Shown here: one piece after another, positions 1-64,000 of the stretch
How positions within the stretch are numbered: the stretch's first letter is position 1
Layout of the letters: each line of letters opens with the position of its first letter
NCBI GenBank assembly: GCA_016283175.1
Contig: JAEEMK010000075.1
Location: 4,724 to 68,723, forward strand
Length of the DNA stretch: 64,000 nt
DNA from: Bacteroidales bacterium
GTDB lineage: Bacteria; Bacteroidota; Bacteroidia; Bacteroidales; P3
Direction: 5' to 3'
The notes under the pieces: generated by a model
What the model was told of the DNA's origin: nothing
Seen by the model: the letters and a program-made list of their open reading frames with translations, nothing else
Database searches by the model: none
Made by a program: the position numbers and the translations under genes

Positions 1-699
1 TGCTTCGACTATGGCTTCGGTCCCTTCCGTTGGGTCTGCACTAGCGGTAAGCCCGAAGACCTCGACAAGAGCGACCATATTGCTATGGACGTTTTGGCAG
101 AAATTGCTGCCACAGCCCCTGCCGAGATTCAGCAACAGATGCACGACAACATCCAGTGGATCAAGGGTGCCAAAGAAAACCACCTCGTTGTTGGTAGCCA
201 AGCGCGTATCCTCTATGCCGACTGCGAAGGCCGTACCAAGATTGCTGCCCGCTTCAACGAAGCTATCCGCAAGGGCGAAATCTCAGCTCCCATCGTCCTT
301 GGACGCGACCACCACGACGTAAGCGGCACCGACAGTCCATTCCGTGAAACCTCAAACATCTATGACGGTAGCAACCGTTGTGCCGATATGGCCGTCCAGA
401 ACGTCATCGGCGACAGTTTCCGTGGCGCCACTTGGGTCAGCATCCACAATGGCGGTGGCGTAGGCTGGGGCGAAGTGATGAACGGCGGCTTCGGTATGGT
501 GCTTGACGGCAGCGAAGCTTGCGACCGCAGACTGCGTATGATGCTCCATTGGGACGTTAACAACGGCATCAGCCGCCGCAGCTGGGCCCGCAACGAAGGA
601 GCTATGTTCGCCATAAAACGCGCTATGGACATCTGTCCCGAGCTGAAGGTTACGATGCCCAACCTCGTTGACGACAATATCCTTGAAGGATTGTTCTAA
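1..699 (+). CDS. hutU: Urocanate hydratase, C-terminal part (5' end outside window)
   Basis: Frame 1 is open from base 1 (CFDYGFGPFRWVCTSGKPEDL...) and runs into listed ORF 85..699. GRDHHDVSGTDSPFRETSN and SIHNGGGVGWGEVMNGG are stretches I recognise from urocanases. Stop at 697..699. Confidence 0.9.
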   Translation, partial: CFDYGFGPFRWVCTSGKPEDLDKSDHIAMDVLAEIAATAPAEIQQQMHDNIQWIKGAKENHLVVGSQARILYADCEGRTKIAARFNEAIRKGEISAPIVLGRDHHDVSGTDSPFRETSNIYDGSNRCADMAVQNVIGDSFRGATWVSIHNGGGVGWGEVMNGGFGMVLDGSEACDRRLRMMLHWDVNNGISRRSWARNEGAMFAIKRAMDICPELKVTMPNLVDDNILEGLF

Positions 700-725
700 T
701 AGACTGTAACGGTGATAAAAAAAAA

Positions 726-754
726 GGCCGTAGGAACAATCCCGACGGCCTTTT
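726..754. terminator. Bidirectional rho-independent terminator between convergent hutU and asnS
   Basis: GGCCGT..12 nt..ACGGCC stem. It is preceded by an A-run (716..725) and followed by TTTT. Confidence 0.6.
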
Positions 755-770
755 ATATTGATGTATTGAT

Positions 771-2180
771 TTAGAATTCCGCTGTCTTGGGTGTTCTCGG
801 GAAGGGGATGACGTCGCGGATGTTGGCCATACCGGTGACGAAGAGCATCAGACGCTCGAAACCTAAACCGAAGCCAGCGTGCGGGCAGCTGCCATAGCGG
901 CGGGTGTCGAGGTACCACCACATATCCTTCATCGGGATATTGAGTTCAGTGATGCGTGTCATCAGTTTGTCGTAGTTCTCCTCACGCACCGAACCGCCAA
1001 TAATCTCGCCAATCTGTGGGAACAGCACGTCGGTACCTTGTACGGTCTTGCCATCGTCGTTCTGCTTCATATAGAAAGCCTTGATCTCCTTCGGGTAGTC
1101 AATCATAATGACTGGTTTCTTGAAGTGCTCCTCAACGAGGAAACGCTCGTGTTCCGATGCCAGGTCGACGCCCCAGCTGACGGGGAACTCAAACTTATGA
1201 CCCTTGGCCACAGCCTCTTCAAGTATCTTGATACCCTCGGTGTAAGGCAGACGCACAAAATCGGTGTCGATTACACTCTTCAGGCGCTCAATAAGACCCT
1301 TGTCAATCATATTGTTCAAAAACTCAAGATCCTCCTTGCAGTTGTCAAGAGCCCACTTGACGAGGAATTTAATAAACTCCTCCTCCAAAGCAGTAAGGTC
1401 GTCGATGTCGTAGAAGGCCATCTCAGGCTCCACCATCCAGAACTCGGCAAGGTGGCGCGGAGTGTTGCTGTTCTCGGCACGGAATGTGGGTCCGAAAGTG
1501 TATATTGAACCCAGTGCGGTGGCACCCAGTTCGCCTTCCAGCTGGCCGCTGACAGTCAAAGCTGTCTGCTTGCCGAAGAAGTCCTGCTCATAGTCCACCG
1601 TGCCGTCCTCTTTCTTGGGTATATTGTTGAGGTCCATAGTGGTAACCTGGAACATCTCGCCGGCACCCTCGCAGTCGCTGGCCGTGATGAGAGGCGTGTG
1701 GAAGTAGAAGAAACCTTTCTGGTGGAAGAAAGTATGGATGGCGTAGGCCATTTCGTGGCGCATACGCATCACGGCACCAAATGTGTTTGTACGCGGACGC
1801 AGATGCCCTATTTCACGCAGGAATTCCATCGAGTGACCCTTCTTCTGCAATGGGTAGGTCTCTGGATCAGCCTCACCGTAGAGTGTGATTCTTTCGGCTT
1901 GAATTTCAACAGCCTGTCCGGCACCCTGGCTCTTTACAAGTTTGCCGTCCACACCTATGCAGGCACCTGTGGTGATGCGACGCATCAAGTCCTCGTCGGC
2001 CTTGGCAAGGTCGACAACTATCTGTAGGTTGGTGATAATCGAACCGTCGTTGAGTGCAATGAAGGCGACGTTTTTGTTGCCGCGCTTGGTCCGTACCCAT
2101 CCTTTGACGTTTATTGTTGTGTCTATCAAGGCATCAACAGGTGCCTTGAAAAGTTTAACTATAGGTATACGTTTGTCCAT
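771..2180 (-). CDS. asnS: Asparagine--tRNA ligase
   Basis: 469 aa. N-terminal OB-fold ([23 protein letters not shown]). Class II core motifs ([33 protein letters not shown]). Confidence 0.95.
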
Positions 2181-2243
2181 TTTAGTTGTGAATATTCTTT
2201 TAGTGACGTAACAACGGAAATCCTCTTTTTTTATTGTATAAAA

Positions 2244-3371
2244 TTATTCTAATGTAGAATTTTTCTTCTTGCTTTTCAACAGTTCAACGTCTGAGTTGAA
2301 CTTCATTAGTTGGTCTTCCTGGTCGCGACGACATATGAGCAATGTGTCGACGCCGGCGGCAACAATGTAGTTGTCAAGTCCTTGGATGACAGCATATTTG
2401 TCGGGGTTAAGGTGCACAATGCATTTTTTGGAGTCGTAGGTGATAACGTGGCCCGAAGCAATGGCATTGCCGTTCTCGTCTTTGGGTTTTGCCATATAGA
2501 GCGAATCCCAAGTCTCGACATCCGACCATCCGAATTCAGCCTCAAGCACATACACATTATCGGCTTTCTCTATGATGCCATAGTCCACCGATATCGTTTG
2601 TGCCTGTGTGTAGATATCCTTCAACTGCTTTGGCGATGTATCGGTCGTTAGAGTGAAAAAACGCTCGGCAATTTGTGGCAGATATCGTTGGTATGCATTT
2701 ATAAGCACTGGCAAACGCCAGATGAAGATACCTGCATTCCATAGGAATTCGCCTGACGAAATAAACTGGCACGCCATCTCGAATGGCGGCTTTTCGACAA
2801 AGGTTACCACTTTGTGTATTTTTGACGACGTGCCGCGGATGCCGGCTTCGCGGAACTGTATGTATCCGTATTTGATATTGGGGTTTACAGGACGTGCGCC
2901 GAGGGTGACAATCCAGTCGTGCGAATCTACCATACTTATTGCATCGTTGATATTGCGTTCGAACTCTTCATTGCCGAAAACAGCGTGGTCCGACGGTGTA
3001 ACAACGATATTGGCATTGGGGTTTATACCGTTGATTATCGATGCCGCATAGGCAATGCAGGGTGCTGTGTTGCGGCGGAAAGGCTCGCAAAGGATTTGGT
3101 AATCAAGCAGGTCTGGTATCTGTTTGCGTACCTGTGCCTCGTGGGCCTTTGTGGTGACTATGATGATGTTCTCTCGTGGGCAGACAGTCTCGAAACGTCG
3201 GAAAGTGTTCTGTATCATTGACTCACCTGACCCCATCAGATCGATGAATTGTTTTGGCTTGGTCACAGAGCACAACGGCCAAAACCGACTGCCGAAACCA
3301 CCAGCCATAATGATGCAGAAGTTGTTTGGATTAAGATTTTTCAAAGTAATGTATTTTTTTTCAGGTTTCAT
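2244..3371 (-). CDS. Mannose-1-phosphate guanylyltransferase (NTP-transferase family)
   Basis: 375 aa. N-terminal IMAGGFGSRFWPLCSVTKPKQF nucleotidyl-transferase loop, with length and layout typical of ManC-type enzymes. Confidence 0.8.
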   Translation of the reverse strand: MKPEKKYITLKNLNPNNFCIIMAGGFGSRFWPLCSVTKPKQFIDLMGSGESMIQNTFRRFETVCPRENIIIVTTKAHEAQVRKQIPDLLDYQILCEPFRRNTAPCIAYAASIINGINPNANIVVTPSDHAVFGNEEFERNINDAISMVDSHDWIVTLGARPVNPNIKYGYIQFREAGIRGTSSKIHKVVTFVEKPPFEMACQFISSGEFLWNAGIFIWRLPVLINAYQRYLPQIAERFFTLTTDTSPKQLKDIYTQAQTISVDYGIIEKADNVYVLEAEFGWSDVETWDSLYMAKPKDENGNAIASGHVITYDSKKCIVHLNPDKYAVIQGLDNYIVAAGVDTLLICRRDQEDQLMKFNSDVELLKSKKKNSTLE

Positions 3372-3375
3372 TCAA

Positions 3376-4170
3376 TCACACACTCACTTCGCCTTTTATG
3401 TGCGGGTGAGGATTGTAGTTTTCGAGTGTAAAATCCTCATAGTCAAAACTGAAGATGTTTTTTTTGTCAGGATTTATGTGCATTGTCGGCAGTGGGCGTG
3501 GGTCGCGCGTCAGCTGCAGTTTGCATTGCTCTGTGTGGTTGTTGTAGATGTGTGCGTCGCCAAAAGTATGCACAAAGTCACCGCATTTCAGCCCGGTTGC
3601 CTGTGCAATCATCATTGTAAAAAGGGCATAGGAGGCTATGTTGAACGGCACACCGAGGAAGATGTCTGCCGAGCGCTGGTACAGTTGACACGACAGGCGT
3701 CCGTTGGCGACATAGAACTGGAAAAGTATGTGGCACGGCGGCAGAGCCATACGGTCTATCTCACCGACATTCCAGGCCGACACCAACAGGCGACGTGAGT
3801 CGGGATTGGTTTTTATTTGCTCGATAAGGTTGGTAATCTGGTCGATATGGCTCCCGTCGGCACATCCCCACGAACGCCATTGATGGCCGTAGATAGGACC
3901 CAGGTCGCCGTCCTTGTCGGCCCACTCGTCCCAAATTGTTACCTTGTGGTCGTGCAGATAGCCGATGTTTGTTTCTCCACGAAGGAACCACAGTAGTTCG
4001 TATATTATGGATCGTAGATGCAACTTCTTGGTAGTCAGCAGCGGGAAACCGTCGTCAAGATGGAAGCGCATCTGATAGCCAAAGATGCTGCGCGTTCCCG
4101 TCCCTGTGCGGTCTTCTTTCTGCACACCATTGTCAAGCACATATTGTAGAAGGTCAAGATATTGCTTCAT
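3376..4170 (-). CDS. thyA: Thymidylate synthase
   Basis: 264 aa. [15 protein letters not shown]...[18 protein letters not shown] active-site Cys, [12 protein letters not shown]. Confidence 0.97.
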
Positions 4171-4422
4171 AAATTGTTATGTAATTCTTATTGTTTATTA
4201 ACGCACTTGTGACGAAATAATTGTGTATGATTTAAAATATAATTCCAGGGTTCCTTCTGAGTCTCTTTTCCAATGGTCAATATCTAATGGCAAAATTGAA
4301 GTCATTACGGATTTACTGAAAAATGTGAATTATCATAGAATCAGCTGTTTGACTAAAAATGGCTTGAAAATAACCACTTTTATAACCTATTGAACGCCAG
4401 TCTTTCAAGGTACCTTCTCTGG

Positions 4423-4494
4423 CATATGTACAGTATTTGTACAGTATATGTACAGTATTTGTACGCTTTTTAAGCGTACAAATACCGTACATAT
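4423..4494. repeat. Palindromic TGTACAGTATW-array element, copy 1 (right arm truncated and degenerate)
   Basis: The sequence is CATA TGTACAGTATT TGTACAGTATA TGTACAGTATT TGTACGCT tttta AGCGTACA AATACCGTACA TATA. It belongs to the same family as 17184..17296 and 63020..63120. Confidence 0.8.
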
Positions 4495-4598
4495 AGTGTT
4501 CAAGTAACGTACAACAAACAGAATTGGTATTGATTCTATGGATGTTATCTCGTACGTTTTCGACGTTCTTTAACCTTTGTTAACATTTCGGAAGAGCT

Positions 4599-5753
4599 TT
4601 ACCGAGGCAGGGTAGAGGAGGGTATATATTTGAACCAAAGTTCGCAGGCTCCAGTTGGGTTCTGTTCTAGGAATACGCCGATGCCGCCGCTCGGCATCAG
4701 GGTTAGTGACGAATAGACCGAGGGTCCGTCGAAAAGGAGCATCGGGTCTATCCAGCTTTGACCTTCGTCGTAACTGAAAAAGAGACTTACATCCTCGCGT
4801 TGCATCGAATTGGGAAGGCTGTGAACCAGCATATTGCAACTGTCGCCACGGTCGGTGGCCTTGACGCGCAGGATGTCGCCGTTGCAGGCGTTGGTGGTCA
4901 TTTCCGTCCAGCGGCCTTGTGTGCCCCACGTCTGTCCGCAGTCGTTGCTGTAATTATAACCGCGAGCACCGCTTTGGCGCACGCTGATGAGTATGCGACC
5001 GTCGGTGAGTTCCATCAGTTTGGCCTCGTCGCCGCTGCTGTATGCGCGGCTGGAAACGCTCCAAGAGTGGCCGTCGTCGTCGCTGTAGACTACGAAATTG
5101 TCGAGGGTATTGGCACTTTTGCGGCACATTGCGGCGGCAAACATAATGCGCCCTTTGTGTGCTCCGCGCGTAAGCCGAAGGCCGTTGCCGCTGCCGAAAA
5201 ACGAGGCTTTGTAGTTGCGGCAGGTGGTGTTTGTGGCCTGGCTGCCCCACAGTTGGGCGGTGATGTCCTCGGGTTGGCTCCACGTTAGTCCGCCGTCGGT
5301 GCTGCGGCACACATAGCTGCGTATCGGGTCGCTCTCGGTTGATGCCCACAGACCGTTGCCGCCTACGAAAACGCACACTACATCGCCATTCTCGCACTGC
5401 ACAAGGGCAGCATCGCCATAGCCGTGTTTGTAGCCTGTGCCTTCAGCGATGGTCACAGGCTCGCTCCAAGTGTGGCCTCCGTCGGTGCTGCGACGGCTCA
5501 CAATGTCAATGTCCTCGGGAAGGTCTGTCTCGTTGTACTTGCGTTTGTCGCAAACAGCCAGCAGGCTGCCGTCATTAAGACACAGCAGGGCAGGAATGCG
5601 CCAGTTCGCGCTGCCGTAGTCGCCGGGGCTGAACAGGCAGACGTCGAAGGCTGTGTCGACGACTGGCGACGGTGTGTCTGGCTCTTCGCCAACCACTTTT
5701 GTGCAGCTTGACATAGCCAGAACCATTAGTAAAGGGTAAATGTATTTTTTCAT
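4599..5753 (-). CDS. Exo-alpha-sialidase (BNR/Asp-box, GH33-like) lipoprotein
   Basis: 384 aa. Lipoprotein signal MKKYIYPLLMVLAMSSC. Five Asp-boxes (STDGGHTWS, STDGGLTWS, SDDDGHSWS, SNDCGQTWG, SYDEGQSW). RIPAL motif near the N-terminus. Confidence 0.85.
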   Translation of the reverse strand: MKKYIYPLLMVLAMSSCTKVVGEEPDTPSPVVDTAFDVCLFSPGDYGSANWRIPALLCLNDGSLLAVCDKRKYNETDLPEDIDIVSRRSTDGGHTWSEPVTIAEGTGYKHGYGDAALVQCENGDVVCVFVGGNGLWASTESDPIRSYVCRSTDGGLTWSQPEDITAQLWGSQATNTTCRNYKASFFGSGNGLRLTRGAHKGRIMFAAAMCRKSANTLDNFVVYSDDDGHSWSVSSRAYSSGDEAKLMELTDGRILISVRQSGARGYNYSNDCGQTWGTQGRWTEMTTNACNGDILRVKATDRGDSCNMLVHSLPNSMQREDVSLFFSYDEGQSWIDPMLLFDGPSVYSSLTLMPSGGIGVFLEQNPTGACELWFKYIPSSTLPR

Positions 5754-5765
5754 ATTGTTTTCTTC

Positions 5766-6239
5766 TTAGAATACTTCCTTTATAGTCTGTGCAATTCCGT
5801 TTACGATGAAATTGTCGCCGGTTGTTTTACCCTTGATTGCCAGATAAATGGGTGTCTGGGCGCTGATGGCGAAATAATAGTGCATTCCGGTGGGCGACTC
5901 GGGGTCGTTGACAACGAATTTGCCGGCACCGATGCTGAGAAAGAAACGTTGTTTGTCGGTGATGACGATGGCACCGTGCTCGGCACGGTCGAAGGGCGGA
6001 AGACGCAGAGCCTCTTGTAGATAGCGAAGGCTGGCATTGGCGTTGCTGAGCTGTTTGGCGTACATATCGCGAGCACGCATCATTTTGGTGCGGTAGCTGT
6101 CGTAGCGGTCCACATTGGCACCATAGTCGTTGCTCTGCTGCTGCGCCGAGTCCATCTCCTGCTTGGCCACGTTCGCAATGTGCTGCTGATGGGCAATGCA
6201 GGCATTGATTACTTTTACTCGTTTTTCTTCTCGTGTCAT
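5766..6239 (-). CDS. GreA/GreB-family-like protein (paralogue; function uncertain)
   Basis: The track ORF starts at a TTG, so I trimmed it to the ATG (MTREEK...). It has a coiled-coil-like N-terminal half. The C-terminal ISAQTPIYLAIKGKTTGDNFIVNG resembles the GreA C-terminal SxxSPxGxALxGKxxGD pattern. Confidence 0.5.
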   Translation of the reverse strand: MTREEKRVKVINACIAHQQHIANVAKQEMDSAQQQSNDYGANVDRYDSYRTKMMRARDMYAKQLSNANASLRYLQEALRLPPFDRAEHGAIVITDKQRFFLSIGAGKFVVNDPESPTGMHYYFAISAQTPIYLAIKGKTTGDNFIVNGIAQTIKEVF

Positions 6240-6315
6240 ATTGTGGTGTAATAAAACGGGCAACCACAGAACTGTGGCTGCCCGTGGGTTTTCAGGTTAT
6301 TGGTGCAGCGTCGTG

Positions 6316-7530
6316 TCAGAGGCGTCCTGGATAAACCTTCAGGGCCTCTTCGAGGCACTTCATTGCCTTCTTGAGGTCTTCGATGCAGATGCAGTAGGTG
6401 ATACGTGCCTGATGACGACCACGCTCGGGATCTTCGTAGAAACCCGTAGCTGGAGCCAGCATAACTGTGGCGCCTTCGTAGTTGAAATCTGTCAGCAACC
6501 ACTGGCAGAATTTGTCGCTATCATCGATGGGCAGGTCTATAACGGTGTAGAACGCGCCTTTGGGCATCGGACAGAAGCAACCGGGAATCTTGTTGACGCC
6601 CTCGACCACAACGTTGCGGCGAGCCACATATTCGGCCTGCACTCTGTCGAAATATTCCTGCGGAGTGTCGACTGCGGCCTCGGCAAAAATCTGGCCGAAC
6701 GACGGTGGGGACAGACGAGCTTGGGCCAGACGCATAGCGATGGCGTAGACTTCGCTGTTGCGGGTCACCATACATCCTACACGTGCACCGCAGGCGCTAT
6801 AGCGTTTCGATACGGAGTCGAAAAGGATGACGTTGCGCTCCAGTCCTTCAAGCTGCATTACGCTGAAGTGCTTCTCGCCGTCGTAGCAGAACTCGCGGTA
6901 TACCTCGTCGGCAAAGAGATATAGGTCGTATTTCTTCACCAGACCGGCAACTTTCAGCAATTCCTCGTGGGTGTAGAGATATCCCGTTGGGTTGTTTGGG
7001 TTGCAGATCATAATGGCACGGGTGCGCGGTGTGATGGCTTTTTCAAAGTCCTCGATGGGGGGCAGTGCAAAGCCGGTCTTTATATCGCTGGGAATGGTGA
7101 CGATCTTGGCGTCGCACAGCTTGGCAAACGTGTTATAATTGGTGTAATACGGTTCGGGAATGATGATTTCGTCGCCAGGATTGAGACAGACGGTGAAAGC
7201 CATCTGCAAAGCCTCGCTGCCACCAGTGGTGACGATTATCTGATTGGGAGTCACGTCGATGCCGTGACGATGGTAGTAGTTGCACAGTGCACGGCGATAG
7301 CTGGGTATACCTGCCGAATGGCTGTATTCGAGAACGCCTTTCCATTGCGGAAGTTCGCGGGCATTGTCAGCCAAAGCTTTGAGTGCTCCTTTGGGTGTCT
7401 CGATATCGGGTTGGCCTATGTTGAGGTGGTATACGTGTATGCCGCGCTCTTTTGCTGCATCGGCAAAGGGAACAAGTTTGCGGATTGCCGACTGGGGCAG
7501 CTCGTTGCCTTTCTTTGAAATCTGTGGCAT
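6316..7530 (-). CDS. Class I/II PLP-dependent aminotransferase (aspartate/aromatic type)
   Basis: 404 aa. The PLP-lysine context is SVSKRYSACGARVG. CNPNNPTG motif. Confidence 0.85.
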   Translation of the reverse strand: MPQISKKGNELPQSAIRKLVPFADAAKERGIHVYHLNIGQPDIETPKGALKALADNARELPQWKGVLEYSHSAGIPSYRRALCNYYHRHGIDVTPNQIIVTTGGSEALQMAFTVCLNPGDEIIIPEPYYTNYNTFAKLCDAKIVTIPSDIKTGFALPPIEDFEKAITPRTRAIMICNPNNPTGYLYTHEELLKVAGLVKKYDLYLFADEVYREFCYDGEKHFSVMQLEGLERNVILFDSVSKRYSACGARVGCMVTRNSEVYAIAMRLAQARLSPPSFGQIFAEAAVDTPQEYFDRVQAEYVARRNVVVEGVNKIPGCFCPMPKGAFYTVIDLPIDDSDKFCQWLLTDFNYEGATVMLAPATGFYEDPERGRHQARITYCICIEDLKKAMKCLEEALKVYPGRL

Positions 7531-7554
7531 AATTGTGTTGTTTGTTGTTCGGAA

Positions 7555-7956
7555 TTATTCTACTTTACCTTTGATTTTGAGTGTGGTGCGCGGTGCGTTG
7601 ACGGCGTTGCAGGTGACTGTGATGGTCTTGGTGAAAGCACCCACGTTGTTGGTGTTGTAGCGCACTTTGATGGAACCTTCCTTGCCAGGCATAATGGGCT
7701 CTTTGGTCCAAGTTGGAACAGTGCAGCCGCAACTGGCTTTAACGTTGCTGAGAATCAGAGGCTCGTTGCCTTCGTTTGTGAAGACAAACTCGCAGTTGCC
7801 GTCGCCACCTTTTTTGATGGTGCCGTAGTTGTGCTCCTGCTCGGTGAAGGAGATTTTAGGACCGTCGGCGGGCTGGTCCTGGGTCTTTACATCTTGAGCG
7901 TTGATGGCGGTGAAAGCCAAGCTTACAAACAGACTTAACAAAAAGAATTTCTTCAT
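7555..7956 (-). CDS. DUF1573 domain-containing secreted protein
   Basis: Trimmed to MKKFFLLSLFVSLAFTAINAQ (signal peptide). FTNEGNEPLILSNVKASCGCTVP is the DUF1573 signature as I recall it. The track's longer start contains the promoter box. Confidence 0.7.
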   Translation of the reverse strand: MKKFFLLSLFVSLAFTAINAQDVKTQDQPADGPKISFTEQEHNYGTIKKGGDGNCEFVFTNEGNEPLILSNVKASCGCTVPTWTKEPIMPGKEGSIKVRYNTNNVGAFTKTITVTCNAVNAPRTTLKIKGKVE

Positions 7957-8000
7957 AATAGGTTGTTTTTTGATGTTTATTGTTTCCTTGAAATAGTGTG

Positions 8001-8008
8001 CAAAAATA
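8001..8008 (-). promoter_or_regulatory. Bacteroidetes-type -7 promoter box (TATTTTTG) for the DUF1573 gene
   Basis: The reverse complement of CAAAAATA is TATTTTTG, which matches the TAnnTTTG consensus about 45 nt upstream of ATG 7956. Confidence 0.45.
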
Positions 8009-8203
8009 CACATTTTTTTGTTGATGTTACTGTTTAGTGTGAAAAATATTGTTTTTTTTTGTTTTTTTATGTTTTTTTTGTTTCACTGCTTTAGTATCAG
8101 TTTTAGCTGTTTTATTGCAACGTTCGTCGGGTGAATGTTGTGTCGAAAAAACGGTTGGAAAAATTATTTTTTAAAAATGTTCCTGTGGTCCAAAAAAAAT
8201 GCG

Positions 8204-8211
8204 TATCTTTG
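8204..8211 (+). promoter_or_regulatory. -7 promoter box (TATCTTTG) of the oxidoreductase operon
   Basis: TAnnTTTG match 57 nt upstream of ATG 8268. Confidence 0.45.
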
Positions 8212-8267
8212 CAGCCTTGAACAAGCAAATTCAATTTTTACAATATTAATCGTATAAAACTAACATT

Positions 8268-8486
8268 ATGGCATTTAAAGGACAAATAGTTATCGACGTC
8301 GAGCGCTGCAAAGGCTGCGGAGTCTGTCTTGAGGCCTGCCCAATGCACTGCATCGAGCTGTCGAAAAATGTAAACGGCAAGGGTTACAATTTTACCCATA
8401 CCGTCAATGACAACTGCATCGGTTGCGCAAGCTGCGCCATCGTATGCCCGGATGGTGTTATCTCCGTCTACAAGGTTAAATGTTAA
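8268..8486 (+). CDS. 2-oxoacid:ferredoxin oxidoreductase, delta (2x[4Fe-4S] ferredoxin) subunit
   Basis: 72 aa with two CxxCxxCxxxCP clusters (CKGCGVCLEACP, CIGCASCAIVCP). It is the first gene of a four-gene operon. Confidence 0.85.
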   Translation: MAFKGQIVIDVERCKGCGVCLEACPMHCIELSKNVNGKGYNFTHTVNDNCIGCASCAIVCPDGVISVYKVKC

Positions 8487-8509
8487 ACAAGTAAAAAAGA
8501 AACAATAAA

Positions 8510-9607
8510 ATGGCAAAAGAACTGAAATTAATGAAGGGCAACGAGGCTATTGCCCGCGCTATGATTGCCAGCGGTACGGACGGCTATTTCGGCTATCCTA
8601 TCACTCCGCAATCTGAAGTTATGGAAACTCTTATGGCCGAACGTCCTTGGGACCCCAAAGGTGAGAACTACACCGGTATGGTTGTCCTCCAGGCAGAGTC
8701 AGAGCTCGCTTCTATCAATATGGTTTATGGCGGTGCCGCTACAGGTAAAAAGGTTGCCACATCGTCTTCTTCGCCCGGAATCTCGCTGATGGCTGAAGGC
8801 TTGACTTATCTTGCTGGCGCTGAAATTCCCTGCGTTATTATGAATGCTATGCGCGGTGGCCCCGGTCTGGGCACTATCCAGCCCGCTCAGAGCGACTATT
8901 TCCAGAGTACCAAGGGTGGTGGACACGGTGACTATCAGCTCTATGTTCTGGCCCCCTCGTCGGTGCAGGAAATGTACGACTTTGTTTTCGACGCTTGGGA
9001 TATTGCTTTCAAGTATCGCAATCCTGTCCTGATCCTCACTGATGGTGCTATTGGACAGTGTATGGAGAAATGTTACACCCGCGACAATGTTCCTCGTTGG
9101 ACTGAGGAAGAGCGCCGCGCCAATGCTCCTTGGGGCACTTGGGGCAAACCCGCAACCCGTGGTCACAACATCATCACATCACTGGAACTTGAGTCATCTC
9201 GTCAGGAAGTCTTCAACCAGAAACTTCAGGCTAAATATGCTGAAATGAAGGAGAAAGAAGTCCGCTATGAAGCTCTGAACTGCGACGATGCTGACTATGT
9301 CTTTGTGGCTTACGGTACCTCTGCCCGTATCTGTATGAAGTCAATGGAACTCGCTCGTGCAAAGGGTTTGAAGGTCGGTCTTCTCCGTCCTATCACTCTC
9401 TATCCTTTCCCGACCAAACAAGTGGCTGAACTTGCTACTCGCGTTAAAGGTATGCTTTGCGTGGAAATGAGCGCAGGTCAGATGATTGAGGATGTGAAAC
9501 TTGCTGCTGACTGCAAGATTCCTATCGAGCACTATGGCCGCTTCGGTGGTATCATCCCCACTCCTGAGGAAGTTCTTGAAGCAATGGAAAACAAAATCAT
9601 AAAATAA
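8510..9607 (+). CDS. 2-oxoacid:ferredoxin oxidoreductase, alpha subunit (KorA/VorB type)
   Basis: 365 aa. MKGNEAIARAMIASGTDGYFGYPITPQSE is typical of POR/KOR alpha N-termini. Operon context supports the call. Confidence 0.88.
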   Translation: MAKELKLMKGNEAIARAMIASGTDGYFGYPITPQSEVMETLMAERPWDPKGENYTGMVVLQAESELASINMVYGGAATGKKVATSSSSPGISLMAEGLTYLAGAEIPCVIMNAMRGGPGLGTIQPAQSDYFQSTKGGGHGDYQLYVLAPSSVQEMYDFVFDAWDIAFKYRNPVLILTDGAIGQCMEKCYTRDNVPRWTEEERRANAPWGTWGKPATRGHNIITSLELESSRQEVFNQKLQAKYAEMKEKEVRYEALNCDDADYVFVAYGTSARICMKSMELARAKGLKVGLLRPITLYPFPTKQVAELATRVKGMLCVEMSAGQMIEDVKLAADCKIPIEHYGRFGGIIPTPEEVLEAMENKIIK

Positions 9608-9664
9608 AGTTTAAAAGGTTGGAAAGGCAGAAAAGGTGAAGAGCGGAAGTGAACGCCCCTCTAT

Positions 9665-9714
9665 AAAACCTAAAACCTTTAAAACCTTTAAAACCCTTTA
9701 AACCTTTAAAACCC
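9665..9714. repeat. Intercistronic TTTAAAACC tandem array (about 6 units)
   Basis: The array reads aaaacc taaaacc tttaaaacc tttaaaaccc tttaaacc tttaaaaccc. It follows a purine-rich stretch (9611..9650: aaaaggttggaaaggcagaaaaggtgaag) that can pair with it. Confidence 0.8.
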
Positions 9715-9722
9715 AAAGAAAA

Positions 9723-10502
9723 ATGTCAAATTTAGATATAGTAAAACCTGAGAACTTGGTTTATCAGAAGTCGAAAGTTCTGACGGAAAATGTAATGCAC
9801 TATTGCCCGGGCTGTGGTCACGGCACTGCACACCGTCTCGTTGCCGAGGTTATCGAGGAACTTGGCATCCAGGACAAGACCGTCGGTGTTTCCCCCGTCG
9901 GATGCTCCGTTTTGGCTTATAACTACCTCGACGTTGACTTTCAGGAAGCCGCTCACGGCCGCGCTCCGGCTGTAGCTACCGCTATCAAACGCCTCAATCC
10001 TGATTGCTACGTCTTTACATATCAGGGCGACGGTGACCTCGCTGCTATCGGTACCGCTGAGACCATCCACGCTTGCAACCGTGGCGAGAATATCACTATG
10101 ATATTCATCAACAATGCTATCTACGGTATGACCGGTGGCCAGATGGCTCCCACCACACTGCTTGGTATGAAGACCGCCACCACCCCTTATGGCCGTGATC
10201 AGAAGCTCAACGGATGGCCGTTCCAGGTCACCGAACTGCTGGCTCAGCTGCCGGGTACCTATTATGTGACTCGCCAGAGCGTCCACACTCCTGCCAACGT
10301 TCGCAAGACCAAGGCTGCCCTCAAGAAGGCTTTCGAGAACCAGAAACTTGAGAAGGGCGTTAGCTTTGTCGAAATCGTGTCGAGCTGCAACTCGGGCTGG
10401 AAGATGACCCCCGTGCAGGCCAACAAGTGGATGGAAGAGAATATGTTCCCGCAGTATCCGCTTGGCGACATCAAGGTTGATGGCGAATTAGTTAAGAAAT
10501 AA
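9723..10502 (+). CDS. 2-oxoacid:ferredoxin oxidoreductase, beta (TPP-binding) subunit
   Basis: 259 aa. CPGCGHG near the N-terminus and a GDGD...NN TPP-binding motif (YQGDGDLAAIG...INNAIYGMTGGQ). Confidence 0.9.
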   Translation: MSNLDIVKPENLVYQKSKVLTENVMHYCPGCGHGTAHRLVAEVIEELGIQDKTVGVSPVGCSVLAYNYLDVDFQEAAHGRAPAVATAIKRLNPDCYVFTYQGDGDLAAIGTAETIHACNRGENITMIFINNAIYGMTGGQMAPTTLLGMKTATTPYGRDQKLNGWPFQVTELLAQLPGTYYVTRQSVHTPANVRKTKAALKKAFENQKLEKGVSFVEIVSSCNSGWKMTPVQANKWMEENMFPQYPLGDIKVDGELVKK

Positions 10503-10539
10503 ATTTATTTTGAGGGAAAAGTGTTAAAAGGTCACAGTA

Positions 10540-10581
10540 CCTTTAAACTCTTAAACCTTTAAACTTTTAAACCCTTAAAAC
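10540..10581. repeat. Second intercistronic CTTTAAAC-type tandem array (about 5 units)
   Basis: The array reads cctttaaac tcttaaac ctttaaac ttttaaac ccttaaaac and ends immediately before ATG 10583. Upstream gttaaaaggt is complementary to acctttaaac. Confidence 0.8.
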
Positions 10582-10582
10582 A

Positions 10583-11134
10583 ATGACAGAAGAAATAATC
10601 ATCGCCGGTTTTGGTGGTCAGGGTGTCCTCTCGATGGGTAAAATCCTTGCCTACTCTGGCGTTATGGAAGATAAGGAAGTTCTCTGGATGCCTTCCTACG
10701 GCCCGGAGCAGCGCGGTGGTACGGCCAACGTCACCGTCATCGTCAGCGACGAGCGCATTAGCTCGCCCATTATCAGCAAGTTCGATACCGCTATTGTCCT
10801 CAACCAGCAGTCTCTCGACAAATTCGAGAAGAGCGTGAAACCTGGCGGTATGCTGATCTATGACCCCAACGGTATCACTCACGAGCCTACACGTCGCGAT
10901 ATCAACATCTACAAGATCCCCGCAACGGAGAAGGCTACTGAGAAGGGTATCGCCAAGGTGTTCAATATGATTGTCCTCGGTGGTTTCCTGAAACTGAAAC
11001 CTATCGTTGGAAGCGAGTTCATCCACAAGGGTCTTGAGAAATCTCTGCCCGCTCGTCACCACGCCCTCATTCCTCAGAATGAAGAGGCTATCGAGCTTGG
11101 CAAGACTCTTATTGAGCCTGTTTTCACTCTCTAA
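10583..11134 (+). CDS. 2-oxoacid:ferredoxin oxidoreductase, gamma subunit
   Basis: 183 aa. IIIAGFGGQGVLSMGKILA...YGPEQRGG is typical of POR/KOR gamma subunits. Confidence 0.9.
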   Translation: MTEEIIIAGFGGQGVLSMGKILAYSGVMEDKEVLWMPSYGPEQRGGTANVTVIVSDERISSPIISKFDTAIVLNQQSLDKFEKSVKPGGMLIYDPNGITHEPTRRDINIYKIPATEKATEKGIAKVFNMIVLGGFLKLKPIVGSEFIHKGLEKSLPARHHALIPQNEEAIELGKTLIEPVFTL

Positions 11135-11181
11135 AAGGATTCGTCGGACTGCGCCGATAGGCGTGTCCTCTGAATAGCACA

Positions 11182-11212
11182 AGGCCGCCCGCGCAGCGGG
11201 CGGCCTTATTTT
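11182..11212 (+). terminator. Rho-independent terminator of the oxidoreductase operon
   Basis: AGGCCGCCCGC gcag GCGGGCGGCCT followed by TATTTT. Confidence 0.75.
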
Positions 11213-11221
11213 GGTTTATTT

Positions 11222-11695
11222 ATGAAACAAACAACATTATGCTATCTTGAACGTGGTGACCAGTATCTAATGCTGCATCGCGTTAAAAAAGCCAATGATG
11301 CCAGCCACGACAAATGGATCGGAGTAGGAGGGAAGTGCGAGGCCGATGAGAGCCCCGACGAATGTATGCTGCGTGAGGTAAAAGAAGAAACCGGCTTTAC
11401 TGTCATTTCGTGGCGGTATTGTGGTATTGTCACCTTTATATCTGACATTTGGCCTTGCGAGTATATGCACCTCTTCACTGCTGACCGTTGGGAAGGCAAG
11501 GAAATTGACTGCAATGAGGGTGATTTGCGGTGGGTTGATAAAGAACGCCTTTTTGATTTGACGCTGTGGCCTGGCGACCGCATTTTCTTGCGTCTTATAA
11601 TGGATTTGCAACAGCCTTTCTTCTCTCTCAAGCTTGTATACAAGGGCGACGATTTGGTCGCTGCCAAACTTGATGGGAAACCGCTTAAGCTATAA
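11222..11695 (+). CDS. NUDIX hydrolase (MutT/8-oxo-dGTPase-like)
   Basis: 157 aa. The Nudix box is GVGGKCEADESPDECMLREVKEETG (Gx5Ex7REUxEExGU). Confidence 0.85.
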   Translation: MKQTTLCYLERGDQYLMLHRVKKANDASHDKWIGVGGKCEADESPDECMLREVKEETGFTVISWRYCGIVTFISDIWPCEYMHLFTADRWEGKEIDCNEGDLRWVDKERLFDLTLWPGDRIFLRLIMDLQQPFFSLKLVYKGDDLVAAKLDGKPLKL

Positions 11696-11771
11696 AGATA
11701 TGTATTGCCTGTGTTGCAAGGTGATACCTGTCATATGTTTTTGTTCTTTCAGAAAAGGCGAAATAAAAATA

Positions 11772-11799
11772 CCGCAAATGTATTATTTGCGGCATTTTT
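11772..11799. terminator. Bidirectional terminator (NUDIX gene on +, 44-codon ORF on -)
   Basis: CCGCAAAT gtatt ATTTGCGG, flanked by AAAAAT on the left and CATTTTTATTT on the right. Confidence 0.65.
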
Positions 11800-11820
11800 A
11801 TTTCAAACAAAGGGTATCGC

Positions 11821-11955
11821 TTATTCAGCGTTGATGATGGCTTTGTGGACTGCGTTCCAGCCAGCAGCATTCAGACCCCAGTTGTTCGTGGAGTTCTTGT
11901 TGCCCTGAACTCTCACTTTTCTTCTCTTGACTTTTTTGTTTGCATTAATACCCAT
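11821..11955 (-). CDS. Small basic protein, 44 aa (not in ORF track)
   Basis: ATG at 11953..11955 and TAA at 11821..11823. Translation: MGINANKKVKRRKVRVQGNKNSTNNWGLNAAGWNAVHKAIINAE. It has its own TATCTTTG box (12032..12039) and a hairpin terminator directly downstream. Confidence 0.5.
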   Translation of the reverse strand: MGINANKKVKRRKVRVQGNKNSTNNWGLNAAGWNAVHKAIINAE

Positions 11956-12031
11956 AATACACTATAATTTTATTGTTCAACTTCTTGATTATTAGTTGGA
12001 AAAAGAGAATTCTTCTTCCGAAAAGGTTTTG

Positions 12032-12039
12032 CAAAGATA
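12032..12039 (-). promoter_or_regulatory. -7 promoter box (TATCTTTG) upstream of the 44-codon ORF
   Basis: The reverse complement of CAAAGATA matches TAnnTTTG. It lies about 75 nt upstream of ATG 11955 and downstream of the DUF4301 stop. Confidence 0.45.
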
Positions 12040-12087
12040 CATCAATTATTTGGAACACACAAATTATTTTCCCTTTTTAACGAATAT

Positions 12088-13635
12088 TTATCCTTCAAGG
12101 TGCTCTTTGCGTAGCAAGTCGTTAACCGTTTTAACAGGGTTGAATGTTGCCAGCGGCACTTCGACAAACAGTGTGATCCATTCGGCCATAGCACCATTCC
12201 AAAGTCCTGGAAGTTCTTGGGATTTCAGAGTCACTGCTCCTTTTGTTTTCTTGCTGATAAATCCTGTTGCAGGGTCGACATATTTGCGCAAATTGAATCG
12301 TCTGCCGCGATAGTCTTTAGTACCACATACAAGGTCGACAGGGTTGAAGTGAGTTGCCGAGTTCAATATCTTCTCTTGTTCGGTATCCTTTCGGTTGATT
12401 TGTGCTGTTTCGACTATCTGCAAACTCTTGATACCTTTGGTGTTTTCGGTAAAGAACGGGCCGCCGCCGGGTTCGCCTTGGTTTTTGACCATTCCGCATA
12501 CTCTTATGGGTCTGTTCAGCTTCTGACGCAGGATCGAGCATTTTTCACGGTCGCTTTTCTTTGAAAAATCGGCTGGCAGAGCGATATGGAGTTTGTCTTT
12601 GGCAAAACGTGCTATCTTTTGTAACTCTTTTTTGTCTGGTTTCTCTTTCAATAGTTTAAGATAGTCAAACGACTGTTCCTGTAGCTCGAACAAAAGTCCA
12701 GCCAGAACTTGTTTGTAGATGATTGTGGTGTGTTTCATCCAATCAGGCACCACATTGTCTATATTCTTTATAAATATAAGGTCGGCATTGCAGTCGTTTA
12801 AGTTTTCAATCAATGCACCGTGCCCGCCAGGACGGAATACCAGGCGACCGTCGTCATCGCGAATTGGATTGTTGTATTCGTCAACTGCGATAATATCTGT
12901 ATAATGTCTTTGCTCCGAGAATGTTATGTCGAGTTTTATGTTAAGGTTTGACTCGTAGTATTTTTTTACCTCTGCGATTTTTTTGCGGAAAAGAGGCTTG
13001 TGTTCAGGTGAAACAGTAAAATGAATATGCACTGTTCCGTCGTCGCAGCGTGCGTAGCTTGCGCCTTCTACTATATGCTCTTCAAGCGATGTGCGGCTCA
13101 ATCCTCCGTATCGGTGAAATTTTAGTAGGGCTTTAGGCAGCGAACCATAGCCAAGATACTGTTCTTTAAGAAGGTAGTTGATGACGGTGGTGAAGTCGCC
13201 GCGATCCATATAGTCACCGAAATCAAGCGAAGAGCGTTCCATACAGTCTTTCAAATCCTCAAAAAAGGCAAATGAGCGAATGTGTTGCAGGAATTCTTTG
13301 ACTGTCGGAAACTCTTTTTCAAAGTTTTTCGCCACCCCGAAGTAGGTTGAAGAAAAGGCATACAGATCTTTGAACATTCGTGTCGCTGCACCAGAGGCGG
13401 GTACGAACTTCAGTATTTTTTTACCTTTTGCGTGGCTCTTGTACGAAGCTGCATATCGGCGTATGTCATTGTCTGTCATACGTAATATACCGCCATTGTC
13501 GACAGTGGCAGCATCTATGAGTTTCGTCTTGGGGAATCCGTTGCGGAAATTGTCTATCTGTTTTTGTACGTTTTCGGGCGTAAGGTTCATACTTGCAATT
13601 TGTTGCAAGTCTTGTTCCGTGAAAATGCTGCTCAT
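12088..13635 (-). CDS. DUF4301-family protein (conserved Bacteroidota protein of unknown function)
   Basis: 515 aa. The N-terminus FTEQDLQQIASMNLTPENVQKQIDNFRNGFPKTKL and the overall length match my recollection of DUF4301. No catalytic assignment is possible. Confidence 0.55.
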   Translation of the reverse strand: MSSIFTEQDLQQIASMNLTPENVQKQIDNFRNGFPKTKLIDAATVDNGGILRMTDNDIRRYAASYKSHAKGKKILKFVPASGAATRMFKDLYAFSSTYFGVAKNFEKEFPTVKEFLQHIRSFAFFEDLKDCMERSSLDFGDYMDRGDFTTVINYLLKEQYLGYGSLPKALLKFHRYGGLSRTSLEEHIVEGASYARCDDGTVHIHFTVSPEHKPLFRKKIAEVKKYYESNLNIKLDITFSEQRHYTDIIAVDEYNNPIRDDDGRLVFRPGGHGALIENLNDCNADLIFIKNIDNVVPDWMKHTTIIYKQVLAGLLFELQEQSFDYLKLLKEKPDKKELQKIARFAKDKLHIALPADFSKKSDREKCSILRQKLNRPIRVCGMVKNQGEPGGGPFFTENTKGIKSLQIVETAQINRKDTEQEKILNSATHFNPVDLVCGTKDYRGRRFNLRKYVDPATGFISKKTKGAVTLKSQELPGLWNGAMAEWITLFVEVPLATFNPVKTVNDLLRKEHLEG

Positions 13636-13649
13636 ATCAGAACAGGGTT

Positions 13650-14060
13650 TTAGTTGTTTCTGTATTCGCGATGAATTTCGCTTTCAAGGTTTACAGTTGA
13701 ATAGACGGTATCGCCTTCTTTTAGTCGAATGGTGTTGTTGCCTTTGCGATAGCAAAAGAAGTTTTGACGAGTGTAAACGCTGTCGTAGCCGGTTTCATAT
13801 ATCGCAGCAACATTGAAGATGGCCGGGGCAGAAAACACCGTGTCGAAACGTCCTGCTTCGTTTGTCAAGCCTTGTGCATTGACATAGCTGTCTTCGATGT
13901 CAATTTTGACAAAAACGCCAGGAATTGGGGCGTGAGTCACTTCGTCAACAACAGTAATTTGGACATAGCAGTTTGTGTCTTTGTCGCAAGCTGAAATTGA
14001 AAAAATTGATAATCCGCCTATTAAAGCAAGGCATACAATGGCTAGGATTTTTTTCTTCAT
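13650..14060 (-). CDS. Hypothetical lipoprotein
   Basis: 136 aa. Signal peptide plus lipobox (LSIFSISAC). Beta-rich, carboxypeptidase-regulatory-like feel (VVDEVTHAPIPGVFVKI...TNEAGRF). Confidence 0.55.
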   Translation of the reverse strand: MKKKILAIVCLALIGGLSIFSISACDKDTNCYVQITVVDEVTHAPIPGVFVKIDIEDSYVNAQGLTNEAGRFDTVFSAPAIFNVAAIYETGYDSVYTRQNFFCYRKGNNTIRLKEGDTVYSTVNLESEIHREYRNN

Positions 14061-14136
14061 AAATTTTGTTTTATTTTGGCTCTATTACAATTTTTTTGAC
14101 TATTTTTGCACTGCAAAATTAATAATTTTAAATGGT

Positions 14137-14826
14137 ATGAAAATAAAAAAAATGACTTTTTTGCTGCTTTTTTTTGTGGCATTAACCTCTTGTCAGGCGC
14201 AAAAAGTTGAAAATCAAACTACTGATATGCAAAAAAAATACTATGTTTTAATTGAAACTTCATACGGAAATATGACAGTTGAGCTCTTTAACGAGACTCC
14301 AAAACACCGTGATAATTTTATAAAGTTGGTAAATGAAGGTTTTTACAACGACCTGCTTTTCCATCGTGTTATCAATAATTTTATGATTCAAGGCGGAGAC
14401 CCGAATTCTCGCAATGCCAAACCGGGTCAGCCCCTTGGCAACGGCAATCTGGGCTATACCATTCCTGCCGAGTTTGTACCAGGTTTGATACATCGAAAGG
14501 GTGCTCTTGCTGCGGCGCGCCAAGGTGATATGGTTAACCCCACCAAGGCTTCGTCACCGTGTCAGTTTTACATAGTGCAAGGGAATGTCTGGCCGGCTGA
14601 ACGTCTTCAGATGATGGCACAGCAGATGGGCAAGCCCCTTGACAAACAGCAAATTGATATATATACTACTGTTGGAGGAACGCCCCATTTAGATTACGAC
14701 TATACCGTTTTCGGACAAGTGATTGACGGTTTGGATGTCATTGATAAGATTGCTGCTGTAAAATGTGGCCCCAACGATCGTCCTATAGAGGATGTGAAAA
14801 TGAAAATCAAGATAATAGAACGCTAA
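14137..14826 (+). CDS. Peptidylprolyl isomerase, cyclophilin type (secreted/lipoprotein)
   Basis: Trimmed to MKIKKMTFLLLFFVALTSCQAQ. FHRVINNFMIQGGDP and GALAAARQGD are cyclophilin motifs. The track's N-terminal extension overlaps the divergent gene. Confidence 0.9.
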   Translation: MKIKKMTFLLLFFVALTSCQAQKVENQTTDMQKKYYVLIETSYGNMTVELFNETPKHRDNFIKLVNEGFYNDLLFHRVINNFMIQGGDPNSRNAKPGQPLGNGNLGYTIPAEFVPGLIHRKGALAAARQGDMVNPTKASSPCQFYIVQGNVWPAERLQMMAQQMGKPLDKQQIDIYTTVGGTPHLDYDYTVFGQVIDGLDVIDKIAAVKCGPNDRPIEDVKMKIKIIER

Positions 14827-14862
14827 TTAATAGCATTATAATTGTTATAGCCAAGCAAGATT

Positions 14863-15915
14863 ATGAAGTTAAACAATATAGAGGATTTTATCCGCGAAAT
14901 ACAGATGGCCTCGCTTGAAAAAGCGATGGATCGTGCAGCTTTCGTTGAGCAGTTCCGTATAAAATATTTGGGTAAAAAAGGTCTTATCAGCGAGCTTTTT
15001 GAGGAATTCAAAACTGTTCCCAATGAACAGAAGAAAGAGATGGGTCAGGCTCTGAACCGTCTGAAAACCGCTGCACAAGCTAAAATAGAGGAATTCAAGT
15101 CCAGTGTAGAAAAACTGGAACAGCAATCGCAGACCAGCGACCTCACGTTGCCTACAGACTATTCTGCTGTCGGAAGCCGTCACGTGCTTTCGGTTGTTAT
15201 GAACGAAATCATCGATATCTTTTCGCGTATTGGCTTTACTGTCGCCGACGGCCCTGAAATAGAGGACGACTATCACGTATTCACCGCATTGAACTTTGCT
15301 TTGGACCACCCGGCGCGCGATATGCAGGATACTTTTTTTGTTGAGAAGGAACCGTCTGTCAACAAGCCTACTGATGTGCTGCTCCGCACCCACACATCTG
15401 GTGTGCAAGTTCGTGTTATGGAGCAGCAGAAACCGCCCATCCGCGTTATTATGCCTGGACGTGTGTTTCGCAACGAGGCAATCTCTGCTCGTGCCCATTG
15501 CATCTTCCATCAGGTCGAAGGACTCTATGTCGATAAGAAGGTTACTTTTGCCGACTTGAAGCAGACGTTGCTCTATTTTGCCAAGGAAATGTTTGGCGAA
15601 CAGACCCAGATACGCCTGCGCCCGTCGTATTTCCCGTTCACTGAGCCAAGTGCTGAAATGGACATATCGTGCAATATCTGTGGCGGTAAAGGCTGCAATA
15701 TCTGCAAAGGTACAGGTTGGCTTGAAATCCTAGGATGTGGTATGGTTGATCCCAATGTTTTGGAAACATCGGGCATTGATAGCAAGGAATATAGCGGTTT
15801 CGCCTTCGGTATGGGCGTTGAACGAATGGCTATGCTGAAGTATCAGATACGAGACTTGCGACTATATTTCGAGAACGACCTTCGTTTCCTACGTCAGTTC
15901 GACACCATTGTTTGA
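14863..15915 (+). CDS. pheS: Phenylalanine--tRNA ligase alpha subunit
   Basis: 350 aa. HPARDMQDTFF, FRNEAISARAH, GFAFGMGVERMAML. Confidence 0.95.
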   Translation: MKLNNIEDFIREIQMASLEKAMDRAAFVEQFRIKYLGKKGLISELFEEFKTVPNEQKKEMGQALNRLKTAAQAKIEEFKSSVEKLEQQSQTSDLTLPTDYSAVGSRHVLSVVMNEIIDIFSRIGFTVADGPEIEDDYHVFTALNFALDHPARDMQDTFFVEKEPSVNKPTDVLLRTHTSGVQVRVMEQQKPPIRVIMPGRVFRNEAISARAHCIFHQVEGLYVDKKVTFADLKQTLLYFAKEMFGEQTQIRLRPSYFPFTEPSAEMDISCNICGGKGCNICKGTGWLEILGCGMVDPNVLETSGIDSKEYSGFAFGMGVERMAMLKYQIRDLRLYFENDLRFLRQFDTIV

Positions 15916-15949
15916 TGTATCCTTTTCTGCTAATTAACGGCCTTGGAAT

Positions 15950-16306
15950 ATGGCGTTTATAGAAATAGAGAATATGGAATTCTATGCCTATCACGGATGC
16001 TTTAATGAAGAGCGTGCGATAGGCACTAATTTTCGTGTCAACCTTCGTATGCAAGTCGATACTTCTTTGGCGCAAGTTTCTGATAGCATAGAAGATACGG
16101 TAAATTATCTTTCAGTGTATCAGACGGTGAAAAAAGAGATGGCTATACCATCGCATTTGCTTGAGAATGTTGCCGACAGAATAGCTGCTCGAATTTTGGA
16201 AGTATATGGAACTGTAGAGTCTGTGTGTGTGAAGGTTACAAAACTGAATCCACCTCTCGGAGGCAAGATGGAAGGCGTGAGCATTACCATTGAAAAGGTG
16301 CGCTAA
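15950..16306 (+). CDS. folB: Dihydroneopterin aldolase
   Basis: 118 aa. FYAYHGCFNEERAIGTNF...DTVNYLSVY is typical of the FolB pattern. Confidence 0.85.
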   Translation: MAFIEIENMEFYAYHGCFNEERAIGTNFRVNLRMQVDTSLAQVSDSIEDTVNYLSVYQTVKKEMAIPSHLLENVADRIAARILEVYGTVESVCVKVTKLNPPLGGKMEGVSITIEKVR

Positions 16307-17070
16307 ACCAATCCGTTGTCGTGAAAACTGTAGTAGTCGGGGCGATTATTGCCGTCAATGCCGACTATTATATGTTCAATAAGTTTGATATCGAGTATTT
16401 TTCCAGCTTCTAATATTTTGCAAGTAAGAGTTTTATCCTCCTTGCTTGGTGTTAGATGGCCCGTTGGATGGTTGTGTGCCACGGCAACGAATACCGCGTT
16501 CTTTTCGAGTGCCGTGGCGAAGATGCGCCGTATGTCGACGGGTGTTCCCGTTATCCCGCCAATCGAAATGCGTTGTTTGAAAAGCACTTTCTGTCGGATA
16601 TTCATAAAGACGGCCCAGAACTCTTCTACAGGCAGGTCTATAAGCGATGGCCCAATATAGTTGAACAAAGCTTTGCTGTCGCTGATGTAGTATTCACGAC
16701 GATTTATATTTTCACTTAACATCCTGTAACCAAGCTCTAAAGCTGCTATTATCGACACTGCTTTGGCTTCGCCCATACCTTTGAAGTCTTTGGTCAGTTC
16801 TTTGATCCCTTGGCGCGAAAGCTGCGAAAGGTCGTTGCCGTTGCTGTTGAGTATCTCTTTTGCCAGATCCACAGCGCTTTGCCCTGTCGAGCCACTTCCT
16901 ATCAGTATGGCTATTAGTTCTGCGTTGCTAAGCTCTTTTTTCCCTTTTGCAATCAGTTTCTCGCGTGGGCGGTCCTCCAAGGCCCATTCTTTGAGGGTCA
17001 GTGATGGTTTTCTGTCTTTGGAATCAGATAGTTGCGTTGATTTTTTGCTATTATAGCTGCTTTTTTCCAT
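16303..17070 (-). CDS. radC: RadC-family JAB-domain protein
   Basis: HhH-like ELIAILIGSG. JAMM motif (VAHNHPTGHLTPSKED). Start trimmed to MEKSS because a TATTTTTG box (17088..17095) lies inside the longer track ORF. Its stop overlaps the folB stop by 4 nt (convergent genes). Confidence 0.85.
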   Translation of the reverse strand: MEKSSYNSKKSTQLSDSKDRKPSLTLKEWALEDRPREKLIAKGKKELSNAELIAILIGSGSTGQSAVDLAKEILNSNGNDLSQLSRQGIKELTKDFKGMGEAKAVSIIAALELGYRMLSENINRREYYISDSKALFNYIGPSLIDLPVEEFWAVFMNIRQKVLFKQRISIGGITGTPVDIRRIFATALEKNAVFVAVAHNHPTGHLTPSKEDKTLTCKILEAGKILDIKLIEHIIVGIDGNNRPDYYSFHDNGLV

Positions 17071-17183
17071 TTTGGAGAAATTTTCTGCAAAAATACACAT
17101 TTTTTTCAAAACAGATAAAATGGTGTGTTTTTTCTTTCAACATCCATAATATCAGCTTGATCAGTTGGTTTTTCGAGTACTGG

Positions 17184-17296
17184 CTTCCAAGGCCGTTGTA
17201 CAGTATATGTACAGTATTTGTACAGTATTTGTACGCTTCATAAGCGTACAAATACTGTACAAATACTGTACATATACTGTACAACGGCCTTGGAAG
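17184..17296. repeat. Palindromic TGTACAGTATW-array element, copy 2 (perfect 113-nt hairpin)
   Basis: The sequence is CTTCCAAGGCCGT TGTACAGTATA TGTACAGTATT TGTACAGTATT TGTACGCT tcata AGCGTACA AATACTGTACA AATACTGTACA TATACTGTACA ACGGCCTTGGAAG. Confidence 0.9.
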
Positions 17297-17555
17297 TTCT
17301 ATGTTGAATGTTTTTAAATTGCTGATAATTAGTATTTGTTTGTACTTTCGCAAATTTTATATTTTTTCGAATTTTTGATGGCTCTTTCCTCTTTTTTTCA
17401 AAGTGTCGTATTCGCGCTTTCTGTGAAGTGCTATTTTTGTACTCAATTAAAAATTTCTTGTGTTGGCATAGGTTGATTTTTAGTATTTTAATAATGGTAA
17501 TATTAAATATTAGAAGTTTTTTTGAAAAATATGTTGCAAAGTCAATAAAAATTCT

Positions 17556-17563
17556 TATTTTTG
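17556..17563 (+). promoter_or_regulatory. -7 promoter box (TATTTTTG) of secDF
   Basis: TAnnTTTG match 48 nt upstream of ATG 17611. Confidence 0.45.
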
Positions 17564-17610
17564 CATATTCAAAATGTAGATAAACTAAAAAAAACTTTAA
17601 CACGTAAGAT

Positions 17611-20600
17611 ATGCAGAATAAAGGACTTATCAGATTTTTGGCGATTGCTTTTGTGCTTGTTTGTTTATTCCAATTGTCGTTTTCTTTTGCGACAAAGAGT
17701 GTTGAGAACAAGGCTAAGGCTAGCGCTGTGAAGTATGTAGAGAGTGCACAAGGACAGAGTGACATCGATGCTTGCCTTAAAAGACAGGGCAGCAACGATA
17801 TGAGTGCTGCTGAGCTGAAAAACTTGACGGCGATAGTTACTGACTCACTGCGTGCAACTAAAGAAACTTACTATCTTGATTCTATGGCCAATGAGAAGGT
17901 CTGGATGGGTTTCACCTACAAGAAATGCCAGGCTCGTGAAATCAATCTTGGTCTTGACTTGAAAGGTGGTATGAACGTTATGCTTGAGGTTTCGACGGTC
18001 GACGTCGTTAAAGCTCTGGCCAACTACACAAATGACGAGGTGTTCAACAAGGCCATTGATATGGCTCTCGAACAGCAAAAGAAGTCTGTAAACGAGAACT
18101 TCGTTAATCTTTTCTATGATGCCATCGTTTCTATTAAGCCGGATGTTCGTCTGGCAGGCTATTTTAGCAGCCAGCTGACAGGTACGACGCTTAACGACGA
18201 CAACAATACCATTCTCAACAAGCTTAGAGAGGAAACCAGTAGTGCTTATGAAAGGACTTATGAGATTCTTCGCAAGCGTATTGATAAGTTCGGTGTAGCC
18301 CAGCCCACCATTCAGCGCCTTCAGGCTTCTGAGCGCATCTTGGTTGAGCTTCCTGGTGTGAAGGATCCGCAGCGCGTCCGCAAGCTCCTGAAGGGTACAG
18401 CCCAGTTGGAGTTCTGGACCACCTACAGTGGCGATATGAGCGACTCGCGTTATCTTAATGAATACAACCGCGTATCTGGTTATCTGACTGCTACCGATGA
18501 GTATCTGGCATCAAAGAACACTTTGGCTGCTGAAACAACTGATACCAACGCTGTTATAGACAGCGCTGCTGTTGTTGAGAATGAGGCTCCGGCTGTCGCT
18601 GAAACCGAAAGCGATCCACAGAGCGAACAATACAAGAAGGATCATCCTCTGATGTCACTCTTTGCCCAGTGGCAGGGCTATCCGGTTTATCCTCCGATTG
18701 TATTCCGCGCCACCGAGGCTGACACCGCCGCTGTCAACCGTATGATTGCCGAAGGTGTGAAGGCTGGCAAGGTCAACGCACGCGAGGTGAAATATTTGTG
18801 GTCAGTGAAACCAATCGAAGAAGGTTCGAATGTGTTTGAACTCTATGCTATCAAGATTGAGGATTACGATCGCAATACCAATTTGCCGAAGGCTAAGTTG
18901 GATGGTAGCGTGATTACCGATGCGCGTCAGGACTTCAGCAATACTGAAGGCAATGAGATTTCGATGGTGATGAACTCGGAAGGTGCCCACGCTTGGAAGA
19001 ATATCACCCACGACAATGTCGGCAAGTGTGTGGCCATCGTTCTTGACGACCAGGTATACTCGGCTCCGCGTGTCAACGGTGAGATTGCCGGTGGCCGCTC
19101 GTCTATCACGGGTACCTTCACCCTCGAAGAGGCCAAGGACCTTGCCAATGTTCTGAAGTCTGGTAAGCTGCCTGCTCCAGCACGTATTGTCCAGGAGGCT
19201 GTGGTAGGACCTTCGCTGGGTCAGGAATCAATCCATAAGGGACTTGTCTCTTTTATCCTTGCATTTATTATTGTACTTATTTATATGGTGGTCTTCTACA
19301 ACCGTGCCGGTTGGGTGTCGGTTGTGGCTTTGGTGACCAACGTCTTCCTGCTGATGGGTGTGCTTGCATCGATAGGTGCTGTTCTGACACTGCCTGGTAT
19401 CGCTGGTATCGTTCTGACAATGGCTATGGCTGTCGACGGCAACGTGATTATCTATGAACGTATCAAGGAGGAGTTGCGTGCTGGCAAGAGTGTCGCCAAC
19501 GCTGTTGACGAAGGCTTCAAAAACGCTATGTCGGCAATCATCGACGGTCAGGTGACAACATTCCTGCTGGGCCTTGTGCTGATTATGTTCGGCTCGGGTA
19601 CCATCCAGGGCTTCGCCGTTACACTGTGCATCGGTATTGTCACCTCTCTGTTCACTAGCATTTTCATTACCCGTCTGGTTATTGACTGGATGTTGAACCA
19701 CAAGAAGAAAATCAATTTCTCGTTCGGTTTCACTGAAAACTTTATGCGCAATGCAAATGTTGACTTTATGGGCAAGCGCAAAACTTTCTATATCATTGGT
19801 GTTTGTGCTATAGTGCTGTGCTTCGTCGGTATCTTTGGCCGTCATCTGAGTATGGGTATTGACTTCACTGGTGGCCGCACTTATGTGGTGCGTTTCGATC
19901 AGGATGTTAACGTCGTCGATGTCCGTTCAAGTCTTGCCGCTGAGTTTGATGAAGCCCCCGAGGTTAAATCCTATGGTCCAAGCAATCAGGTGAAGATTAC
20001 CACCAACATTGTTGCTGCTGACTACTATGAGGCTTATCGTACGGCTCACAACCTGTCGGCTACAGACACTATCACCGATGAAATGGTCATCAACGAGAAA
20101 CTTTTTGCTGGTACTAAACAGTATTTTGGTAAGACCGATGACGGCAAGGAGATCTCTATGCAGCAGTTTGCTGATGCCGAGGTCTATCCTTATGGTATTA
20201 TCCAATCCGAGCAGGTTGAAGCAACTATGGCAACCGATATGAAACGTAATTCTATTCTGGCTGTGCTTGGTGGTCTTTTGGTCATCTTCGCATACATTGG
20301 TATACGTTTCCGCAGCTGGCGTTTTGGTGTTGGTAGCGTTGCAGCCCTTACGCACGATACTATTCTTATTATTGGTATGTTCGCGTTGCTGCGTGGTCTG
20401 CTGCCTTTTAGCCTCGATGTCGACCAGTCGTTCATCGCTGCTGTGCTGACTGTGATTGGTTACTCCATCAACGCCACGGTGGTTATCTTCGACCGTGTAC
20501 GTGAGAACCGTAATCTTTATCCCAAACGCGATTTGGTTCAACATATGAACGATGCCATTAATGCAACTTTGGCTCGTACCATCAACACATCTGGCACCAC

Positions 20601-20775
20601 ATTCTTCACTCTGTTGATGATGTTCATCTTCGGTGGTGAGGTTATCCGCGGATTTATCTTCGCTCTGTTGGTCGGTGTGGTTTGCGGTGTTTTCTCGTCG
20701 GTCTGCCTTGCTTGTCCCATCGTATACGAGGTCAGCAAGAAGCGTGAGGCCAAACGTCTCAATGCTGGAAAATAA
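17611..20775 (+). CDS. secDF: Protein translocase subunit SecDF (fused)
   Basis: 1054 aa. SecD periplasmic domain (LGLDLKGGMNVMLEV, ILVELPGV) followed by two six-TM SecD/SecF halves. Confidence 0.95.
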   Translation: MQNKGLIRFLAIAFVLVCLFQLSFSFATKSVENKAKASAVKYVESAQGQSDIDACLKRQGSNDMSAAELKNLTAIVTDSLRATKETYYLDSMANEKVWMGFTYKKCQAREINLGLDLKGGMNVMLEVSTVDVVKALANYTNDEVFNKAIDMALEQQKKSVNENFVNLFYDAIVSIKPDVRLAGYFSSQLTGTTLNDDNNTILNKLREETSSAYERTYEILRKRIDKFGVAQPTIQRLQASERILVELPGVKDPQRVRKLLKGTAQLEFWTTYSGDMSDSRYLNEYNRVSGYLTATDEYLASKNTLAAETTDTNAVIDSAAVVENEAPAVAETESDPQSEQYKKDHPLMSLFAQWQGYPVYPPIVFRATEADTAAVNRMIAEGVKAGKVNAREVKYLWSVKPIEEGSNVFELYAIKIEDYDRNTNLPKAKLDGSVITDARQDFSNTEGNEISMVMNSEGAHAWKNITHDNVGKCVAIVLDDQVYSAPRVNGEIAGGRSSITGTFTLEEAKDLANVLKSGKLPAPARIVQEAVVGPSLGQESIHKGLVSFILAFIIVLIYMVVFYNRAGWVSVVALVTNVFLLMGVLASIGAVLTLPGIAGIVLTMAMAVDGNVIIYERIKEELRAGKSVANAVDEGFKNAMSAIIDGQVTTFLLGLVLIMFGSGTIQGFAVTLCIGIVTSLFTSIFITRLVIDWMLNHKKKINFSFGFTENFMRNANVDFMGKRKTFYIIGVCAIVLCFVGIFGRHLSMGIDFTGGRTYVVRFDQDVNVVDVRSSLAAEFDEAPEVKSYGPSNQVKITTNIVAADYYEAYRTAHNLSATDTITDEMVINEKLFAGTKQYFGKTDDGKEISMQQFADAEVYPYGIIQSEQVEATMATDMKRNSILAVLGGLLVIFAYIGIRFRSWRFGVGSVAALTHDTILIIGMFALLRGLLPFSLDVDQSFIAAVLTVIGYSINATVVIFDRVRENRNLYPKRDLVQHMNDAINATLARTINTSGTTFFTLLMMFIFGGEVIRGFIFALLVGVVCGVFSSVCLACPIVYEVSKKREAKRLNAGK

Positions 20776-20802
20776 TTATTGATATCTTATATATAATAGC
20801 AG

Positions 20803-21225
20803 ATGGATATACTCGATATCATAATAACAATTGCAATACTGTGTGTCGGTGGTCTTCTTGGTGGCAAAAACACCAAGAAGACTGACCGTAGGCAGGCCTC
20901 TTCTCCGAGACCTCGTCCGGCAGTTGAACAGAATGATGAAGAGTATGTCTCCAACGAATGGGGCGATGAAGAATTTGTTGAGGACTGGGAAGAACCCGTG
21001 GAGGAGAAGGGCGTTTTTGGTTCATCGTATTTCTCATATGAGGAACAACCTGCCGAAACTGTCGGCCACAAAAACACCGAACCAGTAAAGCCGGAGCCTG
21101 TCAAAGTGCAACCGGCAAGTGCCGTTGAAGAACAAACGAACGGCATTACTTCACTGCTTGGTGAGACATTCGACCTCCGAAAGGCTTTCATCTACCAGAC
21201 AATAATGGAAAGGGTGGAATGTTGA
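20803..21225 (+). CDS. Hypothetical membrane-anchored acidic protein
   Basis: 140 aa. One N-terminal TM (ILDIIITIAILCVGGLLGG), then a Pro/Glu-rich low-complexity segment. It lies 27 nt after secDF. No family recognised. Confidence 0.45.
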   Translation: MDILDIIITIAILCVGGLLGGKNTKKTDRRQASSPRPRPAVEQNDEEYVSNEWGDEEFVEDWEEPVEEKGVFGSSYFSYEEQPAETVGHKNTEPVKPEPVKVQPASAVEEQTNGITSLLGETFDLRKAFIYQTIMERVEC

Positions 21226-21295
21226 GGGAGTCTGCTTTACTCTAAATGCAAAATGAAATAATAAAAATAATTAACTCTCTACAAAAACAACAAGT

Positions 21296-24200
21296 ATGTT
21301 TAGAAAGGTACTATTAACGATCGGACTGCTTTTAGCTGCACAGGTAGTGGCTTTTGCACAGGGTACAATGAAAGGTGCCATCACCGACGAGAAAACCGGT
21401 GAACCTCTGATGGGTGCAAATGTCGTTGCCAAGCAGGGTGGTCAAATTATGGGTGGTGGCCGCACAGACTTTGATGGTAACTATACCATCAAGGGCTTAC
21501 AGGTCGGCAAGTATGAGATAGAAGTCTCGTATATGGGCTACGCCACCGTTAAAACAGAAATCAACGTAAAGGCTTCGGGCTTCACGGTCTACAATGAGAA
21601 GCTTACCAAATCTGGTCAGCAGCTCAAGGAAGTTGTTGTGAAGGCACAAAAGGTTCCTGTCATCGACATTGGAGCCCCCGAGTCTGGTACACGTCTTTCG
21701 GCCGATGATATCGGTAAGATGCCTGCCAACTCAGTTGACGGTATCGTCGCCGCTGTTGCCGGTGTGGGTTATAGCGACGGTGGTACTGGTACTGCTCGTG
21801 GTGAGGATGGTATGGTTACCCAGGTGGGTAACGTCCGCACTCGTACTGGTGTCAACGTTCCTAAAGAAGCCATCGCTGAAATCCAGGTGGTGCTTGGCGG
21901 TACTCCTGCCAGCATCGGTGAAGCTATCGGTGGTACCCAGATTATCACTCTTAAACCGCCATCGACAAAGTTTATGGGTCTTGTCAAATACGACACTTAT
22001 CTTGACTATCGTCTGTATAATATGCTCACAGTTTGGCTGAGTGGTCCTGTGGCTAAAACTGCTCTTAAGGATGAACAGGGCAACAAGACAGGTGAACGTA
22101 CTTTTGTAGGATTCCGTTTCACTGGTGTCGGTTCGTACTCGAAATTCGGATACTATCGTTCCAAGGACGGACGTTTCCAGGTCGTTAACGATGAAAAGGT
22201 AATGGAAATTGAGAATGCTCCTATTATCTATGACCCCGTTGAAGGTACGGTTAACTATGCTGCAGAGTTTCTTCGTGCTGAGGACTTTGTCACCATTTCT
22301 CGTCCCAATGCAAAGAACTATTTTGTCAACAAGGATCGCGAGGCTGATTTCGGCAGTTATAGCATCAACTTACAAGGAGCATTGGACTTCCGCTTCACCG
22401 AATTGACTTCGTTGGTTCTCACTGGTGAATATGACTACAGTTATGGTCCAAGCACTAGTTTGAGCTACTTCCCGCTGAACCTCCACAACGCTGCCAACGG
22501 TGTCAACAAAGTGCAGAACATTGTTCTTACTGCTGACTTCACCCAGCGTTTTAAGGATCCGGAGCCTGTAAAGGATGAGAGCAATCCAGATGCAAAGAGT
22601 GAGCCGGTTGTTTCGAAGGTTATGTATAACATCACGGCGATGTTCAACCGTTATAATACACGTTCCTATAATGAGAAGTTCGGTGACGATCTGTTCAAAT
22701 ATGGCCACATAGGTACTTTTGAGAGAACACAGACTCCATCGTACGAAATACGTTCGGACTATAATTACCACGGTACAACACAGACTGCCCACATTCAGAA
22801 CAGCTGGATTGAAAATTCAAAATATATTGCTCCGTCAGAATACAACCCCATTCTGTCGAACTACACATCTCAGCTTTTCAATATTCCTACGCTTGCTCCC
22901 TACCTGACGACATTCGACCTAATTCGCAACTATAATGGTCTTGTCAACGGTTCTTTGCTGGGTACTGTTTACGGTCTTTTCTCCAACGTAGGTACACAGA
23001 GCACTGGTTATTCAAAGAGTGAATACAATTATTATTATTTACAAGCAAAGGCTGCTGCTACCATCAAGGGTCACGACCTTGAAATTGGTTTCCAGTATGA
23101 CCAATATACCCACGCTTCGTACGGCATTTCTGCCTATTCTCTGTGGACTCTGATGCGTCAGTCGGCTAACGCTCATATCACTCAGTTGGACTTCAACAAT
23201 CCTATTGAGCATTTTGAGAATTCGGAACTGTTTGTCGACTATAACCGTTTGAACGGTGGTGGACAGACCTGTTTCGACGAGTCATTGCGTCGTGCCCTTG
23301 GTCTTGATGTCAATGGTACTACCTGGCTCGATATCGACCGTTATTCACCGGATGATTACAACAGTTTCGGTGGTATTAATATGTTCTCCGCTAACGAACT
23401 CTTCAACAGCGGCAACCAGATGGTCAGCTATTATGGATATGATCACACCGGTGAGAAGTATCGTTCCAGCACTTGGAGTCTCGACGACTTCTTCGATCCT
23501 GTAAGCCGTGGTCACAAGAACTTCCAATATTTGCCGGTTTTCTCACCTATCTATGCGGCAGGTTATATTCAGGACAAGTTCTTCTTCCAAGACCTTATCT
23601 TCAACGTCGGTGTACGTGTTGACTACTATGATGGTAACCAGATGGTCTTGAAAGATCCTTATCTGCTTTATGAATCCTACACTGTTGCCGACCTCAACAA
23701 TGGCAAGGCAGCTTTTGTCACTGGCCTTGACAACAATGCATTTCCGGCAGGTGTTCAGGATGATTGGGTAGTCTATGTTGACGATGCAGGTGCAACCACA
23801 CCCACAATCCGTGGTTATCGTGATGGAAGCATTTGGTACAATGCCGAAGGTGTTCAGGTTACTACGCCGAGTGCAATCTCTGGTGAATCTGGTAGACCGA
23901 CTCCTTACCGTACTACCGGTGAGGGTGGTGGACAGCAGACTGCCACGACTGGTAATGGCAGTGGCAACCGTATCTCTGCCAATGCTTTCAAGGACTATGA
24001 TCCGCAGATTGTTGTTATGCCTCGTATCGCTTTCTCGTTCCCCGTCAACGATATGTCGCAGTTCAAAGCCAACTATGATATTATTGCACGCCGTCCCTCT
24101 TCGGGTTGGCAGGCTGACTATTTCAGCTATCTTTATATGACTCAAGCCAACGGCTACATCAATAACCCGAATCTGAAACCTGAACGTATTACCAACTATG

Positions 24201-25087
24201 AACTTGGTTTCCAGCAGGCTCTTAACAAGGACAAAACTGCTGCCCTCAGTATTTCTGCTTACTATAAGGAAACTCGCGACCTGATTCAGGTTGTCCAGTA
24301 TGCTGGTGCTGACCCGAACCCGAACTACTATTCGTTTGACAATATTGACTTCAAAACCATTAAAGGTTTCTCGCTGTCTTTCGATATGCGTCAGAGCAAC
24401 AATGTCCGTATCAATGCCAACTATACTCTTCAGTATGCTGAAGGAACAGGTTTGTCTTCAACTACGATGTCTGAGCTTATTAAGGAAGGTTATACAACCC
24501 TTAAGATGTTGAACCCGATCAGTGATGACCGTCGTCACGAGTTCAAGGCTAATGTTGACTACCGTCTTGGCAAAGGTGAGGGTTGGAAGATTACCCGTGC
24601 CGTCAAGGATAAAGATGGAAATGCAAAGAAGAAAGAGATTTATCCGTTGCAGAATTTCGGTATCAACTTTATTGCTGTTGCCCAGTCTGGACGTCCCTAC
24701 ACCAGAGCTTTCAGCAACACTCAGCACACTATTGTTGGTAGCTACCGTGGCGCTCGTATGCCTTGGGGCTTCTATTTCGATGTTGTCGTCGACAAGACTT
24801 GGCCCATCGAAATCAAGCGTGAAGGCAAGAAACCGCGTCCTACTATGCTTAATGCATCTGTTACTATCAGAAACCTCTTCGATATCAGAAACATTACTGG
24901 TGTTCACGCAGTCACCGGCAACCCGTCAGACGATGGTTATCTGACCGACCCCGAGACGCAGTCAGTGATCAATGCTTATCTTGATCCGCAGTCTTTCCGC
25001 GATATGTATAATGTTATGCTGAATAATAACTATTGGTACTATTCTCAGCCAAGAAGCATTCGTCTGACCTTGACTTACCAATTCTAA
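21296..25087 (+). CDS. TonB-dependent-receptor-like outer-membrane barrel with N-terminal carboxypeptidase-regulatory-like domain
   Basis: 1263 aa. Signal peptide. The CarboxypepD_reg-like stretch is GAITDEKTGEPLMGANVV...TDFDGNYTIKGLQVGKYEIEVSYMGY, followed by a plug-like segment. The C-terminus ...RSIRLTLTYQF has the terminal aromatic of OM barrels. Confidence 0.75.
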   Translation: MFRKVLLTIGLLLAAQVVAFAQGTMKGAITDEKTGEPLMGANVVAKQGGQIMGGGRTDFDGNYTIKGLQVGKYEIEVSYMGYATVKTEINVKASGFTVYNEKLTKSGQQLKEVVVKAQKVPVIDIGAPESGTRLSADDIGKMPANSVDGIVAAVAGVGYSDGGTGTARGEDGMVTQVGNVRTRTGVNVPKEAIAEIQVVLGGTPASIGEAIGGTQIITLKPPSTKFMGLVKYDTYLDYRLYNMLTVWLSGPVAKTALKDEQGNKTGERTFVGFRFTGVGSYSKFGYYRSKDGRFQVVNDEKVMEIENAPIIYDPVEGTVNYAAEFLRAEDFVTISRPNAKNYFVNKDREADFGSYSINLQGALDFRFTELTSLVLTGEYDYSYGPSTSLSYFPLNLHNAANGVNKVQNIVLTADFTQRFKDPEPVKDESNPDAKSEPVVSKVMYNITAMFNRYNTRSYNEKFGDDLFKYGHIGTFERTQTPSYEIRSDYNYHGTTQTAHIQNSWIENSKYIAPSEYNPILSNYTSQLFNIPTLAPYLTTFDLIRNYNGLVNGSLLGTVYGLFSNVGTQSTGYSKSEYNYYYLQAKAAATIKGHDLEIGFQYDQYTHASYGISAYSLWTLMRQSANAHITQLDFNNPIEHFENSELFVDYNRLNGGGQTCFDESLRRALGLDVNGTTWLDIDRYSPDDYNSFGGINMFSANELFNSGNQMVSYYGYDHTGEKYRSSTWSLDDFFDPVSRGHKNFQYLPVFSPIYAAGYIQDKFFFQDLIFNVGVRVDYYDGNQMVLKDPYLLYESYTVADLNNGKAAFVTGLDNNAFPAGVQDDWVVYVDDAGATTPTIRGYRDGSIWYNAEGVQVTTPSAISGESGRPTPYRTTGEGGGQQTATTGNGSGNRISANAFKDYDPQIVVMPRIAFSFPVNDMSQFKANYDIIARRPSSGWQADYFSYLYMTQANGYINNPNLKPERITNYELGFQQALNKDKTAALSISAYYKETRDLIQVVQYAGADPNPNYYSFDNIDFKTIKGFSLSFDMRQSNNVRINANYTLQYAEGTGLSSTTMSELIKEGYTTLKMLNPISDDRRHEFKANVDYRLGKGEGWKITRAVKDKDGNAKKKEIYPLQNFGINFIAVAQSGRPYTRAFSNTQHTIVGSYRGARMPWGFYFDVVVDKTWPIEIKREGKKPRPTMLNASVTIRNLFDIRNITGVHAVTGNPSDDGYLTDPETQSVINAYLDPQSFRDMYNVMLNNNYWYYSQPRSIRLTLTYQF

Positions 25088-25114
25088 TATCGTAATGTGA
25101 AAAATTATAAAGAG

Positions 25115-28100
25115 ATGAAAAATATATTTATTAAAACAGTCTTATTGGCTTTCCTGTTCTCATCAATGATGGGGACAGCCGCTGCTCGAGAGTGCACCAC
25201 CTGCAAGTCGAAGAGCGCGAAAAAGGCTGCCGTGCAGTCGAAAGCTGCTGTGTGTAAAAGAGCACAGAGTACTGCCGAGTTGAATATCAACAATGTCCGT
25301 GCGTTGATTAACGGATACGGCAATATGTGGTATGACGGCAGTATTACACAGTACCATATTCCTAAAGACGGTACGTCCACTCCTCTGTATTGTGCTGCAC
25401 TGTGGATTGGTGGTACTGACGTTAATGACCAGTTGCGTCTTGCCGCTCTCCGTTTTGGTCAGGAAGGCGACGATTATTGGCCCGGCCCTCTTACCATTGA
25501 CGGTACCGCCGACGTTAGTATTGAGGTCTGCAACTATTATGACAGACATTACAAAATTAGTCAGGCTGAAGTTCAGTCATTTATGCAGATGTTTGACTAT
25601 ACAGCCAATCCTCCGCAGCCTAACGAGAAGTATGACGAAGGTGCAATTTCGCAGGCTATTAAAGAGTGGCCCGCCCACGGTAATTTTGCCAACCAGTCTT
25701 ATTATCTGGCACCGTTCTTTGATGCCGATGGAGACGGTGAATACAATTACCAGAATGGTGACTATCCATACTACGATTTTGACAACGCCTTGTGCCCTCG
25801 TACGTTGAAGGCAAACCTGAAACGTGGCGAGACTTACAAACCCTTCCCTACAATGGAGGATTCTTTGGGTATTGTCAAAGGTGGTCTTCTTTCTGACCAA
25901 GTTCTGAAAGGCGACCAGACCATTTGGTGGGTATTCAATGATATGGGAAACACTCACACCGAGTCTGGTGGACAGCCCATCGGTCTTGAAATTCGTGCCC
26001 AGGCATTTGCTTTCTCGACCAATGACGAAATCAACAATATGACATTCTATACCTATGAAATCATCAACCGTTCGACCTATGAACTGCGTAATACCTATTT
26101 CAGCCAGTGGGTTGACCCGGATTTGGGCTATGGCTATGATGACTATATTGGTTGCGATGTCAAGCGCGGTCTTGGCTATTGCTACAATGGTAAGGATGTT
26201 GACGGTCCTGGAACAGGTTCGTACAGTGGCATTCCTCCCGCAGTAGGTATTGACTTCTTCCAGGGACCCTATATGGATGCCGACGGTAAGGACAATCCCA
26301 AGATTGATATTAACAAAATGCGTATCTATTATCCTGAAAAGCTTGCTAATTATTGGATTGACAGTCTTAATGTATATGATACCATTATGCTCTCCGACGA
26401 TGCCGACCTTTTCTATCCTCTTGCTTGGTATTTCCAGGCTGACGACTCGATAGGTAACTGCGCCATCAACGGTGTCAACTTTGGTAACAATATTGTTGAC
26501 GACGAGCGTTTTGGTATGCGTCGTTTCGTGTACTACGACAACAGCAGCAGCAACATCAACGGTGAACCGAGCAAAGCTACTGACTATTACAACTATTTGC
26601 AAGGTTTCTGGAAGAACGGTTCGCATATGAAGTATGGTGGTAATGCAATCTCTACTGGTACTTCCTCACTGAACTGTGACTTTATGTTCCCCGACGATAG
26701 TGACCCGTTGCATTGGGGTACCAATGGTGTAGTTCCTGACGATGAGTTCCATCCTAATGACTGGACTGAGGTTACCTCTGGTGACAACGTGACTCCTGGT
26801 GACCGTCGTTTTATGCAGTCTGCAGGACCCTTCACATTGAAACCTGGTGCTGTCAACTACATTACCGTAGGTATTCCGTTTGCACAGGCTTCCTCTGGTA
26901 ACAGATGGACTTCAGTTACTTTGCTTCGTGAAATAGACGATGTCTGCCAGGCTCTCTTCGAGAACTGTTTCAAAGTCCTTGACGGTCCTGATGCTCCTAC
27001 ACTGATTGTCCAGGAAATGAGCAATGAAGTTATTCTTTATATTACTTATGATAACCCTGCTTCCAACAACTATGGTGAATCCTATGATGAGGAAGATGCT
27101 TCAATTCTGAAATCTTATCCAAGTGAACTTCGTCACTATAAATTTGAAGGTTATCAGGTTTATCAGCTTGCCAACGCCAATGTTTCCATTACCGACATTG
27201 GAGACGAGACCAAAGCTCGTTTGGTTTACCAGTGCGACATAGAGAACTACTATGATGACACTGCCTCAAACCCGACTCTGCCTATTGCCAAGTTGGTTAA
27301 CTACACCTCCAACTCTTCCACGGGCCTTTTGACTGGTAGAATTATGGTTGATGGTGCCAATGCTGGTATCAAGCACGTAATCCGTGTCACTACTGACCTC
27401 TTCGCCAACGGAACAAGTACAAATCTTGTGAATAATAAGGAATATTACTATGTTGCTGTTGCTTATGCACACAACCGCTTTAAAGAGTATTCGCAGACTG
27501 ACCCCAACAAACTTGATGGCCAGAAAGAGCCTTATCTGGCAGGCCGCAAAAACGAGTATGGCGGAACCATTACCCCGGTTATTGCCAAACCGCACAATCC
27601 TTCATCGGAAAATGGTGGTACCATTGTTCAAGCTACCTATGGTATGAGCCCCAACATCACTCGTATCGAAGGCTTCGGTAACGGTGGCAACGTCCTTCAG
27701 CTTACAGAAGAATCCATAGTCGAGCTTATGGGTGAACCGGGTGTTGCTGGTAAGGGACCAGGACGTATGCAGGAGTACACAACTGGTGGTACTTACACCG
27801 CTGTTATGAACAATCCTTGCATCATTTCTCATCCCCGCTATGAGCAGAACGCAGGTCCTGTAAACGTTCGTATTATTGACCCGCTCAACATTAAGGAAGG
27901 TCAGTTCTATATCAACTTCACTGGTGTAAGCGATTCGGCCAAGTGGTCAATCTCGAAGGTTGACGGCACTCCGCTGTACTACGTTAAGACTGGCAGCAAT
28001 GATTCCGTTGGTGTCTATACGGACACTGCAGACTTTGTAATTAGCCGTTACAACGAGCAGCTCTTCCTCGACCTCGGTATTGCAGTTGCTATCACCAATC

Positions 28101-29896
28101 CTAAGGACATTGCCACGCCGCTTAACGTTACCGCTAACGGTGTTATGGGCGGTCTTATCAACGATGGTACCCTCCTGTCGGCTTCGATGTCATTCTCTGA
28201 CAACAACCACCAGTGGCTGACTGGTATTCCCGACAATGATAACTATCCTGTATACAACTGGATTCGAAGCGGTGCCCAGTATGCTGAAAACAACCTTTCT
28301 GTTTTCGTAACTGGTTCTGGCGAATTCACCGGCAATGAACTTTATCTTGATGAAGACTACTATAAGAGCCAAGTCGTTGACGGACGTGTATCCTCTTATG
28401 CTGTTGATAAATATCAAGCTTTTGAGAAAGTCCTATCGGGCACTTGGGCTCCTTATGGTCTTGCTTCGACCCGCGAGTATCATCCCGCATTTTCGTACCG
28501 CTATTATATGACTGAACAGGACATCCTTGACTCGCTCCACGCGCAGGATGCTATGTTCAACCGTAACTACTATCAGAACCTGCGCTACACTCTGTCGCAC
28601 AAGAGAAACAAATCTCTTATGTTCAACGACTTCTCGAAGTTGCCGAGTGTTCGTATCGTTATGACTTCCGATACTACTAAGTGGACTCGTTGCCCGGTTC
28701 TTGAAATGTGCGACGACTACACGCAGTCGGAAGGCAATGCCCGTCGTTTCCAGATGCGTAGGCACGCTTCTATCGACAAGAATGGTGATACTGCTACTGT
28801 CGCCGGTGCCTCGACCGATCCTGGCAGCCCCAATTACATTAGTGATCGTGGTATGGGTTGGTTCCCTGGCTATGCTATCAACCTGGCTACTGGTGAGCGT
28901 CTCAACATTATGTATGGCGAGGATTCTCGTTATGCACAGTTCAATGGTCGCGATATGATGTGGAATCCTGTCAGCACTGTAACTGTAGGTACATCGAACT
29001 ACATTATGGGTGGTCGCCACTTCATCTATGTGATGAATGCCATTTCGCAAGATTTCCCATATTATCACGTCTCGCGTGATGACTATATGCCTTACACCTA
29101 TGCTTCGCCTTCTTACGACGCTGGTGCCTGGGCAGTGAAAATGCTTAAATCTCTTGATCACTTCTTCGAGTGTCCTTATCCTAACACTTCTGCCAACGCT
29201 CAGAAGATTAAGGACTATTACAAAGAGTTCAACAAAGGTTTGCTGAAGTACGAAGGTGCAAAATATATTGTTCCAATCCGTGACTCCTCGGCCTTCCTCT
29301 TCTCGACTGTTGCTTGGGTCAATATGCCAATCGTCAATGAGAATATCAACAATCCTAAAGATATCCCTTGCGATGTCACCATCGACCTCAACGTCAACAA
29401 CCGCTACGGCAGATTCTTGAGCGACAACGGTACAAAACCCGAGAATGCCGGCCTCACTACAATCAACAGCAACAATCCTATGTATATGTTTGAGCTTACT
29501 CCCGACATTGTAACCCTTACCAATGTCGCTACTGGAGCCAATGCTCGCCAGAGCTACAAGGATTCCATTATGGAAGCAATCAATGTTGTACCTAACCCTT
29601 ATTACAGTTATTCTAAATACGAAACCGCTAGTCAGTTGGAGACTAAGGTACGCTTCATCAATGTGCCGGGCAACACCACCATCACTATCTACACGATTGA
29701 TGGTACCCTTGTCCGCACCTTCCCGAACACGCCTAGCAACACGACAACATACGATTGGGATCTTCACAACCACAATGGTATTCCCATTGCCGGTGGTCTC
29801 TACCTCATTCACTTCAACACACCGGGCATCGGTGAACGCGTAGTGAAATGGTTTGGTACGATGCGTCCTGTCGATATGAGTGGTTTCCAGTTCTAA
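25115..29896 (+). CDS. Very large secreted protein with T9SS type-A C-terminal sorting domain (function unknown)
   Basis: The track start 25097 is a GTG, so I used ATG 25115 (MKNIFIKTVLLAFLFSSMMGTAAA signal). The last 85 aa or so (VVPNPYYSY...TTITIYTIDGTLVRTF...YDWDLHNHNGIPIAGGLYLIHF...) match the Por secretion tail pattern. No other domain recognised. Confidence 0.75.
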   Translation: MKNIFIKTVLLAFLFSSMMGTAAARECTTCKSKSAKKAAVQSKAAVCKRAQSTAELNINNVRALINGYGNMWYDGSITQYHIPKDGTSTPLYCAALWIGGTDVNDQLRLAALRFGQEGDDYWPGPLTIDGTADVSIEVCNYYDRHYKISQAEVQSFMQMFDYTANPPQPNEKYDEGAISQAIKEWPAHGNFANQSYYLAPFFDADGDGEYNYQNGDYPYYDFDNALCPRTLKANLKRGETYKPFPTMEDSLGIVKGGLLSDQVLKGDQTIWWVFNDMGNTHTESGGQPIGLEIRAQAFAFSTNDEINNMTFYTYEIINRSTYELRNTYFSQWVDPDLGYGYDDYIGCDVKRGLGYCYNGKDVDGPGTGSYSGIPPAVGIDFFQGPYMDADGKDNPKIDINKMRIYYPEKLANYWIDSLNVYDTIMLSDDADLFYPLAWYFQADDSIGNCAINGVNFGNNIVDDERFGMRRFVYYDNSSSNINGEPSKATDYYNYLQGFWKNGSHMKYGGNAISTGTSSLNCDFMFPDDSDPLHWGTNGVVPDDEFHPNDWTEVTSGDNVTPGDRRFMQSAGPFTLKPGAVNYITVGIPFAQASSGNRWTSVTLLREIDDVCQALFENCFKVLDGPDAPTLIVQEMSNEVILYITYDNPASNNYGESYDEEDASILKSYPSELRHYKFEGYQVYQLANANVSITDIGDETKARLVYQCDIENYYDDTASNPTLPIAKLVNYTSNSSTGLLTGRIMVDGANAGIKHVIRVTTDLFANGTSTNLVNNKEYYYVAVAYAHNRFKEYSQTDPNKLDGQKEPYLAGRKNEYGGTITPVIAKPHNPSSENGGTIVQATYGMSPNITRIEGFGNGGNVLQLTEESIVELMGEPGVAGKGPGRMQEYTTGGTYTAVMNNPCIISHPRYEQNAGPVNVRIIDPLNIKEGQFYINFTGVSDSAKWSISKVDGTPLYYVKTGSNDSVGVYTDTADFVISRYNEQLFLDLGIAVAITNPKDIATPLNVTANGVMGGLINDGTLLSASMSFSDNNHQWLTGIPDNDNYPVYNWIRSGAQYAENNLSVFVTGSGEFTGNELYLDEDYYKSQVVDGRVSSYAVDKYQAFEKVLSGTWAPYGLASTREYHPAFSYRYYMTEQDILDSLHAQDAMFNRNYYQNLRYTLSHKRNKSLMFNDFSKLPSVRIVMTSDTTKWTRCPVLEMCDDYTQSEGNARRFQMRRHASIDKNGDTATVAGASTDPGSPNYISDRGMGWFPGYAINLATGERLNIMYGEDSRYAQFNGRDMMWNPVSTVTVGTSNYIMGGRHFIYVMNAISQDFPYYHVSRDDYMPYTYASPSYDAGAWAVKMLKSLDHFFECPYPNTSANAQKIKDYYKEFNKGLLKYEGAKYIVPIRDSSAFLFSTVAWVNMPIVNENINNPKDIPCDVTIDLNVNNRYGRFLSDNGTKPENAGLTTINSNNPMYMFELTPDIVTLTNVATGANARQSYKDSIMEAINVVPNPYYSYSKYETASQLETKVRFINVPGNTTITIYTIDGTLVRTFPNTPSNTTTYDWDLHNHNGIPIAGGLYLIHFNTPGIGERVVKWFGTMRPVDMSGFQF

Positions 29897-29926
29897 TTAT
29901 CATCAAACATTTAAATTTTGACAGAA

Positions 29927-30997
29927 ATGAAAAGAATATTAAGTATATTAACTGTAATGGTCCTCACAGCGTCGCTGTCGGCACCCAGCGTATTCGCCGG
30001 CAACGACAACCGTAGAGGAACGGCAGGTGCTACGGAACTGCTCATCAACCCTTGGGCACGCAGTTCTAGCTGGGGTGGCATCAACACCTCCTGTGCACGC
30101 GGCATTGATGCTTTCTTCAGCAACATCGCTGGACTTTCATTCGTTGAGAAGACTGAATTCGTTTACACCAACACTATCCTTTACGGTGGTCGTAGCGGTC
30201 TCCGCAGCGGTGCCTCGGTCAACGCTTTCGGTCTTGCCATCCGTTTGGGCGACGCTGGTGTTTTGGGTGCTTACGTTATGGCTATGGGCTGTGGTGACCT
30301 TCCTATTACCACTGAAAACAGCCCTGAACCTGGCAGCAATGGTACCTTCTCACCGACGCTGATGAACCTCAACGTGGCTTTCTCCTATTCGTTTACCAAC
30401 TCAATCCACGGTGGTGCCAACATCAAAGTTATCACCGAGTCGACCGACGACATAGGAGCAACAGGCGTTGCTATCGATGCCGGTATCCAGTATCAAACTG
30501 GTGAAAACGACGAGCTCAAGTTCGGTATCTCCCTCAAGAATATCGGACCCGCTCTCAGCTTCAGTGGTACTGGTATGGCTTTCACCACAGTCAACGAATC
30601 TGGTAACTCGATGACCGTTGAACTTCGTGAGTCCGAAATGGAGCTTCCTACCTGTCTGAATATCGGTGTCTCCTATGATTTCCTGTTTGAGAAGTGGAAC
30701 CAGCGCCTCACAGCCGCTGCCAATTTCACATCCAACGCATTCCTTCGCGACAACTTCGGTATCGGTTTCGAGTACTCGTTGCTTGACCGTTTCCAGGCAC
30801 GTGCAGGCTATGTCTATCAGACCGATATCTTCGACAGCGACAACCGCACTACCGCCAATACTGGTATCCACGCTGGTGCCTCTGTCCTCTTCCCCTTCGG
30901 CAAGGACGGCGACAAGAATCTTTCGCTTGACTACTCATACCGCAGTGCCGGCAACCTGAAAGGCAGCCACTCCATCGGAGCCACTTTCAAGTTCTAA
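29927..30997 (+). CDS. PorV/PorQ-family outer-membrane beta-barrel protein
   Basis: Trimmed to MKRILSILTVMVLTASLSAPSVFA. RRGTAGATELLINPWARSSSWGGINTSCARGIDAFFSNIAGLSF mirrors the G-AGA-FL-I-ARA-GMGGA...NPAGLA N-terminal signature of PorV/PorQ. It ends ...HSIGATFKF. Confidence 0.65.
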   Translation: MKRILSILTVMVLTASLSAPSVFAGNDNRRGTAGATELLINPWARSSSWGGINTSCARGIDAFFSNIAGLSFVEKTEFVYTNTILYGGRSGLRSGASVNAFGLAIRLGDAGVLGAYVMAMGCGDLPITTENSPEPGSNGTFSPTLMNLNVAFSYSFTNSIHGGANIKVITESTDDIGATGVAIDAGIQYQTGENDELKFGISLKNIGPALSFSGTGMAFTTVNESGNSMTVELRESEMELPTCLNIGVSYDFLFEKWNQRLTAAANFTSNAFLRDNFGIGFEYSLLDRFQARAGYVYQTDIFDSDNRTTANTGIHAGASVLFPFGKDGDKNLSLDYSYRSAGNLKGSHSIGATFKF

Positions 30998-31027
30998 GGA
31001 AAGAGACAATCCACATAATGAAAAGTT

Positions 31028-31062
31028 AGGAAAGGTCTTTTCAGAGACCTTTCCTGCTTTTT
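31028..31062 (+). terminator. Rho-independent terminator after the PorV/PorQ-like gene
   Basis: AGGAAAGGTCT tttcag AGACCTTTCCT followed by GCTTTTT. Confidence 0.7.
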
Positions 31063-31107
31063 AGCATAAATTCTGAAAACAACTCCAATAAAGATAAATA
31101 CACAACT

Positions 31108-31581
31108 ATGTCAGAAATAAAATACTACAGCGAAGAAGGTCTGCAAAAGCTCAGAGACGAACTGCATCACCTCATAGCCATCGAACGTCCTGCAGCGGCA
31201 GCAGCCATTGCCGAGGCACGCGACAAGGGCGACCTTTCGGAGAATGCCGAATACGATGCTGCCAAGGAGGCTCAAGGTCATCTTGAAGCACGTATATCCA
31301 AACTGCAGGACCTCATCGCCAATGCCCGTCTGCTTGACGAGTCCAAGATCGACACGTCAAAGGTCCTTCTGCTCTCCAAAATCACCATTCGCAACACCAA
31401 GAACAATATGAAGCAGGTCTACACCATTGTTCCCGAGAGCGAAGCCAACCTCAAACAGGGTCTCATCTCCGTCTCCTCGCCCTTCGCACAGGCCTTTCTT
31501 GGCAAGCGCGCCGGCGAGCAGGTCGAAGTTGTTGTGCCTGCAGGTACAATGCATTTCGAGATTCTTTCCGTTGAACGTTAA
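31108..31581 (+). CDS. greA: Transcription elongation factor GreA
   Basis: 157 aa. AIAEARDKGDLSENAEYDAAKEAQ and the C-terminal ISVSSPFAQAFLGKRAGEQVEV. Confidence 0.95.
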   Translation: MSEIKYYSEEGLQKLRDELHHLIAIERPAAAAAIAEARDKGDLSENAEYDAAKEAQGHLEARISKLQDLIANARLLDESKIDTSKVLLLSKITIRNTKNNMKQVYTIVPESEANLKQGLISVSSPFAQAFLGKRAGEQVEVVVPAGTMHFEILSVER

Positions 31582-31593
31582 TCCCCCTACATT

Positions 31594-31986
31594 ATGGCAA
31601 GCATTTTTTCACGTATCGTCGCAGGCGAGATACCCTGCTACAAAGTGGCCGAAACAGACAATTGCCTCGCCTTCCTCGACGTAAATCCGGTTGTAAAAGG
31701 ACACGTACTTTGCATACCAAAGAAAGAGGTCGATTACATATTCGACCTTGACGATGAGCTGTTTGTCGAACTGCATCGCTTCAGCCGCAAGGTGGCCAAA
31801 GGACTCAAGAAAGTATGTCCTTGCATTAAGGTTGGCGTAGCCGTGGTCGGCATCGATGTGCCTCATACGCACATCCACCTTATGCCGCTCAACAATCCCG
31901 GTGACCTCAATTTCAGCCACCACGTAAAGATGGAGCCTGCCGAAATGCAGGAGTTGGCTGCCCAAATTGCCGCGGCAATCGAATAG
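31594..31986 (+). CDS. HIT-family (histidine triad) nucleotide hydrolase
   Basis: 130 aa. IFSRIVAGEIPCYKV and the HTHIHLMP triad. Confidence 0.9.
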   Translation: MASIFSRIVAGEIPCYKVAETDNCLAFLDVNPVVKGHVLCIPKKEVDYIFDLDDELFVELHRFSRKVAKGLKKVCPCIKVGVAVVGIDVPHTHIHLMPLNNPGDLNFSHHVKMEPAEMQELAAQIAAAIE

Positions 31987-32019
31987 CCGTTTTGTTCAAA
32001 ACACAGGTGCAAATTCATA

Positions 32020-32059
32020 TGCCTTTGGAGACTTCCAGCCTCCAAAGGCATTTTTTTTT
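32020..32059 (+). terminator. Rho-independent terminator of greA-HIT
   Basis: TGCCTTTGGAG acttccagc CTCCAAAGGCA followed by T9. Confidence 0.8.
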
Positions 32060-32625
32060 GCTATATAGCATAATCTTTGTAATTTGTAGTAAATATTTTG
32101 AAATCGAAAAGATGGAGGCTGGTCGACACATTCATTGAACACTAAGTATTTACTAAAGGAACGTCCGCAATCAAGAAAAGAAACCCCTATAAGGCAAATC
32201 TTTCATATTGCTGTAATTCGAGTATACAGATAAACATTAATTTATAGTATTACCAAACTCTTTCCCCAACGCCTTTTTTTTGTTAAAACTTTATTGTATA
32301 AACAAGTGTAAAATTAACATTTTGCAAGTTGCTGATTATTAGAAACGTTGCAAAGGTGCGTATACCTATCTATAGGCTAAATATCTATAAAACAGTTACC
32401 AAATACTTATAAAAGTTCACTAAAAGCGTACATATGTAGAATTTGGTAGGTATTTGGTAAGAAGATGGTAAAAAGATAATTCTTGGAAAACAGAGGGTTA
32501 GGAGTGGGTCTTGGTAGGGTGTTTTTGGACGATTTTAGAGGAAAATGGCGCGAAAATGGCTTTGAAATGTTAAATTTTAACATTTGCTGATGGATTGTTG
32601 TGCTTTGTTTGTGGGGTGACAAAAA

Positions 32626-32655
32626 GATGACGCCGCAGGGAACTGCGGCGTCATC
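32626..32655. terminator. 13-bp-stem hairpin downstream of purM (usable on both strands)
   Basis: GATGACGCCGCAG ggaa CTGCGGCGTCATC. On the minus strand it is followed by TTTTTGT. On the plus strand a T9 run follows after a 7-nt spacer. Confidence 0.6.
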
Positions 32656-32695
32656 GAGAGAGTTTTTTTTTATCTTGTAAGTCTTGTGACGGCGG

Positions 32696-33862
32696 TTAAT
32701 AGATGAATTCGCCGTGCTCGCTGCGGACGATTACCTGTGCTTTGTCGCAGGGTTCGCAGTGGCCAATGATTTGGGCGTCGATGTTGAAGCTGCGCGATAT
32801 GTCGATGATGCCTTTTGCTGTGGCTTCGTCGGTGTAGATTTCCATACGGTGGCCCATATTGAAGACGGTGTACATCTCGCGCCAGTCGGTGCCGCTCTGC
32901 TCGTGGATGAGGCGGAACAGCGGCGGGGTGGGGAAGAGGTTGTCTTTGACGACGTTGAGTTTGTCGATGAAGTGGAGCACTTTTGTCTGTGCGCCGCCGC
33001 TACAATGTATCATACCGTCGATTTTGGGGCGGTACTCGTCGAGGATGCGGCGTATAACGGGTGCATAGGTGCGGGTGGGGGAGAGGACCATCTTGCCGGC
33101 GTCGACACCTTCAACTTCGGTGGGGTCGGTGAGCCGTTTGCCGCCGCAGTATACCACTTCGTCGGGCAGGTTGTGGTCGAAGCTTTCGGGGAACTGCTTG
33201 GCATAGTATTTTGCGAAAACGTCGTGGCGTGCCGATGTGAGGCCGTTGCTGCCCATACCGCCGTTGTATTCGGTTTCGTAGGTGGCCTGACCGTAGGAGG
33301 CAAGGCCCACGATGACGTTGCCTGGACGGATGTTGGCATTGTCGACGACGTCAGCGCGGCGCATACGAGCCGTGACGGTACTGTCGACGATGATGGTGCG
33401 CACCAGGTCGCCTACGTCGGCTGTTTCGCCGCCGGTGAGGGTGATGCCGATGCCGAGGTCGCGCATTTGCTGCAGGAACTCCTCGGTGCCGTTGATGACG
33501 GCGCTGATTACTTCGCCCGGGACAAGGTGCTTGTTGCGTCCTATGGTGCTGCTGAGCAGTATGTTGTCGACTGCGCCTACGCAGAGCAGGTCGTCGAGGT
33601 TCATCACAACGGCATCGATGGCAATGCCTTTCCACACGCTGAGATCGCCTGTTTCCTTCCAGTAGAGGTATGCCAGCGACGACTTGGTGCCGGCGCCGTC
33701 GGCGTGCATTATGTTGCAATAGTCGGGGTCGCCGCCCAGGATGTCGGGTATGATTTTGCAGAAAGCCTTGGGATATAGGCCTTTGTCGATGTTTTTGATG
33801 GCGTTGTGTACGTCTTCTTTGGCAGCCGATACGCCGCGCAGGTTGTATTTCAGAGTGTCCAT
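32696..33862 (-). CDS. purM: Phosphoribosylformylglycinamidine cyclo-ligase (AIR synthase), Bacteroidota long type
   Basis: Trimmed to MDTLKYNLRGVSAAKEDVH. HADGAGTKS and GGETAD motifs of AIR synthase-related proteins. The TACTTTTG box lies at 33884..33891. Confidence 0.8.
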   Translation of the reverse strand: MDTLKYNLRGVSAAKEDVHNAIKNIDKGLYPKAFCKIIPDILGGDPDYCNIMHADGAGTKSSLAYLYWKETGDLSVWKGIAIDAVVMNLDDLLCVGAVDNILLSSTIGRNKHLVPGEVISAVINGTEEFLQQMRDLGIGITLTGGETADVGDLVRTIIVDSTVTARMRRADVVDNANIRPGNVIVGLASYGQATYETEYNGGMGSNGLTSARHDVFAKYYAKQFPESFDHNLPDEVVYCGGKRLTDPTEVEGVDAGKMVLSPTRTYAPVIRRILDEYRPKIDGMIHCSGGAQTKVLHFIDKLNVVKDNLFPTPPLFRLIHEQSGTDWREMYTVFNMGHRMEIYTDEATAKGIIDISRSFNIDAQIIGHCEPCDKAQVIVRSEHGEFIY

Positions 33863-33883
33863 TTTTAACTTGTTATTCGATTG

Positions 33884-33891
33884 CAAAAGTA
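33884..33891 (-). promoter_or_regulatory. -7 promoter box (TACTTTTG) of purM
   Basis: It is the reverse complement of CAAAAGTA and lies 22 nt upstream of ATG 33862. Confidence 0.5.
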
Positions 33892-33959
33892 CGAATTTTT
33901 TGCCGTTTGAAGAAAAAAATGTAATTTTGTACAATCTAACGATTATCCACAGAAACTAT

Positions 33960-34592
33960 ATGGATTTAAAACTCAATAAAATAGTATTGTCGTTTTGCCT
34001 TGTGGCGCTTCTTTTTCCTGCTGCACTCCGGGCGCAAAGCAGTGGTGAGACGATGGGGTTGCGCAACGATTTGAAGCTTACTTTGCTTTCGTTGGGCAGT
34101 GGCTCGACACGCATCACCTACGAACGTGCCTTTAGTAAGAGAAACAGTGCGGAGCTGACGGTGGGATTCATCGGAATGGGATGGGACTGGATGAACCACG
34201 CGCGTTCCAAGGGGCTATTGGGCAAGTTCGCGTACAAATGGCGCCTGATTCCGCAGGGTTCGTCGCGCAGCTGGCTGGCGGGAATGTATGTAAAGCCCGA
34301 GTTGGTATATGCGCAGTTCGTCTATGGTCCGCAACGAGGCAGAGAAGGAATGAGGACGAAAGCACGTGGCGATATGTCGTCGACAGCCCCCGAGGAGACC
34401 CGCCAGTTCGCCCTTCTTGCTGAATGTGGCTACCAGCTTTTGTGGGATTGGTTTTTGTTCGATGTGTACTGCGGCCTTGGACCGTCATTCGGAACAGGTA
34501 ACAGTAACAATTATTATCACAGTTTTATGCTTTACCCCTCCGACGGACGTCTGGCTTTCACGGCCGGTTTCCGTATAGGTGTGGCTTTTTAA
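33960..34592 (+). CDS. Small outer-membrane beta-barrel-like protein (first gene of the PqqD operon)
   Basis: Trimmed to MDLKLNKIVLSFCLVALLFPAALRAQS (signal peptide). Alternating-hydrophobic strands. The C-terminal ...FTAGFRIGVAF has a terminal Phe. It lies 10 nt before the PqqD-like ATG. Confidence 0.5.
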   Translation: MDLKLNKIVLSFCLVALLFPAALRAQSSGETMGLRNDLKLTLLSLGSGSTRITYERAFSKRNSAELTVGFIGMGWDWMNHARSKGLLGKFAYKWRLIPQGSSRSWLAGMYVKPELVYAQFVYGPQRGREGMRTKARGDMSSTAPEETRQFALLAECGYQLLWDWFLFDVYCGLGPSFGTGNSNNYYHSFMLYPSDGRLAFTAGFRIGVAF

Positions 34593-34602
34593 ACGTCTAG
34601 AA

Positions 34603-34869
34603 ATGAAGATTTTGTCCAAATACAAAGTGCGCGATGTCGCGGGTGAAAAGATCGTAATGGTGCAAGGCCGGAACCCTGGCGATATGACTACGGTCATCGC
34701 CCTCAACGAGACGTCGCTCTATCTATGGGATAATTTGTATGGTCGGGATTTCGAACAGGGTGATGTCGTTGCTTTGCTTTTGGAACGCTACGACGTGGAT
34801 GAGGCTACGGCTGCAAAGGACGCATCCAGATGGATTGAAACATTGCGAGAACACAATATATTGGGCTGA
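34603..34869 (+). CDS. PqqD-family protein (RiPP-recognition-element-like peptide chaperone)
   Basis: 88 aa from the ATG (MKILSKYKVRDVAGEKIVMV...). VIALNETSLYLWDNLYGRDFEQGDVVALLLERYDVDEATAAKDASRWIETLREHNIL follows the PqqD pattern (LN-t-iW...ei...l...y-vd-e-a-Dv-fl-L). Confidence 0.7.
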   Translation: MKILSKYKVRDVAGEKIVMVQGRNPGDMTTVIALNETSLYLWDNLYGRDFEQGDVVALLLERYDVDEATAAKDASRWIETLREHNILG

Positions 34870-35735
34870 TGGGAGTTGTGCTGTATGTCGGTGGCCATAG
34901 GCTTGTGGTTGAAGGCGATTGCGCCGAGCGTTTCCTGCGCTCTTATAATGGTGCGCAGCCGTTCATAACCGACCTTTGCGAGGCAGATTGGACGGTGCGT
35001 TACGGCATTTCCCTTGAGCCTGCAACAGACGGCGAGACATTAAGCGAATTTACATTCAGTGAAATTAACTCTCATTGCCAGTTCGGGCGCTGTGGCGACG
35101 ACTATTACTATGAGATGTACGACTCGCAAAGCGGCGCTAGGCTGATTGCTATGCGTCACCGTAGAGGCAGTGACTATGTGGAGGCGACAAATTGTGCAAA
35201 TCCGTCGGCACTGCGCTTCTCGCTATGGTTTGCCTATAGTATGCTGGCGGCATCGTCAAAGACCACTTTTGTGCATAGCTCGGTGATTGTATATGGAGAT
35301 CGTGCCATACTGTTTCTCGGCGAGTCGGGAACCGGCAAGAGTACGCACACACGCTTGTGGCTTGAGAATATCGGTGAAGCGCAGCTGCTCAATGACGACA
35401 GTCCTGTTCTTGCCATCGAGAACGGTAAGCCATACGTCTTTGGGAGTCCTTGGAGCGGAAAGACGCCTTGCTACATTGCGCGACGGTTTCCGTTGGGGGC
35501 ACTTGTGAGACTTTCGCAGGCTCCTCAGAACAGAATGCACCGCCTGTCGATTCCTGAGGCGCTGGCTGCGTTGCAGCCCTCGCTGCCTCCGGCACTGATG
35601 CAGGACGAGTACTTTGCAGACAGGCTTATTGATATTGTTTCCGACACTATCTCGGCGGTTCCGGCCTATCATCTGGGATGTCTGCCAGATGCTGATGCCG
35701 CACGTTTGAGTTGTAGAACCATTTTTGGTGACTGA
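34869..35735 (+). CDS. HPr-kinase-C-terminal-like P-loop protein
   Basis: 288 aa. Its ATG overlaps the PqqD TGA (cTGATGg). Walker A AILFLGESGTGKSTHTRLW is followed by LLNDDSPVL, mirroring HprK GxSGxGKS...L-xDD. The N-terminal half is not recognised. Confidence 0.6.
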   Translation: MGVVLYVGGHRLVVEGDCAERFLRSYNGAQPFITDLCEADWTVRYGISLEPATDGETLSEFTFSEINSHCQFGRCGDDYYYEMYDSQSGARLIAMRHRRGSDYVEATNCANPSALRFSLWFAYSMLAASSKTTFVHSSVIVYGDRAILFLGESGTGKSTHTRLWLENIGEAQLLNDDSPVLAIENGKPYVFGSPWSGKTPCYIARRFPLGALVRLSQAPQNRMHRLSIPEALAALQPSLPPALMQDEYFADRLIDIVSDTISAVPAYHLGCLPDADAARLSCRTIFGD

Positions 35736-35736
35736 T

Positions 35737-36540
35737 ATGAGTGAAAAACGTCTGATATTGCCAAACGACGCTAACGGTTTCATCGTTGAGGAAATAAAAA
35801 ACCGTCTCAGCCAGGGGCTTACGGTGACCATTGCCTTTGGCGGCAACAGTATGCTGCCCACTATCGACGGTAGCCGTGACCTCGTGGAGTTGGCCGAGAC
35901 AAAAGGTGAGTTGCACTGTGGCGAGGTGTATCTTTTTGTTTTTAGAGGACGTTGTGTGGTTCATAGACTTCTTAGGATAAATGGCGACGAATATGTTTTC
36001 CGTGGCGACAACAACCGTTACACGGAAAAAGTCGGCCGCGATGCGGTGCTGGCACGGCTGGTGGCTGTAAAACACAGCAATGGCAGTGTTGAGAGCTGCG
36101 ACACGCGGCAATGGCGTTGCAAGTCGCGCCGTGCCTCTGTTTTACGCACGTTGAAAAACTTGCCGTATGCCTGGTTTGGCAGTAGCCAACGCAGATGGCA
36201 GCGATGGGTGTATATATCAATACTTTTGGCGCTTATGTGGGCACCGGTCGGCGGACTTGGCATACAGCTGGACAGTATGGTGCTCAACATACGCCTCGAC
36301 CACCTGCTGCACGCATCGGTATACTTACCCTTTGTGTTTTTCATAATGGATTTTGGCCATATGAGGCCGCGAGGGTATGTGCTTCATTGGCTTTCGGGGT
36401 TGCTCTTTGCTGCTGTCACCGAAGCAGGACAGCTGCTGCTCTTTTATCGTGGATTTGACCCCAGTGACCTTGTCGCTAACTTTATCGGCGTCACTTTGGG
36501 TTGGCTTTTAGTATTGCTTTTGAAATATAAAAGGCAATAA
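35737..36540 (+). CDS. SipW/archaeal-type (Ser/His) S26-like peptidase domain fused to a VanZ-like membrane domain
   Basis: The ATG is 1 nt after the preceding stop (the track start is a TTG). GGNSMLPT (Ser), VVHRLL (His in place of the LexA/SPase I Lys) and FRGDNN. The C-terminal half has about 4 TM segments with the VanZ-like pattern HLLHASVYLPF...EAGQLL...DPSDLVANFIG. Confidence 0.65.
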   Translation: MSEKRLILPNDANGFIVEEIKNRLSQGLTVTIAFGGNSMLPTIDGSRDLVELAETKGELHCGEVYLFVFRGRCVVHRLLRINGDEYVFRGDNNRYTEKVGRDAVLARLVAVKHSNGSVESCDTRQWRCKSRRASVLRTLKNLPYAWFGSSQRRWQRWVYISILLALMWAPVGGLGIQLDSMVLNIRLDHLLHASVYLPFVFFIMDFGHMRPRGYVLHWLSGLLFAAVTEAGQLLLFYRGFDPSDLVANFIGVTLGWLLVLLLKYKRQ

Positions 36541-36595
36541 ATCAGTGTGTTTGTTTTGTAGCGCTGATTTTTGCCGCCATTTGTGAAAAAAGTTG

Positions 36596-36603
36596 TATCT
36601 TTG
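36596..36603 (+). promoter_or_regulatory. -7 promoter box (TATCTTTG) of the GT2 gene
   Basis: TAnnTTTG 25 nt upstream of ATG 36628. This implies the GT2 gene can be transcribed independently of the upstream operon. Confidence 0.45.
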
Positions 36604-36627
36604 CAAATTATTTCAAAAAACAGATTT

Positions 36628-37353
36628 ATGTCAGATACATTGGTAATTACGCCGACATATAACGAAAAGGAGAATATTGAGAGAATCATTCGCAAAGTCT
36701 TTTCGCTTGAAAAGGAATTTGATATGCTTATTGTCGAGGACAACTCGCCCGACGGTACGGCCGACATTGTGAAGCGACTTATGCAGGAGTTCCCCAATCG
36801 TCTATTTATTAAGGAGCGCAAAGGCAAACTTGGTCTTGGCACTGCATATCTGGAAGGTATGCGATGGGGCAATGAGCACGGCTATGACTATATGATTGAG
36901 ATGGACGCCGACTTCAGCCACAACCCTGACGACCTGCCGCGCCTTTACGAGGCCTGTTCGACTGGCAAGGGCGATGTGGTTGTGGGAAGCCGCTATGTCG
37001 ACGGAAAGATCAGTGTCGTCAACTGGCCTATGGGCCGCTTGATGATGAGCTACTATGCCTCCAAGTATGTCCGCATAGTGACTGGTATGAAGGTATGCGA
37101 CGCCACGGCAGGTTTTGTCTGCTGGAGCCGCAAGGTGTTGGAAAAGATGAAGTTTGACAAGGTGAAATTCGTTGGCTATGCCTTCCAGATAGAGATGAAA
37201 TACACCGCCACGCGTCTTGGTTTCAAGGTCTACGAAGTGCCCATCATTTTCACCGACCGTGTCCTTGGTACCAGCAAGATGAGTATGAAGATCTTTAAGG
37301 AGGCCTTCTTTGGAGTGTTCAACCTTCGTTTCCGCAACTGGCGTAACTATTAG
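36628..37353 (+). CDS. Polyprenol-phosphate mannosyltransferase-like family-2 glycosyltransferase
   Basis: Trimmed to MSDTLVITPTYNEKENI. EDNSPDGT and MDADFSHNP (DxD) are typical of Dpm1-like GT2 enzymes. Confidence 0.85.
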   Translation: MSDTLVITPTYNEKENIERIIRKVFSLEKEFDMLIVEDNSPDGTADIVKRLMQEFPNRLFIKERKGKLGLGTAYLEGMRWGNEHGYDYMIEMDADFSHNPDDLPRLYEACSTGKGDVVVGSRYVDGKISVVNWPMGRLMMSYYASKYVRIVTGMKVCDATAGFVCWSRKVLEKMKFDKVKFVGYAFQIEMKYTATRLGFKVYEVPIIFTDRVLGTSKMSMKIFKEAFFGVFNLRFRNWRNY

Positions 37354-37448
37354 TACTCCTTGCCGCTGCTGCAGCAGAAATCGCGGAACAATCCAGATTA
37401 ATAATCCTAACCACTTTGCGGTAGAAATCTTGTAAATCTTGTAAATTT

Positions 37449-37847
37449 ATGCTGACGCAAGAGGAAATGTATGATTTAATGTACGAGGTCCGCGGTGCTG
37501 CGATGGAGGTATATAATCATTTCGGTCCAGGATTGTTGGAGTCGGTTTACGAGAAAGCAATGATACAAGAATTGACTTTGCGAGGGTTGAAAGTGGAGTC
37601 TCAGGTTCCCTTGACAATACAATATAAGGGGACTTTGATTGGAAATGATTTAAGATTGGATTTGCTGGTGGAAGAAGAATTGGTTGTGGAACTGAAGTCA
37701 GTGGAAGAAATAAAGGACATTTATTATAAGCAACTAAGGACATACCTGAAACTGCTCAACAAAGAAGAAGGTTTACTGATTAATTTTGGCGAATACGATC
37801 TGAAGAACGGAATGAGACGCGTAACAGTAAACGAATACAAAAGGTAA
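37449..37847 (+). CDS. GxxExxY-family protein (PD-(D/E)XK-like)
   Basis: 132 aa. GPGLLESVYEKAMIQEL carries the eponymous GxxExxY motif, followed by RLDLLVEEELVVELK. Confidence 0.85.
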   Translation: MLTQEEMYDLMYEVRGAAMEVYNHFGPGLLESVYEKAMIQELTLRGLKVESQVPLTIQYKGTLIGNDLRLDLLVEEELVVELKSVEEIKDIYYKQLRTYLKLLNKEEGLLINFGEYDLKNGMRRVTVNEYKR

Positions 37848-37971
37848 CAGAGAATAACGACCTGCGTAGCTTTTCGATCGCAAAGCGAGCGAAATAATTT
37901 ACAAGATCTCGCGAGCGCAGCGAGCAGGAGAACAGATTAAAGATTAACAGAGTAATAAGATATACAGAGAT

Positions 37972-39966
37972 ATGAAAAAGATAGTATTGACATTGGCGGC
38001 CTTGATGTGTGCTGCTACAATGATGGCGCAGGAGAAACTCCTGCAGTGGGACCAACTTATGGACCGCAATCTCTACCCCAAGCGTGAAGCTGTAAGTTTC
38101 ATCTTCGCGCCCGACGGCAAGACTGTTACTTATTATAAGGGCAGTGAACTTTACGGTTTCGACGGCAAGAAGGAATTCAAACTCAGCGATAAACAACAGG
38201 ACTGGCGCAAACCGGCAAACAACGACCCCAAACTTGAGGAGCGTGTTGATATTAAGGAGGGCAACCTTTATGTCGACGGCAAGTTGGTGGAGCGCGGCGA
38301 CGGCTACAATATCGTACTTGGCGAGAGCGTGCACCGCAACGAGTTCGGCATCAACGGCGGACTCTTCTGGTCGCCGAAAGCATCGCGTCTGGCCTTCTAT
38401 CGTATGGACCAGAGTATGGTCGTAGACTATCCATTGGTCAACACCAAGGCGCGCGAAGCAGAGGTGCGCAACATAAAGTACCCTATGGCCGGTATGAAAA
38501 GCCACGAGGTCACGGTTGGTGTGTGGGATGTGGCTGCAGAGAAGCTGGTTTATCTTAATACTCGCAAGGATACAACTGTACACGAGCGCGAGATGTACCT
38601 AACCAACATTGCCTGGAGTCCTGACGAGAAATACGTGTTTGTAGCCAAAATCAACCGCGAACAGAACCATATGTGGCTGGAGCAATATGACGCTGCTACG
38701 GGCGACTTCGTGAAGGTGCTCTTCGAGGAGACCGACCCCCGCTATGTGGAGCCCTGCGAACCTATGATTTTCACCCCCAAGGGCGACCAGTTCCTCTGGT
38801 ATTCGATGCGCGACGGCTACAAGCACCTGTACCTTTACAATCTCGACGGAAGCCTCGTCAAGCAGGTTACCAAAGGCGAGTATGAGGTCGAGGGATTCAT
38901 CCAGTTCGACAAGAAAGGCGAGAATATCTTTATCTATGCAAACAAGAACAATCTCGACGGCCGCGATGCCTATCGTGTGAATCTGAAAAATGGGACGATG
39001 GAATGCCTGACAAACTATAATTCAGCGGAAGGCACCCATACTGTTGTCATCAACGACGAGGGAACCCGTATGGTTGACTATTTCAGTGCTGTGGACAATC
39101 CTGGTGAGGTCAACTATGTTATTAACATAAACAAGCCGGCCAATCACCGCGATTATAACATCTACAGGGCTGAAAATCCCCTCAAGGACTACGCTATGCC
39201 CGGCATCGAGCTCGGCACAATCAAGGCTGCTGACGGCAAGACGGATCTCTACTACCGCCTTATCACTCCTCCTAATATGGAGAAGGGCAAGAAATATCCC
39301 ACGCTGGTGTATGTCTATGGTGGCCCGCATTCACAGCTCGTCACCGACAGCTGGCTTGGCGGCGGCAACCTCTACTTTATGTTCCTCGCCCAGCAAGGCT
39401 ATGTGGTCTTCACCGTCGACAACCGTGGCACCGACAACCGCGGCTTCGAGTTCGAGAGCTGCACACACCGTCACCTCGGCGAGATCGAGATGGCTGACCA
39501 GATGGAAGGTGTCAAGTTCCTCAAGAGTCTGCCCTACGTGGACCAAGACCGTATGGGCGTTGAGGGCTGGAGCTTCGGCGGCTTTATGACCATCACGATG
39601 AAGCTGGCTCACCCCGAAGTCTTCAAGGTGGGCTGCGCCGGCGGCCCTGTCATCGACTGGAAGTGGTATGAGATTATGTACGGTGAGCGCTATATGGACA
39701 CTCCGCAGGAGAACCCCGAGGGCTACGAGGCCAACAGCTTGCTCAACAAAGCCCAGAACCTCGAAGGTCGTCTGCTGGTCATCCAGGGAGCCGAGGACAA
39801 CACTGTCGTCCCGCAGCACAGCACCGAGTTTATCGAGCACTGCATCAACAACTTCAAACAGGTGGACTATTTCGTCTACCCGCATCACGAGCACAACGTT
39901 CTCGGTCGCGAGCGCCTGCACCTCTACAAAAAGATGTTTGATTATTATGAAACCCACCTTAAATAA
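37972..39966 (+). CDS. S9-family serine peptidase (dipeptidyl-peptidase IV-like)
   Basis: 664 aa. Signal peptide, then an N-terminal beta-propeller-like region. The catalytic GWSFGGFM nucleophile elbow, with D and H in the C-terminal alpha/beta hydrolase part (QGAEDNTV, HEHN). Confidence 0.85.
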   Translation: MKKIVLTLAALMCAATMMAQEKLLQWDQLMDRNLYPKREAVSFIFAPDGKTVTYYKGSELYGFDGKKEFKLSDKQQDWRKPANNDPKLEERVDIKEGNLYVDGKLVERGDGYNIVLGESVHRNEFGINGGLFWSPKASRLAFYRMDQSMVVDYPLVNTKAREAEVRNIKYPMAGMKSHEVTVGVWDVAAEKLVYLNTRKDTTVHEREMYLTNIAWSPDEKYVFVAKINREQNHMWLEQYDAATGDFVKVLFEETDPRYVEPCEPMIFTPKGDQFLWYSMRDGYKHLYLYNLDGSLVKQVTKGEYEVEGFIQFDKKGENIFIYANKNNLDGRDAYRVNLKNGTMECLTNYNSAEGTHTVVINDEGTRMVDYFSAVDNPGEVNYVININKPANHRDYNIYRAENPLKDYAMPGIELGTIKAADGKTDLYYRLITPPNMEKGKKYPTLVYVYGGPHSQLVTDSWLGGGNLYFMFLAQQGYVVFTVDNRGTDNRGFEFESCTHRHLGEIEMADQMEGVKFLKSLPYVDQDRMGVEGWSFGGFMTITMKLAHPEVFKVGCAGGPVIDWKWYEIMYGERYMDTPQENPEGYEANSLLNKAQNLEGRLLVIQGAEDNTVVPQHSTEFIEHCINNFKQVDYFVYPHHEHNVLGRERLHLYKKMFDYYETHLK

Positions 39967-39969
39967 GCT

Positions 39970-40581
39970 ATGTTTACTGGAATTATTGAAATGACGGCCA
40001 AAGTCGTCAAGATAGAAAAGGAGAACACCAACTACCACTTCACTTTAGAGGTGCCGTTCGGTGACGAACTGGCCATCGACCAGAGTATGGCGCACGATGG
40101 CTGCTGCCTCACGGTGGTGAAGGTGGACAAGGAAAAGAAACAATATGTAGTCACTGCTATGGACGAGACTATGCTAAAGACCAACCTCGGCACTTGGCAG
40201 GTCGGTACAGAGGTCAACGTTGAACGTTCGATGCGTATGGACGGCCGTTTCGACGGTCACATCGTGCAGGGCCACGTTGATCAGACCGCTACTTGCACCA
40301 AGGTGGTTGACGACAATGGCAGTTGGCGTTTCTATTTTGAATACGAGCAGAAGAACGCACCTTCCATAACCGTCCCCAAGGGCTCAATCAGCATCAATGG
40401 CGTGAGCTTGACAGTTGTCGACAGCGAACCTGGTATGTTCAGTGTCGCGATTATACCATATACATATAAGGTTACAAATTTCCATAACTTCAAGCCTGGT
40501 ACTATTGTCAACATCGAGTTTGATGTTTTTGGCAAGTATGTACAGCGTTTGCTGGAGCAATATATGGCAGCCAACAAGTAA
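39970..40581 (+). CDS. ribE: Riboflavin synthase
   Basis: 203 aa. MFTGIIE start and duplicated lumazine-binding repeats (GCCLTVV / GVSLTVV). Confidence 0.92.
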   Translation: MFTGIIEMTAKVVKIEKENTNYHFTLEVPFGDELAIDQSMAHDGCCLTVVKVDKEKKQYVVTAMDETMLKTNLGTWQVGTEVNVERSMRMDGRFDGHIVQGHVDQTATCTKVVDDNGSWRFYFEYEQKNAPSITVPKGSISINGVSLTVVDSEPGMFSVAIIPYTYKVTNFHNFKPGTIVNIEFDVFGKYVQRLLEQYMAANK

Positions 40582-40606
40582 ATGCTGTTAGACTGATAAA
40601 AAAAAA

Positions 40607-40631
40607 GAGACCAGTATGGTCTCTTTTTTTT
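40607..40631. terminator. Bidirectional terminator between ribE (+) and ssrA (-)
   Basis: GAGACCA gta TGGTCTC, flanked by A9 on the left and T8 on the right. Confidence 0.75.
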
Positions 40632-40641
40632 ATCTTTTCTG

Positions 40642-41032
40642 TGGAGCTGGGCGGGTTCGAACCGCCGTCCATACAAGTAACTGATGTGCTTTCTACACGC
40701 TTATTCTGCGGTTGATTGTCGGGACGGCTCCGGACACAGACACCCAAGGCCGGCCTTATCCTCTAAAACTTCACCGACACTGCGAGGCTTTATGCCGGCT
40801 ATCCCGTCTTTGCGAGCACCTCCGTTTCACACGCCGACGGTCAGGGCTTGTGGGAGATGTCTTGTTCCTACAACTGTTGTAGGAATTAAGCTAACCTACT
40901 GTGCTTCGGTTATGCAGCAAGAGCGTAGTTATTTTCGCCAATTATTGTTCTGCATCGGTTTTCAAGGCTGCTGATGCGTGAGCCTGCGTGCTTACAAATC
41001 CATTAACCTTGCTGTCAAAACCAGTCAGCCCC
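40642..41032 (-). ncRNA. ssrA: tmRNA (SsrA)
   Basis: On the minus strand the 5' end is GGGGCTGACTGGTTTTGACAGC and the 3' end is ...GGACGGCGGTTCGAACCCGCCCAGCTCCA (tRNA-Ala-like). The internal tag ORF GGC GAA AAT AAC TAC GCT CTT GCT GCA TAA encodes GENNYALAA (40910..40939). Confidence 0.92.
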
Positions 41033-41080
41033 GTTAACAAACTTGCATAAAAAAAGCTCTCGAGTGAGAGCTTCTTCGTT

Positions 41081-41158
41081 TGGCGGTCCGGACGAGACTC
41101 GAACTCGCGACCCCATGCGTGACAGGCATGTATTCTAACCAAACTGAACTACCGAACC
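41081..41158 (-). tRNA. tRNA-Asp: tRNA-Asp (GUC), CCA encoded
   Basis: The reverse complement is GGTTCGGTAGTTCAGTTTGGTTAGAATACATGCCTGTCACGCATGGGGTCGCGAGTTCGAGTCTCGTCCGGACCGCCA. The anticodon loop is CTGTCAC. A hairpin plus T7 terminator follows on the minus strand (41052..41075). Confidence 0.92.
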
Positions 41159-41197
41159 GTTTGCAATATTTGAATGACCTTTCCTTAATTGCGAGTG

Positions 41198-41205
41198 CAA
41201 AAGTA
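41198..41205 (-). promoter_or_regulatory. -7 promoter box (TACTTTTG) of tRNA-Asp
   Basis: Reverse complement of CAAAAGTA, about 40 nt upstream of the tRNA 5' end. Confidence 0.5.
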
Positions 41206-41350
41206 CGATTTTTTTTGATACTGACAAATTTTTTTTTCAATTTTAGATGATTTTTTTTAGAAACAATTGATTATCAATGATGATTTCTTTATGAATTGTT
41301 ATTATGAAGTGCTATTTTTTTCGTTTTTACTAGCATTTTCTTCGAAAATT

Positions 41351-41358
41351 GTATCTTT
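41351..41358 (+). promoter_or_regulatory. -7 promoter box (TATCTTTG) of the HAD hydrolase gene
   Basis: TAnnTTTG 65 nt upstream of ATG 41423. Confidence 0.4.
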
Positions 41359-41422
41359 GCAATACGATTTAAATGCATAAAACGCATATTTTGTTGTATG
41401 TCAATACTATAGGTTTGTAGGT

Positions 41423-42055
41423 ATGTTCGAAAATATTGAAAACATTATATTTGATTTTGGCGGTGTCATTCACGACATCCGTTATGAAAATGTCGGAGAG
41501 GCCTTTGTTGAGCACGGAATAACCAATCTTGGCGATTTTTATAGCAAGGATTTTCAAACAAAAGAAATGGATTTGTTTGAGAAGGGTCTTCTTACTACAG
41601 AACAGTATCGCGACTATATACGCCGCATAACTAGCAGCATCCTGTCGGACGATGATATAGACGATATAGTCAATGCCATCTTAATTGATGTGCCGCGAGA
41701 ACGTGTTGAGTTGCTGCAGCGTGTCCGCTTGCATTACAAACTTTTCCTGTTCAGTAACACAAATCAGATAAACTATGATTGTTTTACTGTAAGATTGCGC
41801 AAAAAATTTGGCTTCGACATTTTTCAGGAATGTTTCGATGCCGCTTATTTTTCGCACTTTATACATCTTCGCAAGCCTGCCAAGGAGGGCTTTGAACTTA
41901 TATTAGACGAACAGCACCTTGTACCTGAAAAAACTCTTTTTATTGACGATATAGAAAAGAATCTTGAAGGTGCACGAGCTGTCGGTATCAATGGACTTCA
42001 TTTGTCGAAGGGTACCATTATTGACCTGTTTGATGATGAAGACTTCTTGAAATGA
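41423..42055 (+). CDS. HAD-superfamily hydrolase
   Basis: 210 aa. Motif I is IIFDFGGV (DxG variant of DxD), motif II is LFSNT, and motif IV is FIDD. Confidence 0.8.
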   Translation: MFENIENIIFDFGGVIHDIRYENVGEAFVEHGITNLGDFYSKDFQTKEMDLFEKGLLTTEQYRDYIRRITSSILSDDDIDDIVNAILIDVPRERVELLQRVRLHYKLFLFSNTNQINYDCFTVRLRKKFGFDIFQECFDAAYFSHFIHLRKPAKEGFELILDEQHLVPEKTLFIDDIEKNLEGARAVGINGLHLSKGTIIDLFDDEDFLK

Positions 42056-42120
42056 AGGAAAAGAATAAAAAAAAAGAGGACATTTCAGGATGTCCTCTTT
42101 TTATAACTACAACGCTCAAA

Positions 42121-42372
42121 TTACATAGCGTTGACCTGCTTCATAAGTTTCGATTTGAGGTTGGAGGCTTTGTTTTTGTGGATTACGGAACGTTTGGCAA
42201 GTTTATCAATGATGGAAACCATCTTGGGCAGACGCTCGGTGGCCACGGCCTTGTCCTCAAGAGCACGGAAATCACGCAGTGCGTTGCGCATAGTTTTAGC
42301 GTAATATCTGTTTTCTACTCTTTTTTTCTCGTTGGAGCGGATTCTTTTTTTTGCTGACTTGTGATGTGCCAT
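42121..42372 (-). CDS. rpsT: 30S ribosomal protein S20
   Basis: Trimmed to MAHHKSAKKRIRSNEKKRVENRYY... (83 aa). The longer track ORF runs into tRNA-Glu. Confidence 0.93.
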   Translation of the reverse strand: MAHHKSAKKRIRSNEKKRVENRYYAKTMRNALRDFRALEDKAVATERLPKMVSIIDKLAKRSVIHKNKASNLKSKLMKQVNAM

Positions 42373-42402
42373 AATTATTACTGATTCTTTTATCTTATTT
42401 TG

Positions 42403-42477
42403 TACTCCGTGCGGGATTCGAACCCGCGATTTTGAGAATGAAAATCTCACGTCCTGGGCCAGCTAGACGAACGGAGC
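42403..42477 (-). tRNA. tRNA-Glu: tRNA-Glu (UUC)
   Basis: The reverse complement is GCTCCGTTCGTCTAGCTGGCCCAGGACGTGAGATTTTCATTCTCAAAATCGCGGGTTCGAATCCCGCACGGAGTA. The anticodon loop is TTTTCAT. The ends are +/-2 nt. Confidence 0.88.
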
Positions 42478-42556
42478 CTTTTGCCATTGATTGTTTTGGA
42501 TTGTTGATATAGATTTTGTCCTTTTCAGCAATGCTTTCAACCCTCAAAAGCGGTTG

Positions 42557-42564
42557 CAAAAGTA
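42557..42564 (-). promoter_or_regulatory. -7 promoter box (TACTTTTG) of tRNA-Glu/rpsT
   Basis: Reverse complement of CAAAAGTA, about 80 nt upstream of tRNA-Glu. Confidence 0.45.
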
Positions 42565-42615
42565 CGAACATTTTCAGAACTGGCAAAATTTTTTTTCACT
42601 GTCCGATGTCAATAT

Positions 42616-43299
42616 TTAGTGTTGTACGTCGGTATCTGCTTGAAAACGAAATCCTAAGCGTTTTGCTGTAACTAGTGATTTTTTGTCAAAATTGTTGCGC
42701 ATTTCACCCACAGATACCACCTTGATTTCGTCGTATGGAGGGGTCAAAAGATCAAAATTGGTGGTATATTCGATAGCTGATTCTACTATGTTTTGTACTG
42801 ATTCATTGGTAATCAGGGAAGTGTTGAAATTGTTATATAGCATTCCCAACTCTCGTTTGCCTTCGATAAAGTAGTGTTTTTCTTTGTTAATAAACACTCG
42901 TCCAATAAGATACCCGAGGTCGTTGTCGCGCTGGTAAAGGAATGAATCAGTAAGAAAGTTGTATATGTGTATGACGCCGCAATATGAGCGTTCAGGGTTC
43001 TCTCGTATGTATGGCGATTTCATTACTTCGTGGTTGCGTGAAAACTCGAATACGTTGGTGTGCATCATAAAAACCAATGTATCGCTTGCAAAACGGATTT
43101 CAAACTCAAAGTCGCCGCGATCAATGAAATCAAATCGCATATCCTTTTCAGTCTGTTTGTTTCGCTCCTTAAGCTGAGCGATAATATCCTTTGCTATAGT
43201 GCGGAAAAGCTCGAATGTCTCTATGGTTGAATAATAAATATCGTGCTTCAGTTCTCCTTTGGAGAAGATGAGGTCACAGAGTTCTTTTTTCATTTCCAT
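42616..43299 (-). CDS. Hypothetical cytoplasmic protein
   Basis: 227 aa long ORF with normal codon usage, 20 nt downstream of cysS on the same strand. No signal peptide and no motif I can name. Confidence 0.5.
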   Translation of the reverse strand: MEMKKELCDLIFSKGELKHDIYYSTIETFELFRTIAKDIIAQLKERNKQTEKDMRFDFIDRGDFEFEIRFASDTLVFMMHTNVFEFSRNHEVMKSPYIRENPERSYCGVIHIYNFLTDSFLYQRDNDLGYLIGRVFINKEKHYFIEGKRELGMLYNNFNTSLITNESVQNIVESAIEYTTNFDLLTPPYDEIKVVSVGEMRNNFDKKSLVTAKRLGFRFQADTDVQH

Positions 43300-43319
43300 T
43301 TTAATACAGTTTTGTTAAA

Positions 43320-44810
43320 CTATTTAATTTCCCAAGAGGCACCGTCTTTGCCGTCCTTAACTGCAATGCCGAGAGCCGACAGGCTGTCTCGAATTTTGTC
43401 GCTTGTGGTCCAGTCCTTGTTGGCTTTTGCTGCTGCACGGACGTCGAGAATCATCTGCATCAGGCCGTCAATCAGTTTGGAGTTGTCCGACGAGGCCTCG
43501 TCACACAGCCCCATTACATCGAAGACGAAGGTCTGGAAAACTGACTTCAGTTCGTCGATGTCTTCTTGCGTCAGTGTTGCCTTGTGGTCGTTGACGGTGT
43601 TGATGACCCTTGCGGCGTCGAAGAGGTGCGAGATGACGATGGGCGTGTTCATATCGTCGTTCATCGCGTCGTAGCAGAGCTGGCGGTAGCCTTTGACGTC
43701 GACCGAGCTGGTCTTGGAGGGCTGTAGCGAGTCGAGGGTCTTGAAGGCCTGCATCAGGCGGTTGTAGCCCTTTTCAGCGGCCTGTAGTGCTTCGTTGCTG
43801 AAGTCTACGGTGCTGCGATAGTGGGCCTGAAGAATGAAGAAGCGTATCGTCATCGGACCATAAGGCTGTGCCAGCATCTCTTCGCCGTTTTTGGGGTTGA
43901 TATGGCTGCCGTTGAAGAACTCGTCGAGAGTGATGAAGTTGCCGAGGGATTTTCCCATCTTTTGTCCTTCAATGGTAATCATATTATTATGCATCCAATA
44001 CTTGCAAGGAGCGTGGCCGGAGGATGCGACACATTGTGCTATCTCGCTCTCGTGGTGAGGAAATACCAGGTCCATTCCGCCACCATGAATGTCGAATGGC
44101 GATCCAAGGTATTTAGCTCCCATCGCTGTGCACTCGGCGTGCCAGCCGGGGAAGCCGTCGCTCCAGGGCGAGGGCCAGCGCATAATGTGCTCGGGTGAAG
44201 CTTTTTTCCATAAGGCAAAGTCGCCAGCAAAACGCTTTTCGTCTTGGCCATCGAGTTCACGTGTTGTGGCAAGCATCTCGTCGATGACGCGACCGCTGAG
44301 TTGGCCGTACTTGTGGGTTTTCTCCTGATATTTGCGTATATCGAAATAAACGCTGCCGTTGCTTACGTAAGCCAGCCCTGCGTCGAGGATTTTCTGCACC
44401 AGTTCTATTTGCTCGATGATGTGGCCGCTGGCGTGCGGCTCGATGCTGGGTCGCAACACATTCAAGCGATCCATAGCTGCGTGATAGCGGTTGGTGTAGT
44501 ACTGTGCTACCTCCATAGGCTCCAGTTGCTCCAAACGTGCTTTTTTTGCAATCTTGTCCTCGCCTTCGTCGGCATCGTGCTCGAGGTGTCCTACGTCGGT
44601 TATGTTACGAACATAGCGTACCTTGTAACCAAGATGCTGCAAATAGCGAAACAGGATATCGAATGTAATTGCCGGGCGCGCGTGTCCCAGATGGGCATCG
44701 CCATAGACCGTCGGTCCGCATACATACATTCCCACACGCCCAGGAGTAATGGGTGTGAATAGCTCTTTCTGGTGGCTTAAGGTATTATAAATCAAAAAAG
44801 GTTGTTGCAT
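43320..44810 (-). CDS. cysS: Cysteine--tRNA ligase
   Basis: 496 aa. HLGHARP (HIGH) and KMGKSLGN (KMSKS). Confidence 0.96.
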
Positions 44811-44819
44811 ATTGATGTT

Positions 44820-46016
44820 TTATTTTTTTATGTATGATAAAAAGTCGAGGTCAATCGACAGGGAGATGAATGGTTTGACGAGCCACGACTTGGCAGTGAT
44901 GTCGTCGAGGGTCAATGCCGTCTCGAGTGACTGTCCTGCCGAATAGCCGTCGATAAGCATTTCATACTCACAGATGTTGACTCCGACGGTGAGGTAGAAG
45001 AAGTCTACGAAACGAAAACTGGGACCGATATAGAAATTCTTGAACAAGTTGGTGCCTCCGAAACCGACATAGATGCCAAGGTCGTAGTTGAACTTCTGGT
45101 CAAAACGTGGAATTTCAGGCAGTCGTGTCGAAGTGGAGTCCTTTTGCGACGGGTTGTTGAAGAAATCTGTTAAGTCCCATAGCATTACCGACGCACCGGT
45201 GACAAAGTCGAACTCGATATCTCCGGCGTTGCGGTTGCGAATCACCTTCGAATAGGTAGCCGCGCCTGTTGTTGGGTCGACGTGGTCGGGAGTCAGACGG
45301 ATATCCCAGTCTGGTGTGCGGAAGAAACGCATAGCAATACCCTGTATCGGACGCACTTTCTTTTTCTTGTTCAGCGTAATAGCAGCCTTTTCCTCCGCAT
45401 CCTTGGCTTTCTGGGCCAGGTATTTGTTCTCTTCCTGCTTGCGAATATTCTCGATCTCAACGGAATTGACACGCTTCTGCAACGAGTCGACAAGATGTCG
45501 GTAATGCTCTTTTTCAGTTAAGAGATTGATATATATCTCGCGCTGCGATATAAGTGTGACTTCTTTGTTATCGATATCTTTTTGCAAATATTCTATTTCT
45601 TTGCTCTTTGCCTCGATGCTTGCCTCCTTGGCCCTCAATTCGCCTTCCCATTTTGCTTTGTCAATGGTGGAATTTGTCAGTGCCTGACGATATAGTTCCT
45701 CTTTTTCGGCCACGAGTCGCTCTTTTTCCTGCATAGCATTCATCTGCTCGGTCAGAAGTCTGTTTTTCTCTTGCAGTTCTTTTTGATATAGGTCGTTCGC
45801 TGCAATCAGAGAGTCTTTGAGCATCACAAGTTCGCGTAGATGCTTGCGCATAGATGCTTGCAGCACTTGATTCGAATCAATATGTTTGTTAAGCAGCTCG
45901 ATTTGCTCACGATACAGTCTTGTGGAGTCTTGCCAGTCGTCTTCCGACTGCCCACGACAGGGAATTGCAGCTGTCAGTGCCATCATCAATGTAATGAACA
46001 ATCTGAATCCACGCAT
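44820..46016 (-). CDS. Secreted coiled-coil protein with C-terminal beta-rich (OM-like) domain
   Basis: 398 aa. Signal peptide, then about 200 aa of heptad-like E/K/L-rich sequence, then a beta-strand-rich C-terminal third. No family recognised. Confidence 0.5.
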   Translation of the reverse strand: MRGFRLFITLMMALTAAIPCRGQSEDDWQDSTRLYREQIELLNKHIDSNQVLQASMRKHLRELVMLKDSLIAANDLYQKELQEKNRLLTEQMNAMQEKERLVAEKEELYRQALTNSTIDKAKWEGELRAKEASIEAKSKEIEYLQKDIDNKEVTLISQREIYINLLTEKEHYRHLVDSLQKRVNSVEIENIRKQEENKYLAQKAKDAEEKAAITLNKKKKVRPIQGIAMRFFRTPDWDIRLTPDHVDPTTGAATYSKVIRNRNAGDIEFDFVTGASVMLWDLTDFFNNPSQKDSTSTRLPEIPRFDQKFNYDLGIYVGFGGTNLFKNFYIGPSFRFVDFFYLTVGVNICEYEMLIDGYSAGQSLETALTLDDITAKSWLVKPFISLSIDLDFLSYIKK

Positions 46017-46155
46017 TTATTTTATGTTTTTTTTGCTACGGAAATCCGTGATAATTTATTGATATTAAATTTATTTAAATGTTATACACATAAAAATGTA
46101 ATCTGCAAAGTTACTAAAATAATGCTGACATACAAAAGGAATCGTCAAAAAAACG

Positions 46156-46163
46156 TAATTTTG
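46156..46163 (+). promoter_or_regulatory. -7 promoter box (TAATTTTG) of the C25 peptidase gene
   Basis: TAnnTTTG 20 nt upstream of ATG 46183. Confidence 0.5.
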
Positions 46164-46182
46164 CAAATTCAAACTGTTAGTA

Positions 46183-49131
46183 ATGCATCGTGTGAAATAT
46201 CCAATAATCAAATATATAGCGTCGCTGCATCGACAATTGGCATTTTCTATGATGCCCGTTTTGATGATGCCGTTTATTTGCAATGCACAGTATATACCGA
46301 GTAATGGCATTTCTGTGTTGGAAAATAGTTCGCAACAGTTTGTGTTTGACTTTTCCGTTAAGGATATTTCGGTGAAACCGATAGATTCGGTGTATGTTGT
46401 TGTAAATACTCCTGCTGCAAATAGCTATAGTCGAGATGAAGGCAAACCTATGCTGCCACAGTACTGCCAGATTATCTCGCTCCCCATAGATGGTGATTAT
46501 ACGCTCACATTCGATGATGAAGAATGGCAAATATATAGTCTTGAACAGCTTGGGTGCGACGGTACTATTGTCCCGTCATTACCAGCACGTCCTAAGAACG
46601 AAGATGCATTTGATTTTAAGTTTGATACTTCAGTGTACGGTTATGATACTTTTTGGGGTAATGACCTTGTCAGAATAGAGGATATGGGTGTGATGCGTGG
46701 GGTTCGCCTGGCACGTTTGACAGTTTCTCCTGTACGATATAATCCTGTGGGGCACAGTGTTGCGGTATGCCGTTATTTATCTGTCGTGATCTCTTATTCA
46801 AAAAAACGTGAGACTTTGTGTGATCAGATGCATTTGGGACTGGATTTTGATAATGGCAAGGAATATTCTAACCAACTGATAGGAGGAAGCCCTTATACAT
46901 ATATGGTTGTTGCTCCGCCGCATTTCCGTCATACACTTCAGCCTTTTGTTTCGTGGAAGCGCCAAGAAGGTTATGCTATCGAGGAGTTTTACCCAGCATA
47001 CAATGATAAGAATGCAATAAAAGCGTTCTTACAGCATCGTTATGATAATGCAACGTCAAATTTTCCGGCACCTCTTTTTATTTTGCTTGTAGGTGACGTG
47101 CAGGATATTCAGGTTTGGCCGGCCAATTTCCATATAAATGGGATTGATGTTCATCGTACTGATTTATATTATGCTGAATATACTGGTGACTATATGCCAG
47201 ATGCTCTTTTGGGACGTATCTCGGTAAGGGACACGGCTACCCTTGCTCAAATTATTAGTAAGACAATAAAATATGAACGTTTCGAGTTTAGCGATAGTGG
47301 CTATTTGGGTCGTAGTCTATTGGTTGCTGGAAAGGAAGAGGCTCCTCCTGCGCCGACAGTCACAAACGGACAGATTAACTATTTGAAATCGATTATTATA
47401 CAACACGACAGTTTGCACGACACAGTGTGCTTTTATAATCCTTCATCTGATACAATGTCGAACAGGATACAGGATTGTCTGCGGCAAGGTGTAGGTTTTG
47501 TTAACTATACGGCACATTGTACATCGCAAGGATGGCGTCATCCTCTGTTGAGCAGTATTGACATTGATTCACTTTCTTTAGGTTCACAGCCTTTCCTTTC
47601 TATAAACAACTGTTGCAGGGTAAACGACATTAGTGGCGACTGCTTTGGTGAACATCTGTTGCAGAAAGCGCCTGGAGGAGCTGTGGGTGTTATTGGGGCA
47701 AGCAACGAAACACTTTGGGATGAGGACTATTTCTGGAGTGTCGGAGGTAGTGGCATTCCCTCGCTTTATCCGCAATATTCTGATTTGCCCGGTGCATATG
47801 ATCGCCTATTTCATATAAACAATGAACCTGTGTCTCAACGAGCTGTTACTCAGTCGCAGATAGTACTGGCCGGTAACTGGGCAGTCTCCGAAAGTGGTTC
47901 GCCATACGATGGTTTCTATTGGGAGATTTATTCGTTGCTGGGAGACCCTTCATTGATGCCATATATTGGTGTGCCGGCATCGCAACAACTTGAGATTGAT
48001 AGTTTTTATACGGGCGACATTCAGATTGTTGTTCACGGTACGCCTGGCGCACGGGTGGCAGCAACATATAATGATACTCTCTATGGTGTTTGCACTATCA
48101 ATGACGAAGGTAATGCAATGATGACCACTTTTATGTCGGTTCCAGACAGTCTTCTTTTTACCGCCACTGCACAATATCATAAACCTATACAGAAAAGTGT
48201 CAGGTCAATAGTGCCAGACTCTCCGCGTATTGTTGTGACAGATATGGCAATTCAGAATGTAAGTGGCAATGATATCGATCGTTTTACCTTGTGCGACAGT
48301 GCTGTAGTGATTGTTACTGTGCGCAATGTCGGTTCGCAGAGTGCAGATGGTCATAGTTTGCATATATCAGCTGGTGATGCCGATGTACAGTCTTTCATAA
48401 TTGCATCTTTGATGCCTGGCCAAGATACAATTGTCAAATTCACTGTTTGTCCAAAAATCAGACAGGAGGAACTGACTATTACGTTCGAAACTGCTGACAG
48501 CGTTGTATATTGGAGTCATTCGAGAAGTTATGATGTGTTGGTTGCCAATACAGAAATAATGGCATTGAAGTTGATGCACGATGATGAGCCTGTGTCTACG
48601 GTCTTGCCGACAACAACATACGAGATAAATGCCATTGTTGTCAATAGAGGAATCGGGGTTGCAAAAGAGCTGAAAGCATCAATTGAAGATTGTGGAAGTG
48701 TATATGTTGGCGACCTTGATGCGGGCGACACGGCGCAATGCATATTCGATTATGTATCACCTGACGAGGCTGACAGTGTTGCCATTGCTGTATGTGTTAG
48801 CCATCGTGCAGACACGATTGTGAATACTTTTATTTTCGCTGTCGAAGATACATCGCAGGCAGTACTGACTGTAGAGGAATCCAATAATGTTAAAATTTTA
48901 CCAAATCCCGCGGATGATTTTGTGATATTTAGTGGATTGAGTGCTCAAACTCACATCGTGATATATGATATTTATGGACGCAAAGTGAAAGATTTTTTTG
49001 CTGAAAATGGCTCTATGATGCAATATTCCACCAGGGAATTGCGTTGTGGCATCTACCACGTTATGTTTTACACAGGACAGCAGAATGCTAAACGGCTGCA
49101 AAAAACAGCAAAACTGGTTATAGCTCGATAA
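46183..49131 (+). CDS. C25-family (gingipain/PorU-like) cysteine peptidase with T9SS C-terminal sorting domain
   Basis: 982 aa. The gingipain-like catalytic contexts are FVNYTAHCTSQGW (His) and FLSINNCCRVNDI (Cys). The C-terminal VKILPNPADDFVIFSG...IVIYDIYGRKV...GIYHVMF is a type-A CTD. Confidence 0.75.
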   Translation: MHRVKYPIIKYIASLHRQLAFSMMPVLMMPFICNAQYIPSNGISVLENSSQQFVFDFSVKDISVKPIDSVYVVVNTPAANSYSRDEGKPMLPQYCQIISLPIDGDYTLTFDDEEWQIYSLEQLGCDGTIVPSLPARPKNEDAFDFKFDTSVYGYDTFWGNDLVRIEDMGVMRGVRLARLTVSPVRYNPVGHSVAVCRYLSVVISYSKKRETLCDQMHLGLDFDNGKEYSNQLIGGSPYTYMVVAPPHFRHTLQPFVSWKRQEGYAIEEFYPAYNDKNAIKAFLQHRYDNATSNFPAPLFILLVGDVQDIQVWPANFHINGIDVHRTDLYYAEYTGDYMPDALLGRISVRDTATLAQIISKTIKYERFEFSDSGYLGRSLLVAGKEEAPPAPTVTNGQINYLKSIIIQHDSLHDTVCFYNPSSDTMSNRIQDCLRQGVGFVNYTAHCTSQGWRHPLLSSIDIDSLSLGSQPFLSINNCCRVNDISGDCFGEHLLQKAPGGAVGVIGASNETLWDEDYFWSVGGSGIPSLYPQYSDLPGAYDRLFHINNEPVSQRAVTQSQIVLAGNWAVSESGSPYDGFYWEIYSLLGDPSLMPYIGVPASQQLEIDSFYTGDIQIVVHGTPGARVAATYNDTLYGVCTINDEGNAMMTTFMSVPDSLLFTATAQYHKPIQKSVRSIVPDSPRIVVTDMAIQNVSGNDIDRFTLCDSAVVIVTVRNVGSQSADGHSLHISAGDADVQSFIIASLMPGQDTIVKFTVCPKIRQEELTITFETADSVVYWSHSRSYDVLVANTEIMALKLMHDDEPVSTVLPTTTYEINAIVVNRGIGVAKELKASIEDCGSVYVGDLDAGDTAQCIFDYVSPDEADSVAIAVCVSHRADTIVNTFIFAVEDTSQAVLTVEESNNVKILPNPADDFVIFSGLSAQTHIVIYDIYGRKVKDFFAENGSMMQYSTRELRCGIYHVMFYTGQQNAKRLQKTAKLVIAR

Positions 49132-49155
49132 AAAAGATTATACAGAATAATTCAG

Positions 49156-50118
49156 ATGGTACTGGACTACACTTTGATACAACAACCCGATACAGTTTTG
49201 AATACTGCAACGCAAATTGTTGACAGTGCTCCGGTTGCTGTTACAAACCATCAGAAGCCTCTGACTGCGCAAATCCATTATAATACAGAAGTACCGGAAA
49301 CACTTCTTCGTCCTCACGACAGTGTTTTCAGTCCAGTATTCGACACTTCAGATTATTTGTTGCTTTGCAATGATTCTGTTTTTGCACCATACAGTGAACT
49401 TTCTGTACGACATCGTGAAAGTATGTTCGTGACTAATACACACAGTCGTCAAACGACGCAGCCCTATGTGCGTTCTGTTAGTGCGTCGACAGATTGGATT
49501 TTTGTCACAGTGATATCGCTTCTTGCATTGGTAAGTGTTTATGTCAACAATCAGAAATTTAGGCTGAAAGATATTTTTCAGTCGCTCTTTGACCTCCGTG
49601 TACTTGACCGGGTGTTTCGAGAAAGCAACATTCGTACGGTTTCCTTGTTGCCAATGGTTGGTATATATTTGGCATCTATTTCGATGGTCGTGTTGAAAAC
49701 AACACAGTATTACGGTGGTTTTGTTGTTCCGTTCCCACCCTATATTCTTTTTTTTACGACATTGGCTGCGTTAATATCATTCCTTATCGTCAAAAATGGC
49801 TTTGTCCGCCTGCTTGGTAGTATATTCGAAGACCGTGCAACCACAATGTTGTACATCGCCAATAACAATCTTTTCTACTTCGTTGGTGGGTTGGTCATTA
49901 CTCCTTTGCTTCTTCTGCTTTTCTTTTTTCATCCTGCCGAAATTGCAACGCTCAAAGTTGTGTTTGTTTTAGTGGCTATAATTTTCATTATCAGGTTTGT
50001 TAGGGGGATGCAACTAATTTTAACAAGTTCGAAAACGTCCAAATTGTATTTATTTTACTATCTTTGCATTTTTGAAATAGTACCAGTTTTGATTATAGTA
50101 AAGGTGTTATTTTTTTGA
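49156..50118 (+). CDS. Multi-pass membrane protein, DUF4271-like
   Basis: 320 aa with about 6 TM segments in the C-terminal two-thirds. Its position directly upstream of a HemD-like gene is the arrangement I associate with DUF4271 in Bacteroidota. Confidence 0.55.
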   Translation: MVLDYTLIQQPDTVLNTATQIVDSAPVAVTNHQKPLTAQIHYNTEVPETLLRPHDSVFSPVFDTSDYLLLCNDSVFAPYSELSVRHRESMFVTNTHSRQTTQPYVRSVSASTDWIFVTVISLLALVSVYVNNQKFRLKDIFQSLFDLRVLDRVFRESNIRTVSLLPMVGIYLASISMVVLKTTQYYGGFVVPFPPYILFFTTLAALISFLIVKNGFVRLLGSIFEDRATTMLYIANNNLFYFVGGLVITPLLLLLFFFHPAEIATLKVVFVLVAIIFIIRFVRGMQLILTSSKTSKLYLFYYLCIFEIVPVLIIVKVLFF

Positions 50119-50152
50119 AGTATAGACAGTTGCATTATTTGAATAGAATTGT

Positions 50153-51127
50153 ATGAAATTGAAAAAAGTCCTCATTTCGCAGCCGGAGCCGGCAGATTTG
50201 GAAAAATCTCCCTACAAACGACTGGCTACAGAGTTCAAGCTTGACCTGACCTTCTACAAATTCTTTGAGGTGGTAGGTATCACGGCAACCGAGTTCCGCA
50301 AAAGCAGAATCCATATAACCGAATATACAGCTGTCATTTTTAACAGCAAAAACTCTGTCGATCACTTTTTCAGAATGGCTAAGGAACTACGCGAAGTCAT
50401 TCCTGAAAGTATGAAATACTTCTGCTCTACCGAGGCAATTGCTCTATATTTGCAAAATTATATTCAATATCGTAAGCGTAAGATATTCTTTGGCAGTCAG
50501 TATTTTGCTGATCTCATCGATGTGATGACCAAACATCGCGACGAGAAGTTCCTCTTTCCCTGCTCTGACGAAAAACAGACAGAATACACCAAGCTGCTTG
50601 ATAAGGCTAAGTTCAAATATACCAAGGCTCCAATGTATCGCAGCGTGCCGCGCAATCTCAAACAGTTTAAACTTGAGGACTTTGATATGATAGCGCTCTT
50701 TTCACCTATTGGAGTCCGTTCGCTGCTGATGAACTTCCCGAATGCCAAGGAATCATCCATTCTTGTGGCTGCTTTTGGAACTTCAACCCACGCAGCGCTC
50801 AATGCAGCAGGTATAAAGATAACCATTGCAGCTCCAACCAAAAACTCTCCATCAATGGCAATGGCTATTGAAAACTATATGCTTGGCAAACAGCAGGAAG
50901 CTGTTTTGGTTGTGAAACCTTCAACACTGAAGAATTCAAAATCGGCTCATATCAGTAAGGTGACAGGCACCAAAAAAAGCAAATCGGTTTTTGCAAGCAA
51001 GACAAAATACAAACAACTGATGGAGGAGAAAAAAGCCAAGGCAGCTGCACGCCGTGCAGAACGAGCAGCACAGAAGGCTCTTAAAGAAGCTGAGGTTGCC
51101 GACAAGTCTGAAAAAAGTACCAAATAG
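50153..51127 (+). CDS. Uroporphyrinogen-III synthase (HemD)-family protein with Lys/Ala-rich C-terminal tail
   Basis: 324 aa. The first 245 aa or so have a HemD-like two-lobe pattern (KVLISQPEP...; ALFSPIGVRS). The tail is KSKSVFASKTKYKQLMEEKKAKAAARRAERAAQKALKEAE. Confidence 0.7.
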   Translation: MKLKKVLISQPEPADLEKSPYKRLATEFKLDLTFYKFFEVVGITATEFRKSRIHITEYTAVIFNSKNSVDHFFRMAKELREVIPESMKYFCSTEAIALYLQNYIQYRKRKIFFGSQYFADLIDVMTKHRDEKFLFPCSDEKQTEYTKLLDKAKFKYTKAPMYRSVPRNLKQFKLEDFDMIALFSPIGVRSLLMNFPNAKESSILVAAFGTSTHAALNAAGIKITIAAPTKNSPSMAMAIENYMLGKQQEAVLVVKPSTLKNSKSAHISKVTGTKKSKSVFASKTKYKQLMEEKKAKAAARRAERAAQKALKEAEVADKSEKSTK

Positions 51128-51129
51128 TG

Positions 51130-51516
51130 ATGTACACGTTCAAAAAAAAGGAACGTCTCTGCAACAAAAAGACTATTAGTAATCTTTACGCATCACAAAA
51201 CAAGATGCTGACTTTCCCGTTGAGTGTTCATTGGATGATGCTTCAACCGGATGTTCAGCCCTGTCGTCTTCAGGTACTTTTTGTGGCACCCAAAAAGAAG
51301 CTACATAACGCTGTAGACCGCAACCGCACAAAGCGTCTTATGCGTGAATGCTATCGCACAAGGAAATACATATTGCTTGATAAACTTGAACAACGTGGTC
51401 TCGCGATGGCTCTTGGCATAAATTACATACATACCACACCTCCCGACTTCTATCATCTGCAACGTGCCTTCGACCGGCTCATTGAAAGTTTGTCTCAAGA
51501 ATTGAACAATGATTAA
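51130..51516 (+). CDS. rnpA: Ribonuclease P protein component
   Basis: [17 protein letters not shown] and [12 protein letters not shown] (RNR motif). ATG at 51130 (the track start is a GTG at 51127). Confidence 0.88.
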
Positions 51517-51733
51517 GGTTTTGTTGACCAGGTTCTTTCTGCTGCTTATCAAGTTCTATCAGCAGTGCATTTCGCCTTTAACGCCGGCAGCGTGTCGATA
51601 TACTCCTACCTGCTCGCAATATGCCAAAGAGGCAATCTTGAAATATGGCCCATTTAAAGGCTCGTGGCTTGCTTTGAAACGTATTCTTCGCTGCAATCCT
51701 TTTGGCGGTTCGGGATATGATCCGGTTCCATAA
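51509..51733 (+). CDS. yidD: Membrane protein insertion efficiency factor YidD
   Basis: 74 aa. [19 protein letters not shown] and [14 protein letters not shown]. It overlaps rnpA by 8 nt. Confidence 0.93.
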
Positions 51734-51809
51734 TGCTGTTTTATAGTGTTTTGAATGATTTGTTGCAACTTTTATGTTGCATAATACATTATATTTCGAA
51801 AAATATATG

Positions 51810-51817
51810 TAATTTTG
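51810..51817 (+). promoter_or_regulatory. -7 promoter box (TAATTTTG) of the lipoprotein gene
   Basis: TAnnTTTG 28 nt upstream of ATG 51845. Confidence 0.45.
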
Positions 51818-51844
51818 CAGTCAAATATTAAACCCCCTAAAACA

Positions 51845-52375
51845 ATGAAAAAAATGAGATTTTTGGCCATTGTTATGGCTACAATGCTGACCTTTGGATT
51901 TGTCAGCTGCGGCAACGACGATGAAATTCCCTATGAGGGTATCGAACTTTCCAATGGACAGTTTATTGAAATCGAGGATTTTGGTAGCGATGCTACTGCA
52001 GCCTACAAACTGCACTTCAAAGTATGGCTCAGCGACGGCAAAATCGTCGCCGAAGGTCTGACCTCCAAACCTGTCAATACTCTCCTGCCTGAGACTATGG
52101 ACCTCGCCACCTCGGCCAAGGTTGCCGACTGCGGCAAGGTGAACGGTCTTAACAAGCTCGATAAGGTTCCCGCTGCTGCTGACCTCGCCGACAATCAGAC
52201 CGCTGCCGAAAAGCACGGATATATCATCGTGGTTAAAGGTGCGGGAAATGTTGACTCGTACGAAAACCCAAATCTTCACGATCCTGCCCAGCAGTATATG
52301 CGTCTGTGGCTTGAGGAGAAGAGCGGTGACGGTTTCAAACTCCGTTACGAATTTCCCTTCACTCCTGCGGAATAA
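51845..52375 (+). CDS. Hypothetical lipoprotein
   Basis: Trimmed to MKKMRFLAIVMATMLTFGFVSCGNDDE (lipobox). 176 aa. No family recognised. Confidence 0.55.
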   Translation: MKKMRFLAIVMATMLTFGFVSCGNDDEIPYEGIELSNGQFIEIEDFGSDATAAYKLHFKVWLSDGKIVAEGLTSKPVNTLLPETMDLATSAKVADCGKVNGLNKLDKVPAAADLADNQTAAEKHGYIIVVKGAGNVDSYENPNLHDPAQQYMRLWLEEKSGDGFKLRYEFPFTPAE

Positions 52376-52394
52376 AACAATTAAGCAAATTAAA

Positions 52395-52429
52395 ACAGGA
52401 ACCTGACATTCAGGTTCCTGTTTTTTTTT
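52395..52429 (+). terminator. Rho-independent terminator
   Basis: ACAGGAACCTG acatt CAGGTTCCTGT followed by T8. Confidence 0.8.
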
Positions 52430-52457
52430 GCTTTATTGGACAAGTTGCAATATTCAG

Positions 52458-53114
52458 CTACTTTGCTATTGAAAGCCAGAAGTCAGCTTGGCCTTGTTCT
52501 GTGTCGATGATTGGACTTGTGCTGATAATGCAACCTGCGTTTCGAGCCTCTGTTTCGGTGGTCTTTAGGTGATCCATCAAAATGCCCGTGCCGGTCCATT
52601 TAAAGTAGGCTTCCTTACGTGTCCAGATGCAGGCAAACTCTTTCTGCGGGTCGTCGCAATTTTTCACGATGGCTTTCTCGTCGTCGTTGAAGGCTCGTTC
52701 GAGGAGAGTGTCGCTGAAACGGCGACGGCCTTCGATGTCGATGCCTATTGTACGGTTGCTGATGCCTATGGCCACGGCTTCTTTGCAATGGCTTATGTTG
52801 AAATGTATGCCTTCGTAGTTGGTGATATAAGGTTTGCCGTGTTCGCCGAAGGCCCAGAGGGGGAAAACGGAAAGCGTAAAGCGGAGAGCGGAATGCGGGA
52901 AGGCTTTGATTGTCGTAAGACTGTCGTTAATCAAATCTCGGTCGTTCTTCAGCGCGTGGCATAGCATCGTGTAGGCTATGGCCTGCTCGCATTTCTGACG
53001 GTGCGACTTGTAGTGTGCCACTATGTCCTGTTGCTGTTTCGGCATTGTGTCGACGAGACACTCCAAGTGTTCAGGGGCGAGATGCTCGGCGTTGCGATAA
53101 AAGTAGACTAACAT
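52458..53114 (-). CDS. 4'-phosphopantetheinyl transferase (Sfp type)
   Basis: 218 aa. GKPYI...FNISHCKEAVAIG...GIDIE and WTRKEAYFKWTG are Sfp/EntD family motifs. Confidence 0.85.
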   Translation of the reverse strand: MLVYFYRNAEHLAPEHLECLVDTMPKQQQDIVAHYKSHRQKCEQAIAYTMLCHALKNDRDLINDSLTTIKAFPHSALRFTLSVFPLWAFGEHGKPYITNYEGIHFNISHCKEAVAIGISNRTIGIDIEGRRRFSDTLLERAFNDDEKAIVKNCDDPQKEFACIWTRKEAYFKWTGTGILMDHLKTTETEARNAGCIISTSPIIDTEQGQADFWLSIAK

Positions 53115-53174
53115 AGGATTTTAAAAAGAGGGTGCCATAATGACACCCTCTTAATTATAGTTGTTGTAAATAAA

Positions 53175-54737
53175 TTACTGCGTTACTCTTTCAAGCCATT
53201 TGACCATACAGAGCATCACGATCATCGACAGCAGGCATACGCCCATAAAGACGCTCCAGCAGATCCAGATAGGGAAGTTGGTGTACATCAGAGGTCCGAT
53301 CCACAGTAGGCCGTTGCCAACTGCGGTTGCACCAAGCCACAGACCCTGGCAGAGACCGAGGAGGTTCTTGGGAGCAACTTTCGAAACGAAGCTCAATCCC
53401 AGAGGACTGATAAACAGTTCTGCAACGGTCATAAAGAAGTAGTATACGATGAGCACCCAAGGACCGGCTTTCAGACCAGCGGCGGTTGAGGCGTCGAGTT
53501 TGGTGAACTCATCTGCCGAGGGATAGCCGTGGGTGTTGCAGAAGATGGTCATAAAGAGATATGCGATTGCTGCTATACCCATACCAATAGCGATTTTGCG
53601 CGGAGTTGAGAACTTGCGGCCCCACTTGGTGCCGAACAGCCACATAATGGGGAAGGTCAACAAGCAGACAAAGAACGGGTTGACAGCCTGCCAAACTTCG
53701 GGCGGCAGAAGCGAAGTGTTTACAAAGTCGCGTGCGAAGAGTGACATAGAGGTACCGTTCTGATGGAACGACCACCAGAAGAAGACTGCGATGACGAGCA
53801 CTGCAAAAAGAGCATAGATACGCTGTTTGAGTTCCTTTGCCATAGCCATTTTCTCTTCGGCTGTGTATTCGACACTTTCGGTAGCGGCTTTTTTGGCAGG
53901 TGTGGGGAATTTCTTCTTGCTGGCGACAAAGATGAGAAGTGAGATAAGCATAGCTGCAACAGAGGCAATGAACGAATAGTGGACGCCGGTGTTGAAGACA
54001 TTGAGGTAGTTCTGGCACATTTCCTGAGCGGCTGCTGTGTCGGTTGGCAGAACAATGTGCATATTGGCGAAGAGCTCGGTGGTCTTTGCTATTGCCTCGG
54101 GAGCCATAGCTGCACCAGCTGCAAGATATTGATGGCAGAGTGCGGGAATGTCGGCGTTGTATTCAAAGCCGTTTACGCCAAGCCACCAGCTGCGGAGCAG
54201 AGGAGCTACAAAAGGAGCGATGAGACCGCCTACGTTGATGAACATATAAAAAATCTGGAAGCCAGGGTCGCGTTTGCTCTTTGCTTCGGCAAGAGCTTCG
54301 GGACCTATCTTGGCTGCTTCAGCCTCGAAGTTGTCGTACATCTGTCCGACAATAGCCTGCAGGTTGCCTTTGAACAAACCGTTGCCGAATGCAATCATCA
54401 GAAGGGCGAAGCAGGTGAGGGGCAGTAACCAGTTGATGTTGCCCGCCGTAGCAAGGATTGGAATGGCCAGGATGATGTAGCCACAAGCCATTACCAAAAG
54501 ACCTGACTGGATGGTTGTTTTGTAGTTTTGCGTGCGGTCGGCGATGATACCGCCAACGAGGCTCAGGATGTAAATTCCGCAATAAAAAGCAGAATAGATA
54601 CCTGTAGCGACACTGTTGCTCAAACCGAATTTTGAGCATAGGAACAGCACAAGCACCGCATTCATAATGTAGTAGCCGAAACGCTCTCCCATATTGCTCA
54701 ATGCGGCGGCAATTAGTCCTTTAGGATGTCCTTTCAT
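53175..54737 (-). CDS. Proton-dependent oligopeptide transporter (POT/PTR2, DtpT-like)
   Basis: 520 aa. The N-terminal GHPKGLIAAALSNMGERFGYYIMNAVLVLFL is the ExxERFxYY PTR2 signature. About 14 TM segments. Confidence 0.88.
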   Translation of the reverse strand: MKGHPKGLIAAALSNMGERFGYYIMNAVLVLFLCSKFGLSNSVATGIYSAFYCGIYILSLVGGIIADRTQNYKTTIQSGLLVMACGYIILAIPILATAGNINWLLPLTCFALLMIAFGNGLFKGNLQAIVGQMYDNFEAEAAKIGPEALAEAKSKRDPGFQIFYMFINVGGLIAPFVAPLLRSWWLGVNGFEYNADIPALCHQYLAAGAAMAPEAIAKTTELFANMHIVLPTDTAAAQEMCQNYLNVFNTGVHYSFIASVAAMLISLLIFVASKKKFPTPAKKAATESVEYTAEEKMAMAKELKQRIYALFAVLVIAVFFWWSFHQNGTSMSLFARDFVNTSLLPPEVWQAVNPFFVCLLTFPIMWLFGTKWGRKFSTPRKIAIGMGIAAIAYLFMTIFCNTHGYPSADEFTKLDASTAAGLKAGPWVLIVYYFFMTVAELFISPLGLSFVSKVAPKNLLGLCQGLWLGATAVGNGLLWIGPLMYTNFPIWICWSVFMGVCLLSMIVMLCMVKWLERVTQ

Positions 54738-54857
54738 AATTGTGAATGTTTTGATTAATAATATTTTAATTTGAGTTTTTTGTTTTTCTCTGTCGGAAAT
54801 AATGGTGCAAATTTACGAAAATTTTTGAAAAGTGGTGTGGCTTTTGCGAATATTTTG

Positions 54858-54865
54858 TATTTTTG
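54858..54865 (+). promoter_or_regulatory. -7 promoter box (TATTTTTG) of tsaC
   Basis: TAnnTTTG 22 nt upstream of ATG 54887. The track ORF start (TTG 54863) lies inside it. Confidence 0.45.
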
Positions 54866-54886
54866 CAGCCAAATTTGTTCAATGGT

Positions 54887-55456
54887 ATGATGAAAAAAGA
54901 GGTGCATTCCGTTGTTGCTGCTCTTGAACGGGGCGACACTATGCTTTATCCGACCGATACAATCTGGGGCATCGGGTGCGATGCCACCAATGCCGCGGCT
55001 GTTGAGAAGATCTATGTCATAAAGGAGCGCGACCATAGCAAGAGTATGCTTATACTGTGTCGCGACCTTGAGATGGTGGAGCGTTATGTCGGGCCGGTCG
55101 ACGAAAGCGTGTTGGACCTGCTCTGTGCTTCGGAGCGTCCGACGACGGTGATTATGCCTGTCAGACACAAATTGCTTGCTGCCAACCTGGTTGCCGCCGA
55201 TGGCACCGTTGGAGTGCGTATACCACATATGGATTTTTGCCAGAGAGTACTGGATCTATTCGGCAGACCTGTTGTCAGCACATCGGCAAATCTCTCGGGG
55301 CACCCGTCACCGGCAACATATGCAGATATTGATGCTGAACTAATGTCCAGGGTCGACTATTGCGTTCAACCAGAGTATGAACAAAAAACCGTCGGACAGT
55401 CGTCACGTATTGTGAAGGTGCTGTCCGACGGCAGTGTCTTCGTCATCAGGGATTGA
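54887..55456 (+). CDS. tsaC: L-threonylcarbamoyladenylate synthase (YrdC/TsaC domain)
   Basis: LYPTDTIWGIGCDATN and VSTSANLSGHP are YrdC-domain motifs. Confidence 0.85.
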   Translation: MMKKEVHSVVAALERGDTMLYPTDTIWGIGCDATNAAAVEKIYVIKERDHSKSMLILCRDLEMVERYVGPVDESVLDLLCASERPTTVIMPVRHKLLAANLVAADGTVGVRIPHMDFCQRVLDLFGRPVVSTSANLSGHPSPATYADIDAELMSRVDYCVQPEYEQKTVGQSSRIVKVLSDGSVFVIRD

Positions 55457-55474
55457 ATCCCTTCCGATGCCTTT

Positions 55475-57175
55475 TTACTTGAGTCTTAAAGGCGCTTCGT
55501 TGACTTTGGCTTCTTTTATTTGTGAGCTTTGACGGTCGAGTTTTTTAATGCCTAAGACTTTGAGACCCTGCTCGTAGCGAATGTCGATGGGTATGTTGGC
55601 TTTTTCGATGGCTTTCAAGTCTTTTGCAAGGTCGGGACGGACTTTACCGTTTTTCTCGGCATAGCTCTTTGCGACATTGTAGTCACCATCGCCTTCGGTC
55701 TTTAAGACCAGAGCAGCCCATTCTTCAAGAGCTTTGCGCATTTTTGCGACATTGACGACGTATTTGCCTTCTTTGTTGCGAGTGAAAGCACCCTTGTCCT
55801 GCATATAGTTGAAGCACATCATATTTGCGATTCCGTGAGCCTCGGTGGCACCAAAGCGGACGCTGCGCAGCAGTCCGGCGATATAAGTTACATAAGCATC
55901 CTCGATGGTGATATTTTTGATTTCACCTCTTTCAATGAGTGACTGAACGATGTACAGTCCGCAGATGTCTGCCTTGGCCTCTTCCCAGGCGCTGTACTGG
56001 TTCTGAAGTGCTTGGCGCACGTTACCTTTTCCTGTGATGGTGTTCTTGATGCCAAGGCCGTGGGCTACTTCGTGATAGCACACATTGCTGAAGAATGCGT
56101 CGAATTTGACGTTTTTGAGCTGTTCTTTGCTGATCATAAGGTTCGCAATGGGCATCATTATCTTTTCGAACTTGGCCTGCATAGCGTTCTTAAGCTGTAG
56201 TCTGCGGGTTCCTTTCTCAAGATGGACGCGTTCGTCATTTGGCAGGTTGATGGCGATGGTTTTGCTGCCGGCATTGCAGTCGCCTGCATAGTAGATGACA
56301 TCATATACGTTGAGATCGCTTTCTGTACCGGGAACTTCTTGTTTGTATTTGGGGTCGCAGGGAAGGTTCTTCTGCAGTTCGGGCAGCATTTGAGTGAATC
56401 GAGCCAAGTCATTGCTCCACTGTTCGTCCTTGATAAGTACAAAGGCTTCGTATGCGGTTTTGTATCCGAAAAGGGCGTCTTCATAGTTCTCTATTGGACC
56501 GAACACAAAGTCCAAACGGCTCTTCTTCATATCCATCCATACCATATCGCTCTCGAAATAGTCGTCGGTGAGTAAGGCTTTGCGACGCACTTCAAGGTAT
56601 TGTTTCAAACCTTCGTCCTCGGCCAGGTTTATAGCTTTTTCAAGCAGGGCGTCAACGCGTTTCAGCTGACGGGCATAGGCTTTGTGATAGGGTATAACCT
56701 CCAAATCGCCCTTGATGTTGCGGCGAAGGATGGTGTACTGGCTGGTTTTCATCGGGTCTTTGAGTTTTTCAAATTCCTCCTTGGTCATATCGGCAGGATA
56801 GAAGTTGGCTCCGGCAGGTTTGGGACCGTAGCCGGGCAGGAAAGGCTTCTCGGCATCCAGACGATCCCACGCACCGTAGTGTATTTCTGCATATTCGCGC
56901 AGATAGGGGTCTTGGATGTCTTTAAGTTTTTTGCGATTGGCAGTGCCAAAGGACTGTTCCCAGAAGATTTCGTCCATTGCGTCGGCTATTTCGATGAAAA
57001 TGCCTACCAGTTCAGCCTCCTTTGTGTCAAGTTGGCTGATGTCGTACTTGAGCGTGAACGGTGCGTATTGTTCAACTTTTTTCTTCATTTCCTGATTGAC
57101 TTTTTGGGCTTGTATAGCGCTGCCCCCTGTTGTCAGAAGGGCGAAAGCCATAATTGTTAAAAGATGCTTTTTCAT
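55475..57175 (-). CDS. Secreted zinc metallopeptidase, atypical DPP III (M49)-like
   Basis: 566 aa. Signal peptide. CYHEVAHGLG (HExxH) and downstream EEAKADICGLY resemble the shortened HExxH / EExxAD motif pair of atypical M49 members. Confidence 0.6.
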   Translation of the reverse strand: MKKHLLTIMAFALLTTGGSAIQAQKVNQEMKKKVEQYAPFTLKYDISQLDTKEAELVGIFIEIADAMDEIFWEQSFGTANRKKLKDIQDPYLREYAEIHYGAWDRLDAEKPFLPGYGPKPAGANFYPADMTKEEFEKLKDPMKTSQYTILRRNIKGDLEVIPYHKAYARQLKRVDALLEKAINLAEDEGLKQYLEVRRKALLTDDYFESDMVWMDMKKSRLDFVFGPIENYEDALFGYKTAYEAFVLIKDEQWSNDLARFTQMLPELQKNLPCDPKYKQEVPGTESDLNVYDVIYYAGDCNAGSKTIAINLPNDERVHLEKGTRRLQLKNAMQAKFEKIMMPIANLMISKEQLKNVKFDAFFSNVCYHEVAHGLGIKNTITGKGNVRQALQNQYSAWEEAKADICGLYIVQSLIERGEIKNITIEDAYVTYIAGLLRSVRFGATEAHGIANMMCFNYMQDKGAFTRNKEGKYVVNVAKMRKALEEWAALVLKTEGDGDYNVAKSYAEKNGKVRPDLAKDLKAIEKANIPIDIRYEQGLKVLGIKKLDRQSSQIKEAKVNEAPLRLK

Positions 57176-57216
57176 TTATTGTCAAGTTTTAATTTTTTTT
57201 AAAGGGTGTGTTTTTG

Positions 57217-57957
57217 TTATAGTTTGTCGTTTAGGAAGGTGTGGCTCTTCATTATTTTTTGCACACTTTTATTGTTTGCTGTCTCTTTCAGCGCATTGGC
57301 ATATCGCATATTGTGTGTGTCGGTGCCAAGGTACTCCACCATCCCTGATTCAATATATTCAAAGCCTTTCCTTTGCGCCGATTCACCATAGAATCCGTTG
57401 AGCGATAGGACATTGATTTGGAATTTAATGCCTATTTCCTTCATTTTGACAATCTCGTCCGAGTGTATGCCGAGGTAAGGGTAGCGCTCTGGATGCGCGA
57501 GGATTAGGGTGTAGCCGAGTTTGATGTATTCTGAAAATATGTCAATTGGCATATAGTCATTGTAGTGCAGCGAAAATTCGCATAGCAGTTTCTTGCCAGG
57601 CAGCGGCAGCACATTGTCAATGCCGGGGCGACGTGCAAATCTGGGGTCGAAACGGTATTCGCCGCTTACGGCTACGACTTCAGGCAATGCATTGTCGTTT
57701 AATGATGTAATCTGTTTCTTTAAAGCGTCAAAGCGTTTTTGGATATCTTCTTCAACATTGGGATAGTTGGCCTGAAAGTGCGGAGTGAGGAACACCTTTT
57801 GGAAGCCCACCGACGCCAGTGCCTTGAGGCATTCAATGGTTTCTTGCATATTGCTTGAACCATCGTCGACGCCTGGCAGCAAATGGCAGTGCATATCCGT
57901 TACTAGAGGGGCAAAGGTTCTGCTTTGTTTTTTGTTGGTCAGAAAATCGAATATCAT
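57217..57957 (-). CDS. PHP-domain tyrosine-protein phosphatase (CpsB/CapC type)
   Basis: Trimmed to MIFDFLTNKK.... DMHCHLLPGVDDGS and AHPERY are typical of CpsB. A TATCTTTG box lies at 58031..58038. Confidence 0.8.
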   Translation of the reverse strand: MIFDFLTNKKQSRTFAPLVTDMHCHLLPGVDDGSSNMQETIECLKALASVGFQKVFLTPHFQANYPNVEEDIQKRFDALKKQITSLNDNALPEVVAVSGEYRFDPRFARRPGIDNVLPLPGKKLLCEFSLHYNDYMPIDIFSEYIKLGYTLILAHPERYPYLGIHSDEIVKMKEIGIKFQINVLSLNGFYGESAQRKGFEYIESGMVEYLGTDTHNMRYANALKETANNKSVQKIMKSHTFLNDKL

Positions 57958-58094
57958 ATTATTTTGTAGTAATGGTAAATAGTTGATGGTTAGTTGATTG
58001 TGGTAAACGGTGGGATGCGTAATATATTTGCAAAGATACAAGTTTTATTTAATTGGAAAAAGAAAACGGTAAAAAAGATATAGGGTAAAATAAA

Positions 58095-58120
58095 AGAGGA
58101 TGCCGTGAATGGCATCCTCT
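58095..58120 (-). terminator. Rho-independent terminator of pnp
   Basis: On the minus strand the sequence is AGAGGATGCC attcac GGCATCCTCT followed by TTTTATTTT. Confidence 0.7.
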
Positions 58121-58145
58121 TTATGTAACAGCCTGTATGGCAGTG

Positions 58146-60404
58146 TTATCTTCTGTGGCCACCGTTGCCGCCTTCGCGACGGGGACCTCTGTCACCGCCC
58201 TCGCGACGCGGGCCGCGGTTGCGTTCGCCGCCACCGTTGCCGCCTTCGCGGCGCGGACCACGGTTAGGCTTCTCCTCCTCATAGCCTTCGGGCTTGGGAA
58301 GCAGAGCCTTGCGACTCAGTTTCAACTTGCCGGTCTTTTCATCGATGGCGATGATTTTCACCTGGATGGTGTCGCCCTCGTGGATGAGGTTCTCAAGGGT
58401 GTCGGTGCGTTTCCAGTCATATTCGCTGATGTGCATCAAGCCCTCTTTGCCAGGCAGGAATTCCAGGAAAGCGCCAAACTCGACAATCGATACAACTTTG
58501 GCATCGTAAATCTGACCGACTTCGGGAACGGTGCAGATTTCCTTGATCCACTTGACGGCAGCCTCGATGCCTTCTTTGTCCTGCGATGCAACGTCGACAA
58601 TACCCAGGTCGCCTTTCTCTTCGATATTGATGATGGTGTTGGTCTCGGCCTGGATTTTCTGGATGACTTCGCCACCCTTGCCGATAACGGCACCGATGAA
58701 GTCTTTGGGGATATGAATCTGCACGATGCGCGGTACGAAGGGTTTGTAGTCTTCGCGCGGTTCGGCTATTGTTTCCTGAATGTGGTTGAGGATGTGCAGA
58801 CGGCCTTGGCGTGCCTGCTCAAGAGCCTTGGCAAGAACGTCGTAGCTGAGGCCGTCGACCTTGATGTCCATCTGGCAGGCGGTGATACCGTCGCGGGTAC
58901 CACAGACCTTGAAGTCCATATCGCCCAGGTGATCCTCGTCGCCGAGTATGTCGCTCAGCACGGCCCATTTGTCGCCTTTCGAGATGAGACCCATAGCTAT
59001 GCCTGCCACAGGCTTGCGAATCTTCACACCGGCATCCATCAGTGCCAGGCAGCCGGCGCATACGGTGGCCATACTCGACGAACCGTTGCTCTCAAGGATG
59101 TCGCTGACAACGCGGATGGTGTAGGGGCAGTCCTCTTCGGTGGGCAGCACCTCTTTCAGTGCGCGCCAGGCCAGATGACCGTGGCCTACCTCGCGGCGGC
59201 TGAGACCGCGGTTGCCTTTAACCTCGCCGGTAGCAAAGCCGGGGAAGTTGTAGTGCAGCAGGAAGCGGCGGGTGCCTTCGATGACAGCACCGTCGATGAT
59301 CTGCTCGTCCAGTTTGGTGCCGAGTGTGACAGTCGAAAGCGACTGGGTCTCGCCACGGGTGAAGATGGCGCTGCCGTGTGCCGAGGGCAGATAGCTGACC
59401 TCGCTCCACAGCGGACGTATCTCGTCCAGTTGGCGGCCGTCCAGACGGGTGCGCTCGTTCAGCACCATATCGCGCATAGCTTCGCGCTCGGTGTCGTGAT
59501 AGTAGCGGTCGATCATAAACTTCACCTCGTCGGTCAAAGTTTCCTCTGTATAGTTGGCATCGATGAATTCCTGTTTGATGGCCTCGAAACCTTCCTCGCG
59601 CATATGTTTGTTGGCGATGCCCTGTTTCGAGAAGTCGTAGCATTTCTGGTATACTGCATCGTGCAGGCGCTGGCGCAGCTCTTCGTCGTTGACCTCGTGG
59701 CAGTACTCGCGTTTCTCGCTCTTGCCGGCCTCGACGGTCAGTTCGGCTATGACGCGGCACTGTGTCTTGATGGCTTCGTGTGCGGCCTTGAGGGCGCCGA
59801 GCATAATCTCTTCGCTCACTTCCTTCATTTCGCCTTCTACCATCATAATGTTCTCTTCCGTGGCGGCGACAATGAGGTCAAGGTCGGCGCGCTCTATGTC
59901 CTGCATCGGAGTGTTGATTACATACTGTCCGTCAAGGTAGCTCACGCGCACCTCGCTGACAGGACCGTTGAAGGGTATGTCGCTGACGGCCAGAGCCGAA
60001 GCGGCTGCCAAGGCTGCCAGTTGGTCGGGCATCGTGTTTTTGTCGCCACTGATAAGGGTTATCTGCACCTGCACCTCGGCGTGGAAATTGTCGGGGAACA
60101 GTGGGCGCAGTGCGCGGTCCACCAGGCGGGCAATCAGAATCTCGTGCTCGCTGGGACGTGCCTCGCGTTTGAAGAAACCGCCGGGGAATCGACCCATAGC
60201 GGCGTACTTTTCCTGATAGTCAACGGTGAGGGGCATAAAGTCCACAAACTCACCAACTTCTTTTTTTGCACATACCGTGGCCAGAAGCATTGTGTCGTTC
60301 ATACGCACCACGGCGCTACCGTCGGCTTGCTTGGCAAGCTTGCCGGTCTCGATTTCGATCATACGGCCGTCGCCGAGATCGAATTTCTTGTTGATAATGT
60401 TCAT
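58146..60404 (-). CDS. pnp: Polyribonucleotide nucleotidyltransferase (PNPase) with Arg/Gly-rich C-terminal tail
   Basis: 752 aa. Two RNase PH domains, then KH ([11 protein letters not shown]) and S1 ([20 protein letters not shown]). The tail is [39 protein letters not shown]. Confidence 0.97.
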
Positions 60405-60492
60405 TTTTTTACTTTTTTCCTTGTTTTGTCCGACATATCAGTGCGTCGAACGTCACGGCGCACCGTTTGGCTGTGGCCTTTTAATCAAAAAA

Positions 60493-60518
60493 AGTCACCG
60501 AGGAGTACCCCGGTGACT
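60493..60518 (-). terminator. Hairpin plus T-run between rpsO and pnp (terminator/attenuator)
   Basis: On the minus strand the sequence is AGTCACCG gggtactcct CGGTGACT followed by TTTTTTTG. It sits in the classic rpsO-pnp intergenic position. Confidence 0.65.
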
Positions 60519-60548
60519 CAACCATAACCAAATAAATATGAAAAACTA

Positions 60549-60818
60549 TTATTTCCTTAAGTTGAGTTTCTTGATGATGGCGCGGTAGCGTTCGATATCA
60601 TTCTCTTTCAGATAGTCGAGCATACGGCGACGTTTTCCAACCAATCCGACCAATGCTCTCTCCGACACTTGGTCCTTCTTGTTCTTCTTCATCAGCTCGG
60701 TGAGGTGCTGGATGCGATAGGTGAAGAGGGCAATCTGTGCTTCGGCCGAGCCGGTATCTTTGGCACCCTGGCCATATTCTGCAAATATTTCTTGTTTCTT
60801 TTCTTGTGTAAGATACAT
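60549..60818 (-). CDS. rpsO: 30S ribosomal protein S15
   Basis: Trimmed to MYLTQEKKQEIFAEYG...GSAEAQIALFTYRIQHLTELMKKNKKD (89 aa). Confidence 0.95.
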   Translation of the reverse strand: MYLTQEKKQEIFAEYGQGAKDTGSAEAQIALFTYRIQHLTELMKKNKKDQVSERALVGLVGKRRRMLDYLKENDIERYRAIIKKLNLRK

Positions 60819-60851
60819 AATTCTGATTATTTTTTTCTTTGAAAACGGCTG

Positions 60852-60859
60852 CAAAAGTA
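60852..60859 (-). promoter_or_regulatory. -7 promoter box (TACTTTTG) of rpsO
   Basis: Reverse complement of CAAAAGTA, 34 nt upstream of ATG 60818. Confidence 0.5.
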
Positions 60860-61031
60860 CATCAATTTTTTCATTCTGTGACGATTTTTGTCTTACAAAA
60901 TGAATCTTTTTTGTTAAAATGGTGTTTTTTAGTGTAATGAAAATTGTTAATAAATCTTAAATAGTGCATTTTTGCCAAAAAAATGTCTGTTTTTCGTGGG
61001 CAAAAAGAAAAAATACAGCAGTTTTTGAAAG

Positions 61032-61050
61032 TTTTTTTTTTTTTTTTTTT
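61032..61050. repeat. T19 homopolymer (A19 on the tRNA strand)
   Basis: 19 consecutive T residues, ending 2 nt from the 3' end of tRNA-Gly. Confidence 0.95.
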
Positions 61051-61051
61051 G

Positions 61052-61124
61052 AGCGATAGACGGGGTTCGAACCCGCGACCTGCGGCTTGGGAAGCCGCCG
61101 CTCTGCCAACTGAGCTACTATCGC
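61052..61124 (-). tRNA. tRNA-Gly: tRNA-Gly (CCC), CCA not encoded
   Basis: The reverse complement is GCGATAGTAGCTCAGTTGGCAGAGCGGCGGCTTCCCAAGCCGCAGGTCGCGGGTTCGAACCCCGTCTATCGCT. The anticodon loop is TTCCCAA. Confidence 0.9.
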
Positions 61125-61183
61125 GAAAAGCACCTCTAAAACGCTCCGGCCGTCACTTTATTGCATTGAAAGAAAAAATTTTT

Positions 61184-61242
61184 TCTAGAATTCTAGAAGC
61201 TCTAGATTCTCTAGAAACTCTAGAATTTCTAGAAAAATCTAG
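61184..61242. repeat. Dense array of TCTAGA / CTAG palindromes (7 CTAG in 59 bp)
   Basis: The array reads tctagaa ttctagaa gctctaga ttctctagaa actctagaa tttctagaa aaatctag. It lies between the stop of the 558-aa kinase gene and tRNA-Gly. Confidence 0.9.
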
Positions 61243-61247
61243 TTCTT

Positions 61248-62924
61248 CTAATACTCAAAGCTGCTGTCGCCCAGGAATTCGCGCAGGATGCTGGTGGGGG
61301 GGATGTACTTGGTCTGGATGGGTTCGATCATCTCCAGCATACTCAGCAGTCGCACTGCTTCGGCATACTCTTCGGCGCTCTGGGGCACCATCTTGAGCAG
61401 TGGCTCGGCAAAGGGGCGCAGGATGCCCAATTCGTAGAGCAGGGCCGAGTTGAACATTATGTCGGCGTTCTCCTGATAGGGGAATATGTGTTTGTGCTCG
61501 CCGTGGCGCACGCTGGGCCAGCGCTGCAGGGTGGCCAGGGCACTGTAGCCGCGGAAATTATTGTCGCGCACAATGCGGCGTATCAGGCGGTTGTCGTTCG
61601 AGCGGATGATGTTCTGCTTGTCGAGGGCTATCTGGGTCAGTGCCGACACATAGACCTTGAATTTCAGTTCGTCGTCGATGTCTGATGTCAGCTTTGGGTT
61701 GAGGGCGTGAATGCCTTCGACGATGAGTATGCTGTCTTTGTGCAGCCTTATGGTGCGTCCGCTGAAGAACGGTTCGCCTTTCTTGAAGTCGTATGTCGGT
61801 GTCTTCACCTCCTTGCCGTCGAACATCTGCTGCAGCTGCTCGTTGAGCAGCGGGATGTTGAGGGCCTCGATGGCCTCGAAGTCATAGTCGCCGTTGGGTT
61901 GGCGCGGTGTCTGCTCGCGGGGCAGGAAATAGTCGTCGAGCGACAGCTGCTTGACGTCGAAACCCAGCACTGCCAGCTGCACCGCCAGGCGGCGGCACGA
62001 TGTTGTCTTGCCGCTCGACGAAGGTCCGGCCAGCAGCACCATACGCACCTTGTCGCGGCGCTGGTCAATCATATCGGCTATCGATGCGTATTTTTTCTCG
62101 TGCAGTGCCTCGCTGACCTGTATCAGCTCGTTCTCGCGGTGGCTGCGCACAGCTTCGTTGAGGTCGTCGATGGTGGTTATGCCCAGCAGTTTGGCCCAGT
62201 TGTGGTGCTCCTGGAAAATGTTGAACAGCTTGGGCGAGTCCTGATAGATGTCGAGCTTTTCAGGCATCGACGGATCGGGGCACTGCAGCAGAAAGCCGTT
62301 GGCAAACGAACGCAGATCCCATTGCGTCAGCACACCCGTCGACGGCACCAGCCGTGTGGCCCATTTGTGGGGCGTGCCGCCCAGGAAATGCATCTCTATG
62401 TACAGCTGCGTCAGTCCTTTCAGCAGCTGCTTGGTGGCCGGTATCGGCTCGTCTTCAATCAGCTTGGCGGCATCGGAAACCAGCATCGACTTGGTCAGGA
62501 ACGGCAGGTCCAGACGCTGCAGCTCGACCATACGGTCGCGCACCGTGCGCACCACCTCCAGCTGCGACGGCAGCGTGTAGCCGTCCTCCGTGGGCTCTAT
62601 CTTGCAGTAGAAACCGTTCACCATCCAGTGTTCAATGTCAAGCACCGCTTTGGGGTAGCAGTCGCGCACCGCCTTGTAGAGCAAGAAACAAAGCGAGGTG
62701 ATGTAAATACGGTAGCCTTGGCGATGGGTGATGTCGATAAAACGTACGCTTTTGGGAGTGAAAAGGCGGTATTGGAGCATCGTTATCTTGTTGTTCACCA
62801 GTGCACAAAGCACAGGGTACTTGCAGTGGTGCTCCACTTTCCCGCACAGTTCGGCCAACGAAAGGCCCTGTTCTACCATACGGCGCTCGCCGGTGTTCTC
62901 GATGATTATTTCTATCTGCTGCAT
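61248..62924 (-). CDS. Uridine-kinase/phosphoribulokinase-family nucleoside kinase with long N-terminal (TGS/ThrRS-like) extension
   Basis: 558 aa. The P-loop LLAGPSSSGKTTS sits in the C-terminal half, with a Udk-like continuation (...IVEGIHALNP...). The N-terminal 280 aa or so begin with a TGS-like beta-grasp pattern. Confidence 0.65.
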   Translation of the reverse strand: MQQIEIIIENTGERRMVEQGLSLAELCGKVEHHCKYPVLCALVNNKITMLQYRLFTPKSVRFIDITHRQGYRIYITSLCFLLYKAVRDCYPKAVLDIEHWMVNGFYCKIEPTEDGYTLPSQLEVVRTVRDRMVELQRLDLPFLTKSMLVSDAAKLIEDEPIPATKQLLKGLTQLYIEMHFLGGTPHKWATRLVPSTGVLTQWDLRSFANGFLLQCPDPSMPEKLDIYQDSPKLFNIFQEHHNWAKLLGITTIDDLNEAVRSHRENELIQVSEALHEKKYASIADMIDQRRDKVRMVLLAGPSSSGKTTSCRRLAVQLAVLGFDVKQLSLDDYFLPREQTPRQPNGDYDFEAIEALNIPLLNEQLQQMFDGKEVKTPTYDFKKGEPFFSGRTIRLHKDSILIVEGIHALNPKLTSDIDDELKFKVYVSALTQIALDKQNIIRSNDNRLIRRIVRDNNFRGYSALATLQRWPSVRHGEHKHIFPYQENADIMFNSALLYELGILRPFAEPLLKMVPQSAEEYAEAVRLLSMLEMIEPIQTKYIPPTSILREFLGDSSFEY

Positions 62925-63019
62925 ATATATGGTTTTCTGATGATTGAATTTTTCTAACGTGCTTTTGCTGTTTTTATTGTGCGCAGGGGCTCAAAAGCAC
63001 AAAAAAAAGCTGGCAGCAT

Positions 63020-63120
63020 AGGCATATGTACAGTATTTGTACAGTATATGTACAGTATTTGTACGCTTCCAAAGCGTACATATACTGTACATATACTGTA
63101 CAAATACTGTACATATGCCT
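63020..63120. repeat. Palindromic TGTACAGTATW-array element, copy 3 (101 nt, one arm mismatch)
   Basis: The sequence is AGGCATA TGTACAGTATT TGTACAGTATA TGTACAGTATT TGTACGCT tccaa AGCGTACA TATACTGTACA TATACTGTACA AATACTGTACA TATGCCT. Confidence 0.9.
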
Positions 63121-63270
63121 GGGAAGGTATATCGAAAAAAGCCTCTTTGCACATAGAGGCAACGTGTGAAACATTGTGACATTCGGAATTATATACCATA
63201 TTGGTTTTCAGTGTTATGGCGTGCCGCACTGCGCCATCCCCTCTCGGAGAGGGGTACGCGAAGCGGGGGG

Positions 63271-63333
63271 TGTGTCGCACTGCGTAGCCTCAACCTGTGT
63301 GGCTGTGTCGCACTGCGTAGCCTCAAACTGTGT
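63271..63333. repeat. 33-bp-period tandem direct repeat (2 copies)
   Basis: TGTGTCGCACTGCGTAGCCTCAACCTGTGT ggc TGTGTCGCACTGCGTAGCCTCAAACTGTGT, which is 29/30 identical. Confidence 0.9.
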
Positions 63334-63608
63334 AGAGTGTTAAATTACCCCTCGAAAAAGAACTTCCAGTGGTCTCTGTCGTTCAAAAAAGTTAAAATAA
63401 CGCAAAAATTTCCATTTTTTTGTCTATTCAAAAAAAAATCGTATATTTGACCTTTGATATTTAAGACTCTTTTTTTTGCTATTTTTAGAACAAAAACTTG
63501 TAGACCATTATTTTAAAGCAAATAATCAAAAATAAATTATTTCAGATTTTCGAAAAAAAGGAACAATTTTATACACACAAATTCATTTATTAACCAAATC
63601 TTTTTATT

Positions 63609-64000
63609 ATGTTCAAATTTATCAAAAGATTGTTACTCATTGCGGCATTATGTATGCCTTGGGTAACGCAGGCACAGTCAGACAGCTGTACCTTCAAGAT
63701 CGTCGGTGAAGACGCTTACGCCGATGGTTGGAATGGTGGCTCGTTGGCTGTGATGCAAGGAACGACGACAGTGGCGACGTTCGACGCCGCCAACGCTGAC
63801 AACGATGGTGACGGTCCGGCCCTCGACTCGACCTTTGTCACTTTGGCGTCAGACGCTCCTGTCAGCTTTGTCTGGACCTCGGGTTCGTATGGCGACGAAG
63901 TCACCATCTGGATTTACAATGCCAGTGGAGTGCTTCTGTTTACGGTCAATGACCCGTCGGCAGGCACATTATTCTCAATGAGCAGCCCCTGCTCTAACTG
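63609..64000 (+). CDS. Secreted protein, N-terminal part (runs off the window; absent from ORF track)
   Basis: From ATG 63609 the frame is open to base 64000. Translation: MFKFIKRLLLIAALCMPWVTQAQS (signal peptide), then DSCTFKIVGEDAYADGWNGGSLAVMQG... The D-x-Y-x-DGWNG module is one I associate with large Bacteroidota surface proteins. Confidence 0.6.
   Translation, partial: MFKFIKRLLLIAALCMPWVTQAQSDSCTFKIVGEDAYADGWNGGSLAVMQGTTTVATFDAANADNDGDGPALDSTFVTLASDAPVSFVWTSGSYGDEVTIWIYNASGVLLFTVNDPSAGTLFSMSSPCSN

What the first reader, a model, noticed from the sequence alone, without database searches (positions are those of the whole stretch)
33960..36540. Orphan operon of OM barrel, PqqD-type RRE, HprK-like P-loop protein and Ser/His peptidase::VanZ: a RiPP-style module with no visible precursor or core maturase
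Seen in the sequence:
- Four same-strand genes are packed for translational coupling. The gaps are a 10-nt gap, then a TGATG 1-nt overlap, then a 1-nt gap.
- Gene 1 has a signal peptide and ends ...GFRIGVAF, which is OM-barrel-like.
- Gene 2 (88 aa) follows the PqqD pattern.
- Gene 3 carries GESGTGKST followed by LLNDDSP, as in HPr-kinase C-terminal domains.
- Gene 4 is a SipW-type peptidase fused to VanZ.

Established knowledge:
- PqqD-like domains act as leader-peptide recognition elements in RiPP pathways.
- HprK homologues phosphorylate lasso-peptide precursors.

Inference:
- There is no lasso cyclase, B2 protease, radical-SAM/SPASM enzyme or ABC exporter here. I also find no short precursor-like ORF next to the operon.
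- The gene set therefore suggests recognise, phosphorylate, cleave and export steps acting on a substrate encoded elsewhere.
- I am not aware of a characterised function for this four-gene combination.
Basis: partly seen in the sequence, partly recalled or inferred. Interest (0 to 1): 0.78.

Follow-up and report, generated by a model that had tools for sequence, protein, structure and literature searches.

The report
Bacteroidales phosphopeptide-maturation trio, VanZ-fused peptidase
Three of the four genes form a strictly conserved module matching the recognise, phosphorylate and cleave machinery of the linear polyphosphorylated peptides described in Bacillota in 2026, here in a stripped-down Bacteroidales form whose peptidase is fused to a VanZ membrane domain and whose substrate peptide lies outside this window.

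Summary
Four tightly packed same-strand genes lie at 33960-36540: a small outer-membrane-type protein, an 88-aa PqqD-type RRE, an HprK/PEPCK-fold P-loop protein, and a Ser/His/Asp signal-peptidase-like domain fused to VanZ.

The functional unit is the last three genes. In metagenomic loci carrying a peptidase::VanZ homologue:
- the kinase-like gene is adjacent in 66/66 testable loci;
- PqqD is adjacent in 62/62;
- the barrel gene is adjacent in only 11/55, and its homologues also occur alone.

The RRE + HprK-like kinase + SipW-type peptidase combination is no longer uncharacterised. Popov et al. 2026 (PMC13381572) showed it makes linear polyphosphorylated peptides (LPPs) in Bacillota, together with an NTP-transferase, an MsbA-like exporter and a YxxP-leader precursor.

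I found the full equivalent cassette in Bacteroidota and Fibrobacter. Beside it lie candidate precursors with a YxxP leader and a Ser fixed 19 residues after the Tyr.

The window carries a reduced variant:
- no exporter, no NTP-transferase and no precursor anywhere in 64 kb;
- the peptidase fused to VanZ;
- the module embedded among housekeeping genes.

All four genes are under purifying selection (dN/dS 0.10-0.15). I rate this a new variant of a known kind, of moderate interest.

The parts
33899..33929 (+). Bacteroidetes-type promoter-like motif (TTTG-N-TAATTTTG), 31 nt upstream of the g1 ATG
   Evidence: The pattern TTTG-N10-20-TAnnTTTG occurs 12 times in the window against 3.4 expected. Sites bracket the operon at 33899-33929 and 36580-36603, and none lies inside it. 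This is a consensus match only.
33960..34592 (+). g1: 210-aa secreted protein of outer-membrane type (signal peptide, C-terminal ...GVAF). It is co-transcribed here but is a separable neighbour, not an obligate part of the module.
   Evidence: No Pfam family matches. The family is small and found only in Bacteroidales MAGs (149 proteins). It accompanies the trio in 11/55 loci. Homologues occur without the trio. dN/dS is 0.10-0.14. The barrel fold itself was not modelled.
34603..34869 (+). g2: 88-aa discrete PqqD-type RiPP recognition element (LppB / lasso-B1-like)
   Evidence: Pfam PqqD E 9e-14. The best NCBIfam models are the lasso B1 chaperones, below their cutoffs. The family profile matches TfuB1 at 1.1e-7, LppB (9X8Z) at 0.039 and TbiB1 at 0.047. 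It is adjacent to the kinase-like gene in 62/62 loci.
34869..35735 (+). g3: 288-aa two-domain HprK/PEPCK-fold P-loop protein (Pfam ScmC family); the predicted ATP-dependent peptide Ser kinase (LppK-like)
   Evidence: Invariant H136, S138, GxSGxGKST 151-159, NDD 175-177 and GSPWSGK 192-198. AF2 pLDDT 96.7. Foldseek matches PEPCK at 1.5e-7 and HprK/P at 1e-4. A PDB profile search hits PEPCK 1j3b across the His...P-loop region. PF27840 is assigned to homologues.
35737..36102 (+). g4 N-terminal domain (residues 1 to about 122): SipW/Sec11-type Ser/His/Asp signal-peptidase-like leader peptidase (LppS-like), predicted to face the cytoplasm
   Evidence: Invariant S38, H76-R77 and G90-D91-N92, compared with the LppS catalytic residues S29/H68/D93. 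The fold matches LexA, SpsB and SipA. Ten K/R residues precede TM1 and the C-terminal tail is KYKRQ.
36103..36540 (+). g4 C-terminal part: basic linker helix plus a VanZ membrane domain (about 4 helices), fused to the peptidase
   Evidence: Pfam VanZ 34.1 bits, above the 30.1 cutoff. Invariant DHLLH 188-192, E229, Q232, R238, D241, D244 and N248. AF2 helices at 149-168, 187-206, 211-234 and 242-266.
36628..37353 (+). Family-2 glycosyltransferase; a frequent but not obligate downstream neighbour with its own promoter-like motif (36580-36603)
   Evidence: Pfam Glycos_transf_2 E 2e-27. It lies directly downstream of the trio in 34/61 loci. Promoter motif. A functional link is speculative.

Best explanation
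Genes g2-g4 are a minimal maturation module of the LPP (linear polyphosphorylated peptide) type, a class of ribosomally made, post-translationally modified peptides.

Proposed steps:
1. The free-standing PqqD-type RRE (g2) binds a YxxP motif in the leader of a small precursor peptide that is not encoded in this window.
2. The HprK/PEPCK-fold P-loop protein (g3) uses ATP to phosphorylate a Ser close to the leader-core junction. In candidate precursors from related loci this Ser sits at a fixed 19 residues after the Tyr.
3. The SipW-type Ser/His/Asp peptidase domain of g4 cuts off the leader that the RRE presents. The VanZ domain holds this peptidase at the cytoplasmic face of the inner membrane.

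g1 is a small outer-membrane-type protein. In this lineage it shares the transcript but is not an obligate part of the module.

Shown here:
- the domain identities and folds;
- invariant catalytic motifs;
- strict three-gene collinearity;
- purifying selection;
- absence of exporter, NTP-transferase and precursor from 64 kb;
- YxxP...Ser small ORFs next to homologous cassettes elsewhere.

Inferred:
- the chemistry (phosphorylation of Ser), the order of steps and RRE-dependent cleavage, by analogy with LppK/LppB/LppS;
- the cytoplasmic orientation, from the positive-inside rule;
- action in trans on a distant precursor.
For: 1. Domains and active sites.

2. Experimental precedent (PMC13381572):
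- The conserved LPP core is SpI + discrete RRE + HprK-like kinase + NTP-transferase + MsbA-like pump.
- LppK adds 1-4 phosphates to Ser3 of the core.
- LppS (S29/H68/D93) needs LppB to cleave the leader.
- The leader motif is YxxPxVLxHQxIxFETxxS.

3. The same five-gene set occurs in Bacteroidota and Fibrobacter around homologues of g3: NTP_transf_5 (E 1e-35 to 1e-40), the ScmC-like kinase, a ~150-aa S24/S26 peptidase, PqqD and a ~545-aa ABC exporter.

4. Candidate precursors next to these cassettes:
- 14 small ORFs from 11 loci (Mediterranea, Prevotellaceae, Muribaculaceae, Bacteroidaceae, Limimorpha, Sphingobacterium, Fibrobacter and unclassified Bacteroidales).
- Four of them come from loci of the window's own peptidase::VanZ subtype (L075, L076, L081, L087).
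- They share Y1-x-x-P4, a hydrophobic residue at position 17 and Ser at position 20 in 11/14.
- Two share the C-terminus IWD(D/E)EW. Two Sphingobacterium paralogues share ELEQGIA(S/T)SSAT.

5. Obligate linkage of the trio: 66/66 and 62/62.

6. dN/dS is 0.10-0.15 for all genes against L004 and L054.

7. The RRE profile is closest to lasso B1 and LppB structures.
Against: - No precursor, exporter or NTP-transferase lies in the 64-kb window. None was found within the 7-10 kb of flank fetched on each side (less where a contig ends) in the closest relatives (L001-L005, L052-L067). The substrate is therefore unidentified for this lineage.
- g3 matches Pfam ScmC, not Hpr_kinase_C. I could not compare it directly with LppK or LppS because no sequences were available. 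Common descent with the Bacillota LPP genes, as opposed to convergent assembly from the same superfamilies, is untested.
- The RRE profile matches actinobacterial TfuB1 (1e-7) better than LppB (0.039).
- ScmC-family proteins also accompany radical-SAM enzymes in other phyla (L041, L044, L046), where phosphorylation has never been shown.
- The candidate precursors were partly collected with an HMM seeded on the first few, which inflates the apparent motif conservation.
- Kinase activity, cleavage and topology are all unmeasured.
Confidence: 0.6

Rival explanations
1. This is the same RRE-guided peptide pathway, but g3 is not a Ser kinase. The ScmC-type P-loop enzyme performs another ATP-dependent step, for example activation for elimination or cyclisation, or nucleotidylation. 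It could also act as an ATP-driven scaffold, as it may do in the radical-SAM 'SynChlorMet' cassettes.
For: - Homologues are assigned to Pfam ScmC, not Hpr_kinase_C.
- NCBIfam HprK models score far below their cutoffs.
- Distant family members sit with PqqD, rSAM/SPASM enzymes and Cys-rich YEKP-leader peptides (L041, L044, L046).
- The best structural match is PEPCK across both domains rather than HprK.
Against: - All HprK/PEPCK phosphoryl-transfer motifs are invariant: His, the P-loop and the DD motif.
- The Bacteroidota cassettes pair g3 homologues with NTP_transf_5, the partner of peptide kinases in paeninodin-type lasso and LPP clusters.
- A Ser at a fixed distance from the YxxP motif is conserved in the candidate precursors.
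Confidence: 0.2
2. This is not a secreted-peptide pathway but a cell-envelope housekeeping module. The VanZ-anchored peptidase, the kinase-like protein and a PqqD-type chaperone would process or regulate an envelope or membrane protein, or a lipid-linked glycan pathway. It would work with the adjacent GT2 and, in this lineage, the small outer-membrane protein.
For: - The trio sits in a conserved housekeeping neighbourhood (GreA, HIT, purM-like, GT2, DPP-IV, riboflavin synthase) across relatives.
- GT2 follows it in 34/61 loci.
- No exporter and no precursor are nearby.
- No mobile-element or defence signature was found (padloc search negative).
- VanZ proteins are envelope-associated (established knowledge: VanZ of Tn1546 reduces lipoglycopeptide binding).
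Against: - Discrete PqqD-type RREs are known only as peptide-leader binders.
- Members of the same peptidase::VanZ subtype have YxxP small ORFs 5-6 kb away.
- GT2 and the barrel gene are dispensable neighbours (27/61 and 44/55 loci lack them).
- The sister cassettes carry dedicated ABC exporters.
Confidence: 0.12
3. The module is a decaying remnant of a fuller LPP-like cluster. It lost its precursor, exporter and NTP-transferase and no longer has a function.
For: Three of the six LPP core functions are missing from the window.
Against: - dN/dS is 0.10-0.15.
- Catalytic residues are invariant down to 36-40% identity.
- The reduced architecture is itself conserved in 60+ metagenomic loci.
Confidence: 0.05

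Closest known systems
LPP (linear polyphosphorylated peptide) RiPP biosynthetic clusters of Bacillota: LppA/K/B/S/D/N (Popov et al., Nat Commun 2026, PMC13381572)
   Same: - A discrete PqqD-type RRE, an HprK-superfamily P-loop enzyme and an archaeal/SipW-type Ser/His/Asp signal-peptidase homologue are encoded side by side.
- No lasso cyclase and no B2 protease.
- Related Bacteroidota cassettes also have the NTP_transf_5 enzyme, an ABC (MsbA-like) exporter and YxxP-leader precursors with a Ser just after the predicted junction.
   Different: - The window lacks LppN, LppD and a local LppA.
- The peptidase is fused to a VanZ membrane domain, which the paper does not mention.
- The kinase falls in Pfam ScmC rather than being recognisable as Hpr_kinase_C.
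- The host is Bacteroidales, whereas the paper states LPPs are restricted to Bacillota.
- The module sits among housekeeping genes rather than in capsule loci.
- The precursor motif differs after YxxP (...h17-x-x-S20 against ...FET|xxS).
- Orthology to LppK and LppS was not tested.
SynChlorMet cassette (NCBIfam TIGR04248 ScmD, TIGR04249 ScmC, TIGR04250/1 ScmE/F)
   Same: - Pairing of a PqqD-family protein with a ScmC-family P-loop protein.
- Homologues of g3 carry Pfam PF27840 'ScmC'.
   Different: - No radical SAM/SPASM enzymes in the window.
- The window proteins do not reach TIGR04249 or TIGR04248 at E <= 1.
- The peptidase::VanZ protein is not part of that cassette.
Paeninodin / pseudomycoidin-type phosphorylated lasso peptide clusters (B1 RRE + HprK-like kinase +/- nucleotidyltransferase)
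   Same: - A lasso-B1-like RRE and a YxxP-type leader logic.
- An HprK-fold tailoring kinase that phosphorylates a Ser of the precursor (as summarised in PMC7533575 and PMC13381572).
   Different: - No macrolactam synthetase (C) and no B2 cysteine protease.
- Leader removal would be carried out by a serine signal-peptidase homologue.
TIGRFAM 'HPr-rel-A system' (HprK_rel_A, HprK_rel_B, PqqD_rel_X)
   Same: An HprK-superfamily protein lies next to a PqqD-family protein.
   Different: - HprK_rel_A scores 13.9 bits against a cutoff of 200.
- PqqD_rel_X gives no hit.
- There is no second kinase.
VanZ family (Pfam PF04892) and SipW/Sec11-type S26B signal peptidases
   Same: - The VanZ domain scores above the Pfam threshold.
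- The SM-P, HR and GDN boxes of Ser/His signal peptidases are present.
   Different: - The two are fused in one polypeptide.
- The peptidase has no N-terminal membrane anchor.
- The peptidase is predicted to face the cytoplasm, so it is unlikely to be a secretory signal peptidase.

Membership tests
LPP RiPP cluster (PMC13381572) | SpI-like (SipW-type) Ser/His/Asp leader peptidase | tested here: met
   S38, H76 and D91 are invariant in 23 homologues. The fold matches S24/S26 structures. LppS catalytic residues are S29/H68/D93. Orthology to LppS itself was not tested.
LPP RiPP cluster (PMC13381572) | Discrete RRE (PqqD family) adjacent to the peptidase | tested here: met
   PF05402 E 9e-14. The family profile hits TfuB1 at 1e-7 and LppB 9X8Z at 0.039. 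Adjacent in 62/62 loci.
LPP RiPP cluster (PMC13381572) | HprK-like kinase | tested here: inconclusive
   The HprK/PEPCK fold and motifs are present. There is no significant Hpr_kinase_C or HprK NCBIfam hit. The Pfam family is ScmC. No LppK sequence was available for comparison.
LPP RiPP cluster (PMC13381572) | NTP-transferase (LppN, NTP_transf_5) | tested here: not met
   No homologue in the 64-kb window (phmmer). It is present in 10 related Bacteroidota/Fibrobacter loci.
LPP RiPP cluster (PMC13381572) | MsbA-like ABC exporter (LppD) | tested here: not met
   No homologue in the window. It is present in 20 related loci.
LPP RiPP cluster (PMC13381572) | Precursor with a YxxP leader encoded in the cluster | tested here: not met
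   Best window HMM hits have E >= 20 and are antisense or inside genes. Candidates were found in 11 related loci, including four of the VanZ-fused subtype.
LPP RiPP cluster (PMC13381572) | Poly-phosphorylation of a core Ser and RRE-dependent leader cleavage | not testable with these tools
   This needs heterologous expression and mass spectrometry.
SynChlorMet cassette | ScmC (TIGR04249) and ScmD (TIGR04248) equivalogs | tested here: not met
   Neither model is hit at E <= 1 by g3 or g2. Only the broader Pfam PF27840 is assigned to homologues.
SynChlorMet cassette | Two radical SAM/SPASM enzymes (ScmE, ScmF) | tested here: not met
   None among the 17 flanking ORFs scanned between 21296 and 49131. 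The rest of the window was not scanned for rSAM. The two rSAM genes in relative L004 are PapB-like, in a separate island.
HPr-rel-A system (TIGRFAM) | HprK_rel_A / HprK_rel_B / PqqD_rel_X equivalogs | tested here: not met
   HprK_rel_A scores 13.9 bits against a cutoff of 200. The other models give no hit.
Lasso peptide cluster | Asn-synthetase-like cyclase (C) and transglutaminase-like B2 protease | tested here: not met
   No such ORF among the 17 flanking ORFs scanned between 21296 and 49131. The lasso B1 NCBIfam models score about 20 bits against cutoffs of 70-80.
VanZ family (PF04892) | Pfam gathering score | tested here: met
   34.1 bits against a cutoff of 30.1. The conserved DHLLH, E, Q, R, D and N columns are present.
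Secretory type I signal peptidase (S26B, SipW/Sec11) | N-terminal membrane anchor with the catalytic domain outside the cytoplasm | tested here: not met
   There is no N-terminal hydrophobic segment. Ten K/R residues precede TM1 and the C-terminal tail is basic, which predicts a cytoplasmic catalytic domain. This is a prediction only.
Known anti-phage defence systems (PADLOC) | Any model hit | tested here: not met
   No hits at E <= 0.1 for any of the four proteins.

The most novel reading that the evidence does not exclude
The Bacteroidales trio is a chromosomally fixed, trans-acting phosphopeptide maturase. Its VanZ domain is more than an anchor. It couples leader cleavage to passage of the phosphorylated peptide across, or into, the inner membrane, possibly with further glycosylation fed by the neighbouring polyprenyl-phosphate-type GT2. 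In doing so it replaces the ABC exporter and NTP-transferase of canonical LPP clusters. This would give VanZ domains their first defined biochemical role. It would also show that LPP-type peptides are a common product of gut and rumen Bacteroidota rather than a Bacillota speciality.
Probability: 0.12. Interest if true: 0.8.

Novelty: new variant of a known kind. Interest (0 to 1): 0.55.

Why it matters
- LPPs were defined only in 2026, and their authors describe them as restricted to Bacillota, with unknown biological role.
- This locus and the related loci indicate that the same recognise/phosphorylate/cleave machinery is widespread in Bacteroidota and Fibrobacterota of gut and rumen. The g3 family has 7,756 clusters at 50% identity with E <= 1e-3.
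- Those cassettes come with their own precursor family, which has a fixed Tyr-to-Ser register.
- A further reduced form has become fixed among housekeeping genes, with the leader peptidase fused to VanZ.
- This yields concrete, testable precursor/enzyme sets in abundant gut anaerobes.
- The distant radical-SAM cassettes (L041, L044, L046) also have YEKP-leader Cys-rich small ORFs beside ScmC, which are candidate substrates. I recall, without having checked, that no precursor has been assigned to the SynChlorMet cassette.
- It also offers a possible functional handle on the enigmatic VanZ family.
- The extension is incremental rather than categorical, because the core logic is already established experimentally.

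Tried and rejected
- 'SynChlorMet' returned no occurrence in any listed paper, and 'ScmC' returned only unrelated acronyms.
- Two RRE-mining papers (PMC7470986, PMC12710340) and a Bacteroidales RiPP-mining paper (PMC10352776) do not mention this kinase/peptidase cassette.
- Single-sequence PDB searches with g2, g3 and g4 gave nothing significant. Only profiles and fold searches were informative.
- A profile of the candidate precursors did not retrieve the LppA or lasso leader chains from the PDB; it returned only a chance NEMO peptide.
- The defence-system library found nothing.
- Clustering small ORFs by blastp-short across loci recovered only PqqD and antisense artefacts. The precursors emerged only after a YxxP regex and HMM iteration.
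- I considered the radical-SAM island in relative L004 as the missing maturase and precursor. I rejected it as an independent PapB-like ranthipeptide-type insertion, absent from the window and from most relatives.
- I considered the barrel gene as an exporter component and rejected it on phyletic grounds.
- The sigma-70 promoter and terminator scan was uninformative for a Bacteroidales genome.

Full report
**Observation**

| Gene | Coordinates | Length |
|---|---|---|
| g1 | 33960-34592 | 210 aa |
| g2 | 34603-34869 | 88 aa |
| g3 | 34869-35735 | 288 aa |
| g4 | 35737-36540 | 267 aa |

- The junctions are a 10-nt gap, a TGATG one-base overlap and a 1-nt gap.
- A Bacteroidetes-type promoter pattern (TTTG-N10-20-TAnnTTTG) occurs 12 times in the window against 3.4 expected.
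- It occurs at 33899-33929, 31 nt before g1, and again at 36580-36603, before the next gene. It does not occur in between.
- This pattern is consistent with one g1-g4 transcript. It is only a consensus match.

**Identities of the four proteins**

- g2 is a PqqD-family protein (PF05402, E 9e-14). Its best NCBIfam matches are the lasso-peptide B1 chaperone models, well below their cutoffs.
- g3 is not recognised by the local Pfam copy beyond weak P-loop hits.
  - Its homologues carry the precomputed Pfam family PF27840 'ScmC'.
  - An alignment of 35 homologues shows invariant H136, S138, GxSGxGKST, NDD and GSPWSGK.
  - A family profile aligns to ATP-PEPCK across the His...P-loop segment.
  - A pLDDT 96.7 model matches ATP-PEPCK over both domains (E 1.5e-7) and HprK/P over the C-terminal domain (E 1e-4).
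  - 'HprK-like P-loop protein' is therefore supported at fold and motif level, but not at family level.
- g4 has VanZ above the Pfam threshold and Peptidase_S24 just below it.
  - Many homologues carry PF00717/PF10502 plus PF04892.
  - The SM-P (S38), HR (H76) and GDN (D91) boxes of Ser/His signal peptidases are invariant.
  - The modelled N-terminal domain matches LexA, SpsB and SipA.
  - There is no N-terminal anchor. Ten Lys/Arg residues precede the first membrane helix and the C-terminal tail is KYKRQ. The peptidase domain is therefore predicted to face the cytoplasm (inference).
- g1 has a signal peptide and a C-terminal aromatic residue, but no family assignment. Its barrel fold was not modelled.

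**What the unit is**

- Close relatives (53-79% identity) share the neighbourhood GreA, HIT, purM-like (reverse strand), g1, g2, g3, g4, GT2, DPP-IV, riboflavin synthase.
- A metagenome scan with the g4 family returned 80 loci.

| Neighbour of the peptidase::VanZ gene | Loci with it / testable loci |
|---|---|
| g3 homologue directly upstream | 66/66 |
| PqqD gene upstream of that | 62/62 |
| g1 homologue | 11/55 |
| GT2 downstream | 34/61 |

- g1 homologues also occur alone in unrelated contexts (L049, L051).
- In L050 the g1 homologue keeps the GreA-HIT-purM backbone with no trio at all.
- The module is therefore g2-g4. g1 is a lineage-specific neighbour that happens to share the transcript.
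- All four genes are under purifying selection (dN/dS 0.10-0.15 against L004 and L054).

**The wider family**

- g3 belongs to a very large family: 7,756 clusters at 50% identity with E <= 1e-3.
- A scan of species-representative genomes found homologues in Alistipes, Mediterranea, Prevotella, Segatella copri, Muribaculaceae, Cryptobacteroides, Sphingobacterium and Fibrobacter.
- There the gene sits with a ~150-aa S24/S26 peptidase that has no VanZ, and with PqqD.
- In 20 loci it also sits with a ~545-aa ABC exporter, and in 10 loci with a ~370-aa NTP_transf_5 protein (E 1e-35 to 1e-40).
- More distant members in Anaerolineae, Elusimicrobia and a deltaproteobacterium sit with PqqD and radical-SAM enzymes. 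They approach the SynChlorMet ScmC model.

**Literature link**

Popov et al. (Nat Commun 2026, PMC13381572) describe 'linear polyphosphorylated peptides' (LPPs).
- The conserved core is an archaeal/SipW-type signal peptidase (LppS), a discrete RRE (LppB), an HprK-like kinase (LppK), an NTP-transferase (LppN) and an MsbA-like pump (LppD).
- The precursors carry a YxxPxVLxHQxIxFETxxS leader.
- In a heterologous host, LppK adds up to four phosphates to Ser3 of the core.
- LppS removes the leader, and unphosphorylated precursor is a poor substrate.
- Cleavage in vitro needs LppB and the residues S29/H68/D93.
- The authors state that LPPs are restricted to Bacillota and that their role is unknown. 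They mention neither VanZ nor Bacteroidota.
- The Bacteroidota/Fibrobacter cassette I found has the same five functions. The window's trio corresponds to LppB, LppK and LppS.

**Precursors**

- The window contains no precursor-like ORF. The best HMM hits have E >= 20 and are antisense or inside genes.
- Beside the related cassettes I found small ORFs with a shared design.
  - L008: MEEKMNYVAPEVEIVEVEVEKGFAASGTDVPGGGVDPF
  - L022: ...KTYEAPKAELIEMQMPTVLMASAGDQ...
  - L027: ...KMYEAPKAEMIQMNVDKNFMAGGEGEST...
  - L018 and L020: both end in IWD(D/E)EW
  - L014, L028 and L038 (Fibrobacter): one candidate each
  - L024 (Sphingobacterium): two paralogues sharing ELEQGIA(S/T)SSAT
- Four loci of the window's own peptidase::VanZ subtype (L075, L076, L081, L087) have a 59-aa ORF...KQVYDAPVVEMLQARVEKGFAGSQ.... 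It lies 5-6 kb downstream of the trio, immediately upstream of a 533-aa lipoprotein gene.
- Anchored on the Tyr, all 14 candidates have P at +3 and a hydrophobic residue at position 17. Eleven of 14 have Ser at position 20. In LppA the phosphorylated Ser is at position 19.
- The PqqD family profile matches lasso TfuB1 (1.1e-7), LppB (0.039), TbiB1 (0.047) and PbaB1 (0.16). All of these bind [Y/W]xxP leaders.
- Caveat: part of the candidate set was gathered with an HMM seeded on the first members, and none is experimentally validated.

**Mechanism proposed**

1. A precursor encoded outside the window is bound through its YxxP leader by g2.
2. g3 phosphorylates the junction-proximal Ser with ATP.
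3. The g4 peptidase domain, held at the inner face of the membrane by VanZ, removes the leader.

The chemistry and the order of steps are inferred from the LPP work, not shown here. How the product leaves the cell is unknown. This subtype has no exporter nearby, and the comparative data do not support a role for g1.

**Rivals**

- g3 may carry out a different ATP-dependent step. This is suggested by its ScmC affiliation, the rSAM-linked relatives and the PEPCK-like two-domain fold.
- The trio may serve an envelope or housekeeping function together with GT2 and VanZ.
- The trio may be a remnant. Selection and its conserved architecture contradict this.

**Comparison and novelty**

- The locus works like an LPP module.
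- It fails three of the six gene-content criteria for membership in the window: no LppN, no LppD and no local LppA.
- Orthology of the kinase and the peptidase could not be tested.
- It is not a SynChlorMet cassette (no rSAM; equivalog models not hit), not an HPr-rel-A system and not a lasso cluster.
- New relative to the literature I could search:
  - the Bacteroidota/Fibrobacterota distribution;
  - the associated precursor family;
  - the peptidase::VanZ fusion;
  - the reduced three-gene form fixed among housekeeping genes.
- I rate it a new variant of a known kind, with interest 0.55.

Noticed in passing
L004:1433-5477 (equivalent gap in the window: 31990-32690): A 79%-identical relative carries an island inserted between the HIT and purM-like genes. 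It holds a 51-aa Cys-rich peptide (MGKLEISNEMMQKLESLKNSLNCGNTVNSLNGNPTACSSCWGGSCANGFTG), two PapB-like radical SAM/SPASM enzymes that appear to lack an N-terminal RRE, and a 346-aa membrane protein. The window has only a 700-bp AT-rich intergenic gap at that position. This is probably an independent ranthipeptide-type cluster, but it sits one gene away from a free-standing PqqD.
   Followed up: partly
L041:7380-7601, L044:1655-1882, L046:8668-8844: In distant ScmC + PqqD + radical-SAM (SynChlorMet-like) cassettes, Cys-rich small ORFs lie next to ScmC. They have a conserved K-x-Y-E-K-P leader (KKTYEKPKMK, KKPYEKPKVS, KKSYEKPEIK). They are candidate precursors. I recall, without having checked, that no precursor has been assigned to this cassette.
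   Followed up: partly
L075:15606-17349 (-), and likewise in L076, L081 and L087: The YxxP small ORF of the VanZ-fused subtype ends at the start of a conserved 533-aa lipoprotein gene (signal ...LVSC). That protein has no Pfam family. The pair may be co-transcribed. No homologue of the lipoprotein occurs in the window.
   Followed up: partly
window:37449-37847: A PD-(D/E)XK nuclease-superfamily gene (PDDEXK_3, E 1e-40) sits between GT2 and the DPP-IV gene in the window. Relatives L001-L005 have GT2 followed directly by DPP-IV, so this looks like a small insertion.
   Followed up: no
L024:12204-12404 and L024:14503-14706: Sphingobacterium humi has two paralogous YxxP-leader peptides with a shared ELEQGIA(S/T)SSAT(F/V)TP block. 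They lie 3.6 and 5.9 kb downstream of a complete S26-PqqD-NTase-ABC-kinase cassette. Because this is a cultured strain, it would be a convenient experimental entry point.
   Followed up: no
window:25097-30997: A 1599-aa ORF and a 359-aa ORF with no Pfam match are conserved upstream of GreA in relatives L001-L003 and L050. The window also encodes a gingipain-like C25 peptidase with a T9SS sorting domain at 46183-49131. The genome therefore has a type IX secretion system.
   Followed up: no
L009-L011, L040 (Alistipes): In Alistipes the ABC exporter, kinase-like gene and S26 peptidase are adjacent, but phmmer found no PqqD gene within the 8 kb of flank fetched on each side. The RRE may be encoded elsewhere or be too divergent to detect.
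   Followed up: no
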